DNA of 64,000 bases from contig JBFWRC010000012.1 of the NCBI GenBank assembly GCA_050249115.1, positions 19,540 through 83,539 of the forward strand, written 5' to 3'. The DNA is from Beijerinckiaceae bacterium (GTDB lineage: Bacteria; Pseudomonadota; Alphaproteobacteria; Rhizobiales; Beijerinckiaceae). This document shows, one piece after another, positions 1-64,000 of this stretch. The notes beneath the pieces were generated by a model. That model saw nothing but the letters and a program-made list of their open reading frames with translations. It was not told where the DNA came from and did not search any database. Every line of letters begins with the position of its first letter. The first letter of the stretch is position 1. A program made the translations under genes and the position numbers.

Positions 1-174
1 GATCTGCCGCTCGGCTTCTTCCTTCGTGATGCCGTAGCGTTCCTGGATTTTGCCGGCGACCTGTTCGCGCTTGCCGTCGATCTGGTCGAGTTCGTCGTCG
101 GTCAGATCGCCCCATTGCTCTTTGACCTTGCCTTTGAATTGCTTCCAATTGCCGGAAATCTGATCCCAGTTCAT
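1..174 (-). CDS. CsbD family stress protein (3' end runs off the window)
   Basis: Hand translation gives MNWDQISGNWKQFKGKVKEQWGDLTDDELDQIDGKREQVAGKIQERYGITKEEAERQI, the typical CsbD/YjbJ pattern. GGAGG RBS upstream. Not in the ORF track because it is truncated. Confidence 0.92.
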   Translation of the reverse strand, partial: MNWDQISGNWKQFKGKVKEQWGDLTDDELDQIDGKREQVAGKIQERYGITKEEAERQI

Positions 175-270
175 GTGGGCCTCCCGTGTGTGGCTGGATG
201 TGTTGAGGTGGATGAGAGCCTTCGCCTTTGCCGGTATGCGTCGCATCTCCTGCAGCGCGCTCGCTGCATC

Positions 271-295
271 AAGGCGCGCAGGACGAAGTGGTTCC
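271..295 (-). promoter_or_regulatory. EcfG/RpoE2-type general stress response promoter of the csbD-like gene
   Basis: Minus strand reads GGAAC-N18-TT about 100 nt upstream of the ATG. CsbD genes are classic EcfG targets. Confidence 0.55.
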
Positions 296-423
296 CGTAA
301 CAGGCCATCCCGAAAGCTGCGCGGCGCGAAAAACCACCGGCGATGTGTAATTTGACAGAGTTTCCTGTCCGGCAGGTGGCGGATTATAGCTCAGATTAAG
401 TCTGGACGACCCCTGTCGCGCAC

Positions 424-452
424 TTGCGCGCGTAACCAGCCCCGATTATAAG
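424..452 (+). promoter_or_regulatory. sigma70-type promoter of rplY
   Basis: TTGCGC-N17-TATAAG. Confidence 0.55.
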
Positions 453-458
453 CGCCGC

Positions 459-499
459 TTCCCGGCCGTTTCCGACACCCCTGGAGGCGTGGCCGGGAG
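459..499 (+). promoter_or_regulatory. Structured 5' leader hairpin of rplY (candidate autoregulatory site)
   Basis: TTCCCGGCC pairs with GGCCGGGAG. Inner ACACC/GGCGT stem, asymmetric bulge and CCTGGA loop. Confidence 0.4.
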
Positions 500-522
500 T
501 TTTCATCGAAAGGACCTGAAAC

Positions 523-1161
523 ATGGCAGCAGCAGTAAAAGAGCTGGCCGCCACGGTCCGCAGCGGGACAGGCAAGGGGGCCGCCCGCAGCGTACGCCGT
601 GAAGGCCGAGTACCGGCAGTGATCTATGGTGGGGGCGAAGCGCCCGAGCCGATCAGCCTGGACTACAACACCACCAACAAGCTAATCTATGCAGGGCACT
701 TCCTGACGACGATTTTCGATCTCGATATCGGCGGCAAGAAGGTGCGGGCGATCCCGCGCGACTATCAGCTCGATGTCGTGAAGGACACGCCGATGCATGT
801 TGATTTCCTGCGCTTGACGCCGGGCTCGACCCTCCGGCTCGACATTCCGGTGCATTTCACCGGCCACGAAACCAGCGCCGCCATCAAACAGGGCGCCACG
901 CTGAACATTGTTCGCCATACCGTCGAAATGCGCGTGCCGGCCGACAACATTCCCGAAGCGATCAGCGCCGACATCACCGATCTGGGCATGGGCGATTCCC
1001 TACACATTTCTGCGATCTCGCTGCCCGAGGGCTGCCGTCCCGTGATTACCAACCGTGACTTCACGGTGGCCACGATCGTGCCGCCGAAAACGCAGGATGA
1101 ACCTGCTGCAGCCGCTTCGGCCGCGGCCGCCCCTGCCGCCAAGGCGGAAGAGAAGAAATAA
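523..1161 (+). CDS. rplY: 50S ribosomal protein L25/general stress protein Ctc
   Basis: [34 protein letters not shown] and a C-terminal Ctc domain. Confidence 0.97.
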
Positions 1162-1180
1162 TCTTCTCCGGTTATGCTAT

Positions 1181-1213
1181 GAAACGCCCGCGCCATTCGG
1201 TGCGGGCGTTTTC
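1181..1213 (+). terminator. Intrinsic terminator after rplY
   Basis: GAAACGCCCGCGCC-attc-GGTGCGGGCGTTTT hairpin. Confidence 0.7.
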
Positions 1214-1266
1214 GTTGCACGTCGCGGATTGCGGCAGCCGGCATGGGCAACCCATTGGAGAGAACC

Positions 1267-1917
1267 ATGATGCTGTTTGTTGGCCTGGGAAATCCCGGCA
1301 GCCGTTACGCCAACAACCGCCACAACATCGGCTTCATGGCGATCGAAGCGATAGCGCGCGCTTACAGCTTCCCGTCTTTCCGGAACAAGTTCCAGGGTCT
1401 TCTCAGCGAGGGCACGATTGGCTCCGAACGTGTGGCGCTGTTGATGCCGCAAACCTTCATGAACGAAAGCGGCCGCGCTGTCGGTGAAGCCGTCCGTTTC
1501 CACAAGTTCGATCTGTCGGATATTTATGTTTTCCACGACGAACTCGACCTCGCCGAAGCAAAACTGCGGGTGAAGACGGGTGGTGGAAATGCCGGCCATA
1601 ACGGCCTGCGCTCAATCACCAGCCACATTGGTAACGATTACAAGCGCGTGCGTATCGGCATCGGGCATCCCGGCGACAAGGATCGCGTACATGGCCACGT
1701 CCTTTCCGATTTCGCCAAGGCCGACCGCCCCTGGGTCGATGCGATGATCGATTCCATTGCCCGCAACGCCGATCTGATTGCGGCGCGGAATGGCGCGGAA
1801 TTTCAAAATCGTGTCCACCGGGCAATGGAAGACGCCGGCTTCGCCGAAAAGAAGCCGCCGAAAAAGAAGGACGGCAAGGATGAACCGGGCAGCGAGAACC
1901 CGAATGCGGCGCAATAG
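1267..1917 (+). CDS. pth: Peptidyl-tRNA hydrolase
   Basis: [30 protein letters not shown] and GHNGLRS motifs. Start moved to the ATG after GGAG. Confidence 0.97.
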
Positions 1918-1929
1918 CGCAGAGATGGA

Positions 1930-1943
1930 TTGATCGAGATCAA
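1930..1943. promoter_or_regulatory. FNR/FixK box
   Basis: Perfect TTGAT-CGAG-ATCAA. Confidence 0.8.
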
Positions 1944-2002
1944 CGCCATCGTGTGCCCATGCGGAAAAATTCCCCCATCACTTTCGTCAGGGGGAACCGT
2001 TC

Positions 2003-2110
2003 ATGAACAGCGCAGAAACGATGTATCTTGTTCTTGCGACAGTAGCTTTTCTTGCTTTCGCAGTGTCCCTCGGCATGAACTCGGCACAATACTGGCGCGA
2101 CAATCACTGA
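2003..2110 (+). CDS. 35-aa single-pass membrane micro-protein
   Basis: MNSAETMYLVLATVAFLAFAVSLGMNSAQYWRDNH*, with a GGGGGA RBS and an FNR box upstream. Below the ORF-track length cutoff. Confidence 0.65.
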   Translation: MNSAETMYLVLATVAFLAFAVSLGMNSAQYWRDNH

Positions 2111-2145
2111 ACCGGGATTGCCGGCGCGGACAGCGCGAGCCCGTC

Positions 2146-3009
2146 TTAAAAGCCGGCGAGGTTTTCCAGCGATTTGCCCTCGGCTGCATGCTGGCTCCGG
2201 GTTGCGGCGAATGCTTCGGCAACCGGCGGCGGCAGCATCACTTCCCGGGAAAACTCCGGCCGTGCCAACAGCTTCTGGTACCATGTCCACACATTGGGGT
2301 GCAGGCGCGCGAACGGATAGGCCGCATGCTCCAGCCGGTTCGTGTAGATGAACCAGGCGATGTCGGCGACGCTCAGCGTATCGTCCAGAACATGGGCATG
2401 CGTCGCAAGTCTCGCGTCCAGATCGGAGAAAGCCTGGCGGAACCGTCCCGCGGCGCCTTTCGCCACCGCATCGGTGATGCCCTCTTTCGCGTAAGTTTGC
2501 CAAAAACCGATCTCGATGGCGCGCCGCCCGTCGTTCTGTCCGCCGACAGTCCCTGACCCCGACTTTGCAAAAACCTCGAGCGCATCGGCGCTTTTGGGCG
2601 GTCCCGGCGGATTGAACACGAACCGGAAACTGAGCGCGCGGAGATCGAGATGCATGTCGTCTTCCAGCTTCAGAAGCTTGCGCGCTTCGCCGGCCGTCTC
2701 GGCAGCAAGGAGTTTCGGCTCGGGAAACTTGCCTTCGAGATATTCGATGATGTCGTTGCTTTCGATGTAAACGTCGCCATCGTCGACCAGAACCGGCACA
2801 AGACCGCGCGGGTTGATGCCGAGGTACCAGGGCGTCAGATTCTCGTTGGCCATGAGGTCGACGGGATGCGATTCCCATTCTGCGCCCTTCAGATTGAGAA
2901 ATATCCGCAGTTTCTGCGAGCAGGACGAAAAAGGAAAATGAAAGACGTGCAGGCCTTTCCAGCCGAGCACTTCTTTCGTCAGCACATCTTGATCCGCCAG
3001 CTTGACCAT
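2146..3009 (-). CDS. Glutathione S-transferase family protein
   Basis: FSSCSQK, INPRGLVPVL, ESNDIIEYL and SVADIAW motifs. Start moved to the ATG after GGAGGGGAGG. Confidence 0.88.
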   Translation of the reverse strand: MVKLADQDVLTKEVLGWKGLHVFHFPFSSCSQKLRIFLNLKGAEWESHPVDLMANENLTPWYLGINPRGLVPVLVDDGDVYIESNDIIEYLEGKFPEPKLLAAETAGEARKLLKLEDDMHLDLRALSFRFVFNPPGPPKSADALEVFAKSGSGTVGGQNDGRRAIEIGFWQTYAKEGITDAVAKGAAGRFRQAFSDLDARLATHAHVLDDTLSVADIAWFIYTNRLEHAAYPFARLHPNVWTWYQKLLARPEFSREVMLPPPVAEAFAATRSQHAAEGKSLENLAGF

Positions 3010-3161
3010 CTTTCCTCCCCTCCGGCATCGCCGCGCCGGCCAGTTATCAGCGCCCGGCCGTTTTGTCCCGGACGCTTGCGTTTTGCACGGCATCGTTTCA
3101 TACACGCGCCAATTCCGCAACACGGTCGCGTATGCGCGCCGCAACGAGCGAACGAATATCC

Positions 3162-4259
3162 ATGGGCTTCAAGTGTGGCATTGTCGGTCTGCCGAATGTC
3201 GGCAAATCGACCCTTTTCAACGCATTGACGCAGACTGCCGCAGCGCAGGCCGCGAACTATCCGTTTTGCACCATCGAACCGAATGTCGGCGATGTGGCGG
3301 TGCCCGATCCGCGGCTCGATGCCCTGGCGCAGATCGCGTCCTCGAAGGAAATCATCCCCACGCGTCTGACCTTCGTCGATATCGCCGGACTGGTCCGCGG
3401 TGCATCCAAGGGCGAAGGCCTCGGCAACCAGTTTCTGGCCAACATCCGCGAATGCGACGCGATTGCCCATGTTGTTCGCTGTTTCGAGGATGGCGACGTC
3501 ATCCATGTCGAGGACCGGATCGACCCGCTTGCCGATATCGAAGTGATAGAGACCGAGCTGATGCTCGCCGATCTCGACAGCCTGGAACGCCGCGTCGTCA
3601 ATCTGGAAAAGCGCGCCAAGCAGAACGACAAGGAAGCCAAGGCGACCCTCGATATCGTGCAGCGCTGCCTTGTTCTTCTGCGCGACGGCAAACCGGCCCG
3701 CATGGCGGAGGTGAGCGCGGAGGAACAGCCGCTTTTCGAAACGATGGGCCTGTTGTCGTCGAAACCTGTGCTTTACGTCTGCAATGTCGAGGAAGATTCA
3801 GCCGCCGAAGGCAACGCCTTTTCGGCGAAGGTCGCAGAATACGCGAAGGCGCAGAACGCTGTCAGCGTCGTCGTATCGGCCAAGATCGAGAGCGAAATCG
3901 CCGTGCTCGCACCGGAGGAACAGAAGGATTATCTCGAGGCGGTCGGCCTTGAGGAGCCCGGCCTCAACCGCGTCATCCGCGCCGGATACTCCCTGCTCGG
4001 GCTGATCACCTATTTCACGGTCGGGCCCAAGGAAGCACGCGCCTGGACCATCGAAAACGGCACCAAGGCGCCACAAGCCGCGGGCGTTATTCACACCGAT
4101 TTCGAGAAGGGCTTCATCCGCGCCGAGACCATCGCCTATAGCGACTACGTTTCGCTCAAGGGCGAAGCCGGCGCGCGCGACGCCGGTAAAATGCGCCTCG
4201 AGGGCAAGGAGTACACGGTCGCCGATGGCGACGTGATGCACTTCCGCTTCGCCAATTGA
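3162..4259 (+). CDS. ychF: Redox-regulated ATPase YchF
   Basis: MGFKCGIVGLPNVGKSTLFNALT, ANYPFCTIEPN, DIAGLVRGASKGEGLGNQFL and a TGS domain. Confidence 0.98.
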   Translation: MGFKCGIVGLPNVGKSTLFNALTQTAAAQAANYPFCTIEPNVGDVAVPDPRLDALAQIASSKEIIPTRLTFVDIAGLVRGASKGEGLGNQFLANIRECDAIAHVVRCFEDGDVIHVEDRIDPLADIEVIETELMLADLDSLERRVVNLEKRAKQNDKEAKATLDIVQRCLVLLRDGKPARMAEVSAEEQPLFETMGLLSSKPVLYVCNVEEDSAAEGNAFSAKVAEYAKAQNAVSVVVSAKIESEIAVLAPEEQKDYLEAVGLEEPGLNRVIRAGYSLLGLITYFTVGPKEARAWTIENGTKAPQAAGVIHTDFEKGFIRAETIAYSDYVSLKGEAGARDAGKMRLEGKEYTVADGDVMHFRFAN

Positions 4260-4304
4260 CCGGCCGGCCACGGACGGTTGCGGCCGGAGAATTGCCGGAT
4301 TGGC

Positions 4305-4502
4305 TTACGACTTCTTCATCGGGCAGGTCGACAATCCAACCAGGCTATAGGCCGGGCAGGTTGCGAACAGGCCCGTGAAAAGCGGTATGATGCCGATCAG
4401 GCCCCACCAGGTCTTCGGACCGACAAAAATCAGCGCCAGCAGAACGAGGCCCACGATAATGCGCAGCGCGCGGTCGATACCGCCTACATTATTCTGAAAC
4501 AT
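4305..4502 (-). CDS. DUF2892 (YgaP-like) small membrane protein
   Basis: NVGGIDRALRIIVG ... CPAYSLVGLSTC. Confidence 0.88.
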   Translation of the reverse strand: MFQNNVGGIDRALRIIVGLVLLALIFVGPKTWWGLIGIIPLFTGLFATCPAYSLVGLSTCPMKKS

Positions 4503-4562
4503 GGCCGAAACTCCCTTTTCCCGAAGCAGTGAACAGATAAACGGTGCCAGTGTTTGGACGCA

Positions 4563-4576
4563 TTGTCTGTGATCAA
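4563..4576. promoter_or_regulatory. FNR/Crp-like box upstream of the DUF2892 gene
   Basis: Minus strand TTGAT-CACA-GACAA, one mismatch from TTGAT-N4-ATCAA, centred about 67 nt upstream of the ATG. Confidence 0.55.
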
Positions 4577-4603
4577 GTCACAGCGCAGCCACTCTAAACC
4601 GGT

Positions 4604-5272
4604 TCAGGAAATCTGCCCGATCAAGCCAAGACCGTGCCGGTCGATCACGTCGATAGCGCCGCGGCGAAGGCCGACGAGTTTCTGCCGCGCAAAAGCTTGC
4701 AACTGCCGCGTCACGACTTCGCGGGCGGACCCGATCTCGTCCGCAAGCGCCTGATGGGTGATCGCAACCGGCGATCCTGCCGGTTTCGACAACAGGGCTT
4801 TTGCAAGACGCGCATCAACGCGCACGAAGGCGATAGTCTCGAGAATCCGGGTCATGTCGGCCATGCGTTCGCCAAAGCGCGAAAACACGAACTGGCGGAA
4901 TGCCCGCGAGGAGGCGGTCAATTCGTCGAACAGACCAAGCGGCACGACAACCAGCGTGATGCCGGTTTCGGCAACGCCCTCGGCGGAATATTCCCCGCCC
5001 GCCGCGGCGCACAACGTCGTCTGGACACAGGTTTCGCCAACACCGACGCGGTAGAGCGTCAGCATGCGCCCGTTTTCGGACGTCAGCGAGACCCGTACCC
5101 GGCCATCGAGCACGAGCACGAAGCCCCGGCAAGGCGACCCCGGTGAAAAAAGCACCGTACCGGCGGGCATTTGCACGGCTGGCAAAGCTTCAAGGCGTGC
5201 GCGTTCAGCCGGCTCGATCTGCGCGAGCGGCGAATAGGCGTCGAGCCACTTGTCCCATTCGCCGCCTGTCAT
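4604..5272 (-). CDS. Crp/Fnr family transcriptional regulator
   Basis: Cyclic-nucleotide-binding-like domain and HTH (THQALADEIGSAREVVTRQL). No N-terminal FNR Cys cluster. Confidence 0.9.
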   Translation of the reverse strand: MTGGEWDKWLDAYSPLAQIEPAERARLEALPAVQMPAGTVLFSPGSPCRGFVLVLDGRVRVSLTSENGRMLTLYRVGVGETCVQTTLCAAAGGEYSAEGVAETGITLVVVPLGLFDELTASSRAFRQFVFSRFGERMADMTRILETIAFVRVDARLAKALLSKPAGSPVAITHQALADEIGSAREVVTRQLQAFARQKLVGLRRGAIDVIDRHGLGLIGQIS

Positions 5273-5296
5273 GTCCGCTCCCGAAGCGATCCGCGC

Positions 5297-5578
5297 TTAC
5301 GCTTCCCAGCGAATGCGGACGGCGCGCAAATGTTCTTCGACACGAAAGAATATCATGAACAATTCGGCCATCATACGGGCCAGGATGACGCCGAGTACGC
5401 CAAGAATAAGAGTGCCTATCAGCGTTCCCAACCCGCCGAACAGCGAAAACCGCATATAGGCGATGGCCGAACCAATGCCGCCAAGGACCGCGAAGCCGAT
5501 CAGGACGAGGTTCAAGTAATAGAAAACTTTCACCAATTGCGGCGTGACGAATTTATCCCATTGAAAAAAGCTGCCCAT
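5297..5578 (-). CDS. DUF4282 family membrane protein
   Basis: FFQWDKFVTPQLVKVFYYL ... RMMAELFMIFFR. Confidence 0.75.
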   Translation of the reverse strand: MGSFFQWDKFVTPQLVKVFYYLNLVLIGFAVLGGIGSAIAYMRFSLFGGLGTLIGTLILGVLGVILARMMAELFMIFFRVEEHLRAVRIRWEA

Positions 5579-5705
5579 GATTTCGAATTCCTTCTTGTTC
5601 TCGTTTCTCCCTGTCCGCTGGATACAACGGCCCGGGTACTATATCCAGACGGAGCCGCCCGGGCCAACCCGTAAGCGCGATTCCGTTTTTCCGCGTGGAC
5701 GAAAG

Positions 5706-6737
5706 ATGTTCCATTTCGAAGACTTTCCCGAAAACAGCGTCCACGAATACGGCGCTTTCGAAGTGACGGCAGAGGAAATCGTATCCTTTGCGCGCGAATT
5801 CGATCCGCAGCCGTTTCATCTCGACGAGGCGGCGGCGAAGGCGAGCCTGCTCGGCGGGCTTGCCACTTCGGGCTGGCAGACCGCGGCCATTTCGATGCGC
5901 CTGCATTGCCTGCATCTGTTGAAGGATGCTGCCAGCCTCGGTTCGCCGGGCATTGCGGAAATGAAATGGCTGAAGCCGGTCCTCAAAGGATACAAGGTTC
6001 GCCTGCGAACGAAAATTTCGTCGGCGCGGCGCTCGCAATCGCGCAGCGGACTGGGCGTGCTCGGTCTCGAAACGACAATGCTGAACCAGTCCGGCGAGGA
6101 ATTGATGTGGAACCGCGGCACGGTCTTCATGGCCTGCCGCGACGCGCCGCCAGACCTCACGCTCTACGATCCTTCCGCGATAGCACGCGCCCCGCAATGG
6201 ACTTCGCCGCCGGACCTCCTTTCCAGACCTGCCGATGCGGCCGACGACGATGGCGTGCTGAGCGGATGGTTCGACGATCTGAAGATCGGCCGCACACTCG
6301 ACCTCGGCGTTCACACATTCGAACCCGACAACATCATTCGCTTCGCCAGAAAATGGGATCCGCAGCTGTTTCACATCGATCCCGAAGCAGCCGCGAACGG
6401 ACCTTTCGGTGGATTGACGGCCTCGGGCTGGCACACGGGCGCAGCCGGCATGCGCCGCCACATTCTCACCCGCGACAAGTATCAGGCGGAAGCTGCCCGG
6501 CGCGGCCTTCCTGCATCGCCGCGCGGCCCCTCGCCCGGCTTTCGCGACATGAAATGGCTGGAGCCAGTCTTCGCCGGCGACACCCTCCACTATTACTCGA
6601 CGCCAGTCGAAAAGCGGAAAACGTCCCGGCCGGGATGGGGCATCCAGTTCACCCGCTTCGAGGGCGTGAACCAGCACGGCCGCAAGGCTTACGAATATCT
6701 CAGCGCGGCCCTGTGGCCGCTGAAGCCCGGCCGCTGA
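5706..6737 (+). CDS. Tandem MaoC/NodN-type hotdog dehydratase (two domains)
   Basis: Two copies of F-A-R-x-[FW]-D-P-Q-x-F-H-x-D ... G-L-x-[TA]-S-G-W-[QH]-T. Confidence 0.85.
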   Translation: MFHFEDFPENSVHEYGAFEVTAEEIVSFAREFDPQPFHLDEAAAKASLLGGLATSGWQTAAISMRLHCLHLLKDAASLGSPGIAEMKWLKPVLKGYKVRLRTKISSARRSQSRSGLGVLGLETTMLNQSGEELMWNRGTVFMACRDAPPDLTLYDPSAIARAPQWTSPPDLLSRPADAADDDGVLSGWFDDLKIGRTLDLGVHTFEPDNIIRFARKWDPQLFHIDPEAAANGPFGGLTASGWHTGAAGMRRHILTRDKYQAEAARRGLPASPRGPSPGFRDMKWLEPVFAGDTLHYYSTPVEKRKTSRPGWGIQFTRFEGVNQHGRKAYEYLSAALWPLKPGR

Positions 6738-6749
6738 AACCTCTCTTCC

Positions 6750-6774
6750 GGAACGAAACCTGCGCTTTGGCGTT
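6750..6774 (+). promoter_or_regulatory. EcfG/SigT-type promoter
   Basis: Exact GGAAC-N16-CGTT upstream of the flavodoxin-family gene. Confidence 0.7.
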
Positions 6775-6840
6775 GCCTGAACATGGCCGCCGGAGCTTAC
6801 AGGCGCGTGCAGCGCTGCGTTGCCGGACTGAAAGGTTTGC

Positions 6841-6888
6841 CAAGCAATCAGGCAAGCAATCAGGCAGGCCATCAGGCAGACAATCAGG
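6841..6888 (+). repeat. Four tandem 12-bp repeats
   Basis: CAAGCAATCAGG, CAAGCAATCAGG, CAGGCCATCAGG, CAGACAATCAGG. Confidence 0.9.
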
Positions 6889-6898
6889 ATTCCCAGAC

Positions 6899-7987
6899 AT
6901 GGCCCATCCCGCCGTCCGCAAGGGATCGCCCGACGTCAGTCTCTCGCGAGAAGAGTTTTTCCGGCGTTACCGCGACAAATTCTACGATCCCGCCTTCGAC
7001 AGCGAGAGCACGGCCATAGACCGGCTCGCGAAAATCGCCTGGGACGCTTACCGGGACGGACGCAAGGCGCCGCGCACCCGGAAAGCAGGCGAAGGATACG
7101 CTGATCCCGGCTACGATCTGTCGACCGAGTGGATCGAAGCCGCCGCAGCGATAGACGCAGCCCGCAAACGGCATATGCATGCGGACGGACCGACACGCTT
7201 GCTTGTCATTTCCGGCTCGCCGCGCAGCGACCAGACATGTCCCGGAGAAATGTCCAAGTCCTGGCGCTTGCTGCACATTGCCCGGGAGGCGCTGGGAGAT
7301 AAGGATGAGAACGGCGCGTCAATTGAAGTCAAAGTCCTCGACCTCAGCCACCTTGCATCCGAATATGGCCGTACGATCCACCCCTGCAAGGGTTGTTTTT
7401 CAACCTCCCCCGCTCTGTGCCACTTCCCATGCTCCTGCTATCCGAATCACAGTCTCGGCCAGACCGGCGACTGGATGAATGAAATCTATCCGATGTGGAT
7501 AGAAGCCCACGGTGTGATGATCGTCACGCCGGTACATTGGGATCAATCGCCCTCTGCTCTCAAACTGATGATCGACCGCCTGGTTTGCGCCGACGGCGGC
7601 AATGAAGACCCTACAACCACGCATGGAAAGGACCCCGAACGCGCCAGGGCCATGGAACCCGATTGGCGCTACCCCCGCCACCTCGCGGGCCGCGCCTACT
7701 CTTTGGTCGTACATGGCGATTCCGAAGGAATAGACGGATTACGCCACGCATTGACCGACTGGCTGGAAGCGATGGAGCTTGTCGCCGCAGAGCCGAAAGG
7801 CGTTATATCCCGTTATGTCGGCTATATGGCCCCCTATGGCGAAAGCCACGATGCACTGGATGCCGACAAGGGGCTGCAGGAAGAAGTTCGCAATGCGGCG
7901 CGCTCGCTGGTGCGCACAGTTTCGTCGATCAGGTCCGGCCAACTGCCAGTTGCGGACAAGGGGATAGTGGACCCGCGTCCGAAGTAG
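6899..7987 (+). CDS. NADPH-dependent FMN reductase / flavodoxin family protein
   Basis: LVISGSPR, HPCKGCFSTSPALCHFPCSCYPN and TPVHWDQSPSALKLMIDRLVC. The long upstream part of the track ORF is spurious. Confidence 0.85.
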   Translation: MAHPAVRKGSPDVSLSREEFFRRYRDKFYDPAFDSESTAIDRLAKIAWDAYRDGRKAPRTRKAGEGYADPGYDLSTEWIEAAAAIDAARKRHMHADGPTRLLVISGSPRSDQTCPGEMSKSWRLLHIAREALGDKDENGASIEVKVLDLSHLASEYGRTIHPCKGCFSTSPALCHFPCSCYPNHSLGQTGDWMNEIYPMWIEAHGVMIVTPVHWDQSPSALKLMIDRLVCADGGNEDPTTTHGKDPERARAMEPDWRYPRHLAGRAYSLVVHGDSEGIDGLRHALTDWLEAMELVAAEPKGVISRYVGYMAPYGESHDALDADKGLQEEVRNAARSLVRTVSSIRSGQLPVADKGIVDPRPK

Positions 7988-8002
7988 GCGGATGACCTGC
8001 CG

Positions 8003-17766: not shown

Positions 17767-17942
17767 GCATTTGCCGAAACGAGAAGTGGCCGGGATGCCG
17801 GATACAATCTTGTAGCGGGCTACGACATTATCCCCTAAAACTAGCTTGGAAACGCGCCCCCGCGGCGCTCGACTGCTTCAACAGTGCGCGTGAAGCAGAA
17901 AATCCGCTTGAGCCGGACACCGATAACAGGAGGGAAACAATA

Positions 17943-18947
17943 ATGACGACGCCAGTTAAATTAGCCATAAAACTCGCATTACCGGCCATTCTGCTGGCGA
18001 CCGCAGGCGTACAGACTGCGATGGCTGCCGAAGCCGTGCTGCGTACGCAGACGGCCCTGCCGCGCCAGCACGATCTGTCCAAGAGCTTCCTCAAACACTT
18101 CGTCGAAAAGCTCAACGCTGCAGGCAAGGGCGTCGTCCGCATCGATTACATCGGCGGACCGGAAGTAACGCCCGCCAACAAGGCTGCAGACGCCTTGAAA
18201 CGCGGCGTGTTCGACTTGCTGCATACTCCGGCGGCCTATCACGTCGGGATCGTGCCGCAAGGCATGGCGTTGATGCCGACCAACCAGACGCCACAGGAAT
18301 ACCGCGCCGCCGGCGCCATGAAGGTTCTCGAGCCGCACTGGCAGCAGAAGCTGAACGCGAATATCCTCGCCATCGGTGAGACCGGCGCGCAGTTTCATCT
18401 TTACACCGTGAAAGAACCGGTCGTTAAAGACGGCAAGCTCGATCTGAAAGGTTTCAAGCTGCGCACAACAGGCGCCTATCGACCGCTGATCCTGGCGCTT
18501 GGCGCAACGCCAGTGCAAATCGCAGCAGGCGAAGTATACACCGGCCTGCAGCGAGGCGTCGTCGACGGCTTCGGCTGGCCGACTGTCGGCCTGCATGCGC
18601 TCGGCCTCGACAAGGTCGCGAAATTCCGTATCGATCCGCCTTTCTATCACCTCGCCAATCTCGTGCTGGTCAATCAGGACAAGTGGAAGACCCTGTCGAA
18701 GGAAGCTCAGGCCATCGTTACAAAAGTCTCCGCGCAATACGAGCAGGATTCCATCAAGGAGATGCAGGACGGCGCCAAGGCGGATACCGAAGCCGTGCAG
18801 AAAGAAGGCGTGAAGATATTCAAGCTCGAAGGCGACGTCGCCAAGGCCTATTTGAAGGCAGCCTACGAGGCGATGTGGAAGCGCGCCGGCCAGCGCATTC
18901 CAGCCGAAGAGCTGAAAGTGTTGCGCAGCAAGCTCTACAAGGAATAG
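17943..18947 (+). CDS. TRAP transporter substrate-binding protein DctP
   Basis: Signal peptide, GFKLRTTG, GATPVQIAAGEVYTGLQRGVVDG and VNQDKWKTL. Confidence 0.88.
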   Translation: MTTPVKLAIKLALPAILLATAGVQTAMAAEAVLRTQTALPRQHDLSKSFLKHFVEKLNAAGKGVVRIDYIGGPEVTPANKAADALKRGVFDLLHTPAAYHVGIVPQGMALMPTNQTPQEYRAAGAMKVLEPHWQQKLNANILAIGETGAQFHLYTVKEPVVKDGKLDLKGFKLRTTGAYRPLILALGATPVQIAAGEVYTGLQRGVVDGFGWPTVGLHALGLDKVAKFRIDPPFYHLANLVLVNQDKWKTLSKEAQAIVTKVSAQYEQDSIKEMQDGAKADTEAVQKEGVKIFKLEGDVAKAYLKAAYEAMWKRAGQRIPAEELKVLRSKLYKE

Positions 18948-18993
18948 CGTCAACGCAACTGGCGGGCGGCGCGCTCTGCTGTCGCCCGTTCTC

Positions 18994-19527
18994 ATGCTCC
19001 ACACCGGACAGATCGTGCCCGCAGTTTCCAGACTCTACGACCACCTCGTCAATGCGCTCGCCGTGATCGCGGGTGCTGGCGTTGTCGTGATCACATTCGC
19101 AGTCGTTTACGACGTGCTGGTGCGCTCGTTCGGCGTCAGCCCGCCCGCTGTCACCAGCGCGCTGGTGGAATATCTGCTGCTTTACTTCGCAATGTTTTCT
19201 GCGCCCTATCTCGTGCGCAAGAAGGGCCACGTCGTCATCGACGCCTTCGTGACGCGCCTGCCCTATCCGCTTCGCACCTGGGTCGAAAAATTCGCCTATC
19301 TTCTGGCGGTCGTGACAGCGATTGTTTTCGTCTGGTTCAGCGGCGGATTGCTGCTCGATTCGCTTCAGAGCGGGCGCTTCGACGAACGCTCCGTCGACAT
19401 ACCCATGTGGCTGCTCTATGCGCCGATGCCCGTAGGCTTTTTCTGCGTCGCGATCGAATTTCTGCGCTGCCTGTTCGGCTACGACGGCATCTATCAGGAG
19501 CGCACGGAATTGCGGGATTCCGTTTAA
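18994..19527 (+). CDS. TRAP transporter small permease DctQ
   Basis: Four TM segments and KKGHVVID motif. Lies between dctP and dctM. Confidence 0.88.
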   Translation: MLHTGQIVPAVSRLYDHLVNALAVIAGAGVVVITFAVVYDVLVRSFGVSPPAVTSALVEYLLLYFAMFSAPYLVRKKGHVVIDAFVTRLPYPLRTWVEKFAYLLAVVTAIVFVWFSGGLLLDSLQSGRFDERSVDIPMWLLYAPMPVGFFCVAIEFLRCLFGYDGIYQERTELRDSV

Positions 19528-20838
19528 ATGACCTGGTACTTCGCCACACTCGTTCTCGTGGGCATGGTCGTCGGCATGATGGCGCTCGGTGTGCCCGTGG
19601 CGCTCGCCTTCATGGCGACCAACGTGCTCGGCACCCTGATTTTCGTCGGCAGCATCGCCGGCCTGACGCAGGTCATCGACAATTCCACCTCGCTCATCAC
19701 CCGCTTCACCCTTGCACCGGTGCCGCTGTTCATCCTGATGGGCGCGCTTTTCTTTCATTCCGGCCTTGCCATCCGCGTATTCGATGCGCTCGACAAACTG
19801 CTCGGCAGGCTGCCCGGCCGCCTGTGCTTTCTCACCGTTCTCGGCGGCGCGACGTTCTCGACACTGACCGGCTCCAGCATGGCGAACACCGCCATGCTCG
19901 GCTCTCTGATGGTGCCGGAAATGCAGCGCCGCGGCTATTCGCGGCAAATGTCGCTCGGGCCTATTCTCGGCACCGGCGGCCTCGCCATGATCATTCCTCC
20001 CTCGACGCTCGGCGTGCTGCTTGCCAGTGTCGCCGGCATCGACGTTGGCCGCCTGCTGATCGCCGGCATATTGCCCGGCATCGTCCTGGCGATTCTCTAC
20101 TCCGGCCTGATCCTGTTGCAGGTGACGCTCAACCCGTCCTCTGCCCCCGCCTATCAGCCGGATCCGTCGACGCGGCGGGAAAAAATCAAGGGACTGGCCG
20201 TCAATGTACTGCCGATGGCGCTTGTCGTGGCGATGGTCATCGGCCTCATCATTTTCGGCATAGCGACGCCGACGGAGGCAGCGGCATTCGGCGTCGTGGG
20301 CGTATTGATGCTCGCAATCCTGTTCCGCCTGCTGACATGGGAGTGCATTTTCGTCTCGGTCGAATCGACTGTCCGCGTCAGCGGCATGGTGCTTTTCATC
20401 ATCATGAGTTCGACCGTGTTCAGCCAGTTGCTGGCCTATTCGGGCGCCAGCGCCGGCATGCTGAAATGGGCGACAAGCCTCGAAGTATCGAACCTGACGC
20501 TGCTGCTGGCGATGTTCGGCGTGTTGCTTGTCTTGGGCATGTTCATGGATCCCGTCTCCATGATGCTGATTGCCGTGCCTATCTTTTTCCCGCTCATTGC
20601 GACGATGAAGGTCGATCCGATCTGGTTCGGCGTATTCTTCCTGATGGCTCTCGAAATGAGCCAGACGACACCGCCCTTCGGCCTGTTGCTCTATATCATG
20701 ATCGGCGTTGCGCCGCCCGGCACGACGCTGATGCATGTGGCTTCGGCGGCCTTTCCGTTCCTTGTCTGCGATGCGATCCTTGTTACGATCCTGATCGTTT
20801 TCCCGAAACTCGCACTGTGGCTGCCGCAATTGATGTAG
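19528..20838 (+). CDS. TRAP transporter large permease DctM
   Basis: PVPLFILMG, GGLAMIIPPS, TPTEAAA and TPPFGLLLY. Confidence 0.92.
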   Translation: MTWYFATLVLVGMVVGMMALGVPVALAFMATNVLGTLIFVGSIAGLTQVIDNSTSLITRFTLAPVPLFILMGALFFHSGLAIRVFDALDKLLGRLPGRLCFLTVLGGATFSTLTGSSMANTAMLGSLMVPEMQRRGYSRQMSLGPILGTGGLAMIIPPSTLGVLLASVAGIDVGRLLIAGILPGIVLAILYSGLILLQVTLNPSSAPAYQPDPSTRREKIKGLAVNVLPMALVVAMVIGLIIFGIATPTEAAAFGVVGVLMLAILFRLLTWECIFVSVESTVRVSGMVLFIIMSSTVFSQLLAYSGASAGMLKWATSLEVSNLTLLLAMFGVLLVLGMFMDPVSMMLIAVPIFFPLIATMKVDPIWFGVFFLMALEMSQTTPPFGLLLYIMIGVAPPGTTLMHVASAAFPFLVCDAILVTILIVFPKLALWLPQLM

Positions 20839-20844
20839 CCGGCG

Positions 20845-22395
20845 CTATCGCGGCGCCCGCTCCGCACGCTTTTCGTCTTCCACCACCTTGAACGCAAACC
20901 GGAAGCGTGGGAGATCCTCGCCTGGGTGGTCCCGCGCATAAGTCAATTGCGGCAGCCGGAAGTTCTGCGGCGTACGTTCCTTGCCCTTGTAAATAGCCGG
21001 ATACAGATCGACGAAATGCCAGCCGGGCGCGCCCGTTGCATGCAGAAAAATCTGCACGTCGCCCTGGCTGTTGAAGCCGCAGGCATAGCCGATATAGGCA
21101 TTGTCATAGACGACGGCATAGATGTTCGCCGTCTCGGTCCAGCCGACTCCCTTCAGACGGATGGTGAATTTCGTGCCCGCCGGCCCGCTCGAGCGGTCGA
21201 GAGGTTTGGCCGAAGGCGCGATCCAGTGCGTTCCTTCAAGCTTACGGCCGCCATGTTCCAACATTAGCCCGTGCGAACCGCCCAAATCGTCCGGCGTCAC
21301 AAAGGAAAAAGCCGCCGTGCCCGAAGGGTCTGCTTTTGCCATGGCAATCGTGCGTGCCTTGCTCTCCCATCCGGCTCCGCTGATGCGGTTGCCGGTCACC
21401 GTCGACCATTGCAGCTTGTACTCCTTGCCCGGCGCAAGACCGCTGGCAGAAAGCGTCAGCGGTTCACCCACCGTCGAAAACGCCCGTTGCGCCGCCAGCG
21501 TGCCTCTGGCCGGCAGCCCGCGAACACTGGTCTGCGCCTGCTGCTCCGGCGGTGGCGGCAACACGGCTGCACCCGGAGTGATCGTAAACGGTATCTGGAA
21601 CACCGGACGGTCGGGCGACGGCGACTGTTGCATGTTGCGATAAGCGAACGTGAAACTGCCATGCAACAATTCAAGGATGTGCCGGCCTTCGTGGCCGGTC
21701 GCCGGAATTGTAAAACGTGCAGTGCCGCCCGTCGTGACCGATGATACCCAGCCTGTAGGCTTGTTGTCGTAGAACAGCATCCAGCTGTTCTCGAGATACT
21801 TCCAGCCAATGCCGCGGATCGTCACCTCAATCGGCGTGCCGAGTGGTCCGCTCTTGGGCGAGATCTTCATCTCCATGTCGATATTGAAGTTCGCCTGTGT
21901 CAGCAGCCGCTTGCCGTCCTGCACCACAACATCGTGGCCGAAACCAAAATCTTCCGGCACGACGAATTTCGCACGCGCCGCCCCGTTCGCATCCGCTGCC
22001 AGGCGGGCAATGCGATAGGCTACGGGCTGGAAAGCCCTGCCATTGTAGGAGCCGTTTTCCGCCTTCCAGCGGCCCTTGGCCGTGCGCCAGACAAGGTCGA
22101 ATGTCTGACCGGGCCTTAGACCTTCAATGGAAGCGGCGACCTGCGTGCCTGCCGGACCATGATCGGGCGTCAGCCGGAGGCTGCCGGAAAATCCGCCCGA
22201 AGGTTCGGCAATGACCGCCTCCGGGCCAAAGGCAGCCGGCGCGGCGAGCGCCGCAGGAGCAACGTCAATCGCAGACGCCGCCGCGCCAAAAAGACTCACA
22301 GAAAGACCCACTGCGGCAAGCAATGCTGTGATTGCAGAGCAGCGGAAAAATCGCGCCTGGACGCTGCCGGACGCGACGGAGACAGCGCGCTGCAT
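20845..22395 (-). CDS. Secreted hypothetical protein with duplicated beta-rich (Ig/TIG-like) domains
   Basis: N-terminal hydrophobic signal. Repeated P-x-x-GP-x-GT modules in an A-B-A'-B' pattern. RBS GAAGGTGA. Confidence 0.75.
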   Translation of the reverse strand: MQRAVSVASGSVQARFFRCSAITALLAAVGLSVSLFGAAASAIDVAPAALAAPAAFGPEAVIAEPSGGFSGSLRLTPDHGPAGTQVAASIEGLRPGQTFDLVWRTAKGRWKAENGSYNGRAFQPVAYRIARLAADANGAARAKFVVPEDFGFGHDVVVQDGKRLLTQANFNIDMEMKISPKSGPLGTPIEVTIRGIGWKYLENSWMLFYDNKPTGWVSSVTTGGTARFTIPATGHEGRHILELLHGSFTFAYRNMQQSPSPDRPVFQIPFTITPGAAVLPPPPEQQAQTSVRGLPARGTLAAQRAFSTVGEPLTLSASGLAPGKEYKLQWSTVTGNRISGAGWESKARTIAMAKADPSGTAAFSFVTPDDLGGSHGLMLEHGGRKLEGTHWIAPSAKPLDRSSGPAGTKFTIRLKGVGWTETANIYAVVYDNAYIGYACGFNSQGDVQIFLHATGAPGWHFVDLYPAIYKGKERTPQNFRLPQLTYARDHPGEDLPRFRFAFKVVEDEKRAERAPR

Positions 22396-22440
22396 GACAA
22401 TTCACCTTCCCGGCCGAAAGACCTTTCGACGCCTGTCAGA

Positions 22441-22950
22441 TTATTTCTTCGGCGGCATGGCCTTCGCCGGCGGGCCTGCAAGAACGGTCAGTTGCGACGA
22501 CTTGATGTTGAATGGCTTCCACTCATGCGTCTTGCCGTCCTTGTCGGTCGCAACAACCGTATAGGCGAACGTTCCGGTCGGATAATCGTCGGGAATTTTC
22601 CAGACTGCCGTCCAGTAGCTGTCGGAAGCATTCTTTGGCGGATGCGTGCCGAACTTGGCGGGGTACGACTTTCCATCCGGCAGTTTGATCGCAACGGACT
22701 TGAGGCCATCCTTTCCCAACTGCTCTTTGACGCCCGGAGCATGAATGCGCACGCGCCAGACCATCAGCTCCCCGCGCTTGAAGCGGTTCTCGAGCACGCA
22801 GAGAGGCCCCGTAAAACCTTCCTTGAGGCGGCCACGCACCATGTCGCCTTCGAAGTAGAGCCGGTCGGCGGCGAGCGCTGCGGAACCGGCTGCGAGAACC
22901 GCAGCTGCCGCAGGAATTGCAAGCGCCACAAAACGAAAGCAAACAGCCAT
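22441..22950 (-). CDS. Secreted hypothetical protein (about 170 aa, beta-rich)
   Basis: Signal peptide ending ALAA and RBS AAGGGAG. The stop lies 45 bp before the next gene. Confidence 0.78.
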   Translation of the reverse strand: MAVCFRFVALAIPAAAAVLAAGSAALAADRLYFEGDMVRGRLKEGFTGPLCVLENRFKRGELMVWRVRIHAPGVKEQLGKDGLKSVAIKLPDGKSYPAKFGTHPPKNASDSYWTAVWKIPDDYPTGTFAYTVVATDKDGKTHEWKPFNIKSSQLTVLAGPPAKAMPPKK

Positions 22951-23088
22951 CCCGTTATACTCCCTTGAAATTGTTTTGCGTCGAAGGAGCGCGAACCCGC
23001 ACTGCCGACTTTTGCAAGTATGCGGTCAAAAATTCAAATCTGGCAATACCTTAAATTCGGTAGGCGACGCTCTGTCCGGTCGGCCCTC

Positions 23089-23979
23089 TCAATATTCCCA
23101 GCGCTGCGCGTTCGCGACCAGGAAATCGCAGAAGACCCGCACGCGCGCGACGTTTTTCATCTCCTCGGGATACACCAGATAGCAATCCATTTCCGGCATA
23201 TCCGCCTGCGGCAGGATACGGACCAGGCCTGTCTCGCTGAGCGCCAGATAGTCGGGCAGCACCGCTATTCCGACGCCGTTTTCGACCGCCCGCCGCAATG
23301 CCGAAATATTGTTGATCGTCAGCGTCGAAGGCCTTGGATCCTTCGCTTCCCGTCCGGCAAAATGCAGATAGTTGATATTGGTGAGATAGGTCGGAGCGCG
23401 CTGGCCGTAGGTGATGATGCGATGGTGATCGAGATCGGCCAGTGACTTTGGCTCGCCATGCCGCTCGAGATATTGCGGTGAGGCGTAGGCGTGGAAGTGC
23501 ATGGTGAAGATGCGACGGCGGATCAGGTCCGCCTGCACCGGCTCGCGCACGCGGATGGCCACATCGGCCTCACGCATGGCGAGATCGAGTTCGCCATCGA
23601 CCAGCAGCACGGTCAGCTTGATGTCCGGATAGAGTTCGAGAAACTCGCCGAGGCGCGGCGTCAGCCAGTTGGTGCCGATGCCGAGCGTCGTCGTCACACG
23701 CAATTCGCCGCCGGGCCGTTCCTTGGAATCGGCAAGCCGCGCCTGCGCATTTTCCAGCTTGAACACCACGTCGCGGACCGTGCGATACAGCATCTCGCCC
23801 TGCTCGGTGAGGATCAGTCCGCGCGCATGGCGATGGAACAACGGGACTTGCAAATCCTGCTCGAGCGCGCTGACCTGACGGCTCACGGCCGACTGGCTGA
23901 GACCCAACGCTTCGCCCGCGTGCGTGAACGATCCGGCGTCGGCGGCGGCATGAAAGATGCGCAATTTATCCCAGTCCAA
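23089..23979 (-). CDS. lsrB: LysR regulator, LsrB/VtlR type
   Basis: MDWDKLRIFHAAADAGSFTHAGEALGLSQSAVSRQ. Directly downstream of trxB, as in rhizobia and Brucella. Confidence 0.8.
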   Translation of the reverse strand: MDWDKLRIFHAAADAGSFTHAGEALGLSQSAVSRQVSALEQDLQVPLFHRHARGLILTEQGEMLYRTVRDVVFKLENAQARLADSKERPGGELRVTTTLGIGTNWLTPRLGEFLELYPDIKLTVLLVDGELDLAMREADVAIRVREPVQADLIRRRIFTMHFHAYASPQYLERHGEPKSLADLDHHRIITYGQRAPTYLTNINYLHFAGREAKDPRPSTLTINNISALRRAVENGVGIAVLPDYLALSETGLVRILPQADMPEMDCYLVYPEEMKNVARVRVFCDFLVANAQRWEY

Positions 23980-24028
23980 TGGCCCGCCCCGTTGAAGTCT
24001 CCGTTGATGCTTTCATGACGGCGCGAAT

Positions 24029-25768
<1,740 letters not shown>

Positions 25769-25808
25769 CTGCGGCGTGAAGAAAGCGGACAGGCAAGAGG
25801 GAAGGGTA

Positions 25809-27110
25809 ATGCGCGAGCGAAAGGACGGTGCGGCTTCTTCAAAGCATTTGCAGCTTGCCGTGCGCGCGTTGTCGTTGTCGTGTGCAGCTCTGGCCGCCGT
25901 GCTCGCTTTGCATTCTGCCGGCTTGCGGCCAGGTATCGCTGAAACCTCATCCGGCGCGGACATTACAAGAGCCGCATGGAACGTCGACGGCTGGGACGCG
26001 GAAGAGCTTGCGAAAATCGCCTCGCTCTCGATTGGCGCCCTGCCGAAGCTGCCACCAGATCCGACCAACAAATACGCCGACGACGAGCGCGCCGCCGAAT
26101 TTGGTCACCGCCTGTTTTTCGATACGGCTTTGAGTTCCAACGGCCAGGTCGCGTGTGCGACCTGCCACAGCCCGGTCCGGAACTTCACCGATGGACGCAA
26201 GCTTTCCGTGGGCGTCGGCATCACCAACCGCAATGCCCCGACGATTGTCGGAACAGCCTACAACACATGGTTCTTCTGGGACGGCCGCAAGGACAGCCAG
26301 TGGTCGCAGGCTCTGGCGTCGCTCGAAAATCCGAAAGAACATAACATGCCGCGCGCCAAAGTCGTCGGCGTGCTGCGCGCCAGCGCCGACTACCGCAAGC
26401 GCTATACGGAAATCTTCGGCCCCCTGCCGGCGGAAGGTGACAAAGCCGGCATCGACCGCGCTTTTGCCAATGTCGGCAAGGCCATTGCAGCCTACGAGCG
26501 CAAGATTCTGCCGGGCCCGACCAAGTTCGACCGCTACGCGCAGGCCATGATCGAGCGCCGCAAGCCCGGCGCGAAGGATTTGCTGACTCTCGACGAAAGT
26601 CTCGGCCTCAAGACCTTCATAACCGACGTGCGCGGCCGCTGCATGCACTGCCACAACGGTCCGCTACTGACCAATGGCTCGTTCCATAACATCGGCATCC
26701 GGCGCAACGAGCCGGCGCGGGATGCGCAAGGCCGCGCTAAAGGCGTTACAGCTGTCTTGAAAGACGAATTCAATTGTCTCAGCCGGTTTTCCGATGCACG
26801 GCCTGATCAATGCCAGGCGTTGAAGTTCGTGCGCACCGACGGCGCCGATCTCGCCGGCGCTTTCAAGACGCCGTCGTTGCGTTATCTCGGCAAGGCCGGT
26901 CCCTATATGCACAATGGCAGCCAGCGCTCTCTTGAAGACGTCACCTGGCATTACCGCACGACGCCCATCGCGGACGTCGGCAAGAGCGAGCTCGAACCCT
27001 TCGTCATCACCGACACGGAATTCGTGCAGATCGAAAGGTTTCTGCTTACGCTGGACGGCAAGATCGCCGCCGATCCGAAATGGCTGCAAGCGCCAGGCAG
27101 CAACCATTAG
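25809..27110 (+). CDS. Di-haem cytochrome c peroxidase / MauG family protein
   Basis: CATCH and CMHCH haem motifs, RNAPT, FWDGRKDS, FKTPSLR and PYMHNG. Confidence 0.9.
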   Translation: MRERKDGAASSKHLQLAVRALSLSCAALAAVLALHSAGLRPGIAETSSGADITRAAWNVDGWDAEELAKIASLSIGALPKLPPDPTNKYADDERAAEFGHRLFFDTALSSNGQVACATCHSPVRNFTDGRKLSVGVGITNRNAPTIVGTAYNTWFFWDGRKDSQWSQALASLENPKEHNMPRAKVVGVLRASADYRKRYTEIFGPLPAEGDKAGIDRAFANVGKAIAAYERKILPGPTKFDRYAQAMIERRKPGAKDLLTLDESLGLKTFITDVRGRCMHCHNGPLLTNGSFHNIGIRRNEPARDAQGRAKGVTAVLKDEFNCLSRFSDARPDQCQALKFVRTDGADLAGAFKTPSLRYLGKAGPYMHNGSQRSLEDVTWHYRTTPIADVGKSELEPFVITDTEFVQIERFLLTLDGKIAADPKWLQAPGSNH

Positions 27111-27130
27111 CGAACGGTCTGCCCAAGTTC

Positions 27131-27179
27131 AGATTCTGTGCGCGAAAAACTGGAACCACTTGTTCTCACGATGCTCTAG
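27131..27179 (-). repeat. Partial Bru-RS/MITE-like intergenic repeat
   Basis: Minus strand CTAGAGCATCGTGAGAACAAGTGGTTCCAGTTTTTCGCGCACAGAATCT shares the AGC..AGTGG..CC.GTT..CAGAATCT pattern with 47592-47683. Confidence 0.5.
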
Positions 27180-28174
27180 GCGCCTGCCCGGGCCTGCACA
27201 AACAGCGCGTAGCGCCGCGCAACCTCGCCGGCAATTTCGGCCGTCGCATCGAGCGGCGCATAGCTCCAGTCTTCAAGCGCCCCCTTCCAGAAGCGGATAT
27301 AGCCGCCGGCCTGCAGGCGTTCGAAAAACGTCCCGAATTTGCCTGCTTCGCCTTCCAGTTTCAGCACGTGCACGGGCTTGCCCGTCGCCAGCGCTTCGCC
27401 GATCATGTTGACGCTGTCGCAGGTCACGAGAAAGGCGTCCGCCAGCGCCAGCATGCCCTGGTACGGGTTGTCGCCGCTGCCGTCCCAGACGAAGGCCCTG
27501 TCCGTGGCGCCGGCATCGGCGATCGCGTGTTTCAGCCGCTCCACCAATTCATCCGGCGTGCGCCGCGACGGCGAGATCATCACGCGCGCGTCTTCGGCCA
27601 GCAGTCTTGCGACCGCAGCCCGAACATTTTCGCTGTCGGCGTCGCCGAACCTGTATTGGCCGCTGGGCCCGCCGAGCATGACCGCAACACGGGGCGATGC
27701 CAGACCGGCAAGGCGCCCATCTGCACGCGCCCGCGCCGATGCCAAAGCGGTGGCGTCATGCGGGTGCGGCGCAGTCAGCGTTTTGAAAACGTTCGCTCCG
27801 GTCAGCCGGTCGTGGGCGGGCGTCCAGATGAGATCGAAGATGCCGCAAGACACCCGGGGATCGCCCAGAAACAGCGTAAAAGTAGCCCCGTCCGAACGCT
27901 TTTTCAGCGCGCGCAGATAGGGGACTGTTTCCTTGCCCGAGGCGATCGCGATATCGGGAAACGGCGCGCGCAGGCCGGGATCGGCAGGGTCGGCAGGTCC
28001 CCACGGCGCAAAGGGCGCATACCACAACCGCGGCGCGACCTGAACGATCTCCGGTTCGACGCCCAGCGCCGCGGCAACACCCGCGCAGGGCACCAAATGG
28101 CCTGTCTTGCCACAAGCCAGAATGCGGATGGAAACACCTGCCGGCAGTTGTCCGGAGGCGGCGACGCCACTCAA
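27176..28174 (-). CDS. ELM1/GtrOC1 family protein
   Basis: [31 protein letters not shown] and [11 protein letters not shown]. Confidence 0.88.
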
Positions 28175-28644
28175 ACGAACGCCACCTGCATCACTTCATA
28201 GGATTTGCCGCCGCCGGGCGCGTTCACTTCGACCGTGTCGCCAACTGTCTTGCCGATCAGCGCGCGCGCGATGGGAGAGGTGATCGAAATCTTGCCACTC
28301 TTCACATCTGCTTCGCTCTCGCCGACAATCTGATACTTTTTTTCTTCTTCGGTATCCTCGTCGATCAGCGTCACGGTCGCGCCGAATTTGATCGTGTCTC
28401 CGCCCAGTTTGGACACATCGATAACTTCAGCGCGCGAAATCTTGTCTTCCAGTTCCGCAATGCGGCCTTCGTTCAGCGACTGAGACTCTTTGGCGGCATG
28501 GTATTCGGCATTTTCGGAAAGGTCGCCATGGGCGCGCGCTTCTGAGATCGCCTGGATAATGCGTGGGCGCTCTTCCTGCTGGCGCTTCTTCAGTTCTGCC
28601 GCCAACGCCGCATATCCGCCGGCCGTCATCGGAATTTTGTCCAT
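28171..28644 (-). CDS. greA: Transcription elongation factor GreA
   Basis: [18 protein letters not shown] and [13 protein letters not shown]. Confidence 0.98.
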
Positions 28645-28750
28645 AGCCTGTCTCTTTCACCTGAGTCGCTTGACGCCCGGCCTGCCCGAAAACTGGCCCG
28701 GGCCGGGCGATTTCCTGTCCACACACCGGGTCCGCCATTGACGGACGTTC

Positions 28751-31700
28751 CTACGCGGCGGGCCGCTCCGGGAAGTAGTCCTGCAGGGCCCGCACTTCCA
28801 GATCGCCGGCCCGGTAGGCTGTGATTCCCTGCGCGGCGGCGATCGCCCCCGCAAGTGTGGTGTAGTACGGAACATTATGCAAGAGGGCGGCGCGCCGCAA
28901 CGACATGGAATCGGCCATCGCCTGCGCCCCCTCGGTCGTATTGAAAACGAGCTGGATCGTGCCGTTTTTGATCGAATCGACCACGTGCGGCCGCCCTTCG
29001 GACACTTTGTTGATGCGCTTGGCCGGAATGCCTTGCTCTTCCAGATAACGCTGCGTTCCACCTGTCGCGACCAGGGAAAAGCCGTTTCCGGCCAGCAGCC
29101 GGGCCGTCTCCAACAACCTGGGCTTGTCCGCATCGCGCACAGAGACGAACACTGTCCCGCCCACCGGCACGCTGGTCCCTCCGCCGAGCTGGCTCTTCGC
29201 GAACGCCATTTCGAAATTCCGGTCGAGCCCGATCACTTCGCCTGTCGAGCGCATCTCGGGGCCAAGAACGGTGTCGACGCCGGGGAAGCGGGCGAACGGG
29301 AACACGGCTTCCTTGACGCCAACATGCTCGAGCGGCGCCTTTTTCAGCCCGAAGGCGGCAAGCGGTTCGCCGGCCATGATGCGCGCCGCGATCTTGGCGA
29401 TCGGATATCCGATCACTTTGGCGACGAAGGGCACCGTGCGCGACGCGCGCGGATTGACCTCGAGCACATAGATGTCGCCGTCCTTCAGCGCGTATTGCAC
29501 ATTCATCAGACCGCCGACTTCGAGGGCCAGCGCCAGCTTGCGCGTCTGCTCCTCCAGCCGCGCCAGCATTTCGGGCGCCAGCGACCGGGGCGGCAGCGAA
29601 CAGGCCGAATCGCCGGAGTGAATGCCCGCCTCCTCGATATGTTCCATGATCCCGGCCACGAACGTATCCTGCCCGTCGCACAGGCAATCGACATCGACTT
29701 CGATAGCATCGGAGAGATATCGGTCGAACAGGAGCGGATTCTTGCCCAGAACCGTGTTGATCTGGCCGGTCTTGTCGTTCGGATAGCGCACCTTCACATC
29801 CGCCGGGATCAGCGAAGGCAGCGTGCCGAGCAGGTACTCCTCGAAGGACGCCATGTCGCGGATGATCGCCATGGCGCGGCCGCCAAGCACATAGGAGGGA
29901 CGCACCACCAGCGGCAGGCCCAGTTCGCCCGCCACGAGCCGCGCCTGCTCGACCGAATAGGCGATGCCGTTCTTCGGCTGTTTCAGGCCGAGCTTGTCCA
30001 GCAGTCGCTTGAAGCGGTCGCGGTCCTCGGCAAGATCGATGGAATCGACCGAAGTGCCGAGGATCGGAATGTCGGCCTGTTGCAGGCTGGTCGCCAGCTT
30101 CAACGGCGTCTGTCCGCCGAACTGGACGATCACGCCCTCCAGTGTGCCGTTGCTGCGTTCCTTGTCGAGGATTTCCAGCACATCCTCCGCCGTCAACGGC
30201 TCGAAGAACAGGCGGTCGGACGTGTCGTAATCGGTAGACACCGTCTCCGGATTGCAATTGATCATGATCGTCTCGTAGCCCGCCTCGCTCAGGGCAAAAC
30301 AGGCGTGGACGCAGCAGTAATCGAACTCGATGCCCTGGCCGATACGGTTCGGACCGCCGCCGAGGATGACAATCTTTTTTGCGTCCGAGGGCCGCGACTC
30401 GCAAACGGGCGCGCCCGCGAAGGGCTTCTCGTAAGTCGAATACATGTAAGCCGTCGGTGAGGCGAACTCCGCCGCGCAGGTGTCGATGCGTTTGAATACG
30501 GGCCGGACATCCAGCGCATGACGCGCCCTGCGCACCTCGTCCTCGGCAGCGCCGGTCAACGACGCCAGCCGCAGGTCGGAAAAACCCGCCGCCTTGAGCA
30601 TACGGAAATTGAGAGCGTCCCTGGGCAGGCCGTGAGCGCGCACCCGGTTTTCGAGCGCGACGATCTCCGCCAGCCGCTCGATGAACCAGCGTTCGATACG
30701 GCAGGCGCGGTAGATTTCCTCCACGTCCATGCCCATACGCAAGGCCTGCGCAACGACGAGCAGCCGATCAGGCGTGGGCGTACCAAGCGCAGCGCGCAAA
30801 ACGTTCATGTCGTCGCCGGCGCCAATGCCGTCGATGTCGATATCGTCGAGGCCGGACAGGCCGGTTTCCATCGACCGCAGCGCCTTTTGCAGCGATTCGG
30901 CGAATGTCCGGCCGATGGCCATGGCTTCGCCGACGGATTTCATCGCCGTCGTCAGAACCGGATCGGCGCCGGGAAACTTTTCGAAGGCGAAGCGCGGGAT
31001 TTTCGTCACCACATAGTCGATGGTCGGCTCGAACGATGCTGGCGTGGCGCCGCCCGTGATGTCGTTGGCGATTTCGTCCAGCGTGTAACCGACCGCAAGT
31101 TTCGCAGCGACCTTCGCGATCGGAAAGCCCGTCGCCTTGGAGGCCAGCGCCGAGGAGCGCGACACGCGCGGGTTCATCTCGATGACGATCATCCGGCCGT
31201 TTTCCGGGTTGATCGCGAATTGCACGTTGGATCCGCCGGTTTCGACTCCGATCTCGCGCAAAACGGCGATCGAGGCGTTGCGCATGATCTGGTATTCGCG
31301 GTCCGTCAGCGTCAGCGCCGGAGCCACGGTGATGGAATCGCCCGTATGCACGCCCATCGGATCGACGTTTTCGATGGAGCAGACGATGATGCAATTGTCC
31401 ACCCTGTCGCGAACAACTTCCATCTCGTATTCTTTCCAGCCGAGCACGCTTTCCTCGATCAGGACTTCGGTCGTCGGCGAAGCGTCGAGTCCGCGCTCGA
31501 TGATGTCGAGATAGTCCGCCCGGTTGTAGGCGATGCCGCCGCCTGTTCCGCCCAGCGTGAACGAAGGCCGGATGATTGCCGGCAACCCGACATCGTCGAT
31601 AGCCTCAAGCGCTTCCTGCAGGCCTTTGGAAATATAACGACGCTTGCGTTCCGGTTCTTTCGAAGCCCAGGCGCGCGCATGCGCCTCCAGCGCCTTCTGC

Positions 31701-32251
31701 CGTTCTGCGGGATCGGAATGCTTGGCAGCGACTTCCTCGCGCTGGCGGTTGAACTCTTCCTTGTCTGCCTTCTTCAGGTCAGAAGCGTTCGCGAGCCGCG
31801 AAGTCGGCGTATCGAGACCGATCTTCGCCATCGCATCCCGGAACAATTGCCGGTCTTCAGCCTTGTCGATGGCAGCGGCTTTCGCGCCGATCATCTCGAC
31901 GTCGAACCGTTCCAGCACGCCCATCTTTTCCAGCGACAGGGCGCAATTCAACGCTGTCTGTCCACCCATGGTCGGCAACAGGGCGAAGCCTTTCGATCGG
32001 TCGCCGCGCTCCTTCTCGATGATCTTTGCGACGACCTCCGGCGTAATCGGCTCGACATATGTCCGGTCGGCCATGTCCGGGTCGGTCATGATCGTTGCAG
32101 GATTGGAATTGACCAGGACGATCCGATATCCTTCGTCGCGTAGCGCCTTGCAGGCCTGCGTCCCGGAATAGTCGAACTCGCACGCCTGTCCGATGATGAT
32201 GGGGCCTGCGCCGATGATAAGAATTGTTTCGATGTCTGTCCGCTTGGGCAT
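28751..32251 (-). CDS. carB: Carbamoyl-phosphate synthase large subunit
   Basis: [52 protein letters not shown] and a C-terminal MGS domain. Confidence 0.99.
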
Positions 32252-32717
32252 GGTCGTCCGTTTCGGTTCGCGCGCGGCCCGGCAGGACGCTGCGCGCAAA
32301 AAAAAGGCCGCTGAACTGGCCAGAAAACTCTGGCCGGAGCGCGTCCTCGCAAAAACCCTCGCCGGGATTTTCGAGCGGCAAGCCTCCGGCTCGAAAGTTG
32401 CGGATGTCTAGACGAGATTTCCCGCCATTGGAAGCCCTTCCCGCCCGGCCGGCCGGCTTTGCCGTTGACAACCCGCATTCCCGCCCCGAACCCGCCCGGA
32501 TATGGCCTTGGAGCATGAACTTGACAGCGAAAACATGGTTTTCGCCAGACAATTCCTCCGCGATTGTATGTGACATCCACTTCTGTCACCTTGGAAACAT
32601 CGCAGACTTGAGAACGCGGACACAATTCCGACAAGCATCTGGCGATGGTGGCCGCAAACGCACGCCGCAGCTTGAGGCGGACATCAGTTCGAGTGCGTAA
32701 CAGTCGAGGAGAACAGC

Positions 32718-33074
32718 ATGACCGATCAGCAACCAAGTCAGCCGCCAAATCAGCCGTCAAGCGAGCCGCTCAATCGAACGCACGATACTGCACGCGCCGC
32801 ACAGGAAAACTTCGTCCCGGGCGATCTCGTCATTCTGCGTTCCGGCGGCCCTGTGATGACTGTCGAGCGCACCAATGGCAGCCAGGTCAACTGTATCTGG
32901 TTCTCTGCCGACGAAACCCTGCGCTCGACAACCCTGCCTGCAGCCGCGCTGGAATCGGCCAACGACGCCGAACTTGGTCTGGCCGATCAGGACGGTTTCT
33001 TCGAGTTCGAGGAAGAGCACGAGGAACACGAAGAAATCGACATGCCGGAAAAGAAAAAGAAAAAGAAAAAGTAG
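32718..33074 (+). CDS. YodC/DUF2158 family protein with charged tail
   Basis: GDLVILRSGGPVMTV ... CIWF. Tail EEEHEEHEEIDMPEKKKKKKK. Confidence 0.8.
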   Translation: MTDQQPSQPPNQPSSEPLNRTHDTARAAQENFVPGDLVILRSGGPVMTVERTNGSQVNCIWFSADETLRSTTLPAAALESANDAELGLADQDGFFEFEEEHEEHEEIDMPEKKKKKKK

Positions 33075-33202
33075 GTAGCGCGAAACACATCGGAAAAAGG
33101 CCGGGATTTCCGCTTGTGCCGCTGCACACAGCGGCCCGGCCCCCAGTCTGGCATTCCTCGGGGCAAGGCAAAACGCCTTCACAACATCGAGGGAGCATAG
33201 AC

Positions 33203-34555
33203 ATGTTGAACGTTGCGAACACCGGGCGAAAGCTCACACGATCCACCCGCGCCATCCTTCTGGGCGGCGTTTTCCTTCCTGCCGGAATGCTGCTGGCATC
33301 CGGCGCAGTCATGGCCCAGAGCGGCGACGGCCAGCCGCCTGCCCCCGCTCCACAAGCCCAGGCCCAGCCAGCCGCCCCGGATGCGCAAGGCACGGAAATC
33401 TCCGACGAGTGGCGCGCCACCCTGGCAAAGTTCGGGACCTTCTCCAAGAACGAGCGCTACGGCGAAATCTGGAAGCCGAATGCCGTTCCCGCCGACTGGA
33501 AGCCCTATCCGGCCTGCTACTGGACCTACAAGAAAGACATCGGCTGGTACCTCGACGATCCCACCGAATGGGGCAAGATCGTTCATCATCACGGCCGCTG
33601 GACCCAGGACGAAGACCAGACCTGGGTATGGACAGCCGGAACCGAGTTTTCGCCCGCCTGGGTCGTCTGGGACAATTCGCAGTCGAAGGTCGGCTGGGCG
33701 CCCAAGCTGCCCGACATCGACGAAAAGGACGTCGATTTCGAAAGCTACAAGCAATCCGGCGCGTTCCAGTATCTCGAAGCCGCAAAATTCGGCATGAAAT
33801 GCGGCCCATCCATCCCGCCGGTAGCTTCGGCCCCGCCTCCGCCGCGTTTCGCTGCGCCGGCCCCGCGCGTCGCCGATATGGCGCCGCCTCCGGTTCGCGT
33901 TGCACCGATCCCTGTCGTTGGCGGTGGCGGCGGATATGTGACCGGCGGCGGCTATGCCGGCGGCGGCGGTGTCTGGACCGGCGGCGGCTGGACAGGTGGT
34001 GGAATCTGCCGCTTCAAGCCCTGGCTTCCGCGCTGCGGCCGGCCTCCGGTCAACATCTGCAAGATCAAGCCCTGGCTGAAGTTCTGCAAGGTTGCCGACC
34101 ATCGTCCGCCGTCCTGCTCGACAGGCATCCGCCCGTCCTGGTGCGCGCCGGTCTGCAAGACCAAGCCGTTCCTGCCGATGTGCAAGCATCCCGGCAAGAA
34201 GCCGGATCTGGTAAAGAAGTTCAAGCCGCACAAGATGAAGATCGCGCACATGCGTCCGCACCGTCCGGGCAAGATCCGGCCGCACGTCCGCCCGCATCGC
34301 CCGTTCGTGCAGAAACATGTCCGTCCGTTCCGGCCGCATGTCCGCCCTGGCCGCATCGTACGTCCGAACCGGGTCCTGCGTCCGAACCGGGTGTTCAGCC
34401 AGCGTCCCATGATCCGGCCGGCACGCAACTTCCAGGCCCGGCATCAGTTTCGGCCGCGCCAGAACTTCCGCCCCGCGCGTAGCTTCAACCGGCCGGTTGT
34501 GCGTCAGCGCTTCTCCGGCGGACGCGGGTTCGCAGGCGCCCGCAGGTTCCGGTAA
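33203..34555 (+). CDS. Secreted DUF6600-like protein with Cys repeats and an Arg/Pro/His-rich tail
   Basis: GAGGGAG RBS, signal peptide and YGEIWKP..WKPY..W..HHHGRW..WVW..FSPAWVVW. Confidence 0.75.
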   Translation: MLNVANTGRKLTRSTRAILLGGVFLPAGMLLASGAVMAQSGDGQPPAPAPQAQAQPAAPDAQGTEISDEWRATLAKFGTFSKNERYGEIWKPNAVPADWKPYPACYWTYKKDIGWYLDDPTEWGKIVHHHGRWTQDEDQTWVWTAGTEFSPAWVVWDNSQSKVGWAPKLPDIDEKDVDFESYKQSGAFQYLEAAKFGMKCGPSIPPVASAPPPPRFAAPAPRVADMAPPPVRVAPIPVVGGGGGYVTGGGYAGGGGVWTGGGWTGGGICRFKPWLPRCGRPPVNICKIKPWLKFCKVADHRPPSCSTGIRPSWCAPVCKTKPFLPMCKHPGKKPDLVKKFKPHKMKIAHMRPHRPGKIRPHVRPHRPFVQKHVRPFRPHVRPGRIVRPNRVLRPNRVFSQRPMIRPARNFQARHQFRPRQNFRPARSFNRPVVRQRFSGGRGFAGARRFR

Positions 34556-34575
34556 CTTTTGCCCATGAAACACCA

Positions 34576-34612
34576 GCGGCGGCGGATGGAAACATCCGCC
34601 GCCGCCTTTTTT
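34576..34612 (+). terminator. Intrinsic terminator between convergent genes
   Basis: 13-bp stem GCGGCGGCGGATG-gaaa-CATCCGCCGCCGC followed by T6. Confidence 0.85.
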
Positions 34613-34631
34613 GCATCCTCGCGTGCGGCGA

Positions 34632-35519
34632 TTATTCTGCCGCCAGCGCCCGGTCCGATCCAGCGTCCTCTTCAAGCCCGGCGAGATCCGGCAGGATCAT
34701 CTTGTAGAAAACGCATTCCTCGCTGGCGCGCACCGTAGCCTGTTCGCCCGGCGCACAATGGATGACCGTCAGTTTGCGAAACTCCTGCGTCTGCCCACCC
34801 GCCTCGACCGTGCCCGAGCCTTCGATGCACACATGCACGCTGCGTTCCGTCAGCACCGTCGATGCGCCGCCCTCCAGTTTCAGCATGCCGACTTCCGCGC
34901 GCCGCTCGGTGAACACGCCCATCGGCTTTTCCCACACGCCCGCTTCCGAACGCGACCGCGCCCAGTGGAAGTGGTCGCGATCCATCATGATCGGACCGGG
35001 ATAGCGGGGCTTGGGATAATCCAGCTTGCGGCCGCGGATATGCGACCAGATGGCCTCGTATCCGTCCATGTTGCGCTTGCCTTCGGCACCCTCGTTACGC
35101 CGGAAAATGCCGTCCTTGAACGAGCCTTCGTTTTCCAGCGCCTTCATGCCTGCCGACACTTCGTTGCGGGAAAGATAGCCACTGCCGCTGGCGCCGCCGA
35201 ACTGCAGCACGAAGGTCGTCGCATCGCCATCCTGCGTCTGCGGTCCGTAATGCGCGCCCTCGGGGAAATAGGCGACCATGCCGGGCTTCATCGTGCCGTC
35301 GCGGCCGAACTTCAGGTCGCCGTCGAGCTGGATGCGGAACTGCTCGAAATTGTGCCGGTGGCGCGGCGACAGGAAATCCTTGTCGCTGCGGCCCATGGAC
35401 AATTGAAAATTGCCGATCGAGCCCTCCTCGCCTTCCAGCAATTTGCGGAAATGGAACATGCCGCCGCGATATTCGAGACCCCGCCGCCATTCCAGCGTGT
35501 CGCCCTGTACAATCTGCAT
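34632..35519 (-). CDS. Cupin-like hypothetical protein
   Basis: PRHRHNFEQFR and FPEGAHYGPQ motifs. A second beta-rich cupin-like half at the C-terminus. Confidence 0.6.
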   Translation of the reverse strand: MQIVQGDTLEWRRGLEYRGGMFHFRKLLEGEEGSIGNFQLSMGRSDKDFLSPRHRHNFEQFRIQLDGDLKFGRDGTMKPGMVAYFPEGAHYGPQTQDGDATTFVLQFGGASGSGYLSRNEVSAGMKALENEGSFKDGIFRRNEGAEGKRNMDGYEAIWSHIRGRKLDYPKPRYPGPIMMDRDHFHWARSRSEAGVWEKPMGVFTERRAEVGMLKLEGGASTVLTERSVHVCIEGSGTVEAGGQTQEFRKLTVIHCAPGEQATVRASEECVFYKMILPDLAGLEEDAGSDRALAAE

Positions 35520-35534
35520 GATGACCTCCTGCCG

Positions 35535-36551
35535 CTATTTTACAGCGATTTCACGGAATATTTTCAGAACGTCCGGCGAAGCCGCTTCCAGCGACTGCTT
35601 TAATATCGTGCGTATTTCCTCGCCGGAAATCGCCTTGCCCCAAGGCGCGCCGATCTTGTCGGAATCCGCGCCGAACTGCTTGTCCTCGCTCATTTTCGCA
35701 AACGCTGCACGCAGCGCGTCCACCCGTTCCGGCGCAGCCTGCGGCGGAGCCACGAGCGGCATGCCCGTCGCGCTGGCATAGCCGCTGAGCGCCAGAAGCT
35801 TCTTGCCAGTATCGGAGACAAAGCGGTCCATAACCGGTATCTCTTCTTTCGACCGCAAAAGCTGAAACACCCGCACGGTTTTCTCGATAAGGTCCCGCCG
35901 CCGGGCGAAGCTGGCTTCGTTGGTGGCGACGGCGTGGACTTCGCCCTTTTCGATGGCGTTGATGATAGCGCCCGTACCGCGATAACCGCTGACGGCCTTC
36001 ATCGGATATCCTTCGCGAGCCAGTATTTTCGGGATCATGCTCGGCTGCGTGCTTGGCGTCAGGCCGCCGAAGACGATGTCCTTCTTGCTCGCCTTTACCC
36101 GTTCCGGCGTCATCAGACCGAGCGATTTCGCCAGCCAGACGAACGTGTTCACCGCGCCGGAAGACCCGATATAGGCGAACTCCAGTGGTTCGAAACGCCC
36201 GCCCTTGCCGAACAGCAGCGGAAACAGCGGCCAGTCTCTACCCGGAACCGCGACCGTCAGACCATCCTTCGGCGCTTTCGTGTAAAGCCAGTTCGCGGAC
36301 GCCACACCGCCTGCACCAGGCATGTTCTGGATCACGACGGACGGATTGCCGGCCAAAAAACGCGGCAAATGTCTGGCGATAACCCGAGCGCCCGTATCGA
36401 CCCCGCCACCGGGCGGAAAGCCGACAACCATCGTGATCGTCTTGCCCGCAAAATCCGCAGCAGCATGCGCGCTTCGATTCGGGCCCAGCACGGCCGCAGC
36501 CGCTCCGGCCAATACAGCGCGCCTTGATATTGCTCCAGTCAAGCCGGTCAT
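35535..36551 (-). CDS. TTT substrate-binding protein (Bug/TctC), Tat-like signal
   Basis: ISRRAVLAG, GFPPGGGVDTGARV, VIQNMPGAGG and APKDGLT. Confidence 0.85.
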   Translation of the reverse strand: MTGLTGAISRRAVLAGAAAAVLGPNRSAHAAADFAGKTITMVVGFPPGGGVDTGARVIARHLPRFLAGNPSVVIQNMPGAGGVASANWLYTKAPKDGLTVAVPGRDWPLFPLLFGKGGRFEPLEFAYIGSSGAVNTFVWLAKSLGLMTPERVKASKKDIVFGGLTPSTQPSMIPKILAREGYPMKAVSGYRGTGAIINAIEKGEVHAVATNEASFARRRDLIEKTVRVFQLLRSKEEIPVMDRFVSDTGKKLLALSGYASATGMPLVAPPQAAPERVDALRAAFAKMSEDKQFGADSDKIGAPWGKAISGEEIRTILKQSLEAASPDVLKIFREIAVK

Positions 36552-36785
36552 GTGCGCATTCCTCCACATTGGAAGGTTAGACAAAACCGGCACGCCTGTC
36601 ATCAAAAGGGGAATAACCGAAGCCGGGATCGCGCCTGGGACTCGTTCCGCGTGAGCCATGCGCGCATTTGACAATGGGCAGGGCCCATTTCAGGTGTTAC
36701 AGGACATACGCAAGCACAGGCTATGGAGGGGCGGCGGACCCGGTTGGGAATCCCCGCAGCATTGCATCAAATGGTGGAGGTAAAC

Positions 36786-38126
36786 ATGGAAACGACCCGG
36801 AGAATGCTTCCCGTGGCGGCGATTATGCTGGCTGCGACCGGCATGGCGGCAGCCCAGCAAAACGATGTGAAAGGCCGCGTCGTCATCGTCACATCGTTCA
36901 ACAAGCAGGTGACCGCGCCCTTTAAGGCAGCATTCGAGAAAGCCCATCCCGGGGTCACGGTCGACGTACAGAACCGCAATACCAACGCTGGCGTGAGATA
37001 CCTCGCCGAAACGAAGGCGAACAATCGCAGCGATATTTTCTGGGCCTCTGCGCCGGATGCGTTCGAGGTGCTCAAACGCGATGGCCTGCTGGAGAAATAC
37101 ACGCCGAAGGCCGAAGGCATTGCGCCGAAGATCGGCCCCTACGACATGAACGACAAGGACGGCCATTATTTCGGCTTTGCTGCGTCTGGCTACGGCATAA
37201 TGTGGAACGAGCGCTATACCCGCGCCAATCGCTTGCCTGATGCGAAGGAGTGGAGCGATCTGGCCAGGGCGCCCTATTACGACCACGTGATGATAACCGC
37301 GCCGTCCCGTTCCGGCACGACCCATCTCACCATCGAAACGATTCTCCAGGGCGAGGGCTGGGACAAGGGCTGGAACACGATCAAGGCCGTCTCCGGCAAC
37401 ATGCGGACCATAGCGGACCGCTCGTTCGGCGTTCCCGATGCGGTCAACTCCGGCCAGGTTGGATACGGCATTGTGATCGACTTCTTTGCCTTCTCCGCAA
37501 AGGCGGCGGGCTTCCCGGTCAAATTCGTCTATCCGACCGTTTCAACAGTTGTTCCGGCGAATATCGCCATCGTGAAGAACCCTCAGAACCCGGCCGGCGC
37601 GCGCGCTTTCGTCGACTTTGTTCTCTCGCCGAAAGGCCAGGAACTGCTGATGGATAAGGCCGTCTCGCGCCTTCCCGTCAACCCGGCCATCTACGCCAAA
37701 GCCCCTGCCGGATATCCGAACCCCTTCAAGGGTTCGGTCGGTCTGCCCGACTTCAAATTCGACCTGAAATTGTCCAGCAGCCGCCGCCGTCCGGTTGGCG
37801 CCCTGTTCGATCAACTGATCACCTTCAACCTGGAGCCGTTGAAGAAAGCGACCAAAGCCATTCACGGCGTTGAAGCCAAATTGGCGAAAAAGGACAATGC
37901 GGAAGCGCGCAAACTCGTCGCCGAAGCCCGAGCCCTGATTGCCGCGATGCCAGTCACCGCAGACCAGGCCCGCAGCAGCGAAATCACCGGCGCCTTCAAG
38001 GGCTCGACTTCGAAGAAAAAAGCGCCGCGGCAAGCCGAACTGGAACAGAAATGGTCGGCCTTCGCGAAGGAAAAATATGCCGCCGCCCTCGCCAAAGCCG
38101 AAGCGGCGGACAAACTCGCGAAATAA
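36786..38126 (+). CDS. ABC transporter substrate-binding protein (Fe3+/phosphonate/PgtC-like class)
   Basis: SDIFWASAPDAF, TAPSRSGTTHLTIE and GIVIDFFA. Confidence 0.85.
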   Translation: METTRRMLPVAAIMLAATGMAAAQQNDVKGRVVIVTSFNKQVTAPFKAAFEKAHPGVTVDVQNRNTNAGVRYLAETKANNRSDIFWASAPDAFEVLKRDGLLEKYTPKAEGIAPKIGPYDMNDKDGHYFGFAASGYGIMWNERYTRANRLPDAKEWSDLARAPYYDHVMITAPSRSGTTHLTIETILQGEGWDKGWNTIKAVSGNMRTIADRSFGVPDAVNSGQVGYGIVIDFFAFSAKAAGFPVKFVYPTVSTVVPANIAIVKNPQNPAGARAFVDFVLSPKGQELLMDKAVSRLPVNPAIYAKAPAGYPNPFKGSVGLPDFKFDLKLSSSRRRPVGALFDQLITFNLEPLKKATKAIHGVEAKLAKKDNAEARKLVAEARALIAAMPVTADQARSSEITGAFKGSTSKKKAPRQAELEQKWSAFAKEKYAAALAKAEAADKLAK

Positions 38127-38134
38127 CCGGCTTC

Positions 38135-38173
38135 GCGAACCGCTTCGCAGACCGGCGTCGCGGAGCGGTTCGC
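38135..38173 (+). other. Intercistronic stem-loop after the SBP gene
   Basis: GCGAACCGCTTCGC pairs with GCGGAGCGGTTCGC. Confidence 0.6.
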
Positions 38174-38224
38174 AATCGGGCTGGATTTTGAACAGGCCGG
38201 CCGGAACAGAACGTCAGATTTCAG

Positions 38225-39934
38225 ATGGCGATATTCGCAGCAGCATCCCGCACCAGCCGCATCCGCACGCCGGCCGCGCAGACTTTGCTCGCGCTGGCTC
38301 TGCTGGCGTTTCTGTTGCTGTTTCTGGTCGTGCCGGTCGTGACCGTGATCTATGTCGCCTTCACCGACGCCAATACGGGCGCGTTCACGCTGGTGAACTT
38401 TCTCGACTTCGCCCGCAACGATCTGTTCATGCAGTCGCTGCGCAATTCGTTGTGGGTGTCGTTCATGTCGGTGGTTCTGGCGACGGTCTTCGCCATGCCG
38501 CTTGCCTATATCACCATGCGGTTCGAATTTCGCGGCGCGTTGATGATACAAACGCTCGGCGTCATCCCGCTCATCATGCCGCCGTTTGCAGGCGCGGTCG
38601 CCATGCAACTCCTGTTCGGCCGCAACGGAACGTTCAACCTCTTGCTCGGCGACTGGCTGGGCATCAACATTCCGTTCATGGAAGGATTGAACGGCGTCAT
38701 CCTGCTGCAGGCCATTCACTATTTCCCGTTCATTCTGCTGAATGTGTCCGCTGCGCTCGCAAATCTCGACCGCTCCATGGAAGAAGCCGCGCAGAACCTC
38801 GGCTCAAGCGGCTTCCGTCTGTTCCGGCGCATCGTCTTTCCACTTGCCATGCCCGGCTACATCGCGGGAGCAAGCCTCGTTTTCATCAAGGTCTTCGACG
38901 ACCTCGCGACCCCGCTTCTCCTCAACATAAAGGAAATGCTTGCGCCACAGGCCTATCTTCGCATCACGTCGATCGGAATTACCGATCCGATGGGCTACGT
39001 GATTTCCACTGTTCTGATTGTTGTATCGCTTGGATCGCTATGGATTGCAGCCTTCGCAACCCGCGGGAAGGACTTCGCCACCACCCAGCGCGGCGGCGGC
39101 GGTCTGGCCCGGCGCGCCATGAACCGGCGGGACAGGCTTTTGGCATGGACAACAATCCTGCTGATTCTCGCGCTCGTCCTGTCGCCGCATGTCGGGCTGG
39201 TACTGCTGTCGCTCGCAACGGTCTGGTCCTTCGCCCCGCTGCCGGACGGCTATACCCTCGCCCATTACGCGACCGTGTTCCGCGAGAGCGCAAATTACAT
39301 CTGGAACACGCTGCTCTATGCTACGCTTGCCGGCCTGATCGCCGTCGTTCTCGGTTCGGCCATCGCCTATCTTGTCGAACGGTCGAAACTGTCCGGCAGG
39401 CACGTGCTCGACTACATGGCGATGGCGGCGCTCGCCGTTCCGGGCGTCGTTATCGGCATTGGCTATCTGCGCACTTTCTATAACGTGACGTTGCCCGGCG
39501 GTCAGGCGCTGGCGACGTTCTGGTTCATGATCGTGCTCGCCCTCGCCGTGCGCCGCCTGCCCTACGCCTTGCGCGCCTCGGGCGCTGCCCTGCAGCAGAT
39601 TTCGCCGCAACTGGAAGAGGCAGCCGAAAATCTTGGCGCCAACAAGCAACGCACCCTGCGCCGCATTCTGTTGCCCCTGATGAGTGGCGGGATGCTGGCC
39701 GGTTTCGTCACGGCTTTCGCCACCGCTTCCGTCGAATTGTCGGCCACCATGATGCTGGTGCAATCGAGCTCCGACGCGCCGCTGGCCTACGGACTTTACG
39801 TCTACATGCAATCGCCGGCCGGGCGCGGCGCGGGCGCGGCGCTCGGCGTCATCGCCGTCGCAATCGTCGGCCTGTGTACGTTCCTGTCTCACCTCGCCGC
39901 CGGCAAAACACGCCCCGGAGGACTGGCTCATTGA
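38225..39934 (+). CDS. ABC transporter permease (fused double FbpB-type)
   Basis: Two EAA loops (MEEAAQNLG and LEEAAENLG). Confidence 0.92.
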   Translation: MAIFAAASRTSRIRTPAAQTLLALALLAFLLLFLVVPVVTVIYVAFTDANTGAFTLVNFLDFARNDLFMQSLRNSLWVSFMSVVLATVFAMPLAYITMRFEFRGALMIQTLGVIPLIMPPFAGAVAMQLLFGRNGTFNLLLGDWLGINIPFMEGLNGVILLQAIHYFPFILLNVSAALANLDRSMEEAAQNLGSSGFRLFRRIVFPLAMPGYIAGASLVFIKVFDDLATPLLLNIKEMLAPQAYLRITSIGITDPMGYVISTVLIVVSLGSLWIAAFATRGKDFATTQRGGGGLARRAMNRRDRLLAWTTILLILALVLSPHVGLVLLSLATVWSFAPLPDGYTLAHYATVFRESANYIWNTLLYATLAGLIAVVLGSAIAYLVERSKLSGRHVLDYMAMAALAVPGVVIGIGYLRTFYNVTLPGGQALATFWFMIVLALAVRRLPYALRASGAALQQISPQLEEAAENLGANKQRTLRRILLPLMSGGMLAGFVTAFATASVELSATMMLVQSSSDAPLAYGLYVYMQSPAGRGAGAALGVIAVAIVGLCTFLSHLAAGKTRPGGLAH

Positions 39935-41013
39935 CCGCCGCTCTGCAGACAACCCAGGCCGCAAGCGTGCGGGTGGAGGATGTGAATCTTTCCTACGGCT
40001 CCACGCACGTTCTCAAGAACGTCAATCTTTCCATCGAGCCTGGCGAGTTCTTCGCTTTTCTCGGTCCCTCCGGCTGCGGCAAGACAACATTGCTGCGCCT
40101 GATTGCCGGCTTCAACATCGCTCAAACCGGACGCGTGCTTGTAGGCGGTGAGGATATTGGAGCACTGCCGCCGTGGAAACGAGACGTTGGCATGGTCTTT
40201 CAGTCCTACGCGCTCTGGCCGCACATGACAGTGCGCCAGAACGTCGCCTTCGGGCTGGAAGAGCGGAAAGTTCAGGCCAGCGAAATCGCAACCCGCGTGA
40301 AAGACGCCCTCGACATCGTCGGGCTTGGCGCGCTGGCCGGCCGCTATCCGGCGCAACTTTCGGGCGGTCAGCAGCAGCGCGTGGCGCTGGCGCGCACCAT
40401 CGTCGTGCGCCCGAAAGTCCTGCTGCTCGACGAACCGCTGTCGAACCTCGATGCCAAGATGCGCGTCGATGTGCGGCGCGAATTGCGCGACCTGCAACAG
40501 CGCCTCGGCATAACCACGATCTTCGTCACCCACGATCAGGAAGAAGCCAACACGATCTGCGACCGCATCGCCGTGATGAACGACGGAATCATCCAGCAAG
40601 TCGGCGCGCCGATGGATTTGTACGAAAAGCCCGCCAATCTTTTCGTCGCAGGCTTTCTCGGCTCGGCCAACATTCTGGAAGGCAAGGTCGCCAAAGACGG
40701 CGGCGGCCGCGCTTTCGTCCTTGCCGGCGGGGAGCGCATTGCCTTGCCCGCGGACGGGCTTGCGCCGGACGGGGCACGGCTCTTGTTCCGCCCGCAATAT
40801 GCAAGCGTTGCAAGAACGGCCTCCGGTCCCGCCTTGCACGGCGCAGTCCGCCATCGCGAATTTCTTGGCTCCACCGTCCGCTACGCCATCGCAGTCGGCG
40901 ATCAGGAAATCTTTGTCGATGCGCCATTCCAGACCGCCAGCGATCTCGCGCCCGAGGGCGCGGAGGTTGCCATAACCCTGCCGCCGGAACGCCTGCTATT
41001 GCTGGGCGCCTAG
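39931..41013 (+). CDS. ABC transporter ATP-binding protein (PotA/FbpC-type)
   Basis: GPSGCGKTT, LSGGQQQR and LLDEPLSNLD. TTG start overlaps the permease stop. Confidence 0.93.
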   Translation: MTAALQTTQAASVRVEDVNLSYGSTHVLKNVNLSIEPGEFFAFLGPSGCGKTTLLRLIAGFNIAQTGRVLVGGEDIGALPPWKRDVGMVFQSYALWPHMTVRQNVAFGLEERKVQASEIATRVKDALDIVGLGALAGRYPAQLSGGQQQRVALARTIVVRPKVLLLDEPLSNLDAKMRVDVRRELRDLQQRLGITTIFVTHDQEEANTICDRIAVMNDGIIQQVGAPMDLYEKPANLFVAGFLGSANILEGKVAKDGGGRAFVLAGGERIALPADGLAPDGARLLFRPQYASVARTASGPALHGAVRHREFLGSTVRYAIAVGDQEIFVDAPFQTASDLAPEGAEVAITLPPERLLLLGA

Positions 41014-41033
41014 AAGCAAGGAAGACGCGCAAA

Positions 41034-42149
41034 TTATCGCAGCTGCGTTGCCCCGGCGACTTTCTCGACCTGAACGGCGAGCGCGCCCGTGCGCTCCGCA
41101 ATCGCATCGGCAAGGCCTATCGAATGGGTCACGACCCAGACCTGGCTGCGGTCCGACGCCCTGACGATCATCTCCGCGAGCGGCGCCATCAGTTCGGGAT
41201 GCAGGCTGCCTTCCGGCTCGTTCAGCGCAACCAGAGGCGGGCGATGATAGGCGAACAGCGCACCGGCAAGGCCAAGATAGCGCAGCGTGCCGTCCGACAA
41301 TTCCCCCTGTCCGAATACGCGCCGGCCGCCGCCATCGAGCACGAAATCGGGATAGGTGAACCCGAAGCGCGCCTCCCGCTCCGGCCATTCGACAACCAGT
41401 TCGCTGCCGGGGAAAGCATCCGCCACCGCAGCATCGAGATCGGCCGCATCCTGCCGGATATGCCGCAGCGTCGCGAACACAGCAGCCAGATTGCCGCCAT
41501 CGGCATCGAGCGACGCCGCCACGGTCGCCAGGCTCGGCTGCCGCATTGGCGATGCGCTGTCCGTGCGAAGGTCGTGATAAAAACGCCAGCTCGCCAAGGT
41601 CCGCCGCACGAGATGCTGGTCGGGGAATGCGCCCGGCTCATCAAGGTGGGAGAGCGCCGTTTCCGAGGCCAGCAGATCGGTTGCGAGCTGACGGGAGACG
41701 CCATCGCGATCACGCACTTCCGCACCCGGTCCCCGCCGTTGCAGCAGGATGTGCTTTCGCCTGCCGTCGTGAAAGTACAGCGTCTCGGTTTTCACCTGCG
41801 GTTCCAGCGCGAAGGCCGCAGCGCTTGGCGTAGGCGTGCCGATTTCGATCTCGTATGTGTATGTAGCCCGGTCTTCCCGGGAAGCGGCCAGGACAACCGT
41901 CAGTCCAAGCCGCGCCGGGGCTTTGCGCACGCGCCGGCCTGCCCACAGCACCGCGCCCATGCCGCCTTCGCCGGCAATCTCGCGCGCCAGCGTTCCGAGC
42001 GCCGCCGCCTGGACGAGTTGCAAGGCGCGATAGAGGTTCGTCTTGCCGGTCCCGTTCTTGCCAACGAACACATTGAGGCTGTGGAGGTCCATGCCCGCCT
42101 TTTGCACGGACCTGTAGCCGGAGATTTCGAGGCGGCGCACCTGCAGCAT
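41034..42149 (-). CDS. AAA family (ABC/SMC-like) ATPase
   Basis: GKNGTGKTNLY, LSDGTLRYL, LNEPEGSLHP and VVTHS. Confidence 0.85.
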   Translation of the reverse strand: MLQVRRLEISGYRSVQKAGMDLHSLNVFVGKNGTGKTNLYRALQLVQAAALGTLAREIAGEGGMGAVLWAGRRVRKAPARLGLTVVLAASREDRATYTYEIEIGTPTPSAAAFALEPQVKTETLYFHDGRRKHILLQRRGPGAEVRDRDGVSRQLATDLLASETALSHLDEPGAFPDQHLVRRTLASWRFYHDLRTDSASPMRQPSLATVAASLDADGGNLAAVFATLRHIRQDAADLDAAVADAFPGSELVVEWPEREARFGFTYPDFVLDGGGRRVFGQGELSDGTLRYLGLAGALFAYHRPPLVALNEPEGSLHPELMAPLAEMIVRASDRSQVWVVTHSIGLADAIAERTGALAVQVEKVAGATQLR

Positions 42150-42176
42150 CGTTCGTATCCATCCGCGCGCTTGGAC

Positions 42177-43091
42177 CTACGGCCATTTCACCCGCGGCGG
42201 CATGGAAGACAGAATCGAATCCACGTTTCCGCCGGTCTTCAGGCCGAATATCGTGCCGCGATCGTAGAGCAGGTTGAATTCGACATAACGGCCGCGGCGG
42301 ACGAGTTGCTCCTCGCGCTGGGCGTCTGTCCACGGCTTTTCGAAATTGCGCCGGACGAGCGTCATATAGATGTCGAGGAAGCTGTTTCCGACATCCTGCG
42401 TGAAGGCAAAATCCTTGTCCCACGCCGAATTGGCCACGTCCCCGGCGCTGTTGAGATAATCGTAGAAAATTCCGCCGATGCCGCGCGGCTCCTTGCGGTG
42501 CGGCAAGTAGAAATATTCGTCGCACCAGTCCTTGAACCTGCCGTAGGGCGCAACGTCCGCGTGGCGGTCGCAGGCCGCTTGCATGGCGGCGTGGAAGTCC
42601 TTCGTATCGGGATCGTCCTGGCTGCGGCGCGCGTCCAGCACCGGCGTCAGGTCCGCGCCGCCGCCGAACCAGGCCTTCGAGGTGACGACGAAGCGCGTGT
42701 TCATGTGCACCGCCGGAACATTCGGATTCCACGGGTGCACGATCAGGGAAATGCCGGACGCCCAGAACCGCGGATCGTCGGCAGCGCCGGGAATCTGCTT
42801 GGCGAATTCCGGCGCAAAGGTGCCATGCACAGCGGAAACATGGACGCCCGCTTTCTCGAAAACCCGGCCCTTGAGAATCGCCATCGTCCCGCCGCCGCCC
42901 GGTGCGCCGTCGTGATTGGTGCGCAGCCACGGCGTGCGCTGCGCCACGCCCGCGCCTGCCGAAAGCGGGTCGAAAGGCCCCGGACACTCCGCTTCCAGCG
43001 CCTCGAAGCCTGCCAGTATCCGGCCTTGCAAAGTCTCGAACCAGGACTTGGCCTGACTTTTTCGCTCTTCGAGCGCCGCTTGCGCGTCCAT
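42177..43091 (-). CDS. hemF: Oxygen-dependent coproporphyrinogen III oxidase
   Basis: [27 protein letters not shown] and [16 protein letters not shown]. Confidence 0.97.
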
Positions 43092-43126
43092 GCCCGCTTT
43101 TCCCATCCTTGTTGTCCTGCTCGTAT

Positions 43127-43630
43127 TCAAGCGGGCGCCAGCTGACGCAAGGCCTCCCCCGCTACCATCGCCGCCGCAACCGCGACGTTCACCGAACGCA
43201 TCCCGCCGCGCATCGGAATGGAAATCCGCGCATCGGCCGCCGCGTGCACATCTTCCGGAACGCCCGCCGATTCGCGTCCGACCATCAATATGTCGCCCGC
43301 CTGGAACCGGAATTCCGTATACGGGCAGTCGCCCTGCGTCGTCAGCAGGACCAGACGCCGCTGCACGCCGGCCGATGCCTGCCCGGCGCGCCACTCCTCG
43401 AACGACCGCCACGAAACATGGCGCTTCACGTCCACCGCGTCGAGATAGTCCATGCCGGCGCGGCGGAAAGCCCGGTCTGAGACCGGAAAGCCGGCCGGTT
43501 CGACGATCGCGGCGGCGATGCCAAGGCACGCGCAAGTTCGCAGCATCGTGCCCGTGTTCTGCGGAATGTCGGGCTGGTACAAAGCCAGTGTCAGACCCGA
43601 AGAACCGCCGGATAATTCCGCTGTGGACAA
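43127..43630 (-). CDS. trmL: tRNA (cytidine/uridine-34-2'-O)-methyltransferase
   Basis: [26 protein letters not shown] and RSVNVA. TTG start after GAGGG (start uncertain). Confidence 0.93.
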
Positions 43631-43880
43631 ATTGCACCCTCGCGCCGCAGTTGTTTCCGCCCCTGGGGCCGGCCGGGACGCGACGACCCCTCCCGCCCAC
43701 GGAAAAGCCCGGCAAGAAGGCGAATTCGCGCCTGCAAACCGGTCTGCCCCGCAAATCCCGGATTCTGTTGCGGTGGTATAGACAATCCCGCACAGCGGTG
43801 CCAAATACGGTCGCCTTTCACAAGGCTGGGAGCGGGAAAGAGCCTTTCCGGAGCGCCAAGCGCCAAGGGATTCCGAACGG

Positions 43881-43895
43881 GTGGCGATGCGTCGC
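43881..43895. promoter_or_regulatory. RegA/RegR (PrrA) box upstream of petA
   Basis: GTGGC-N5-GTCGC, matching the G(C/T)GGC-N5-GTCGC consensus. Confidence 0.5.
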
Positions 43896-44025
43896 ATTGC
43901 CGCTTCCGCCTCCCGAACCTATGAGAGCGCAATCCGGGGGTGGAAGCGCAGATTACGCGTGATTTGCGCACGCCTGCAGCATTCTGTCCCCGCAGCGTCC
44001 GCGCAGAACTGGATAGGAATTAATC

Positions 44026-44553
44026 GTGGCTAATTCATCGTCGGTCGAACCCACCCGCAGGGACATGCTGTTCATCGCAACCGGAGCGGCCGCCGCCGTC
44101 GGTACGGGCGCGATGGTGTGGCCATTCATCAGCCAGATGAATCCGGACGCGTCCACGCTGGCGCTGGCTTCCATCGAGGTCGATATCGGCGCAATCAAGC
44201 CGGGCGCGATCATGACCGTCAAATGGCGCGGCAAGCCGGTCTTCATCCGCCACCGTACGAAGGAAGAAATCGCCGAAGCCGAAAAGGTGAATGTCGCTAC
44301 GCTGCCCGATCCGGAAGCCGACGACAAACGCGTCAAGAAGCCGGAATGGCTGGTCGTTATCGGCGTCTGCACCCATCTGGGCTGCGTGCCGCTGGGCGGC
44401 GAAGGCCAGCGTGGCGAATATCACGGCTGGTTCTGCCCCTGCCACGGATCGGCATACGACACCTCCGGCCGCATCCGCAAAGGTCCCGCGCCGAAGAACC
44501 TCGAAGTTCCGCAGTACGAATTCGTATCCAACACCAAGCTCAAGATTGGCTGA
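44026..44553 (+). CDS. petA: Ubiquinol-cytochrome c reductase Rieske subunit
   Basis: Tat TRRDML, CTHLGC and CPCHGS. Confidence 0.98.
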
Positions 44554-44629
44554 CGCCAGCCCGATCCGAACCGCCGGAGAGGCTGGGAAAACCTGCCGGC
44601 TGCAGACATTTCGCCGAGGATAAACAAAC

Positions 44630-45898
44630 ATGAGCGGACATTCGACCTACGTCCCCAAGAGCGCCCTGGGCCGCTGGTTTGAAAGCCGGCTTCCGGTTAT
44701 GGGGCTGATGCACAACTCGTTCGTCGCCTATCCGACACCGCGCAACCTGAACTACTGGTGGACGTTCGGCGGCATCCTGAGCTTCATGCTCGTCGCGCAG
44801 ATCGTGACCGGCATCGTGCTGGCCATGCACTACACCGCCCATACCTCCATGGCGTTCCAGTCGGTCGAGCACATCATGCGCGACGTCAACTGGGGCTGGT
44901 TCATCCGCTACGCCCATGCCAACGGCGCCTCGATGTTCTTCGTCGCCGTCTATATCCACATGTTCCGCGGCCTCTATTACGGGTCCTACAAGGCTCCCCG
45001 CGAAGTGCTGTGGATCCTCGGCGTCATCATCTTCCTGCTCATGATGGCCACCGCCTTCATGGGCTACGTGCTGCCGTGGGGCCAGATGAGCTTCTGGGGC
45101 GCAACCGTCATCACCAACCTGTTCTCGGCAATTCCGCTGGTCGGCAACGCCATCACCACCTGGCTATGGGGCGGCTATTCTGTCGACAACCCGACCCTGA
45201 ACCGCTTCTTCTCGCTGCACTACCTGCTGCCGTTCATGATCGCCGGCGTCGTCGTCCTGCATGTCTGGGCGCTGCACGTCGTCGGCCAGAACAATCCGGC
45301 CGGCGTCGAAGTGAAAGACGTCAAGCGCGACACCCTGCCCTTCACGCCCTATGCGACCCTGAAGGACGGCACGGCGCTGGTCTTCTTCCTGATCTTCTAC
45401 GCCTGGTTCGTGTTCTACGTGCCGAACTATCTCGGCCACGCCGACAATTATATCGACGCCAACCCGCTGGTGACGCCGGCCCATATCGTGCCGGAATGGT
45501 ACTTCCTGCCCTTCTACGCGATCCTGCGCGCCATACCTTCAAAGCTCGGCGGCGTTATCGCCATGTTCGGCTCGATTGCCGTCCTGGCCTTCCTGCCCTG
45601 GCTCGACACGTCGAAAGTCCGCTCCGCGGCCTTCCGCCCGGTCTACAAGGTGCTGTTCTGGGCTTTCGTGATTGTTTGCATCGGCCTCGGCTATCTCGGC
45701 TCGAAGCCGGCCGAAGGCGGCTACGTCACCGCATCGCGGCTGCTGACATTCTTCTACTTTGCGTTCTTCGCGATCCTGCCGTTCCTCGGCTGGTTCGAGA
45801 AGACCAAACCCGTACCGGCCTCGATCGCCGATGCGGTTCTGGCAAAGAACGGCGGTTCGGCCGCTGCCCTTGCCGGCGCCGCCCATTCGAAATCCTGA
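44630..45898 (+). CDS. petB: Cytochrome b
   Basis: [18 protein letters not shown] and PEWY. Confidence 0.98.
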
Positions 45899-45914
45899 TC
45901 GGCTGATGAGGAAA

Positions 45915-46730
45915 ATGAAAATGAACCGTTTGTCCATAATCAGCCTTGCCTTCGCAGCGTTTGCCGCTTTCGCAACGCCTGCCATCGCTGCAGAAGGCGG
46001 CGCCAAACCGCCACGTCAGTCCTGGTCCTTCGGCGGACCCTTCGGCCATTACGACCGGGCGCAGATCCAGCGCGGATTTCAGGTCTACAAGGAAGTCTGC
46101 GCAGCCTGTCATTCCTTGAAGCGCGTCGCCTTCCGCAACCTGCATGAAAAGGGCGGCCCGGAGTTCTCCGAAGGACAGATCAAGGCGCTCGCTGCGAGCT
46201 ACGAAATTCCGGACATCAACGATCAGGGCGAAGCCGTAAAACGCCCGGGCAAGCCGTCCGACAAGTTTCCGCTCATCTACCCGAACGACGAAGCGGCAAA
46301 AGCCGCGCAAGGCGCCATCCCGCCGGATCTTTCAGTAATCGCCAAGGCCCGTTCCTACGAGCGCGGCTTCCCGCTGTTCCTGCTCGACGCCGTGCCGGGC
46401 TTCGCCTATCAGGAGCATGGCGTGGACTACATCGCCGCCCTGCTGAATGGATACACCAAGGCGGACGATCCGAACTGGAACGAATATTTCCCCGGCCACA
46501 AGATCGGCATGGCCAAACCGCTCAGCGACGGACAGGTCGAGTACACGGACGGTTCGCCGAAGACCGTGAAGCAATACGCGACCGACGTTTCAGCCTTCCT
46601 GATGTGGGCGGCAGAGCCGAAGCTGGAAGAACGCAAGAAGACCGGCTTCACCGTCATGGTCTTCCTGTTTGTCTTTGCCGGCCTGATGTTCCTGACCAAG
46701 AAGAAGGTCTGGTCGAACGAAGCACATTGA
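45915..46730 (+). CDS. petC: Cytochrome c1
   Basis: RGFQVYKEVCAACH, PPDLS and a C-terminal anchor. Start is 45906, 45915 or 45921. Confidence 0.96.
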   Translation: MKMNRLSIISLAFAAFAAFATPAIAAEGGAKPPRQSWSFGGPFGHYDRAQIQRGFQVYKEVCAACHSLKRVAFRNLHEKGGPEFSEGQIKALAASYEIPDINDQGEAVKRPGKPSDKFPLIYPNDEAAKAAQGAIPPDLSVIAKARSYERGFPLFLLDAVPGFAYQEHGVDYIAALLNGYTKADDPNWNEYFPGHKIGMAKPLSDGQVEYTDGSPKTVKQYATDVSAFLMWAAEPKLEERKKTGFTVMVFLFVFAGLMFLTKKKVWSNEAH

Positions 46731-46758
46731 TAGCGTTTTCCATAATCGCAGGCATTCC

Positions 46759-46788
46759 AGCCCCCGCAGCAATGCGGGGGTTTTTTCT
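46759..46788 (+). terminator. petABC terminator
   Basis: AGCCCCCGCA-gcaa-TGCGGGGGTT followed by a T run. Confidence 0.85.
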
Positions 46789-46821
46789 TGCGCGGCAAGC
46801 TCCATACACCTAAAGTCAAGA

Positions 46822-46850
46822 TTGACATATAGACATACGAGCCTTATCTT
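46822..46850 (+). promoter_or_regulatory. sigma70 promoter of vapBC
   Basis: TTGACA-N17-TATCTT, with GACATA repeated twice over and next to the -35. Confidence 0.7.
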
Positions 46851-46856
46851 TCCGAG

Positions 46857-47150
46857 ATGTTCGAACGCACCACAGTCCGCCTGCCGAAGGTCCTGCTAGA
46901 CCGCGCCCGCAAGAAAGCTGCGGAGCGGGGAATAACGCTGACAGCCTTGCTGGAGGAGAGCCTGCTTCGAAACATAGAGGAAGGAACTCCCAAAAAACGC
47001 CAGGGTCAGCGGATTTCCCTCCCGGTCTCGTCAGCAACCGGCGGGCCCCGTCCCGGCGTCGACCTGACGCGGATGGCGGGGATATACGAGGACGAAGATC
47101 GGGAATATATGGAGCGCCTGCGGAAGGGCTTTCAGGAATCATCGCCCTGA
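46857..47150 (+). CDS. vapB: RHH/CopG-type antitoxin (VapB-like)
   Basis: RTTVRLPKVLLDRARKKAAERGITLTALLEESL. TGATG coupling to the toxin gene. Confidence 0.8.
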   Translation: MFERTTVRLPKVLLDRARKKAAERGITLTALLEESLLRNIEEGTPKKRQGQRISLPVSSATGGPRPGVDLTRMAGIYEDEDREYMERLRKGFQESSP

Positions 47151-47578
47151 TGTTCCTGCCGGACGTCAATATTTTCATTAACGCTTTCAGGCGTGACGCC
47201 GCCTACCATACGCTGTGCAAGACTTGGCTGGATGACATTGCCAACAGCGACGCCGGGCTTGCCGTCTCGCCATTGGCGCTTTCCGCCGTTGTCCGGGTTG
47301 TCACCAACCGCCGGTCTTTCCAAAATCCGTCGCCGCTGGAAGAAGCTTTCGCGTTCTGCGCCACGGTTCGCGGGCTTGAAAACTCCACGCGCGTAGAACC
47401 CGGCCCCGGCCACTGGCGCATTTTCCAGTCGCTTTGCGTCGACAACAACATCCGCGGCCCGCTCGTCACGGACGCCTGGTATGCTGCGCTGGCCATTGAG
47501 TGGAATTGCGAACTGGTCAGTCTGGACCGGGATTTCGCTCGCTTTCCCGGCCTGCGCTGGTCCGTGCCGTCCGCCTGA
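47150..47578 (+). CDS. vapC: PIN-domain toxin (VapC)
   Basis: LPDVNIFI, VTDAWYAALAIE and SLDRDFARFPGLRW. Confidence 0.92.
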   Translation: MFLPDVNIFINAFRRDAAYHTLCKTWLDDIANSDAGLAVSPLALSAVVRVVTNRRSFQNPSPLEEAFAFCATVRGLENSTRVEPGPGHWRIFQSLCVDNNIRGPLVTDAWYAALAIEWNCELVSLDRDFARFPGLRWSVPSA

Positions 47579-47591
47579 CCGAATATCGCGC

Positions 47592-47683
47592 TAATAGCGT
47601 TTTCAAGCGCAGTGGATGCCGGTTCGCGTCAGGAAAACGCGCCGAAACCAGAATCTGGATCGGTTCACTGTTTCCATGAACCG
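47592..47683 (+). repeat. Bru-RS/MITE-like intergenic repeat
   Basis: TAATAGCGTTTTCAAGCGCAGTGGATGCCGGTTCGCGTCAGGAAAACGCG...CAGAATCT plus a terminal hairpin CGGTTCA/TGAACCG. Confidence 0.6.
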
Positions 47684-48963
47684 GGGAACCGATCCAGCCC
47701 CAACCTTTGCTCCAGCAACTCTTTCGCCGCCTCCGCGTGGCCGGCGCGCAGATGCGCGACCACCAGCGTCTCCCACACGCCGTCGCGCTGGGCGTGACTG
47801 CCGCCAATTCGCGGCACGTCGGGCATCGCCGCTTGCAGATGCAGGGCGGCTGCAGGGTAGTCCCCGTCCGCGAAGGCCATCACACCCCGGCAGATCGAAT
47901 GCACGGCAGGCGCCGAGGGGTGAACGCCAAGGAGTTCGTTGTCCGCACATACAGCGGTATGCCGCGCCAGCGCATCGCGATTGCCTGCCGCCGCATGGGC
48001 ATAGGCAATGTGAACGTTGGCGAATCCGATACCGCCCTTCGGAAAATGCTGTTCCGCAAAGGTGCTGACGGCCTCAAGACCGGCGCCCGGCCGCTCCACG
48101 TCGCGCAGCAGACAGCGCCAGTTGAACGCCCCGGAGTCGATGATGGCGAAAAACGGCGGCTGCTTCCCGAGCGCAGGATCGATACGCCCGTCGTACAGCG
48201 CCACGGCCTTTGCCGCATCGCCCAGACGCAGGGCGAACAGCGCCAGATGCCAGGACAGATGCGGATAGAGCGAACCGTTCGCAGCGTAGTCCGGCAGCCA
48301 ATTGTCGAGGAACGCGGCGCCACCGGCCGCATCGCCCAGTTCGTAGAATGCATGCGCCCGCCCGTGCGCCGCATTGCCGTTGGCGCGCCGCAACGCCAGC
48401 GATTCTTCGATGAGCGGCGCACCGAATTCTGCATTCCCGGTCTCGGCATGCGCCCAGCCGCGATAGCCCAGAAACCACCAGTCCCCGTCCCAATGTCCGG
48501 CTATGGAATCCAGCAGGTCGCGCTGCTGTTCATGATGATCGCGCGCGCCGCTAAAGCCGAGTAGCCCATAGACGCCCGTCGTCAGCGACAGGACGAACGC
48601 ATCGCGCGGCCAATCGCGGATATGTTGCTTCAGCGCATCCAGCGCGCCTGCGCCGTCGCCGGCAATGGCCAGCGACACAGCATGGATATGCGAGCGCTCG
48701 CGATCATCGAGCCGCTCCACCAATGCATTCGCCGCGGAAACCGCCGCAGCAGCCGCCTCGCCCTTGCCCTGCATCTGCAGCACACGGCCGCGCGCGACAT
48801 GCGCCAGCGCGAAATCCGGATCGGCGGCCAGCGCCGCATCGAAATGCGCATCCGCCCCCGGCCACGCGCTCAGCAGGATATCCATCCCCTCGACATAGGC
48901 GTCGATGGCAGCCCGGCTGCTTGCCGTCACCGGCTGACCGAACCTGTCCTGCAAGCGGCCCAT
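47665..48963 (-). CDS. Tetratricopeptide repeat protein (TTC38-like)
   Basis: DPDFALAH, AHGRAHAFYE, HLSWHLAL and RIGGSHAQR. Confidence 0.8.
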   Translation of the reverse strand: MGRLQDRFGQPVTASSRAAIDAYVEGMDILLSAWPGADAHFDAALAADPDFALAHVARGRVLQMQGKGEAAAAAVSAANALVERLDDRERSHIHAVSLAIAGDGAGALDALKQHIRDWPRDAFVLSLTTGVYGLLGFSGARDHHEQQRDLLDSIAGHWDGDWWFLGYRGWAHAETGNAEFGAPLIEESLALRRANGNAAHGRAHAFYELGDAAGGAAFLDNWLPDYAANGSLYPHLSWHLALFALRLGDAAKAVALYDGRIDPALGKQPPFFAIIDSGAFNWRCLLRDVERPGAGLEAVSTFAEQHFPKGGIGFANVHIAYAHAAAGNRDALARHTAVCADNELLGVHPSAPAVHSICRGVMAFADGDYPAAALHLQAAMPDVPRIGGSHAQRDGVWETLVVAHLRAGHAEAAKELLEQRLGLDRFPGSWKQ

Positions 48964-48971
48964 CTCGGCTG

Positions 48972-49565
48972 CTATCCTTTCGTTTGTGTGGCAATCGCCG
49001 AAGGTTCGGTCTCGCACATGCGATCGTACCACGCCGCCAGCTTCGGAAACTTCGCACGCCAGTCGATATCCTTCTGACGGTCGACGAAATAGATCGCGCA
49101 GAAAAGCCCCATGGCCGCACCGTCGAACACGGCCGGAATGTCATTCTCGAAAACCCCCAGCGCCCGCTCCACTTTGCCGCGCTGATGCTCGACCCATTTC
49201 TCGTTGCGCTGCTCGGGCGTGCGCCAGCGGTCCTCGTAATGGATCAGCACGCTCGCTTCGGTAATACCGTCGGCGAGCGCGAGCTTCGACAGCGCCTTGT
49301 AGCGCGCTTCGCCCTCGGCCGGGAACAGTTTGCCACCTCCGGCAACGTGATCGAGATATTCCATGATGACGGGAGAGTCGAAAATTTCGGTTCCGCTGTC
49401 CGTGATCAGCATCGGTATCTTGTGCAGCGGATTGCGTTGCCGCGTGGTGTTTTCTGCATCGGCCGCGTGATCGACCATCTTGATCTTGCCGGCGAGCCCC
49501 AGCGCATGCGCGGCCATCGACGCCTTGCGTCCGAACGGTGAACCATTTGAATACCGCAGCAACAT
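48972..49565 (-). CDS. Glutathione S-transferase family protein
   Basis: SPFGRK, NPLHKIPML and DSPVIMEYLD. Confidence 0.88.
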   Translation of the reverse strand: MLLRYSNGSPFGRKASMAAHALGLAGKIKMVDHAADAENTTRQRNPLHKIPMLITDSGTEIFDSPVIMEYLDHVAGGGKLFPAEGEARYKALSKLALADGITEASVLIHYEDRWRTPEQRNEKWVEHQRGKVERALGVFENDIPAVFDGAAMGLFCAIYFVDRQKDIDWRAKFPKLAAWYDRMCETEPSAIATQTKG

Positions 49566-49605
49566 CAAAGCCTCCCCATTTCTGTTTTGTTGCGAACCTG
49601 CCGGA

Positions 49606-50460
49606 CTATTCGTCTTCGCCTGCGATCCAGTCAACGCTCCACGTCGCGCCGGGGCCCTGCCCCAGCGTCGCAGCCAACCAGGGCAGAAGCGTCCGTGCTT
49701 CCCGTTCCAGCACGTAGGGCGGATTGACGACCGCAAGGCCGGTGGCGCACAGGCCAGCGCCGGGCTCCGGTTCGCGAACGGCCAAGTCCATGCGCAGGAT
49801 TTTGCGAACACCGGCCTCCACAAGCGCAGCGAAGAAACCATCCGCACCACCGCCCGGCTTCAATGGATACCACAGGCAATACGCGCCCGCAGGCCATTTG
49901 TGCCAGGCCTCCGCGATATTGCGCGCCGCGGTCGTGAACTCGTCCGTCTTTTCGAACGGCGGATCGATCAACACGATTCCGCGCCGTTCGACCGGCGGCA
50001 CATAGGCCCGCAAGGCGGTGTAACCGTCAATTTCGACAGTCTTGACCCGCCGGTCGCGGCGCATGACTGAGGCCAGCACGGCGGCGTCGACGGGATGCAA
50101 CTCGCAAAAGATCATTCTGTCCTGCGGCCGCAACATCGCCGCAGCAAGGGCGGGCGATCCAGGATAGCGCGCGGGCGCTGCCTCGCCGGCGCTCAAGCCC
50201 ACCGCTGTCAGGTAAGGTCCAAGAAGCTCGGACACATCCGGCGGCATCGCGGCCCCGGCCAGCCGACCTATCCCCTCGCGCCATTCGCCCGTGCGTCTGG
50301 CTTCGTCCGCCGCCAGATCGTACCAGCCGATACCTGCATGGGTGTCGATGAAGCGCAAGGCTGCATCCTTGCGCTTCATGTAAACGAATATCCGGCTCAG
50401 TAGCGCATGCTTGAACACATCGGCGAAATTGCCGGCATGAAACGCATGGCGGTAGTTCAT
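49606..50460 (-). CDS. rlmJ: 23S rRNA (adenine-2030-N6)-methyltransferase
   Basis: MNYRHAFHAGNFADVFKH, YPGSP, LIDPPFE and WYPLK. Confidence 0.97.
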   Translation of the reverse strand: MNYRHAFHAGNFADVFKHALLSRIFVYMKRKDAALRFIDTHAGIGWYDLAADEARRTGEWREGIGRLAGAAMPPDVSELLGPYLTAVGLSAGEAAPARYPGSPALAAAMLRPQDRMIFCELHPVDAAVLASVMRRDRRVKTVEIDGYTALRAYVPPVERRGIVLIDPPFEKTDEFTTAARNIAEAWHKWPAGAYCLWYPLKPGGGADGFFAALVEAGVRKILRMDLAVREPEPGAGLCATGLAVVNPPYVLEREARTLLPWLAATLGQGPGATWSVDWIAGEDE

Positions 50461-50469
50461 GCGGGAAGG

Positions 50470-51294
50470 CTATCGCGGCGCCGGGATGCGCATGCTGGGT
50501 GCGCGGCACGCTTTCCGGTCGACCTCGGGACAGGACACGAAAGACCGCATATCTTTCGACACGCAAATCCGCACTTCCTGAAAGTCCCCGTCCTTGCAGG
50601 TCACGGCGATATTGTCCGGCCGCAATCCCTTGTTGGCAGCAAGAAACGCCTTTTCGATCAGATCGGGATCGGCTTTGGACGGCTGGCTGAGCTTGTCCAG
50701 GGCCGGCGGAACGACAATCTTGTCACGCGCCTGTTTGACGGTCCGGAAATAGGCCGATGGCGACAGGCCAGAACACGAGCCGTGCTTGCGCCATTGGTAG
50801 CGGGCGAGACCGAATTCCGGAAACACGCGGCCCTCGTTCTCGACGACGTTGCGCGGCGGGTTGCTTTGGTTGCAGTAGGACGGCGCACCGCGATTGTATT
50901 GCGGCCAGAGCCCATGCACGACAAACGTGTTGCGTGCGCCGATGCGGCACTGAAATCGCGAGCGCTGTCCAGCGTCCGACGCACAGAAGCTTGGCGACCA
51001 GGACAGCGCCAGCACATAGAAATCGAACCGGCCCGGAGCGGAACCATAGTCGCGCCCTCCCGCACGCCGGTCGCCGGAATCGCGCCGTCCACCGCCGCGA
51101 TCGTCGTCACGGAAGCGGTCGCGGCTGCGATAGTCGCGCCGGTCGCGGCAATTATCGAGGACGCAATTGTCCGGCCCGCGCGCGCCCTGGGCCGCCGCGG
51201 GCGCAGCGCCCATCGACAGGCCGGGAACCAGGGCCAGGCTCAGCCATGCGGTTACCGGCAAAGCCAGCGCAAATCGCACAATAGACTTTTTCAT
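50470..51294 (-). CDS. Secreted ribonuclease T2 family protein
   Basis: YVLALSWSPSFC, FVVHGLWP and YQWRKHGSC. Confidence 0.92.
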   Translation of the reverse strand: MKKSIVRFALALPVTAWLSLALVPGLSMGAAPAAAQGARGPDNCVLDNCRDRRDYRSRDRFRDDDRGGGRRDSGDRRAGGRDYGSAPGRFDFYVLALSWSPSFCASDAGQRSRFQCRIGARNTFVVHGLWPQYNRGAPSYCNQSNPPRNVVENEGRVFPEFGLARYQWRKHGSCSGLSPSAYFRTVKQARDKIVVPPALDKLSQPSKADPDLIEKAFLAANKGLRPDNIAVTCKDGDFQEVRICVSKDMRSFVSCPEVDRKACRAPSMRIPAPR

Positions 51295-51349
51295 CGAAAC
51301 GTCTCCAGATCATATGCTCAGGCGCGCGAGCGGACCCAAGTCGCGGTCC

Positions 51350-51853
51350 TTATGGCGCCGCGGCCGAGCAGCCGGGCGCATACGCAAGGTTGTAGTCGAG
51401 GCCGTGGACGCACCATTCGACACCCCAGCCAATTCCGTAACCCGCGCTCCACGGCCCCAGCCAGCTCGCCCCGGCCATGCCGAGGTCCTCGCCGATGGAA
51501 TAGGTAACCCGCCGCTTGCGGCCGTCGTTGAACTCGGCGCGAACCGAACACCAGCGGCGCGGAATGAAGTCGGAGCCGTTCGACCGGTAACCAATCTCGC
51601 GCGGATGCCGGAAACCGACGATTTCCCGCCCGGTTTTCCAGTATTTGCGCTCGCGCTGGCCGAATCGCGACTTGATCCTGTCCAGCACGCGGGGATGATC
51701 GCACGCCGGAACAGTGCCGGTATAAGGCGAATAGCGGTTCTCGGCCGGCGTCTTCGGCCGCGCCTTGGCTTCCGTCGACGACAGGAACGCCGCAGCAGCG
51801 CCCAGACAGACCAGGGCGGCGGTCCCCGCCACGCAAATCTTGCACATACTCAT
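51350..51853 (-). CDS. Conserved secreted hypothetical protein (Cys-containing)
   Basis: Signal peptide, PACD, PRRWC, VEWCVHG and AYAPGC. Confidence 0.7.
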   Translation of the reverse strand: MSMCKICVAGTAALVCLGAAAAFLSSTEAKARPKTPAENRYSPYTGTVPACDHPRVLDRIKSRFGQRERKYWKTGREIVGFRHPREIGYRSNGSDFIPRRWCSVRAEFNDGRKRRVTYSIGEDLGMAGASWLGPWSAGYGIGWGVEWCVHGLDYNLAYAPGCSAAAP

Positions 51854-52087
51854 TCTCCCAATCCGGCTGCACGATGATGCCGCGCAGGCCGGGCGTCAAG
51901 GCGATTTCATCCCGACTTGCAGCAACTTTCCCCGTGCAATTCGCCCCGGCGCAAACACGGATTTTCCAGGACTGCCGCCGTGCGCCCGAAACTGGTCACG
52001 GCACGAAGGTTGCTGTCCCAACCGGACAAGCGGCCCGCGCGGCGACCCAGTGTCAAACCGGCGCGCGCCTGTACCGGATTGGAACAG

Positions 52088-53566
52088 ATGGCAATTTCGC
52101 GCAAGATCGAGGGATGGACAAACGGCGGCCAGCGTTTTGACGCTCCGGGCCAGCGCTCGTCGCGTACCCCCTTGAAAGCGCGCCAGATCACCGGCTTCGT
52201 ACGGGCCTCGTTTGCTGTCCTCGCGCTGGCTTGCGATTTTGCCGCGATCATCGTCGGCGCCGTCGCTTGCGGCTGGATTTATCACAACATTTTCCAGAAC
52301 CACCCGGCTCCGGTGCAGATGCAATTGCAGCAGGGATATATCGTCGCCACCCTCGTCATTGCCCCGATCCTCCTTCGCGGCGAATATTCGATCCGCCGTT
52401 ACCTCGAGTTCCGGAGCCATATCCGTCAGGTCGTGACAGTTTGGAACACGGCTTTCATAACCGCCCTCACACTCGCCTTCCTGACCAAGACCAGCGAGGA
52501 GATTTCGCGCGGATCGGCGATATTGTTCTACGTCTTCGGCGCAGCGTTCCTGCTGCTCGTAAGATTGGTCATGGTCCGTATCGTGCAGGAACAGGCCGCA
52601 GCGGGACAGGTGCCGAACCGCCGCATCTTCCTTGTCGGCTTCGAGGAAGAGGTCCGTCTCTTCAGCGAACGCTACAGGCCCTGGACGCTCGGCGTCGATG
52701 TCGTCGCTTCGGCTGTCCTGCGCGACGAGGATTCACTCCAGGACGACCTTGCTCTCGCGGCGGCCTCGGCGCGTGTCTTGCGCCCCGAAGACATCTTTGT
52801 GCTGGTCCCGTGGTCGCACCGCGAAACGGTCGACGCCTGCATCAGCGCCTTTCTGCGCGTGCCTGCATCCATCCACTTGATGCCCGAGCGCATACTCGAT
52901 CGTTTCGCCGACGTGCAGATCGAAAAGCTGGGCCCGATCTCAAGCCTGCATCTCGTGCGCCGGCCCCTGTCCACCTTCGAGATATTCCAGAAGCGCGTAT
53001 TCGACATTGTCGCGTCAGCATTGGGGCTGCTGGTGCTTTCGCCCCTGTTGCTGATTGTCGCCATCCTGATCAAGCTGGATTCACGCGGACCGGTCTTCTT
53101 CCTGCAGCGGCGCTACGGTTTCAATCAGGAACCGTTCCGCATCTACAAATTCCGATCGATGACGACGCTGGAAGACGGGCGCATCGTGACGCAGGCGACC
53201 CGCGGCGACCGGCGCATCACACGCATCGGCCGCATCTTGCGCCGCACCAACATCGACGAGCTGCCGCAGCTCATCAATGTTCTTCGTGGCGAGATGTCGC
53301 TTGTTGGCCCGCGTCCTCATGCGCTGGCGCACGACCAGATGTTCGAACGCCAGATTGCCAACTACGCCCGCCGTCACAACGTCAAACCAGGCATCACCGG
53401 CTGGGCACAGGTCAGCGGTTTGCGCGGGGAAACCGACACGGAAGAAAAGATCAGGTCCCGCGTCGAACACGATCTCTACTACATCGATCACTGGTCAATG
53501 TGGTTCGATATCCGCATCCTGTTTCTGACGGTCTTCTCGATGAAATCCTATCGAAACGCAGGCTGA
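52088..53566 (+). CDS. Undecaprenyl-phosphate glucose phosphotransferase (WcaJ/GumD-like)
   Basis: KRVFDI, FRIYKFRSM, DELPQLINVLRGEMSLVGPRP and KPGITGWAQV. Confidence 0.93.
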   Translation: MAISRKIEGWTNGGQRFDAPGQRSSRTPLKARQITGFVRASFAVLALACDFAAIIVGAVACGWIYHNIFQNHPAPVQMQLQQGYIVATLVIAPILLRGEYSIRRYLEFRSHIRQVVTVWNTAFITALTLAFLTKTSEEISRGSAILFYVFGAAFLLLVRLVMVRIVQEQAAAGQVPNRRIFLVGFEEEVRLFSERYRPWTLGVDVVASAVLRDEDSLQDDLALAAASARVLRPEDIFVLVPWSHRETVDACISAFLRVPASIHLMPERILDRFADVQIEKLGPISSLHLVRRPLSTFEIFQKRVFDIVASALGLLVLSPLLLIVAILIKLDSRGPVFFLQRRYGFNQEPFRIYKFRSMTTLEDGRIVTQATRGDRRITRIGRILRRTNIDELPQLINVLRGEMSLVGPRPHALAHDQMFERQIANYARRHNVKPGITGWAQVSGLRGETDTEEKIRSRVEHDLYYIDHWSMWFDIRILFLTVFSMKSYRNAG

Positions 53567-53588
53567 TTCCCGGTACCGCAGCAGGTTG

Positions 53589-54689
53589 TCACTTGGCCTT
53601 TTTCTCCAATCCCTCGGAAAGAGAGTTGTAGAATTTGGCCGCCTGCGCGCGCACATCGGGCGTCATGGACATGGCTTCGGCGATCTGCTTGTCGAGGTCC
53701 GCACCGCTCGCAGGCACAACATCCAGCTTCGCCTTGCGCGCATCGGCCTGAAACTCGGGGTCCGCAATCATCTTCTCGTAAGCAGAACGCAGGGCCGCCA
53801 GCCGGTCGGCCGGCAAATCGGGCGGCGCGGCCAGCGATCGGCCCATTTCCGTTGCAACGGTGAATACATTGAGAAAGGCCTTTTCCGCCGGCGTGCGCCC
53901 GAATTCCGTTATGATCGGCGTATTGGGAAACTCGCGCAGCCGCGCGCGCGACAGCACGACCAGCGGCAGGATGTCACCCGCCTGCACCTGCTTCCAGTGC
54001 CGCGCATAGAGCGAATCCAGCGAGGTGGACGCGACATCCACCTCGCCGCGCTCGAGCGCCAGAAACGTCTGCCCGGTGCCGACATAGCCGGTTATGATCC
54101 GGAATTTCGCGCCGGCGAGTTGCCGCATGATCGAGGGGAAATGCGCGGTGATGTTGTAAGTCCCCGCTGCGCCCACGCTGAAATCGCGCTTGTTTGCGCC
54201 GGCAATCGACGTAAGGCCCGACTTCTTCGAAGCCACCATCACCTGCTTCAGAACGCCAAGCCGGCCGATATAGTGGATCTTGAGCGGATCGTAATTGGCG
54301 CGCTTGTTGAACAGCGCCTCCTGCACGATCGACGACAGCGGGATCAGCAGCGACGTCCCGTCGCGCGGCGCAGCCGTGGCAAACCAGTTCAGAGCGACAA
54401 GCCCGCCCGCGCCCGGCCGCGATTCCATCGCAACGGCCGGATTGCCCGGAATGAAGCGCCCCAGATGACGCGAGGCAAGTTGTGCGTAAAGCCCGTATGA
54501 GCCGCCCGGCCTTGTCCCGATAACGACGCGCACCTGCTTGCCCTTGTAGAATTCCGCGACGCTTTCTGCGCGTGAACCCGGCGCCGTCACAATGACAGCG
54601 GCCACACCAATCGCAAATGCTGCAAACTTTCCTGCATGCGGCCGAAATATCGCGATGACAGGGTCCGCTTTTGCGCTTTTCGCCTCCAT
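53589..54689 (-). CDS. TTT substrate-binding protein (Bug/TctC)
   Basis: GTRPGGSYGLYAQL, RPGAGG, APRDGT and ALERGEVD. Confidence 0.82.
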   Translation of the reverse strand: MEAKSAKADPVIAIFRPHAGKFAAFAIGVAAVIVTAPGSRAESVAEFYKGKQVRVVIGTRPGGSYGLYAQLASRHLGRFIPGNPAVAMESRPGAGGLVALNWFATAAPRDGTSLLIPLSSIVQEALFNKRANYDPLKIHYIGRLGVLKQVMVASKKSGLTSIAGANKRDFSVGAAGTYNITAHFPSIMRQLAGAKFRIITGYVGTGQTFLALERGEVDVASTSLDSLYARHWKQVQAGDILPLVVLSRARLREFPNTPIITEFGRTPAEKAFLNVFTVATEMGRSLAAPPDLPADRLAALRSAYEKMIADPEFQADARKAKLDVVPASGADLDKQIAEAMSMTPDVRAQAAKFYNSLSEGLEKKAK

Positions 54690-54784
54690 GGTCGTCTCCC
54701 TTGATCTGCAGCACATGTGCTTGCAATCATTGTGGGGACATGGGTTGGTCTACGCAAGCCCGAAGCGGCCCGTTATTCCCGGCG

Positions 54785-55144
54785 TCAGTCGTGCGAATGC
54801 GGCGGGCGCAGCGACCGGACCATGTCGAGAAGTACTGACTCCTCGAATGGCTTTTGCAGATGCGCATCGCCGCCCAGCCAAGTGAGCTGGCTGGCGTCAT
54901 ATCCGCTGACGACGCAGAACGGGACCGAAAGGGCGCGCAAAGCCAAAGCCACGGGTTCGGCGCTCTCGCCATTGAGTTCCGCGTCGAGAATGGCCAGAGT
55001 GACGTCCCCGCGTTTCAGCCGTTCGACTGCGGCAGCAACATCCCGCTCGATCCCAATGACCGTATGCCCGGCGTCCGCCAGCAACGTCTCGATATCAAGC
55101 GCGATAATCGCCTCGTCGTCCACGACGAGTATGCGCTCTGGCAT
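54785..55144 (-). CDS. Single-domain response regulator (SdrG/MrrA-like)
   Basis: ILVVDDE, AILD and PFCVVSGY. Confidence 0.85.
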   Translation of the reverse strand: MPERILVVDDEAIIALDIETLLADAGHTVIGIERDVAAAVERLKRGDVTLAILDAELNGESAEPVALALRALSVPFCVVSGYDASQLTWLGGDAHLQKPFEESVLLDMVRSLRPPHSHD

Positions 55145-55324
55145 GCAAATTCCCCCGTAGGCTAAAGCGGTAGCTGAGCAGATTGAACTCTTGCGATCCG
55201 CCTGAAAGCCCGGATCAACCGCCGCCGCATTACGGCCGGACGGAAACCAAAATACAGGTAGCGCTTGGACAAATCGCTCGCAATGTCTTTAATTAACAAA
55301 AATATTCTGTATTTTAAACCGTTA

Positions 55325-57871
55325 CTAATATCCTTTGTACAAAACGTTTCCGGCCGGAGCTTTCAATTCCCAAACCAATCCGGCAGGGTGATAGGAAAGT
55401 TTCACTTCGCCACCAACCGTATGCGCCGCCATCCTCTCGATGACGGTCCGTCCAAAACCCTTCCGTGCGGGCTCCGATACGGGGGGGCCGCCAGACTCCA
55501 CCCAGCTCATGTGGAAATCGCCTGTGTCGCTCTCATCGCTGTCCCACGTGATGGCGATATGTCCCGAATCCGTGGAAAAAGCGCCATATTTCACCGCATT
55601 CGTAGCAAGCTCGTGGATCGCCATGCCGATCCCCTGCGCGGCGGCCGGCGTAAGACGGATGACCGGACCACTGAGCGTGCATCGCGCAACCAGCGTGCTG
55701 CCCAGATACCCCAGTTGCGACTCGACCAGATCGCTGAGCCGGACCGCTACCCAATTGCCGGCTATCATCAAATCCTGCGAGGCCGACAGGCTCTGGAGCC
55801 GTTCTGCAAATTCCTTGGCAAAACTGACGGGGCTGGCGTCGCGCGCCGTTTGGCGGACGATGGATTGCAAAACCGCCAGAAGATTCTTCGAGCGGTGGTT
55901 CACCTCCCGCATCAGCAGGCGAATCTGGGTGTCGTTTTCCTTGCGCTCGGTTACATCAGCGCTCGCGCCAATATGGCCCTGGTAAATTCCGGACGCCGAG
56001 AAATAGGGCTGCGCCCAGCTCTCGAGCCACCGCCATTGTCCGTCCGCATTGCGCACGCGCAGCTCCTCGTGAAAATCGGTGCGTTGCGCAATACACTGCG
56101 ACAGCTGGTTTGCGACGCGAGCGGCATCTTCCTTATGCACCAGCCTTTGCCAATGACTGCCCTGCGCCGCTTCCCGGGCGATACCAAAATACTCGCAATA
56201 GGTCGTATTCACGAACTCAATGCCCTCATTGCCTAACATCCAGACGAGAAGCGGCAGCTTGTCGGCCATGATGCGAAAACGGTTCTCGAATTCGCGCACC
56301 TGCTCTTCGGCCCGCTTGCGGGCCGTGATGTCGCGAATGAACGTCGAGGCGCCGATGACCCGTTCGGCGGAATCGTAAATAGGTGAGGCTCCGAGGGAGA
56401 CGTCGACGGGCGTACCATCCCGGCGCAGACGCACAGTCTCAATGTAGACCGGTTTGCCAGTGGCCACGGAAGCCAGCACCATGTCCTCTTCGGTTTCCAA
56501 AGAGTCTGGCACAATCAACCGGATGCTTTGTCCGATCATCTCTGCGGCCTTGTAGCCGAAAATCTCCTCCGCACTCTCGTTCCAGCTCGTCACGATGCCG
56601 TCCGGAGTCTTGCCGACGATGGCGTCGGCGGAAGATTCGACGATGGCCGCAAGGCGCGCGAGTTCAATCTCGGCCTTCTTGATGTCGGTGATGTCATGCC
56701 CTTCCGGCACCAGAAACAAAACTTCGCCATCCCCTCCCGTCACGGGCGTCACGCTAAACGTTACCCACCGCTCCTCGCCCGACTTGAGCCGGAATGAACG
56801 CTCGACTTTGGAAAACTCCCCTTTGGCGCCGCGCGCAATGATCTCTTGAAACTGTTTCCGGGCGTGTCCGGACTTTGCGGCCACTTCCCAGAACTTCCTG
56901 CCCACCACTTCTTCTTCGCGCTCGACCCCGGCCGCTTCCAACCCCGCCCGGTTGATGGCGATGATGGAGCCGTCGGGTCGCAGCAAACCGGCGTAAGTTG
57001 CGATCGCGTCAAACATTGCGCGAAAGCGCTGTTCGCTTTCTCTAAGTGCGCGTTCGGCTGCTTTCGCCGGCCGGATGTCGCGATAGATTATGGAAGCGCC
57101 GATCATCTCGCCGTTTGCGTCGAGGATCGGCGAATTGGTGATCTCGACGTCGATTGGCAAACCGCTTTTGTGATTTCGGACCGTTTCGTATCGCTTCGAC
57201 GATTTGGTGGTTGTCGCACGTTTGAACATTTGGGCCGGTTGCGTCGAATAGCCGGCGGAGACAAGGAATTCGTCGGTTCGCAATCCCAGAACCTCGGCTT
57301 CCGAGAATCCAAAAAGCCGCTCGGCTCCGGGATTCCAGGTCTGGATGCGCCGCTCGGCATCTACCGAGACGATGGCGTCCTCCGACGATCCGATAATGGC
57401 GGCGAGTTGCGCATTGCGGGCGTTATGACGGCGTCTTTCAGCAAGCAGCTGAAATCGTTCAATGGCGGAAAACACGGTGCGCGGAAATATATAGTCGTCG
57501 AGAAACTTCCGCCGCACGTAGTCCGACGCCCCTGAGGTCATGGCTTCCGTAGCCAATTCGGATGAATCTTCATCCGCCAGAACGACTATGGGCGAGTCCA
57601 GAGAGCCATCACGCGGGTTCATCTCTTCAACGAAATCGACTGCCGACATGTCCTGCAGTTGTGCAGCCACGATGACGCAATCGAAGCGTTTCTCACGCGC
57701 CAGCTGCAGCCCTGCTGCGCCGGTCGGCACCACCTCTACGATGCTGCCGTGGCTCCGCAAAACTTCGTCAATTTTCTGAATATCCGAACCCCGGTCGTCG
57801 ACCAGAAGAAAACGGCTGGCGCCGCCACCGGCGCCAGAGCTTCGATCGCTCCGGCCCGTCGCCGTTGTCAT
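55325..57871 (-). CDS. HWE-family histidine kinase: degenerate REC, 4 PAS, HWE_HK
   Basis: EVNHRSKNLL, IHELATNAVKYGAFS, WVESGGPPV and RKGFG. Four PAS repeats. Confidence 0.92.
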   Translation of the reverse strand: MTTATGRSDRSSGAGGGASRFLLVDDRGSDIQKIDEVLRSHGSIVEVVPTGAAGLQLAREKRFDCVIVAAQLQDMSAVDFVEEMNPRDGSLDSPIVVLADEDSSELATEAMTSGASDYVRRKFLDDYIFPRTVFSAIERFQLLAERRRHNARNAQLAAIIGSSEDAIVSVDAERRIQTWNPGAERLFGFSEAEVLGLRTDEFLVSAGYSTQPAQMFKRATTTKSSKRYETVRNHKSGLPIDVEITNSPILDANGEMIGASIIYRDIRPAKAAERALRESEQRFRAMFDAIATYAGLLRPDGSIIAINRAGLEAAGVEREEEVVGRKFWEVAAKSGHARKQFQEIIARGAKGEFSKVERSFRLKSGEERWVTFSVTPVTGGDGEVLFLVPEGHDITDIKKAEIELARLAAIVESSADAIVGKTPDGIVTSWNESAEEIFGYKAAEMIGQSIRLIVPDSLETEEDMVLASVATGKPVYIETVRLRRDGTPVDVSLGASPIYDSAERVIGASTFIRDITARKRAEEQVREFENRFRIMADKLPLLVWMLGNEGIEFVNTTYCEYFGIAREAAQGSHWQRLVHKEDAARVANQLSQCIAQRTDFHEELRVRNADGQWRWLESWAQPYFSASGIYQGHIGASADVTERKENDTQIRLLMREVNHRSKNLLAVLQSIVRQTARDASPVSFAKEFAERLQSLSASQDLMIAGNWVAVRLSDLVESQLGYLGSTLVARCTLSGPVIRLTPAAAQGIGMAIHELATNAVKYGAFSTDSGHIAITWDSDESDTGDFHMSWVESGGPPVSEPARKGFGRTVIERMAAHTVGGEVKLSYHPAGLVWELKAPAGNVLYKGY

Positions 57872-58254
57872 GAGATAGTCCCGCCGTGAACCGGCGTCGT
57901 CAGAGGGTGATCCCACGTGTCCCCAAGCCATATGCGGCCGTCCGGGCCCATTATCCCATCGGCCTGTTGTCGTGCGTGCATTTTACATGCGCATCGCGTC
58001 AATAGACATTGCTATGGTGAAAAGCGCCACTTCTCAATTGGTTCCACGCGCAGACGCTTTTTTTTAAGGGTCGCTTACAGATGCCCCCTCGCGAGCAACC
58101 TTCCGGTCCATTGCCAGCCGTCACTTCAATTGATCGCCCGAGCCGTGGCTGTTAGATTGATCAATGCCATTTTGCATTTGCTCATATTGGCGAAGGGCCG
58201 GAGCCGTATCCGGCGCAGAGCGCTACTCCGCCGCTATGCCGCAAGAGGACGTTG

Positions 58255-58998
58255 ATGACAAAGATTCTCATCGCCACACCGAGTTACGATGGCACGGTCC
58301 GTAAGGAATACATGCAAACGATCATGCAGGTGAGCGACTATTGCCGACAGAATGGATTTGGGTGGGACATCGTCCTCGAAATGGCGACTGTCTTGCATAC
58401 TTTGCGAAGCGTGATGGCCAGCAAGGCTTTGGCGGACCCTGAATCGACACATATACTCTTCGTCGATGCAGACATGGCGTTTACTGTCGGAGCGTTTGCT
58501 AAGATGCTGAAGTCCGGCCACGACGTCGTCGGCTGCGCAAGTCCGTTGAGGACAATCCCGTTGCATCATGAAGTGCCCACGGCGGGCATTTCCTACCGGC
58601 AATCGTTAAGCGCGGCCGTCCCGTATGCCGTCAACATGCCATCTGGTCTCGAGAAACTCGAGGTTATCAATGGCATCTGCGAGGTTGGAACCATCGGAAC
58701 CGGGATATTGCTGATTTCGACTGCAGCACTGAAAACCATGCGCGATCGTGGCAAAATCGAGACGTACAAGACAAAATTCCCCTACGATCAGTATTACGGG
58801 GAGCCAAAATACTGGGCATTCTTCGAACATATTAAAGTCGATGGCGATATCCTTGGCGAGGACATTTCCTTTTGCTGGCGGTGGAAAAAGGATTGCGGTG
58901 GAAAAATTTACGCCGTTGTCGACGAAGAAATCGGGCACATTGGACCGATGCCTGTTCTGGGCCGCTATCTAGACAAGATCAAGACCGGAAAACTGTGA
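58255..58998 (+). CDS. Orphan glycosyltransferase-like (GT-A fold) protein
   Basis: KILIATPSYDG, THILFVDADM, GTGILLI, GEDISFCWRW and IGHIG. Confidence 0.65.
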   Translation: MTKILIATPSYDGTVRKEYMQTIMQVSDYCRQNGFGWDIVLEMATVLHTLRSVMASKALADPESTHILFVDADMAFTVGAFAKMLKSGHDVVGCASPLRTIPLHHEVPTAGISYRQSLSAAVPYAVNMPSGLEKLEVINGICEVGTIGTGILLISTAALKTMRDRGKIETYKTKFPYDQYYGEPKYWAFFEHIKVDGDILGEDISFCWRWKKDCGGKIYAVVDEEIGHIGPMPVLGRYLDKIKTGKL

Positions 58999-59017
58999 CC
59001 CGCAAAGGTGTATTGCC

Positions 59018-60595
59018 TCACACAGCCTTCTGGTAGTCCTTGACGTCGGTAAAGGAAATCTTCGGCCAGTTTTGCGCATCGTGATTGAGCGACCACGCCG
59101 ACGGCGCCAGAAAAACAGGTGCACCGTCGAGATCCGCGGCCATGGCGGAACGGAACTGCCTTTGAAACTTGTCTATTTCCGCCTTGTCCTCCGAGGAAAT
59201 CCAGCGCGCGACCTCGAACCGGCTGGGTTCGAAATCCACCGGCAGGGAATATTCCACCTGTAGCCGCTCCTTCAGCACATCGAGCTGCAGCGCGCCAACG
59301 ACGCCGACTATGGCGGGCGAGCCGTCGGCCGGCAGGAACAATTGCACCACGCCTTCTTCCGCCATCTGGGTCAGGGCGTCGCGCAGCTTTTTGGCCTTCA
59401 TGGCGTCCGTGAGACGCACGCGCCGCAGGATTTCCGGCGCAAAGCTTGGCACCCCCCGGAAAACGATGTCCTCGCCCTCGGTCAGCGTATCGCCAATGCG
59501 CAAAGTGCCGTGATTGGGAATGCCCACGACGTCTCCGGCATGGGCCTCGTCGGCAATCGCCCGTTCCTGCGCGAAGAAAAACTGCGGCGCATTCAGCGCC
59601 ATCGGCTTGCCGGTCCGGCTTAGTCTCGCCTTCATCCCCCGCTTCAGCGTGCCCGAACAGACCCGCATGAAAGCGATACGGTCGCGATGATTGGGGTCCA
59701 TGTTCGCCTGAATTTTGAAAACGAAACCGGTCATCTTGCCCTCGCGCGGGTCGACGGTGCGACCTGCCGCTTCCTGCGCACGGGGTGGCGGCGCAAACTC
59801 CGCCAGCGCGTCGATAAGGTCGCGCACGCCGAAGGTCCGCAGGGCCGAACCCCAGTAAACCGGGGTCAGATGCCCCTCCAGGAACGATTGCTTGTCGAAC
59901 GGCTTGAGCGCCTCCACTGCGAGCGACAATTCCTCCCGGAACATCTCGCGCTCATGTTCCGGCAAGAGCTCGGCGATGCGCGGATCGTCCGGCCCGTTCA
60001 CTTTGATGGGTTCCTCGTCTTTGTCGATCAGCCGGATCGTCGAATTGCGCATGTCGTAGGTGCCTGCGAAGGACCGCCCGCGCCCAATGGGCCACGTCAT
60101 CGGCGCAACGTCGAGCGCCAGCGTCTCCTCCACCTCGTCGAGCAGTTCGAACGGATCGCGGGTTTCGCGGTCGAGCTTGTTGACGAAGGTGAGGATCGGA
60201 ATGTCGCGCAGCCGGCACACCTCGAACAGCTTGCGCGTTCGCGCCTCAATGCCCTTGGCTGCGTCGATCACCATGACGGCGGAATCGACTGCGGTCAGCG
60301 TCCGGTATGTGTCTTCGGAAAAGTCCTCGTGGCCAGGCGTATCGAGCAGGTTGAAGACGTTTCCGCCGTATTCGAAGGTCATCACCGAGGTCACGACAGA
60401 AATGCCGCGCTGGCGCTCGATATTCATCCAGTCCGAGCGGGTCTGGCGGCGGTTGGCCTTCGCCCTCACCTCGCCGGCAAGCTGAATGGCGCCGCCGAAG
60501 AGCAGCAATTTTTCCGTCAAGGTCGTTTTGCCCGCGTCCGGATGCGAAATGATCGCAAAGGTGCGGCGGCGCGATACGGGATCGGTCTGGGACAT
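59018..60595 (-). CDS. prfC: Peptide chain release factor 3
   Basis: RRRTFAIISHPDAGKTTLTEKLL, DTPGHEDFSEDTYR and GVVGALQLDV. Confidence 0.98.
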   Translation of the reverse strand: MSQTDPVSRRRTFAIISHPDAGKTTLTEKLLLFGGAIQLAGEVRAKANRRQTRSDWMNIERQRGISVVTSVMTFEYGGNVFNLLDTPGHEDFSEDTYRTLTAVDSAVMVIDAAKGIEARTRKLFEVCRLRDIPILTFVNKLDRETRDPFELLDEVEETLALDVAPMTWPIGRGRSFAGTYDMRNSTIRLIDKDEEPIKVNGPDDPRIAELLPEHEREMFREELSLAVEALKPFDKQSFLEGHLTPVYWGSALRTFGVRDLIDALAEFAPPPRAQEAAGRTVDPREGKMTGFVFKIQANMDPNHRDRIAFMRVCSGTLKRGMKARLSRTGKPMALNAPQFFFAQERAIADEAHAGDVVGIPNHGTLRIGDTLTEGEDIVFRGVPSFAPEILRRVRLTDAMKAKKLRDALTQMAEEGVVQLFLPADGSPAIVGVVGALQLDVLKERLQVEYSLPVDFEPSRFEVARWISSEDKAEIDKFQRQFRSAMAADLDGAPVFLAPSAWSLNHDAQNWPKISFTDVKDYQKAV

Positions 60596-60745
60596 GAAGA
60601 AGGTTTCGGAACGGCGTGAAATCGGGGAATGACGGGCAGCGAGAGGCCGCGATGCGATGACGGGTGCTTAGCCTACCCTGCCCGGCAATGGCAATGCCGG
60701 GAAAGCTCAGGCTTCCGGTAACCAATTCGGCCCATCCTTGAGGAC

Positions 60746-60985
60746 ATGATTCGTTTTGCCTGCTTCCTGGCCGCCCTCGGCCTCGCTTCCGCAACCTCCG
60801 GCTGCGCCGTCGTAACCACGACCGCTGCGGTGGCGACAACCACAGTGAGCGTTGTCTCGACAACAGGTTCGCTGGCCGTCTCGGGCGCTTCCACGGCCGT
60901 TTCGCTCGGCGCCGGCGCGGTCAAGGCGGGCATCCGCTCGGCAACTCTGGACGACGCGAAAAAAGAACAGCCAAAACCTCGATAA
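60746..60985 (+). CDS. Small lipoprotein
   Basis: Lipobox ATSG-C followed by a Thr/Val/Ala-rich segment. GAGG RBS. Confidence 0.65.
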   Translation: MIRFACFLAALGLASATSGCAVVTTTAAVATTTVSVVSTTGSLAVSGASTAVSLGAGAVKAGIRSATLDDAKKEQPKPR

Positions 60986-61099
60986 GATCAAATCCGGCGC
61001 TCACATTACGAAATGATAATTTGCCGGCCCGTCCGGGGCGGGCCTATCCTCACGATCGCCGCGAACTGCCATGTTCCGGTTGTTTCAGAGGCTGTATTT

Positions 61100-62041
61100 A
61101 TGAAAAATCCAAGAATTCAAGCAACGCTTTTGCGTCTGCACCGCTGGATCACGGTCATTCTCGCGATCCCGCTGGCCACCCTTATCGTGACCGGGCTCGT
61201 CCTTTCGTTCGCCCCTATCGTCCAGACAACTTCGATCAAACCCGGCTCAATCACACTGACCGAACTGGAAAGTCATCTTGCCAGACACGATCCTCAGGGA
61301 ACGGCGCGCGGCATCCTGATGGATCACGCCGCCGGGACAATGACGATCCTCGGCGCGGAAGAGCGGAAGACCGTAGACATCAAATCCGGCGTGGAAACCG
61401 ACCGCAGGCACTGGTTCTCCGCCTGGAACCGCTGGGCGCGGCCACTGCATGAACATTTTGTCTACGATCTCGACTGGCTGGTCCCGCTGTCGACCGCCGC
61501 CATGCTGGTTTCGATGTTTTTTGGTGTCCTGATGGGCTGGCCGCGGATAATCAATACCGTCGGCGGCTGGCACAAGGCTGCCGGCTGGTTCCTGCTGCCG
61601 CTCCTTGTCTTGAGCCCGCTAACCGGCCTGTTCATCACCTACGGCGTAACGTTCACGCCTCCCGCGCAGCGCGCCGAGGCGCTGCCCGTGATCGAAGCAG
61701 TGCGCCTCGTGGCGCAGAAGCACGACCCTTCGACGCTCGTTTACGTGCGCCGCCGCGGGCCGCGCCAGATGGCGCTGGTCAACACCGGATCGGAGCAAAT
61801 CCAGTACCAGCCGACAAAAGACGGATTGAAGCCGTTACCGGCCAACCTGCCGCGCATTTTCCACCAGGGCGATTTCTTCGGCATCTGGGGCGGCGTGATG
61901 AACGTCATCCTATCGCTCGCTTTTGTTCTGCTGCTGACGACGGGCCTGTGGATCTGGCTAAAGCGGACCTTTTTCCGCAAGCGCCGGCGCGTGCGCCAGC
62001 CTGCCGGTCGGGGCGCCGGCGCCGCCCAGCCCGCGGAATGA
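61100..62041 (+). CDS. PepSY-associated TM helix domain protein
   Basis: LRLHRW, RPLHEH, GWHKAAG and RIFHQG His-bearing helices. Confidence 0.82.
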   Translation: MKNPRIQATLLRLHRWITVILAIPLATLIVTGLVLSFAPIVQTTSIKPGSITLTELESHLARHDPQGTARGILMDHAAGTMTILGAEERKTVDIKSGVETDRRHWFSAWNRWARPLHEHFVYDLDWLVPLSTAAMLVSMFFGVLMGWPRIINTVGGWHKAAGWFLLPLLVLSPLTGLFITYGVTFTPPAQRAEALPVIEAVRLVAQKHDPSTLVYVRRRGPRQMALVNTGSEQIQYQPTKDGLKPLPANLPRIFHQGDFFGIWGGVMNVILSLAFVLLLTTGLWIWLKRTFFRKRRRVRQPAGRGAGAAQPAE

Positions 62042-62125
62042 CCGCGGCAGGTTGATCCCGCGCCGAACTACAGCCACTCTGCTGGCATCGAAACATTTTC
62101 GCTTGCCCGCAGAGGACCCTCATCA

Positions 62126-63106
62126 ATGAGTGCGATTGCCGAAGGCCGGACGATCCTCGTGACCGGCGCGCACGGTCAGATCGGTTCCGAACTCGTCCCT
62201 GCACTGCAGGAGCGGTACGGGGCAGACCGCGTGATAGCATCCGATTTGCGCATGACGCCGCCGGGCGGAAGCCTCGCGGGCCGGCACATCCACCTCGACT
62301 GCACAGACCCGCAACAAATACTTGAGACGATACGCCGGAACGGCGTCGGCGCGATCTTCCATCTGGCCGCCATGCTCTCGGCTACCGCCGAAACGCGGCC
62401 GCAGACCGCCTGGCAACTCAACATGAACAGCCTCTACACGGTGCTGGAGGCCGCGCGCCAATACGATTGCAGCGTTTTTTTCCCGTCCAGCATCGGCGCC
62501 TTCGGCCCCTCGACGCCGCGCGTGGATACGCCGCAGGAAACAATCCAGCGGCCAAACACGATTTATGGCGTGACGAAAGCAGCCGGCGAATTGCTGTGCG
62601 ACTACTACGCCACGCGCTTCGGCCTCGACACGCGCGGCCTTCGCCTGCCCGGGCTCATTTCCCATGTCGCACCGCCCGGCGGCGGCACCACGGATTACGC
62701 AGTGGAAATTTTCCACCAGGCGATCCGCTACAGCCACTACACCTGCTTTCTACGGCCCGGCACGCGCCTCGACATGATGTACATGCCCGACGCCATCGCC
62801 GCCATGATCGCGCTGATGGAGGCCGATGCATCGCGCCTGCGCTATCGCAACGCCTATAACGTTTCCGCCATGAGCGTCGCGCCGGAGGACATCGCCGCAG
62901 CGATTCGCGGCCATGTGCCGGATTTCTTGATCGACTACGAGATCGATCCGGTGCGGCAGGCCATCGCCGATTCTTGGCCGCAGCGCATGGACACCAGCGC
63001 CGCCCGCGCAGACTGGAACTTTGCGCCCCGCTACGATCTTGCCGCGATGAGCGCAGACATGCTGGCGCGCGTACGCGCCCGCATCGAAAGTGCGCGGCAA
63101 GCCTAG
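62126..63106 (+). CDS. tdh: L-threonine 3-dehydrogenase, extended-SDR type
   Basis: TGAHGQIG, LAAMLSATAE, YGVTK, GGGTTDYAV and MMYMPD. Upstream of kbl. Confidence 0.85.
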   Translation: MSAIAEGRTILVTGAHGQIGSELVPALQERYGADRVIASDLRMTPPGGSLAGRHIHLDCTDPQQILETIRRNGVGAIFHLAAMLSATAETRPQTAWQLNMNSLYTVLEAARQYDCSVFFPSSIGAFGPSTPRVDTPQETIQRPNTIYGVTKAAGELLCDYYATRFGLDTRGLRLPGLISHVAPPGGGTTDYAVEIFHQAIRYSHYTCFLRPGTRLDMMYMPDAIAAMIALMEADASRLRYRNAYNVSAMSVAPEDIAAAIRGHVPDFLIDYEIDPVRQAIADSWPQRMDTSAARADWNFAPRYDLAAMSADMLARVRARIESARQA

Positions 63107-63146
63107 AGCCACGCCGCCGAACCGCAAACGGACACGGAAGAAAGCC

Positions 63147-64000
63147 ATGCCGACCGAACGCCTGCTCCCGCTGTTGTCGCAAACCCTTGCGTCTCTGGAG
63201 AACGAAAATCGTTTGAAAGGCGCAGAGACAATCCTTGCGGGCGAAGTCGCGGCCGCCAACGGCAAGGGCCCGCGCTATCTCATCGAGGGTGAAGGCGCAA
63301 AGCACTTCCTGCGCATGAACTCCAACGGCTATCTTGGACTCGCCGGTCATGAAGTTCTGAAGCAGGCAGAAGACGCTGCCGTGGAGCGCTACGGCTCCGG
63401 CCCCGGCGCAGTGCGCTTCATCTCCGGCACCTGGTCGCCGCATGTGGCTCTGGAAAAGCGGCTGGCGCAGTTTCATGGCCGCGAAGACGCAATTCTCTTC
63501 AGTTCCGCCTACGCGACCGTTCTGGGCGTCCTGCCTGCCCTCGTGACCGACCGCACGGCAATTATCAGCGATGCGCTCAACCACAACTGCATCATCAACG
63601 CGATTGCCCTGTCGCGGCCAAAGCAAAAGCACATCTATCGCCATCTGGATTTTGCCGATCTCGAGACAAAACTCGATGCCGCATCGCAGGCCTGCGACCG
63701 CGCCATTATCGTCACCGACGGCGTCTTCAGCATGCGCGGCGACCACGCGTCGCTCGGGACCGTCATGGACATCGCCCGCAAGCACGATGCGAACTTTGCG
63801 GAAAATGTCGTCGTTGTCGCCGACGATTCGCACGGCGTCGGCGCTTTCGGCGCGACTGGCCGTGGCACGGAGGAAGCCGGCGGCGGCGCTCCGGTCGACG
63901 TTCTTGTCGGCACGCTGGGCAAGGCGTTCGGCGTCAATGGCGGTTACATGACCGGAGCGGCGGCTTTGGTGCGCTACGCCCGCGAAACGGCGGCGACATA
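63147..64000 (+). CDS. kbl: 2-amino-3-ketobutyrate CoA ligase / AONS family (runs off the window)
   Basis: Hand translation shows MNSNGYLGL, GAVRFISGT, SDALNHNCII, TDGVFSMRG, DDSHGVG and GTLGKAFG (PLP Lys). Confidence 0.88.
   Translation, partial: MPTERLLPLLSQTLASLENENRLKGAETILAGEVAAANGKGPRYLIEGEGAKHFLRMNSNGYLGLAGHEVLKQAEDAAVERYGSGPGAVRFISGTWSPHVALEKRLAQFHGREDAILFSSAYATVLGVLPALVTDRTAIISDALNHNCIINAIALSRPKQKHIYRHLDFADLETKLDAASQACDRAIIVTDGVFSMRGDHASLGTVMDIARKHDANFAENVVVVADDSHGVGAFGATGRGTEEAGGGAPVDVLVGTLGKAFGVNGGYMTGAAALVRYARETAAT

Follow-up and report, generated by a model that had tools for sequence, protein, structure and literature searches.

CydX, CydH (CydY) and CioY are approximately 30-37 amino acids long, contain one transmembrane (TM) helix, are usually left unannotated and are linked to low oxygen (PMC12648545; PMC4325964). 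Small proteins with a single TM helix also belong to the cbb3 oxidase that is controlled by FixK/FNR, namely CcoQ/FixQ and CcoM (PMC12648545; PMC4742706). CydX, CcoQ, AcrZ, MgtS and similar proteins act by helix-helix packing with a partner (PMC12648545).

The extended consensus of the alphaproteobacterial FnrN/FixK box is TTGANCNNGATCAANG (PMC4999443). The consensus for FixK2 is TTG(A/C)-N6-(T/G)CAA, and the FixK2-dependent start of nosR lies 40.5 bp from the box axis (PMC5582078). Class II promoters of FixK2/FnrN, e.g. those of nosR, napE and fixNOQP in B. diazoefficiens, combine such a box, with its axis approximately 40.5-41.5 bp before the start, with a weak -10 and no -35 element (PMC4999443; PMC5582078). 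Alphaproteobacterial low-oxygen regulons have been studied chiefly via large operons.

The locus described here lies in a 64-kb stretch of DNA, referred to as the window, from a metagenome-assembled genome (MAG) of a landfill; the sequencing runs found to contain it are all DNA runs. It has in common with the FixK2/FnrN promoters the box consensus and, as predicted here, the distance from box axis to start, a weak -10 and the lack of a -35 element. Positions 1930-2110 probably form a self-contained mini transcription unit, in which a class II promoter of the FnrN/FixK type serves a gene for a small membrane protein.

The locus in the window

The predicted operator, TTGATCGAGATCAA, occupies positions 1930-1943 and is assigned from its sequence and conservation. 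It lies between pth (1267-1917, + strand; TIGR00447, E 6e-57) and a convergent glutathione S-transferase (GST) gene of 287 amino acids (2146-3009, - strand; GST_N/GST_C), which is followed by ychF. The pth stop codon is 12 nt 5' of the box with no terminator in between. On the + strand, a -10-like element, AAAAAT(T), is proposed at 1965-1971, 22 nt 3' of the box, and the Shine-Dalgarno (SD) sequence GGGGGA is found at 1990-1995, its last G separated from the ATG by 8 nt. The open reading frame (ORF; + strand) begins with the ATG at 2003, ends with the TGA at 2108-2110 and encodes a predicted single-pass membrane protein of 35 amino acids, MNSAETMYLVLATVAFLAFAVSLGMNSAQYWRDNH. An inverted repeat, TTCCCCC-N13-GGGGGAA, spans 1970-1996 and folds into a hairpin whose 3' arm on the + strand contains the SD. 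Downstream, a weak terminator-like hairpin (UUGCCGGC...GCCGGCGA, 2118-2165, + strand; fold -27.1 kcal/mol, z -1.2) is followed by GGUUUU and overlaps the last codons and the stop of the convergent GST gene.

The initial annotation had described the box, the GGGGGA ribosome binding site and the ATG, and these are present in the sequence as it gave them. Its placement of the ORF alone between pth and a convergent GST gene is borne out by the annotation of the neighbours. It had also called the gene unannotated, and the exact 35-residue peptide is absent from a collection of 15 billion proteins. Its arithmetic for the transcription start was right as well: with the box centred at 1936.5, an axis at -40.5/-41.5 places the predicted start at 1977/1978 (+ strand) and leaves a leader of approximately 25 nt (25-26 nt before the ATG). 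A scan for consensus promoters and terminators made no call at the small-gene site, neither for the -10 at 1965-1971 nor for the 2118-2165 hairpin; for the -10 this is expected of an activator-dependent promoter. No Rfam family was matched in the window or in the region.

The perfect form of the box, TTGAT-N4-ATCAA, occurs once in the 64-kb window against 0.05 copies expected from shuffled sequences, and the looser form, TTGA-N6-TCAA, also once against 0.74 expected. By the looser count the lone box is merely mildly unusual, and its weight comes from conservation. A chance palindrome beside a chance ORF in an intergenic spacer would agree with the looser count and with the abundance of open frames in high-GC DNA. 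This reading is effectively refuted by conservation, i.e. by seven homologues, purifying selection, a box at fixed geometry and joint loss of box and ORF, and it is left with a negligible likelihood.

A small family in a conserved slot

A phmmer search of 1.84 billion representative proteins returned one match, P0001 (36 amino acids, 65% identical, E 5.6e-6). P0001 is encoded on the Logan contig L001 (4.6 kb), where the same convergent GST gene (75% identical) follows it and the box upstream of its ORF is perfect, TTGATCCCGATCAA. Five more distinct members were recovered through synteny, by tracing the closest GST and YchF homologues to their contigs. These are MTTIETIYLAGSVLAFAAFAISLGSNALQWNRINRK (L095), MTTYETLYLIVSCVAFLAFGIVLGSNALQWNRDNRK (L102), MTTIEVIYLTGTVLAFLVFGVALGSASYEWNRDQKK (L100), MTTMGIIYIIGTVIAFGAFALSLGLNSLEWNRNRRD (L101, where the ORF is at 5988-6098 on the - strand) and MTMTFWEYFFIYGTIIAFAAFAVTLISNSMRSPGD (L098/L099). 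The family thus consists of the window protein and six homologues of 35-36 amino acids, 36-63% identical, from related uncultured Hyphomicrobiales. The lineage is assigned from YchF, which is 84-86% identical to the YchF proteins of Methylocella, Enterovirga and Beijerinckia. All seven genes occupy the slot from pth to the convergent GST gene; in L001, a DUF805 gene is inserted after pth.

A profile built from the seven members and run against the six-frame ORFs of approximately 107 loci and the window matched the members alone. It found no paralogue of the small ORF in the window, and the gene is single-copy at every locus. Scans based on GST across genome and metagenome contigs gave 93 loci, with GST at most 74% identical, and none had the ORF or the box. 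No match was obtained by tblastn of the peptide against plasmids or with a degenerate DNA pattern for AFA.SLG.NSAQ in JGI metagenome contigs. The family is narrow: seven lineages of uncultured soil and water bacteria. The gene had been called before in just two of the seven homologues and carried a family name in none. By sequence comparison, the 35-codon frame founds a small new protein family.

Evidence that the frame is coding

All members keep the frame with its start and stop and a length of 35-36 codons; the remaining five frames are interrupted by stops or unconserved. Between the window and L001, dN/dS is 0.19 and 18 of 31 differences fall at codon position 3 (P 0.004). In three disjoint pairs, codon position 3 accounts for 60 of 110 differences (P 4e-6), and pN/pS over all pairs is 0.30-0.82, synonymous sites being nearly saturated. 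Per-member statistics overstate independence because of the phylogenetic relatedness of the seven members. Near-identical strains, represented by contigs of four other metagenomes (95-99% identical), differ from the window by three third-position changes that are synonymous (2044, 2056 and 2062) and by one that replaces a residue (2019 C>T, T6M); the box is unchanged. From this selection we infer translation, and the 35-codon frame is taken as a genuine protein-coding gene. The purifying selection and the homologues also uphold the proposal of the initial annotation that a small protein gene had been overlooked here.

The T6M allele was found in contigs of three other metagenomes (one unspecified, one from marine sediment and one from soil). 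Threonine occupies position 6 in four of the seven family members, and the Thr6 of the window may be a minority allele.

Longer versions of the frame were considered and rejected. In L001, L095 and L102, an in-frame ATG lies in or beside the box, where it comes from the sequence 'TCAATG'; the resulting extensions are unconserved and begin 5' of the predicted transcription start.

The same data bear on whether the box could drive a non-coding or antisense transcript that, under low oxygen, interferes with the convergent GST gene, the ORF being incidental. The transcript would run head-on into the GST 3' end with just a weak terminator between them, and GST adjoins the unit in all members. However, selection specific to codon position acts on this very frame, and start, stop, length and SD are conserved. 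Equally similar GST homologues also exist without the unit (L015, L096, L097 and L104). Those of L015 (2366-3658), L096 and L097 are 74-76% identical and lie in unrelated contexts (beside a convergent dnaE2-like polymerase gene, TctA/TctC and luciferase-like/ABC genes, respectively), which shows that GST has moved or been duplicated independently of the box and ORF. Interference with GST is accordingly rated very unlikely.

Linkage of the box to the small gene

The initial annotation had suggested checking if homologues keep the FNR box, and the box is present in seven of seven members. Six are perfect TTGAT-N4-ATCAA; the seventh, in L100, is TTGATCTGTAGCAA, which still fits the FixK2 consensus TTG(A/C)-N6-(T/G)CAA. 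The half-site columns are 0.99 conserved, versus 0.5-0.6 in the 12 nt 5' of the box, the central N4 and the 20-nt spacer. A 'TG' 3' of the box in five to six of the seven members completes the extended consensus; the window box with its trailing CG matches that consensus, the trailing G included.

Six members place the ATG 67-79 nt after the box, and in L101 the distance is 172 nt. Counted from the box, a hexamer whose last base is T is seen at +27 to +29 in six of seven (AAAAAT, GAAAAT, TGAAAT, CATGAT, GCTAAT and CATCCT), and L095 has an A-run (CAAAAA / AAAAAA) where the others have this hexamer. All seven members thus place a -10-like hexamer or an A-run at class II spacing, and all have a G-rich SD at the same place. 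The junction between pth and the box is tight (12-20 nt) in five of seven, and hairpins are found 3' of the stop codon in most members.

Loss of the unit provides a second line of evidence. Two loci, L104 and L105, keep the order prs-L25-pth-GST-ychF with GST 73% identical, and their 97-nt gap between pth and GST has neither the ORF nor the box. The GST tree joins L104 to the ORF-bearing L100 as its sister (99/95 support) and places all ORF-bearing loci within one clade of 11 rows with moderate support (82/87). By this placement the box and ORF were probably ancestral to the clade and were lost whole in L104/L105, a loss that the tree indicates is recent. Together, the conserved class II geometry and the joint loss with the ORF assign the FNR/FixK-type box to the small gene.

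The spacer of L104/L105 (2825-2921) contains just a GCCGCA-N8-TGCGGC hairpin with an A-run in its loop.

Two operon arrangements were rejected. Co-transcription with pth is opposed by the 86-nt gap to the small ORF, by the predicted promoter of the unit itself and by L001, in which, alone among the lineages, a gene for a 538-residue DUF805 membrane protein (1831-3447) stands between pth and the unit, with box and ORF intact. Co-transcription with GST is opposed by the convergent orientation of that gene.

Two members differ from the rest upstream of the ORF. In L100, pth and the small ORF are separated by an AT-rich spacer that far exceeds those of the other members in length, and two further FNR-like sites lie upstream of the proximal one-mismatch box; one of them, a perfect TTGA-N6-TCAA (TTGAAATGACTCAA), precedes the ATG by approximately 204 nt. 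In L101 the predicted 124-nt leader has a very stable fold (-48 kcal/mol) and contains an upstream ORF of 38 codons, and a strong hairpin with a U-rich tail lies 3' of the stop codon. This leader may represent a different mode of post-transcriptional control.

The protein and its possible partners

The small protein had been described as having one hydrophobic helix, and structure prediction agrees. AlphaFold2 gives one continuous helix over residues 3-34 with a mean pLDDT of 94.8, and the best 19-residue Kyte-Doolittle window reaches 2.17 at residues 7-25. In size and in its one predicted helix it resembles the generic small single-pass inner-membrane protein, which has at most 50 amino acids and one hydrophobic helix of approximately 19-23 residues and is translated. 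The N-terminus is acidic and the C-terminal tail is polar and neutral to basic, which suggests an N-out/C-in topology.

The family motif is M-T-T-x-E-x-x-Y-L ... A-F-x-A-F-[AG]-x-x-L-G-x-N ... W-N-R. Residues A15, F16, F19 and L23 are invariant and Y8, E5, A18, G24, N26 and R32 nearly so; together they form one face of the helix. The conserved face, AF..F[AG]..LG, has a small-xxx-small pattern, and its conservation moment is 0.26 compared with 0.13 in shuffled sequences (P 0.036). Such a face favours packing against a specific helix partner.

The initial annotation had gone further and proposed an oxygen-regulated accessory subunit of a respiratory or transport complex in the manner of CydX or CcoQ. 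What stands of this is a protein-coding small gene with its own FNR/FixK-type box, the two being conserved together; a linked or family-matched respiratory or transport partner did not emerge at the loci checked. In Pfam (E at most 10) and NCBIfam, none of the seven members could be related to CydX, CydH, CcoQ, CcoS, KdpF or any other family, and no PDB chain matched the small protein. No oxidase, transporter or kinase gene lies beside the unit in neighbourhoods of approximately 5 kb on either side at the seven loci, where the neighbours are pth, L25, prs, GST, ychF, DUF805 and YgaP-like genes. The likeness to CydX and CcoQ as accessory subunits is therefore one of functional analogy only.

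The leader hairpin

The 1970-1996 hairpin folds at -14.9 kcal/mol on the + strand and at -16.7/-18.5 kcal/mol on the - strand. In the six members with a short leader, a zone that begins where the -10 ends and reaches approximately +5 is complementary to the SD zone (-9.6 to -19.2 kcal/mol), with P 0.001-0.02 against shuffled sequences in each member. The stems themselves differ: TTCCCCC/GGGGGAA, TTCCCCGCA/TGCGGGGAA, GGCCCCG/CGGGGCC, GCCTTCG../..CGGGGC, GCTCCG/CGGAGT and CCTC.GCCC/GGGT.GAGG.

In all six, the start predicted from the -41.5 geometry falls at the 3' edge of the 5' arm, so that RNA initiated from the box would not contain the anti-SD arm. The computed probability that the SD is unpaired rises from 0.18-0.30 to 0.33-0.73 in the box-initiated RNA in five of the six. 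With the pth stop so close to the box and no terminator between, read-through RNA from pth is expected, and its SD would be closed. We infer that the hairpin may act as start-site-gated translation, by which pth read-through is silenced and box-initiated RNA is open. A compact leader of this kind could explain how a tiny gene 12 nt behind a housekeeping gene escapes constitutive expression.

The hairpin may instead be a terminator for GST and not a gate on translation. In four members (the window, L001, L095 and L102) the opposite strand gives the more stable fold, and in three of them (the window, L001 and L095) a U-run follows it there, so that it resembles an intrinsic terminator of the convergent GST gene. 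In L100 and L098, the + strand fold is far more stable (-14.9 vs -9.3 and -17.8 vs -11.7 kcal/mol) and there is no U-run. The two roles, gate and GST terminator, may coexist.

If GST mRNA ends at the 1996-1965 hairpin, its 3' UTR would be antisense through the whole small ORF. This arrangement has a bearing on a further reading, in which the protein is a membrane peptide resembling type I toxins, held off by an SD-sequestering leader and the antisense GST 3' UTR and released under specific stress. The protein has the features of such a toxin, i.e. fewer than 60 amino acids, one TM helix and short tails, and its SD is predicted to be paired in the longer transcript. Primary transcripts of type I toxins typically need processing for translation, and some of these toxins belong to stress regulons (PMC12648545), which counts for this reading. 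Weak matches to Pfam Hol_Tox were also seen, at an E of 0.31 and in two of the seven members, and are not significant. The antisense overlap would be complete where a U-run (U4-U6) follows the opposite-strand hairpin, as in the window (UUUUU, 1969-1965), L001 and L095; however, this is just three of the seven members. The gene is moreover single-copy, vertically inherited on the GST tree and fixed in a housekeeping slot, with a history of loss rather than mobility. The conserved face of the helix, the polar tail and the acidic N-terminus point to specific packing and not to a pore, and neither a dedicated antisense promoter nor an antitoxin RNA was seen at the locus. A toxin-like role is for these reasons considered improbable.

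The candidate activator

One gene of the CRP family is found in the window, a Cys-bearing Crp/Fnr-family regulator at 4604-5272 (- strand), 2.6 kb away from the unit. Downstream of it, a YgaP-like/DUF2892 gene is annotated at 4305-4502 (- strand). The 4604-5272 regulator is neither FixK- nor FNR-like, and the closest solved structure is the uncharacterised 3dv8. The same gene and promoter could be served by a CRP/FNR paralogue that does not sense oxygen, with this regulator and an NnrR-like NO sensor as candidates, in which case the signal would be thiol, NO or another stress. The recognition helix of the regulator, R-E-V-V-T-R, contains E-x-x-T-R, which is close to the E-x-x-S-R of FNR and FixK. 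A degenerate FNR-like site, TTGATCACAGACAA (gene orientation; 4563-4576, - strand), lies 67.5 nt before the YgaP-like start, compared with 66.5 nt for the box and the small ORF, and L095 retains the same pair of regulator and YgaP genes. In Rhizobiales, many paralogues recognise near-identical boxes (PMC4999443), a further point for this alternative. On the other side, L101 has the ORF and the box and no such regulator nearby, L104/L105 have YgaP without the small ORF, and the box of the small gene is a perfect FnrN/FixK match including its flanks whereas the YgaP site is degenerate. An activator of this other kind is a lesser possibility than one of the FnrN/FixK type, though it is the likeliest of the alternatives weighed here.

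In L104/L105, TTGTTCCTGATCAA, with one mismatch, lies upstream of the YgaP-like gene.

Proposed mechanism

In the mechanism that we favour, an activator of the CRP/FNR family, of the FnrN/FixK type, would bind the palindrome centred at 1936.5 and recruit RNA polymerase in class II fashion to the weak -10 AAAAAT (1965-1970), with transcription starting near 1977. The resulting leader of approximately 25 nt would carry a free GGGGGA SD, and a protein of 35 residues with one TM helix would be made. Its acidic N-terminus would face out and its polar/basic C-terminal tail in. The face formed by A15-F16-x-x-F19-[A/G]20-x-x-L23-G24, followed by N26, would pack against a larger membrane protein or against itself. 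In read-through RNA from pth, the anti-SD arm (1970-1976) would pair with the SD, and translation would proceed from the gene's own regulated start only.

A more specific version may be offered tentatively. Here, the 70 bp would act as a start-site-gated switch with the anti-SD arm placed between the -10 and +1, the hairpin would also end the GST mRNA in some lineages, and the peptide would act in hypoxia as a clade-specific subunit or modulator of a membrane complex, e.g. a terminal oxidase. This fuller version is possible and clearly less secure than the mini transcription unit as such.

Significance and comparison with known systems

Gene callers systematically miss small membrane proteins, and this family is a case in point. 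The locus provides a comparative example of a lone micro-gene under a FixK/FnrN-type box, and the family motif and conserved helix face can guide searches for partners. The biology is not of a new kind, and a narrow range in uncultured bacteria limits the immediate reach of the finding.

Fold-back inhibition of translation was reportedly described for the IS10/IS50 transposase by Davis, Simons and Kleckner in 1985. In IS10/IS50, as proposed here, the segment that pairs with the ribosome binding site lies 5' of the gene's own start, so that only external read-through RNA is silenced. Unlike IS10/IS50, the leader described here would shield a regulated gene of the chromosome from constitutive read-through out of pth, and its hairpin may serve the opposite strand.

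The promoter differs from the described FixK2/FnrN targets in what it serves. Its start is a predicted one, and the gene behind it stands alone, has 35 codons and lies in a housekeeping slot (pth/ychF), whereas those targets are respiratory or denitrification operons.

The protein can be set beside the oxidase-associated small proteins in the same way. Unlike CydX (PF08173, YbgT_YccB) and CydH, it has no sequence match to these proteins and no cydAB or cioAB neighbours at the seven loci. Unlike CcoQ/FixQ, it has no match to PF05545, lies outside ccoNOQP/fixNOQP and, at 35-36 residues, is shorter than CcoQ, which has approximately 50.
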